From positions 1,193,783 to 1,205,060 of the forward strand of contig JAWQFM010000024.1 in NCBI GenBank assembly GCA_033442325.1: a DNA stretch of 11,278 nt. Direction: 5' to 3'. Of the stretch, positions 1-11,278 are shown piece after piece. This DNA is from Salpingoeca rosetta. Taxonomy: Eukaryota > Protista > Choanoflagellata. Below the pieces are notes generated by a model that was given only the letters and a program-made list of their open reading frames with translations, ran no database searches and was not told the origin of the DNA. Position numbers and translations under genes: made by a program. Numbering within the stretch: the first letter of the stretch is position 1; every line of letters starts with the position of its first letter.

Positions 1-52
<52 letters not shown>
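1..52. repeat. (TG)n microsatellite, intronic
   Basis: Perfect TG dinucleotide run. Confidence 0.97.
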
Positions 53-54
<2 letters not shown>

Positions 55-63
55 GTCACGCAC

Positions 64-147
64 GTGAGGCAGTCGAGAGTGGTGTTGCGTTTCAGCATCT
101 CGGCGAGGGCCTTTGCGCCCTCGTCTTTGATGTCATTTCTGTCCAGC
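64..147 (-). CDS. LRR exon 7 (84 nt)
   Basis: catag|G ... AC|gtgcgt; LDRNDIKDEGAKALAEMLKRNTTLDCL. Confidence 0.93.
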
Positions 148-840
148 CTATGTACATAAGAAGAGAAGGGGAGATTGGCAACGACACAGGCATGACGATG
201 AGTGACTAATGATGATGGCAACAAGGAAGCACTGGCCCTGGCAAAGTGCCAACGACTACCAGGGCGCGACTGATGTTCTCTCAATGCGTGTTACTCACTC
301 GAGTTTCCTGACAGCCGGGTGTAGCTTGAGCACCTCTGCCAACGCCAGAGCACCTCCACGTTGGATGGAATTGTTGTCCAGGCTGTAAGTACCGCCAAAC
401 GACGGAACAGAGCGCGATGACAACGCATAGTGAGCGATCAAAGGAGTCGTACACAACAAGGACAGCAAGTAGCTGCTGCATCGTCACACACACACACACA
501 CACACGCACATACATTCTCACAGGCACTCGCGACTACAAGTCCTTGCTCAAACAAGGTTTCAACTGTACGTGTGCGTGCGTGTGTCCACATTCACCTGAG
601 ATGCACGATGGTTGTGTTGTGTTTCAGCATGTCTGCCAGCGCCTCTGCACCCTCGTTCTTGACGGAGTTGCTCGTCAGGCTGTGAACATCAAGGAAAAAG
701 AATTGAGGTGGAGTTTGATCAATCAGAGGGCACATGCCGGTGACAAGGACGCTCGGTGGCAGCAAACTGAGTCGAAGCGGGTGGCACCAAAGTGTTGCAA
801 CTGAGTCGAAGCGGGTGGCTTCAATGTTCGCGGTGCGTGC

Positions 841-893
<53 letters not shown>

Positions 894-1861
894 CGCGCTC
901 ACTGGAGGTGCTTCAGGGTTGAGTTGTGTTTCAGCTTGTCCGCCAGCGCCTTGGCGCCACTCGGGCCGATGGAGTTGAATTTCAAGCTGCCAAAGGGTGT
1001 TGTACAACGCAGTGATAGTATGGTACGAGAATGTGAGCAATGGAAACGACCGGCTGGTCACAGACAACGACCAGTCACCGCACAAGACCTTGGCGCGCAC
1101 GGCTGCTGTTGCCATGTTGAATTGAAAGGCAAATGGTCGAGTGGTGCATGCTGAGGAACACTTGCGGGTGAACCCTTGCGTTTGCACACTCACGAGAGGT
1201 GTTCAAGACATGTATTACGCTCCAGGGCCTCCGCTAACGCCATGGCTCCCTCATCGCTGACGGCATTCCTGTCCAGTCTGAGCACACGGGAGCGCAGGAA
1301 GAAGATGTGAGCACCTCGAATGCGCAAGAAGAAGGACGCACATGGCGACAGCAACCACAGCATGTGATGCCAGGCCAAGCAATCATGCGTGGCACACGAG
1401 ATGCTTTGACATCACAACGTACTGGAGTGTTTGGAGGCAGGTGTTGTTCTTGAGCGCCTGAGCCACCGCACGCGCCCCGCTGTCGCCCAGGTTGACGTTG
1501 CCCAAGCTGCAAAGTGTGTGTCATGAGCAAGACAATGAGAGATGGCAAACGTGCTCACATGAGGGTGCAAAACCACGCCGCCAACAAGTTCCATTTGTTG
1601 GGGGGGGGGGTTGACGGATGAGCGCGTAGCATCGTGAAGTCCACACCAAGCAAGGCATACCAAGGGCACAAGGAAAGAACAAATGAGGCAGACAGGTGAA
1701 CAAGTCACAGCGTCGCTTGCATTCCAGTCATTGTTGTTGGCTTGCGCTCACCTCACTGTGCTGTTGCAGGTGTTGTTGGCAATGGTTGTGATGTTGTCCT
1801 TCACTTCATCCCCCTTCTTACTCAGCTCTGTCCGCGCAAGCAACGCCTCCAACTCCTCCAT
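64..1861 (-). CDS. RI-like (NLR-type, 28-aa) leucine-rich-repeat protein, 5' part; 7 exons, continues beyond the left edge
   Basis: Hand-spliced with canonical GT..AG introns. Exons: 1861-1752 (ATG, 110 nt), 1506-1423, 1277-1194, 986-903, 679-596, 382-299, 147-64 (each 84 nt). They join in one open frame: MEELEALLARTELSKKGDEVKDNITTIANNTCNSTVS-LGNVNLGDSGARAVAQALKNNTCLQTLQ-LDRNAVSDEGAMALAEALERNTCLEHLS-LKFNSIGPSGAKALADKLKHNSTLKHLH-LTSNSVKNEGAEALADMLKHNTTIVHLS-LDNNSIQRGGALALAEVLKLHPAVRKLE-LDRNDIKDEGAKALAEMLKRNTTLDCLT. This matches the LxxLxLxxNxIxxxGAxALAxxL consensus. Confidence 0.93.
299..382 (-). CDS. LRR exon 6 (84 nt)
   Basis: cttacag|C ... GA|gtgagt; LDNNSIQRGGALALAEVLKLHPAVRKL. Confidence 0.92.
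485..510. repeat. (CA)n microsatellite, intronic
   Basis: CA run with one interruption. Confidence 0.9.
596..679 (-). CDS. LRR exon 5 (84 nt)
   Basis: ttcacag|C ... AG|gtgaat; LTSNSVKNEGAEALADMLKHNTTIVHL. Confidence 0.93.
765..819. repeat. 21-bp perfect direct repeat x2 (aactgagtcgaagcgggtggc), intronic
   Basis: Copies at 765-785 and 799-819, period 34 bp. Confidence 0.9.
844..892. repeat. (TG)n microsatellite, intronic
   Basis: Perfect TG run. Confidence 0.96.
903..986 (-). CDS. LRR exon 4 (84 nt)
   Basis: ttggcag|C ... CA|gtgagc; LKFNSIGPSGAKALADKLKHNSTLKHL. Confidence 0.93.
1194..1277 (-). CDS. LRR exon 3 (84 nt)
   Basis: ctcag|A ... TC|gtgagt; LDRNAVSDEGAMALAEALERNTCLEHL. Confidence 0.93.
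1423..1506 (-). CDS. LRR exon 2 (84 nt)
   Basis: tttgcag|C ... CA|gtacgt; LGNVNLGDSGARAVAQALKNNTCLQTL. Confidence 0.92.
1752..1861 (-). CDS. LRR gene exon 1 (start codon and N-cap)
   Basis: ATG at 1861-1859 in gcgATGg context. Ends AG|gtgagc (phase 2), in frame with the next exon. Confidence 0.8.
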
Positions 1862-1871
1862 CGCCGTGTAG

Positions 1872-1933
<62 letters not shown>

Positions 1934-1934
1934 G

Positions 1935-2031
<97 letters not shown>
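1872..2031. repeat. ~160-bp (GT)n microsatellite immediately upstream of the LRR gene ATG
   Basis: GT run with three GC interruptions, ending about 10 nt before the ATG on the minus strand. Confidence 0.97.
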
Positions 2032-2033
<2 letters not shown>

Positions 2034-2449
2034 ACCTGCCTTCTTGCCTGTATCTGCTGTCCTTCCACAAACGAAAGTGCATCAAACTCCACCACTTTCT
2101 ACACCAGCTTCTGTGTGTCTTTGTTGGTGCAGTGGGTGTTGCTGCTTTGCTGAGGGGTGTGCTTTGCCGGCCGAAACTGCCCCTCAACATCTGCATCGCT
2201 GGCAGACAGAAACAAGAAAGGCCAAACCCCGTGTGCTCTACACATGTGTGTGTTCTTCCAAAGTGTGGGTGTGTGTGTGGCGCTCTTTTAAAGAAGTTGT
2301 TTCCAACAACAGATGTTCCCCTCCCCCCCCAAACAAAAAAAACAAAGTGTTCGTTGTTGTCAAAAAAAAAAAAAACAGCAAATAAAAATGGAAATGTGCT
2401 TCTCTCTTATATTACTTTTTCAAACACTCAAAAAAAAAACCTCTAATTG

Positions 2450-3338
2450 NNNNNNNNNNNNNNNNNNNNNNNNNNNNNNNNNNNNNNNNNNNNNNNNNNN
2501 NNNNNNNNNNNNNNNNNNNNNNNNNNNNNNNNNNNNNNNNNNNNNNNNNNNNNNNNNNNNNNNNNNNNNNNNNNNNNNNNNNNNNNNNNNNNNNNNNNNN
2601 NNNNNNNNNNNNNNNNNNNNNNNNNNNNNNNNNNNNNNNNNNNNNNNNNNNNNNNNNNNNNNNNNNNNNNNNNNNNNNNNNNNNNNNNNNNNNNNNNNNN
2701 NNNNNNNNNNNNNNNNNNNNNNNNNNNNNNNNNNNNNNNNNNNNNNNNNNNNNNNNNNNNNNNNNNNNNNNNNNNNNNNNNNNNNNNNNNNNNNNNNNNN
2801 NNNNNNNNNNNNNNNNNNNNNNNNNNNNNNNNNNNNNNNNNNNNNNNNNNNNNNNNNNNNNNNNNNNNNNNNNNNNNNNNNNNNNNNNNNNNNNNNNNNN
2901 NNNNNNNNNNNNNNNNNNNNNNNNNNNNNNNNNNNNNNNNNNNNNNNNNNNNNNNNNNNNNNNNNNNNNNNNNNNNNNNNNNNNNNNNNNNNNNNNNNNN
3001 NNNNNNNNNNNNNNNNNNNNNNNNNNNNNNNNNNNNNNNNNNNNNNNNNNNNNNNNNNNNNNNNNNNNNNNNNNNNNNNNNNNNNNNNNNNNNNNNNNNN
3101 NNNNNNNNNNNNNNNNNNNNNNNNNNNNNNNNNNNNNNNNNNNNNNNNNNNNNNNNNNNNNNNNNNNNNNNNNNNNNNNNNNNNNNNNNNNNNNNNNNNN
3201 NNNNNNNNNNNNNNNNNNNNNNNNNNNNNNNNNNNNNNNNNNNNNNNNNNNNNNNNNNNNNNNNNNNNNNNNNNNNNNNNNNNNNNNNNNNNNNNNNNNN
3301 NNNNNNNNNNNNNNNNNNNNNNNNNNNNNNNNNNNNNN
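2450..3338. other. Assembly gap (889 N)
   Basis: Run of N. The flanks (about 2200-2449 and 3339-3510) look like low-quality read ends. Confidence 0.99.
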
Positions 3339-3509
3339 ATTACCCGCTATTTCGGGTTTACGACGCTTAACATCCCCGCCCCACCACACCCCACACCATC
3401 GATACGAGTTGAGGCTTGTTTTATTTGCATCAAATGCAAGAGAAGGCGACGGAGGTGTCAGTGTGGGTGGCTGACGTACCCGACTTCTACGGGTTTTTTC
3501 TTTGTGGAA

Positions 3510-4043
3510 ATTTTGCACCTCTTCGCCACCTTCCCCGCAGACGCAAGGACCAAGAGTGGAGAGCCCTTCTGGTCAGGTGAGGACTCGTGTGTGTGTGTGT
3601 GTGTGTCAGTGTGTGTGTGTGTGTGTGTGTGCGTGTGCGTGTGTGTGTGTGTGTGGGGTTGGTTCGCTCTGGCAGCACCACCCACACCGCAACTGATCGC
3701 GTGTTTGCCTCGTTCCATTGTTCCTCACCTTTCGTGTGTTGTGCCCATATAGGCCACAAGATCTTCCCCGAGGCGCTCGAGTTTGATCCGCAGAATCCGT
3801 TGCACAAGGAGTTTCTGATTGCCGTCACCAACCTCTACGCATGCGTCTTCAAGGTGGGCTGGCTGTGGGGTGCCTTGTTTGCTTGGGGGTTAGATGGTGG
3901 TGGGGGGGGGGTTGCTTTGGGGTGAGGTGGTGGTGGCGGTTGTGTGCAGTCGTTTTATGCTAACATCACTGCCTCATCTGCGACGATGTTCAGGTGCACC
4001 CGACCAAGTACCCGAGCGAGGAGAACAAGCTCCACATCAAGCG
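3510..4043 (+). CDS. Ubiquitin-activating enzyme E1 (UBA1/UBA6-like) fragment, second catalytic cysteine half-domain; 3 exons, apparently 3'-truncated
   Basis: Exons ~3510-3576 (G|gtgagg; acceptor not recognisable), 3753-3853 (atag|..AAG|gtgggc) and 3994-4043 (cag|..CG|gtgagc) splice in frame. Peptide: ILHLFATFPADARTKSGEPFWSGHKIFPEALEFDPQNPLHKEFLIAVTNLYACVFKVHPTKYPSEENKLHIKR. This matches the E1 motif QLLxxFPxDxxTxxGxPFWSGPKRxPxPLxFDxxNPLHxxYVxAAANLxA. Confidence 0.85.
3587..3654. repeat. (GT)n microsatellite in E1 intron
   Basis: Interrupted GT run. Confidence 0.93.
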
Positions 4044-5340
4044 GTGAGCCGTGATGTGTGTGCGTGCGCGCTACACGTACATCTTTAAGTTGTTGTTCTT
4101 CCCACTGCAACAGTTGATCCTTTCTCTTCTGTTGGTGCTTTGACCTTTCTTTCGTGTTCCGTTCACATTGAGTGCGCTGGCTCAGTTCTTTGGCTCACAC
4201 CATCGAGCACGTTCAATACAGCCACTCATCCATCCAACAACACTTTCCTCTCAACACGAAACACGAATATACATCGCATATCCATCCCAGCGCCAGTCTT
4301 CCCAGGATCTTATGCATATCAAGCAGCCAAGCAGACACGCACTCCTCCTCTCGTCTCTCTGAGGCCTCCTGGCAGCTGTCCTTCTGCTTCTTCTGAGCAG
4401 GGCGGCTACTCCTACGTCAACGCCAGCCCCGATGGCCGCCTGCTGGTGGCTGAGTCGTTTATGTGGGACATGCACAGGCTGACATGCAAGCAGCGCATGC
4501 CCGTCACAGCAACCGACATGGTGTGGACCAAGGACGGCAGGCGCCCTAACCTCATCTGCCCCTCTTATTCCCGCGTGTACATCTGCGGCCTCGGTGTCCG
4601 GGAGGCTGAACGCACAGTCATCTTCGAGGATCCTTTCCTTGGCGCTGAGCTTGCATGCGCAGCCGCGCCCGATGGCACTCCGTGGGTCATCGAGAGGTGG
4701 CAGAAGGTGCCCTAGGAGTGCAAGCTGCACCGCGTGCCAGACCTCAAGTGCATGGCGGTCGTGCCGTGCCGTCCACCTCCGAACACACGCGCTGCATGGC
4801 AGTCACGCCCACCCTGTACATCGCGGGCAACAAGGCGGTGTCATCTCTTTGTGGCAGCTTGGTCAGCCATCGACCTTGCTTGCAGAGTGGAGGGCTGATG
4901 TTGTCGGTAATGGCGAGGAGACGATACAAGACGTGGGCGGAGAAGCAGCGAGAGGGGAAGTAGAGGCGGAACCGGCGAGCAAGGAGCGTAAGCGTACTGG
5001 CGTGGATGCGTTGCGTGTCACCCCTGATGGCCGCTTCCTGGTGACTGCGTCCACCTCCACCGACTTGCGCGTGTGGGATCTCAGCACCCTCACACCCACA
5101 CGATCAGCAACAACACAACATGAAGGGACAGCAGCAGTGGCGCCAACAACGACAATAGCAGCAACAACAACGACACGCCCGTTTGTATTTGTCGTGCGAC
5201 GTTGGCAGAACCCAAAGAGGTCACGGGCGTTCGTGTCCCGCGCATTGCAGCGTTTGCGGACCGCAGCCAAAAGTTTGTCTGCGCGTGCAGAAACACACTG
5301 CACGTCTACGTCATTGAACACCGGAAGCATGACGACCACC

Positions 5341-5387
5341 AGCAGGATCACCAGCAACAACAGCAGCGGCAGCAGCAACAGCAGCAG
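5341..5387 (+). repeat. CAG/CAA-rich polyQ tract within the WD40 region
   Basis: QQDHQQQQQRQQQQQ in ORF 5202-6008. Confidence 0.85.
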
Positions 5388-6970
5388 CACGTAAACGGCA
5401 GCAGTAGTGGTGTGAGCAGTGCGCTGACGCGTGTGGCGGTGTTGGATGGCTTGTTTGTGGACGAGGTAGAGCCAAACGCCAACATGACCGTCACTACCAT
5501 GGCCACGCACCCAACTGATGACAGCCTGCTGGCGATTGGCACTGCGCGAGGTGACGTGTTTGTGTGTGACGTCGCCAACCGCAAGGTCCTCAGCAAGCTC
5601 AAGGTGAGCAGAAACGTTCCGGTCAAGTACAGCGTCTTTGCCCGTCACAGCAGCGTGCTGTTCGTCAACTCTGTTGAGAGCGTGATCAAGTGCGACTACA
5701 GCACCGGACAGCACAGTACCATACTGCATCGCAATGACAGAGCAGATGACATGGTCATGTGCGACCACCAGCACCTGCTCACTGTTTCAAGCAGCGTTTC
5801 GCGAGGCAGGGTTGCCCTGTGGGCGCTGGGACCGACCCTGAATCGCGCCATGATCCCCACAGAGCAGTTTGACCTGTGCCATTTCCGCCCAACAACAGAC
5901 CCCAGATGCCGCCCCTACGCCATTGTGCCCATTGTTGTTCCACCAGCAACACCTCCCGCAGATGCGCACAAACTCGATGACTACATATCACTGCATTGCC
6001 GTACCTGACATCAACTGCCAAGCATCTTGACATGGCAAAGAAGATGATGGAAGGTGTGGTGTGTGTGGACTTTGTTGAGCAGCCATCCATGCTCAACACC
6101 GCCATCATGCGATCCAAGGACGTCAACGTCGTCCAGACCATCACAGCTTTCTTTGTCGCAACAGCACGCAGCACAGAGACCAGAGGCGACGCCGGACGCA
6201 TGCTGAGCAAGCCATTCCTCAACATTCCCAGGCTCGGCCCTGCCTTCACGGCCGACGTGACCTTGCTCACCAAGCACTTTCCCTCCATCGCCTCTGCTTT
6301 CCTCGACAGCCTCGGCCTCGTGCGGACGCGTGTGGGCGCTCCGGCAGAGATCCAGTTGCCGTCATCACGCATGATCGTCATGGGCGCGAACACCCTCAAC
6401 ATCAACCGCAACCTATGGGCCGACATGCGTGAGTCTGGTGAGCTGGCCAAGCTTGAAGACGCCAACTCAGCGGCTTCCCTGGTGGAGGCGCGGGTGGTGC
6501 CGTTGCCGCGTGCTGCTGGGTTTCTGAATGACGGTTCCAGCCTGCTTGAGACGCTGGTGGACACGGGCGATGCTGAGCTGTTTGGCAGCTTCATTGTTCG
6601 CGCCGTCATTCAGTACAAGTGGCAGACGAGCGGGCTGCGCCAGTTCCTGTGGGAGGCAGCGTGGTACATGCTCTCTGTCGCCCTCATCACCGCCCTCACC
6701 TTTGTTTTCAACACCAGCGGCAAGAACGTGGCCCAGCTGCTGGGTGCAGCCGACAACAGCAGCAACAGCAACAACGGCAGCGATGTCGTGTCCGTGATGA
6801 TCATGCTAGTGCTGGGCGTGCTGGCTGGCGTGGACATGGTGCAGGAGGTGCGGCAGTCACGGTTGGTGCACGGCTACTGGACGTGGCGTTCGTGGTGCTG
6901 AACACGTACTCTTTCCCAGTGCACACTTTTCCCAAGCCCATGCATGATGTGCCCTTTCCTGACCGTTGCG

Positions 6971-7771
6971 GTGTACTACCTGCAGCCGTTCCAGTCGACT
7001 GGCCCGCTGGTGCGCATGATCCTGGCCATCTGCTTCGACATGCGCTACTTCCTGTTGGTGCTTGGTATCAGCATCGTGGCCGGGTGGACGTCGTTCCGGC
7101 TGTTGCTGCTCAACGACAACACACTGCCGGTGGAAGGGCTGGGCGACCCAGCCAATGGGCTGCTGCTCATGTTCAACCTGCTGTTGCTGGCGGACTTTGA
7201 CCTGGACACCTTTGACGGCGACTACGTGGTGCTGCTGCGCATCCTGTTTGTCATCTCCATGGTGCTGGTCCCCGTCGTGCTGCTGAACCTGTTGATTGCG
7301 CTCATGTCAGACTCGTACGAGCGCATCCAGGACCGCGCAGACATCGAGTTCCAGCTGCTGCGCGCACGCATCTTGCGGGAGCAGGACGCGTGGCTGACGC
7401 TGGAGGGGAAGATGGATGCGCGACGCTTCCCCATGTGGCTGCACGTGCTCGTGCCCAAGGGCAGCGGCGTCGGCCGTGACGGTGGCAGCGTGCAGTGGCA
7501 GGGTGTGCTGCACGCCCTCAAGAAGGAGGTGGCAGACAAGGTGGAGGGTGTAGAAAGGAAGATGGGGGGTGTGGAAGGGAAAGTGGAGGGTATGGAGACT
7601 GGGTTCAGCAAGAGGCTTGACGCAAAAGTTGGAGGTGTAGACGAACGAGTCAAGTCTCTAGAAGAGAAGGTTGATCGCACGCTCGAGTTGCTGCAACAGC
7701 TGTTGGCTTGCGGCAGGGGTGATGGTGGTGGCGGTCAAGAAGAGCCGGTGCAGGGAATGGGGTTTACTTGA
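6971..7771 (+). CDS. Uninterrupted C-terminal part of the TRP-like channel (S4-S5 linker, S5, pore, S6, TRP helix, coiled coil)
   Basis: ORF 6944-7771 carries GPLVRMI, LLNLLIALMSDSYERI and heptad repeats. Stop TGA at 7769-7771. Confidence 0.85.
   Translation: MYYLQPFQSTGPLVRMILAICFDMRYFLLVLGISIVAGWTSFRLLLLNDNTLPVEGLGDPANGLLLMFNLLLLADFDLDTFDGDYVVLLRILFVISMVLVPVVLLNLLIALMSDSYERIQDRADIEFQLLRARILREQDAWLTLEGKMDARRFPMWLHVLVPKGSGVGRDGGSVQWQGVLHALKKEVADKVEGVERKMGGVEGKVEGMETGFSKRLDAKVGGVDERVKSLEEKVDRTLELLQQLLACGRGDGGGGQEEPVQGMGFT
7538..7645 (+). repeat. Degenerate 21-bp (heptad) coding tandem repeat, K[VM][EG]G[VM][ED]x
   Basis: aaggtggagggtgtagaaagg / aagatggggggtgtggaaggg / aaagtggagggtatggagact, plus a fourth unit at 7625-7645. 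Confidence 0.8.
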
Positions 7772-8327
7772 GTGGTTGATGTGAACGGGAAGTTGGTCGT
7801 GCGTGAGGTTGAGGGGACGGTTGCTGCTTGTGGCTTCTCTGGCTTCGATAGGGGAGCTGGCGTTGCGCTTCTGCTTCGTGTGTCGTTTTGATGTCGCTCT
7901 CCATTCCTTTGATTCGTGTTGCGCATCCACTTGTCGCACTGTCCACCCTCTTGAGTAAATGCGTGAGTTGAACTTGTCAAGGTTCACAGCGCAAAGTGAT
8001 GCTGGGGTCGCTGTTACTTGCTGCTAATGTATTTGCCATGTCTGTTGCCTGAGTGCAGTGAGTAGTAGTGCCTGAGTGTTGTGAGCCGCATTGGTTTTGT
8101 GCTTGTGTATTCGGCAAATGAAGGGAAGCAGCATCGGTGGCACGAAGAAGAGGGGTGTTGTGAAGTGGCGCAGGGTTTGGGTGAAGGAGTAAGAGTCTCA
8201 AAGAACGATGCTACGAACAGAAGAGCAAAGTGCCAATGTGAAAGGCCCTGAAACACAAAGGGCAACGGTGTCACCACACAACAAAGGAGGGGGGAACGGT
8301 GTAAGGAAAGGAAAAGACGGGCAGGTC

Positions 8328-8448
8328 GACAGACAGACGGAGGATGGACAGATAGACGGGCGGACGGGCAGATGAACAGACAGACGGGCGGACAGACAGA
8401 CAGACACACAGACAGGCACACACACACACACATACACACGCGCACACA
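8328..8448. repeat. Compound (GACA/GACG/GGCG)n + (CA)n simple repeat just downstream of the Roco-PARP stop
   Basis: Degenerate tetranucleotide run grading into a CA run. Confidence 0.85.
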
Positions 8449-8453
8449 TGTGG

Positions 8454-9587
8454 CTAGAGTTGCGCTGCGAGTGCTGTTTTGTCCACCTTGACAAACACCT
8501 TGGCGAATGGCAAAACCTGCGCCTCTTGTGAGACCACATACTCCTCGAAGTCAAAGGTGGCAGGCGTGTCGGTGGATTGATAGCTCATGCGTTTCGTCAC
8601 TTGAGCATAATGGGTGTCGCAGCCGTTCTTCAGCTTCTTGCCCCAGAACTTCTTGCACTTGTTTTCCCCAGACGATGGGTAGTCCTTACTCCTGGTGATC
8701 GGGTATGCGAGGCCGACGCTGGCAGCGCACAGGAGCATTACGTGCTCGCCATCTGCGTTGGGTGCGCGCCAGTTTCCAGTCAGCAGGCGTGTCGAGTAGC
8801 CAGCCGCGTAATTGGCCTGCGGCGTGAGGTAGATGCCAGCACCAAAGAAGCCAGGGTCGTTCGGGTTACTGAGGTTGGCGGTGCCCGCGGCGGTGATGTC
8901 GTCGGTGACAGCCTCGTCACAGCCGTGGAAACCAATCAGCACATTGACGTGGTTCACGCTGTCGGGTGTTTCTGCAAACTGCGTCTTGAGCCGATCGAGC
9001 ATGGCTTGTTTCTCCGGATCGCCAGCCCCAAAGTCCTTGTTGAAAGGGTTTTCAGGGTCTGCAGCAACGGTGTTGGTAGGGTCTGGATCGCCACGGCGCG
9101 TTGCCGACCGCTCCACCTGCGCTTTGAACGCCCGCAGCATCATGGTGGACTTGATCATCTCCACGCGCGACAGGGTGAGGCCCGGCGCCATCTGACTCTC
9201 AATCCATCGATAGAGGTCGGTGTTTGGTGGCAAGGGTGCCGAATACACGCCATGCGAGCTCGGTCCGCTCCACGGGAGCTGCTCATCAAAGGTGTCATCA
9301 AGCCGCCAAGCAGGGTGGTGCCACTCGTGGTCGCGCAACTGCCAAGACGGCATGACGGGTGGTCGTTGCGCGGGCGCCCGCAGCAACAGATCGCCAACGC
9401 GGTCGGACACTGGGGTCTGGCTTTCCCTGTGGTGCGTGGATGTGACGAGCTCGTCTGGGTCCTTGCCTGTCAGATCCTCAAGCTTGTGCGCAGCTGGGTA
9501 CTTTTCGTGGCGCTTCAGGTGTTTCGTGCTGAGGACGAGGTGGACGTGGTCAATCCCTGTTGCTTCCTCTTGCAGCACCGACAGCAC
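8454..9587 (-). CDS. Roco terminal exon: end of COR, linker and PARP-like catalytic domain (~9240-8470)
   Basis: His codon 8927-8925, Tyr codon 8831-8829, Glu codon 8543-8541, stop TAG 8456-8454. Confidence 0.9.
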   Translation of the reverse strand: MLSVLQEEATGIDHVHLVLSTKHLKRHEKYPAAHKLEDLTGKDPDELVTSTHHRESQTPVSDRVGDLLLRAPAQRPPVMPSWQLRDHEWHHPAWRLDDTFDEQLPWSGPSSHGVYSAPLPPNTDLYRWIESQMAPGLTLSRVEMIKSTMMLRAFKAQVERSATRRGDPDPTNTVAADPENPFNKDFGAGDPEKQAMLDRLKTQFAETPDSVNHVNVLIGFHGCDEAVTDDITAAGTANLSNPNDPGFFGAGIYLTPQANYAAGYSTRLLTGNWRAPNADGEHVMLLCAASVGLAYPITRSKDYPSSGENKCKKFWGKKLKNGCDTHYAQVTKRMSYQSTDTPATFDFEEYVVSQEAQVLPFAKVFVKVDKTALAAQL

Positions 9588-9681
9588 CTGTCGTCAACAC
9601 GCAAGTGAGCAGAGGATGAAATGAGGGCGAACCATGGAAAGCTGATCATTCGCTGACAAGCGATGGGCACAACAACGCAAG

Positions 9682-9732
<51 letters not shown>

Positions 9733-11277
9733 CACAACACACACACACACACACACACACACTCTCTCTCACACACACACAATCGCTCACAAACTGACCT
9801 TTGTCATGAATGGCAGGGCCTTGTGCTCTGCGCCAGAAGGCGCGCGCACCCACACGTCGACTTGTCGATCGCCACGCAGCAGTCCGAGGCACTGCACGCC
9901 ATCGTGTTCACAGAAGAAGGCATCCTTCCACACCCTAAGGGTTGTGCCAAACGAATTGTGCAGCAGTGTCTGCACGTGCGGGAAGAAGCCAGGTGGCAGC
10001 GCAAGTGCCTTGCTCTCGACCACCAGCAGTCGTCCGGCATAGAGAGGCCAGAAACCAGCTTGAGGCCAGGCGGTCGCAAGATCGACCTCCTCCTCAACAC
10101 GGCTCGGTAGCATGAATCGCTGTTGGCCATAGTTCGAAGGCGGCAGCTCGAAGCAGAGGAGCATGTGCTGCAGCACGTTGATGACGAGATCTGCGTCGGC
10201 GATGCCATCAAATGCGGTTTCCAGGTCCGTGAAGGTCAAGACGCCTTTTTTTGTGATCGAGCCTTGCTGCACGCCATCCGGCGTCAGCGCTCTCCCCAGC
10301 ACGTCATGAAGCAGCCAGTTGGGGTCAACAAAGACGAAATCCGCCAAGGATGGGGTGTTGGAATACCAGAGCAGATCGCCACGTGTGTGGAAGTACCTGT
10401 GTACATGTGTGGGAAGCAGGGACAGCAAGGGTGTAGGCGTGTGTGAGCATTCTGGCACTGGTCCTCAAGTCAGTCAACTGTTTGCACAACAAGGATGACA
10501 AATCTGCGAAGTCTTGCAAGCCTACCTCAGCGCAGAAGAAAACATTGTCATGTCAAAGGAGGTCAAGTCGAGTCCAGGCGTGTGGGTTCGGACAAACTGA
10601 AAGAGCGAATCGATGACCCACGCTGGCTTCTCATTCCTGGCTGACTGGAGGGCTGTCGCAAGCCGATCCACAACTCTGGGGACGAGAACCTCTTGCCCTT
10701 TCATCCACCGCCAGTTTCGCACAAGGCGCGCGCGAAGCGTGTTGAAACTGACATCACCACGCCCATGACAGTTGAGGGAGATGAGGCTGTCTTGGATGTC
10801 AACGATGCTGCCATACGTTCTTTTGAGGTGTGCGACCATCGCTGCGCTCCAAGTGGGCTGCCAAAATGCTTCAACAAGCCCAATCTTTCGGGCAAGATCC
10901 CTCTTGGTGCCCACGATCACGACGCGCGGCTTCGTGTCTTCTGTCTCGTCGTCGCCTGCTGTTGCTGTGGCAGCCGCAATGCCCTGCTTCAGTCGCGTGC
11001 AGATGAACTGCAGCCAGTAGTTGGCGCGCTCCTTCACGTGCTCTTCTGGTTGGGAGAGGTCGACGCAGACGACAAACGCAGCGAAGCGATCCGACATCAT
11101 GAGCGTGTGGATCACGTGATAGGCCCGGCTTCCACCAAAGTCGTACACATGAAGAGACGCAGTGTCATCGCTGCTGTGGCTCTGTTTGAGCTTCATTTCA
11201 CGGGCGCGAATGCCGGGCGTGTGCGCGCATGCCGTGGCGTGGATCGTGGCGTGGTTGCCAGGAAAAAGCTGATACAA
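8454..11277 (-). CDS. Roco protein (ROC GTPase-COR) with C-terminal PARP-like ADP-ribosyltransferase domain; 3' part, 3 exons, 5' end outside the window
   Basis: Exons >11277-10526 (AG|gtaggc), 10396-9799 (acacag|G..AAG|gtcagt) and 9587-8454 (gacag|GTG..TAG) splice in frame. ROC: HTPGI (G2), VYDFGG (G3), FVVCVDLS, YWLQFI, VVIVGTKRD (G4). COR: ALRYFHTRGDLLWY..FVFVDPNWL, FMLPSRV, LPPGFFPHVQTLL, VWKDAF. ART: GFHGC, GFFGAGIYLTPQANYAAGY, MLLCAASVG, DTHYA, EEYVVSQEAQVLP. Confidence 0.92.
9682..9781. repeat. Compound (CT)n/(CA)n microsatellite in Roco intron 9588-9798
   Basis: CT and CA runs. Confidence 0.95.
9799..10396 (-). CDS. Roco exon: COR domain
   Basis: YFHTRGDLLWY, VDPNWL, CFEL, FMLPS and PPGFFPHVQ motifs; canonical splice sites. 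Confidence 0.9.
10526..11277 (-). CDS. Roco exon: ROC GTPase (G2-G5) and start of COR
   Basis: DFGG at 11142-11131 and TKRD at 10908-10897. The P-loop is not within the window. Confidence 0.9.
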
Positions 11278-11278
11278 A

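Follow-up and report, generated by a model that had tools for sequence, protein, structure and literature searches.

Positions 8454-11277 of the window, the 11,278-nucleotide stretch of Salpingoeca rosetta DNA under analysis, are the 3' 2.8 kb of the gene PTSG_08520, which is transcribed and conserved in its coding sequence. The spliced minus-strand frame is open over 827 codons, and residues 28-827 are identical to the public protein PTSG_08520 / XP_004990766.1 (100% over 800 amino acids). On this strand, exon 1 (10526-11277) encodes the C-terminal two thirds of a Roc domain and the start of COR-A, as delimited by Pfam and paralogue alignment; intron 1 (10397-10525; 129 nt) separates it from exon 2 (9799-10396), which holds the remaining COR-A and most of COR-B; and intron 2 (9588-9798; 211 nt, with a long (GT)n microsatellite) precedes exon 3. 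The first part of exon 3 (9201-9587) supplies the last helix and strands of COR-B, followed by a linker, some 45 residues long, that is modeled with low confidence; the remainder (8457-9200) encodes a PARP-type ADP-ribosyltransferase (ART) domain of 248 amino acids, assigned by PF00644, predicted structure and Foldseek, and ends at the stop codon TAG (8454-8456). Both introns are of the GT..AG type: exon 1 ends at 10526 in GAG/GTAGGC and exon 2 begins at 10396 after CACAG, and exon 2 ends at 9799 in AAG/GTCAGT and exon 3 begins at 9587 after GACAG. The junctions proposed in the initial annotation (10526/10396 and 9799/9587) are exact, and its claim that the COR tail and the ART domain occupy one exon is borne out by the predicted structure of the paralogue PTSG_13136, where residue 824, the start of exon 3, falls within the COR-B helix 815-833, so that COR and ART are common to one exon.

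In the stranded RNA-seq runs X21 and X22, coverage falls on the exons, in an orientation consistent with minus-strand RNA, and depth is zero over both introns. Of the two junctions for which read support had been sought, the first is spanned exactly by one contig of run X4 that joins 10526 to 10396, with CT..AC on the plus strand equivalent to GT..AG on the minus strand. The second (9799/9587) is not listed as a joint for the window copy; it is supported by the zero intron depth, by the identical public gene model and by loose ends at 9800 that run on into paralogous sequence resembling exon 3.

The last base of the window is also the end of the scaffold, which falls inside the Roc domain; the window gene is therefore 5'-truncated, without its P-loop and N-terminal LRRs. 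A complete gene is assumed here on the strength of a sister copy that is 90-97% identical, the 5' part being inferred only from the paralogue copy on C2. Close to this end, the assembly carries an extra base (11234) that is absent from every covering read contig of runs X1 (probably DNA) and X4. Its deletion turns the first 15 codons into FVSAFSWQPRHDPRQ, identical to the paralogue on C2, and yields FVSAFSWQPRHDPRQACAHTPGI, the same as in PTSG_13136; the frame previously read upstream of this position (LYQLFPGNHATIHAT) was wrong by one extra base relative to the read contigs. The ROC-COR-ART architecture originally described stands, but the incompleteness of the window copy and the existence of uncharacterized database entries with the same architecture had been overlooked. 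Taken together with the scaffold end inside Roc and with a 97% identical copy on C20 (PTSG_07514) in which the region upstream of DFGG is absent, the one-base frame difference at 11234 might mark the window copy as a truncated or dead duplicate, with function confined to other family members. This is improbable, since all read contigs over 11234 are in frame and extend past the scaffold end, independent read contigs match the window copy's own ART sequence at 99% or better, the frame stays open throughout its 827 codons, dN/dS is below 0.4, and the RNA is present and spliced.

The Pfam Roc profile matches exon 1 with an E-value of 1.9e-5; for the partial domain in the window, whose P-loop lies beyond the scaffold end, PF08477 scores 25.3 bits, below the cut-off of 27, and the Roc domain of the paralogue PTSG_13043 scores 36.2 bits. 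Alignment with paralogues identifies the Roc motifs TPGI (switch I; 11220-11209), DFGG (G3; 11142-11131) and TKRD (G4; 10908-10897) in exon 1. The P-loop GDxGIGKTT is kept in S. rosetta paralogues, as are the G1, G3 and G4 motifs in the Roc of those S. rosetta copies that reach that far; switch II reads DFGGS in the window copy and in PTSG_13136, and DFGGQ in the other paralogues. In the homologues from Barroeca monosierra and S. infusionum the P-loop is degenerate, and GTP control may for this reason not be general. COR-A is recognized by Pfam in the window and in PTSG_13136 with E-values of 8.6e-8 to 2.4e-8 at 32.6-34.4 bits, slightly below the cut-off of 35.3; the Pfam COR-B model gave no match at E-values up to 0.01. 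In exon 2 of the window, the COR-A match has an E-value of 8.6e-8.

Structure prediction extends this assignment. The PTSG_13136 model matches the Chlorobium tepidum COR domain 3dpt with a TM-score of 0.62-0.63 (0.62-0.64, normalized to the target, in the comparison with the C. tepidum Roco protein) and LRRK1 and LRRK2 with a probability of 1.00; its best structural matches are LRRK1, LRRK2 and the C. tepidum LRR-Roc-COR protein. Among the matches of the ESM Atlas model of PTSG_08520 are DAPK1-like proteins, bacterial Roc-COR proteins and Roc-COR-A-COR-B clusters. In these models, a predicted COR domain composed of COR-A and COR-B directly follows Roc, the arrangement by which Roco proteins are recognized. 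As a caveat, the full-length PTSG_13136 fold was computed from 16 sequences with a pLDDT of 61.7 and a poorly modeled ART part; given this mediocre quality, it was relied on for fold matches, the order of the domains and the boundary of COR-B, and not for domain contacts. Between COR-B and ART, the pLDDT of this model falls to 41-54 at approximately residues 891-920 and is 54-75 up to approximately residue 970; with a low-confidence linker of this kind, some 45 residues long, allosteric coupling is less obvious than in LRRK2.

The C-terminal domain had been proposed to adopt a PARP-like ART fold, and several lines of evidence sustain this proposal. Exon 3 scores 33.7 bits with the PARP profile PF00644 (cut-off 26.7; E 3.4e-8), and the domain is modeled with a pLDDT of 93.5 and a pTM of 0.90. 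All 50 matches listed by Foldseek in the PDB are catalytic domains of PARP1, PARP3, PARP10 or tankyrase (probability 1.00, E approximately 1e-9), which answers the structural comparison suggested at the outset; nine of the ten Atlas clusters listed for the domain represent PARP families or their plant relatives RCD1/SRO (WWE-RST). At the sequence level, PARPs are reached only by a family profile, which matches tankyrase-1 with an E-value of 1.4e-4; a single-sequence phmmer search of the exon-3 protein against PDB sequences returned no match. The PARP helical regulatory domain (PARP_reg) is absent, and in the model the ART domain has its own N-terminal extension of a beta-hairpin and a helix.

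The catalytic triad is encoded at 8927-8925 (H), 8831-8829 (Y) and 8543-8541 (E). H or E is typically lost in inactive PARP clades. With its complete H-Y-E NAD+ site, the domain is apparently an active ADP-ribosyltransferase, as judged from sequence. The domain might instead bind NAD+ or ADP-ribose as a pseudo-enzyme or sensor and feed into the GTPase, not act downstream of it. In the PARP family, many members lack activity or function through binding, and the catalytic glutamate has been lost repeatedly (Citarelli et al., PMC2964712); moreover, the ART domain is divergent from solved PARPs, with an identity of approximately 10-16% and TM-scores of 0.45-0.65. Such a role is very unlikely, given that across 48 diverse homologues the glutamate is invariant and the histidine and tyrosine are conserved in at least 90%, and that in the profile alignment the triad coincides with that of tankyrase-1 in the motifs HG, GIY and EY.

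The S. rosetta genome harbors 13 ART loci of this family, and in all but one of them a colinear COR exon adjoins the ART sequence. Roc/COR-ART proteins also occur in two other choanoflagellates, in one of them as a transcriptome ORF, and in one further sequencing run. The initial annotation had argued that the fusion is not a gene-model artefact; the RNA data, the identical public model, the 12 colinear paralogous loci and these additional proteins from other choanoflagellates and the further run uphold that argument. Eleven of the 13 ART loci are found no more than 65 kb from the end of a scaffold (binomial P approximately 1e-7), an enrichment that could in part reflect assembly breaks caused by the same duplications. 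The full-length family form consists of a short N-terminal helix, ribonuclease-inhibitor-type LRRs, Roc, COR-A/COR-B, the linker and the PARP-type ART; in the full-length sister PTSG_13136 (LRR-Roc-COR-ART), Pfam finds four LRR_6 repeats, Roc, COR-A and PARP, and the modeled LRRs match those of ribonuclease inhibitor and of NLRP proteins. Among six full-length paralogues, the LRRs are the most variable part, with a mean pairwise identity of 0.49, compared to 0.71 for Roc and 0.72 for ART. In COR, linker and ART, comparison with the two closest copies gives pairwise dN/dS values of 0.11-0.40, a range that points to purifying selection on these coding regions.

Two possible extensions of the family inventory were rejected. 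Cysteine-rich open frames upstream of the copy on C2 were considered as an extracellular part of the same gene; they were discarded because the public PTSG_13136 opens with a short helix that directly adjoins the LRRs, and residues 1-47 of this protein map at 100% immediately upstream of the LRR exons. A second, tandem Roco-ART gene was considered for the LRR exons at window positions 64-1850, but a further 10 kb contained no Roc or COR match.

Three sister Roco proteins (PTSG_12838, PTSG_12575 and PTSG_07288) carry an N-terminal TIR-like domain and lack the ART; they share approximately 33% identity with the Roco-ART family in Roc-COR. TIR and ROC-COR are also combined in molluscan TLR- and MyD88-like proteins of Aplysia (PMC9334734), and an S. 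rosetta TIR domain produces cADPR, although its placement in a Roco protein is not evident (bioRxiv 10.64898/2026.04.20.719644). For the Roco-ART proteins themselves, literature searches that included the PTSG gene names found no paper describing a Roco protein with a PARP domain, the PARP surveys and the Roco review examined do not mention such a fusion, and public databases carry these proteins as uncharacterized; the initial annotation's statement that no characterized Roco protein is known to have a PARP catalytic domain agrees with this result. The Roco-ART proteins form a family of approximately 13 copies for which no published study was found.

By analogy, a Roco-ART protein would work like LRRK2 or a bacterial Roco protein in which the kinase is replaced: a ligand or partner would dock on the variable LRRs, GTP would switch the Roc-COR module in conformation or dimer state, and this switching would free the C-terminal ART for ADP-ribosylation of itself or of targets, at the expense of NAD+. 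We infer GTP-gated ADP-ribosylation and a role in defense. The evidence for these functions, and for the role in cell death that the initial annotation also considered, is only circumstantial and consists of the lineage-specific expansion, the near-end location, the LRR variability and the TIR-like sister clade. An expanded and mosaic family near scaffold ends, with a TIR-like sister clade, makes a conflict- or stress-sensing setting the most likely one; we assign a probability of roughly 0.6 to the reading that these are LRR-Roc-COR-ART proteins with a GTP-released ART, most likely operating in an immune-receptor-like system of this kind and not in housekeeping signaling.

The same architecture might serve ordinary developmental or cytoskeletal signaling of the kind seen in the expanded Roco family of Dictyostelium, here with ADP-ribosylation of cellular targets as a regulatory mark. 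Among the 11 Roco genes of Dictyostelium, those studied function in chemotaxis, growth, development and cytokinesis, not in immunity (PMC2927912, PMC6337361). The same ART subfamily is elsewhere fused to actin, PH and ARM modules, and the S. rosetta actin-PARP has been linked to the cytoskeleton (Perina et al., PMC4245714). The purifying selection seen in pairwise dN/dS and the low RNA coverage of the window gene, in runs of unspecified culture conditions, would also suit a signaling role. However, some 13 mosaic paralogues near scaffold ends, most variable in their LRRs and accompanied by a TIR-like sister clade, form a pattern more typical of conflict-system receptor families, and we regard the signaling alternative as rather unlikely.

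The conflict- or stress-sensing reading can be carried further, although in this form it is speculative. Near-telomeric, recombining LRR-Roc-COR genes may constitute a distinct choanoflagellate receptor class in which a Roco GTPase takes the place of the STAND ATPase and the NAD+-using effectors are interchangeable; equally tentatively, these effectors would be a C-terminal PARP-type ART or an N-terminal TIR-like domain, and the sensing of microbes or damage would lead to ADP-ribosylation, with shutdown or death of the cell as the outcome. If true, the closest unicellular relatives of animals would possess an innate-immune architecture based on an NTPase, the third of its kind. With regard to immune evolution, an expanded family combining LRRs, an NTPase and a predicted NAD+-using effector is placed in the sister group of animals; the PARP field would gain a putative GTPase-regulated member. 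Roco proteins have been studied chiefly for LRRK2 and Parkinson's disease, and the control of a downstream enzyme by Roc-COR is still debated; a natural Roco protein with an ADP-ribosyltransferase output would offer an independent read-out of this coupling, in the genetically tractable S. rosetta.

Compared to known systems, the Roco-ART proteins share the order of LRR, Roc, COR-A, COR-B and C-terminal enzyme with LRRK1, LRRK2 and the Dictyostelium Roco kinases (Roco4, GbpC, Pats1). In contrast to these proteins, they carry a PARP-type ADP-ribosyltransferase after COR in the place of a protein kinase, WD40, ankyrin and armadillo repeats are missing, the LRRs belong to the ribonuclease-inhibitor type (LRR_6), and a flexible linker follows COR-B. 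The Chlorobium tepidum Roco protein (PDB 6hlu, 3dpu) has the same LRR-Roc-COR core, with a fold match probability of 1.00, but no enzymatic output domain; its dimer-monomer GTPase cycle is known, whereas such a cycle is assumed for Roco-ART. With tankyrases, PARP10, PARP12, PARP15 and PARP16, the Roco-ART proteins share the ART fold, the H-Y-E triad and the lack of PARP_reg; the low identity to these enzymes (approximately 10-16%) goes together with a best sequence-profile match to tankyrase-1, and the ART is here partnered with a GTPase switch instead of the ankyrin, SAM, macro or WWE modules of tankyrases and other PARPs. The S. rosetta and Aplysia proteins with TIR and ROC-COR likewise combine a Roco module with a domain typical of immune signaling and NAD+ chemistry; in the S. 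rosetta clade the TIR-like domain is N-terminal and the ART absent, whereas Roco-ART bears its ART at the C-terminus. Finally, NLR/STAND receptors such as plant TIR-NLRs and bacterial Avs follow the same logic, in which variable repeats act as the sensor, an NTPase as the switch and an enzyme that uses NAD+ as the effector, and as in these systems the Roco-ART family is expanded and its LRRs resemble those of NLRP proteins. The Roco-ART switch is, however, a Ras-like Roc GTPase with COR and not a NACHT or NB-ARC STAND ATPase; Pfam found neither NACHT nor NB-ARC in the window pieces or in full-length PTSG_13136, where LRR, Roc, COR-A and PARP were the only matches. The resemblance to NLR/STAND receptors is one of logic, not of membership.

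The fusion gene at window 8454-11277 (minus strand) is PTSG_08520 (XP_004990766.1; UniProt F2UJX3, labelled "PARP catalytic domain-containing protein"): residues 28-827 of the spliced product are 100% identical to its 800 residues, so that both introns are common to an independent gene model, which begins at its first methionine solely because the scaffold ends. Exon 1, as far as the scaffold reaches, spans 11277-10526 with the 3' border GAG/GTAGGC; exon 2 (10396-9799) is preceded by CACAG and ends in AAG/GTCAGT; exon 3 (9587-8457) is preceded by GACAG and followed by the stop codon TAG (8456-8454), all on the minus strand. Spliced, the three exons form a single open frame of 827 codons, in which Pfam places a Roc domain on exon 1 (E 1.9e-5), COR-A on exon 2 (E 8.6e-8) and a PARP catalytic domain on exon 3 (E 3.4e-8; 33.7 bits versus a curated cut-off of 26.7); the exon borders, splice sites and domain order of the initial annotation were thus correct.

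Window 8300-11278 was examined with two stranded RNA-seq runs and with the contigs of two runs (X1, probably DNA, and X4), leaving out (GT)n/(CA)n microsatellites as repeats; long tracts of these occupy intron 2 (about 9675-9788) and the gene's 3' flank (8300-8452). RNA reads covered all three exons and fell to zero depth in both introns, and the first mate lay on the plus strand in nearly all pairs, the usual pattern for minus-strand RNA. The proposed junction 10526/10396 is confirmed by zero intron depth and by an X4 contig from which precisely 10397-10525 is missing, bounded by GT..AG in the coding orientation. For junction 9799/9587, zero intron depth agrees with the proposal; no joint was reported in the window copy because depth there is below 1. 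Four reads ending at 9800 run on into a paralogous version of the exon 3 start, and the COR-to-ART splice therefore also occurs in a sister gene. At 8584 the assembly has C, in agreement with the DNA-like X1, and G stands in all RNA reads and in the X4 contig; at 9324 it has C, against T in most RNA reads (4/6 and 9/10) and in the X4 contig. A different culture or strain could explain these mismatches, as could reads derived from a close paralogue.

The window is the terminal 11.3 kb of scaffold C24 in a genome of 55.4 Mb. The scaffold terminates at base 11278, and the gene is therefore cut within the Roc domain: switch I (TPGI), G3 (DFGG) and G4 (TKRD) lie inside the window, the P-loop and everything N-terminal of Roc past the scaffold end. 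The window copy is a 5'-truncated family member. The base at 11234 is absent from every covering read contig (the probable DNA run and X4). Removing it changes codons 1-15 to FVSAFSWQPRHDPRQ, which matches the paralogue on scaffold C2 exactly and keeps the frame of the remaining exons; for these reasons the first 15 residues of the initial annotation are probably an assembly error. Because the C2 copy carries the same exon 1, the frame difference may also, though less probably, be real and distinguish the copies.

PTSG_13136 (1190 aa, scaffold C2) and PTSG_07514 (768 aa, scaffold C20) fall into the same 90%-identity cluster as PTSG_08520. PTSG_13136 contains LRR_6 repeats (at least four), Roc, COR-A and PARP domains (Pfam) and the P-loop GDCGIGKTT; the domain order of the family is LRR, Roc, COR, ART, and the GTPase motifs are intact in complete paralogues. 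The full-length predicted model of PTSG_13136 is moderate overall (pLDDT 61.7), with the LRR and COR regions well modelled, and its LRRs match those of ribonuclease inhibitor and NLRP proteins. Exon 3 starts at residue 824, within the modelled COR-B helix 815-833, and thus holds the end of COR-B as well as the ART domain, as initially claimed; a linker of about 45 residues, modelled at low confidence, follows COR-B. In the ESM Atlas, the model of PTSG_08520 itself has matches to DAPK1-like proteins, MFHAS1 and bacterial Roc-COR proteins. PTSG_07514 (G000:C20:1226000-1235999), 97% identical, gave no match upstream of DFGG; its public model begins at MMSDRF, with an N-gap farther upstream, and it may be a 5'-truncated duplicate.

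A phmmer search of PDB sequences with the exon 3 protein gave no match; a profile of 48 homologues matched the tankyrase-1 catalytic domain best (E 1.4e-4), with its HG, G-x-G-I-Y and E-Y motifs aligned, followed by PARP16, PARP12, PARP15 and PARP10. AlphaFold2 modelled the ART domain on the 48-homologue alignment with pLDDT 93.5 and pTM 0.90; all of the 50 Foldseek matches listed for this model were PARP catalytic domains (probability 1.00), and among the ten nearest ESM Atlas clusters, nine carried PARP or its plant relatives RCD1/SRO. Together with the PF00644 score above cut-off, these results uphold the proposed C-terminal PARP/ART fold. The PARP helical regulatory domain is absent from the ART domain. 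A rival reading holds that the domain is non-catalytic; its NAD+ site is intact, with the glutamate (8543-8541) invariant across the ART family and the histidine (8927-8925) and tyrosine (8831-8829) kept in at least 90%.

The S. rosetta genome holds 13 ART loci (56-100% identity), in 12 of which a COR exon adjoins the ART in the same orientation; nine public models were found (PTSG_08520, 13136, 07514, 08728, 09285, 13043, 09099, 10355 and 09169). For eleven loci the nearest scaffold end is at most 65 kb away, a zone making up about 16% of the genome (binomial P ~1e-7, to be taken cautiously because such duplications may themselves have produced the scaffold breaks). The three closest copies (window 8454-11277, G000:C2:35472-38235 and G000:C20:1226834-1229531) show a mosaic of identities: the window copy equals the C2 copy in exon 1 DNA, is nearly identical to the C20 copy in exons 1-2, and is equally far from both in the ART part (dS ~0.1), which suggests that the copies near scaffold ends have undergone gene conversion. 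That the window copy is a dead, truncated duplicate would fit its missing 5' end; PTSG_08520 is transcribed, and dN/dS of 0.11-0.40 among the closest copies, where differences suffice, indicates purifying selection on the coding sequence. Among six full-length paralogues, mean identity is 0.71 for Roc, 0.72 for ART and 0.49 for the LRRs, the most variable part, a variability that repeat misalignment may inflate.

With exon 3 as query, an exhaustive HMMER search returned 458 proteins. Outside S. rosetta, Roc/COR combined with this ART domain came from three sources: a 1516-aa protein of Barroeca monosierra, a complete 1233-aa ORF in the transcriptome of Salpingoeca infusionum, and a single protein in another sequencing run; the P-loops of the first two are degenerate. 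None of the ESM Atlas clusters (at least 50 members) near PTSG_08520 joins Roc-COR with PARP. Other fusion partners of the ART subfamily are LRRK2-type armadillo repeats, PH, actin, DUF4116, NHL/EGF and FG-GAP, a variety by which it appears to be a mobile effector domain. Outside S. rosetta the nearest ART domains, at 47-54% identity, are those of the metagenome proteins P0007, P0003 and P0168 on short contigs, where they lie C-terminal to LRRK2-type armadillo repeats, without Roc-COR.

The nearest other S. rosetta Roco proteins, about 33% identical in Roc-COR, bear an N-terminal TIR-like domain (TIR_2 in PTSG_12838, E 5e-6; the same conserved N-terminus in three other sister Roco proteins). 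TIR_2 also has matches near some Roco loci, at distances of a few kb; those at G000:C13:1706318-1706632, G000:C29:26466-26747 and G000:C25:68987-69292, each on the same strand as a Roco or Roco-ART locus 5-12 kb away, may in some cases be N-terminal Roco exons, or neighbouring TIR genes in near-end clusters. TIR and ROC-COR are reported in combination in Aplysia TLR- and MyD88-like proteins (PMC9334734), and a 2026 preprint shows cADPR production by one S. rosetta TIR domain, of a Roco or another protein (10.64898/2026.04.20.719644).

Elsewhere in the window, a second minus-strand gene starts at 64-1850 with an exon, MEELEALLARTELSKKGDEVKDNITTIANNTC, resembling the Roco-ART family N-terminus, followed by a series of single-repeat LRR_6 exons; no Roc or COR match was found within the next 10 kb, so that a tandem Roco gene was rejected and the gene looks like an LRR-only relative. 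Between it and the Roco-ART gene, the other LRR-family gene, a gene on the opposite (plus) strand at 4140-7771 combines a beta-propeller-like region (5202-6005) with an ion-transport channel domain (PF00520, 6944-7768). Long (GT)n/(CA)n microsatellites border an assembly gap, a run of N at 2447-3370.

Literature searches over 8.4 million full texts found no paper on Roco with PARP or ADP-ribosyltransferase, Roc-COR with PARP catalytic domain, Roco with Salpingoeca, or the PTSG gene names, in agreement with the initial statement that no characterised Roco is known to have a PARP catalytic domain. PARP family surveys that include choanoflagellates give an S. rosetta actin-PARP and mention no Roc or LRR partner, and the main Roco review lists no PARP-type output. 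Roco-ART proteins are present in NCBI and UniProt under automatic domain labels; the architecture is therefore visible there, though undescribed.

Family expansion, near-end location, variable LRRs and TIR-bearing sisters point to a role in conflict or stress sensing; a true immune-receptor function is doubtful, and ordinary developmental or cytoskeletal signalling, as in Dictyostelium, is a rival reading of the same family. For the switch-effector mechanism as a whole, to which we assign a probability of roughly 0.6, the LRRs would recognise a ligand or keep the protein in a closed state, changes in the Roc-COR nucleotide state would alter conformation or dimerisation, and the ART domain would then be released to ADP-ribosylate targets or itself. 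Each step is modelled on LRRK2 and the Chlorobium tepidum Roco (reviewed in PMC6337361); the best PDB matches of the predicted PTSG_13136 model are LRRK1, C. tepidum LRR-Roc-COR, LRRK2 and an isolated COR domain.
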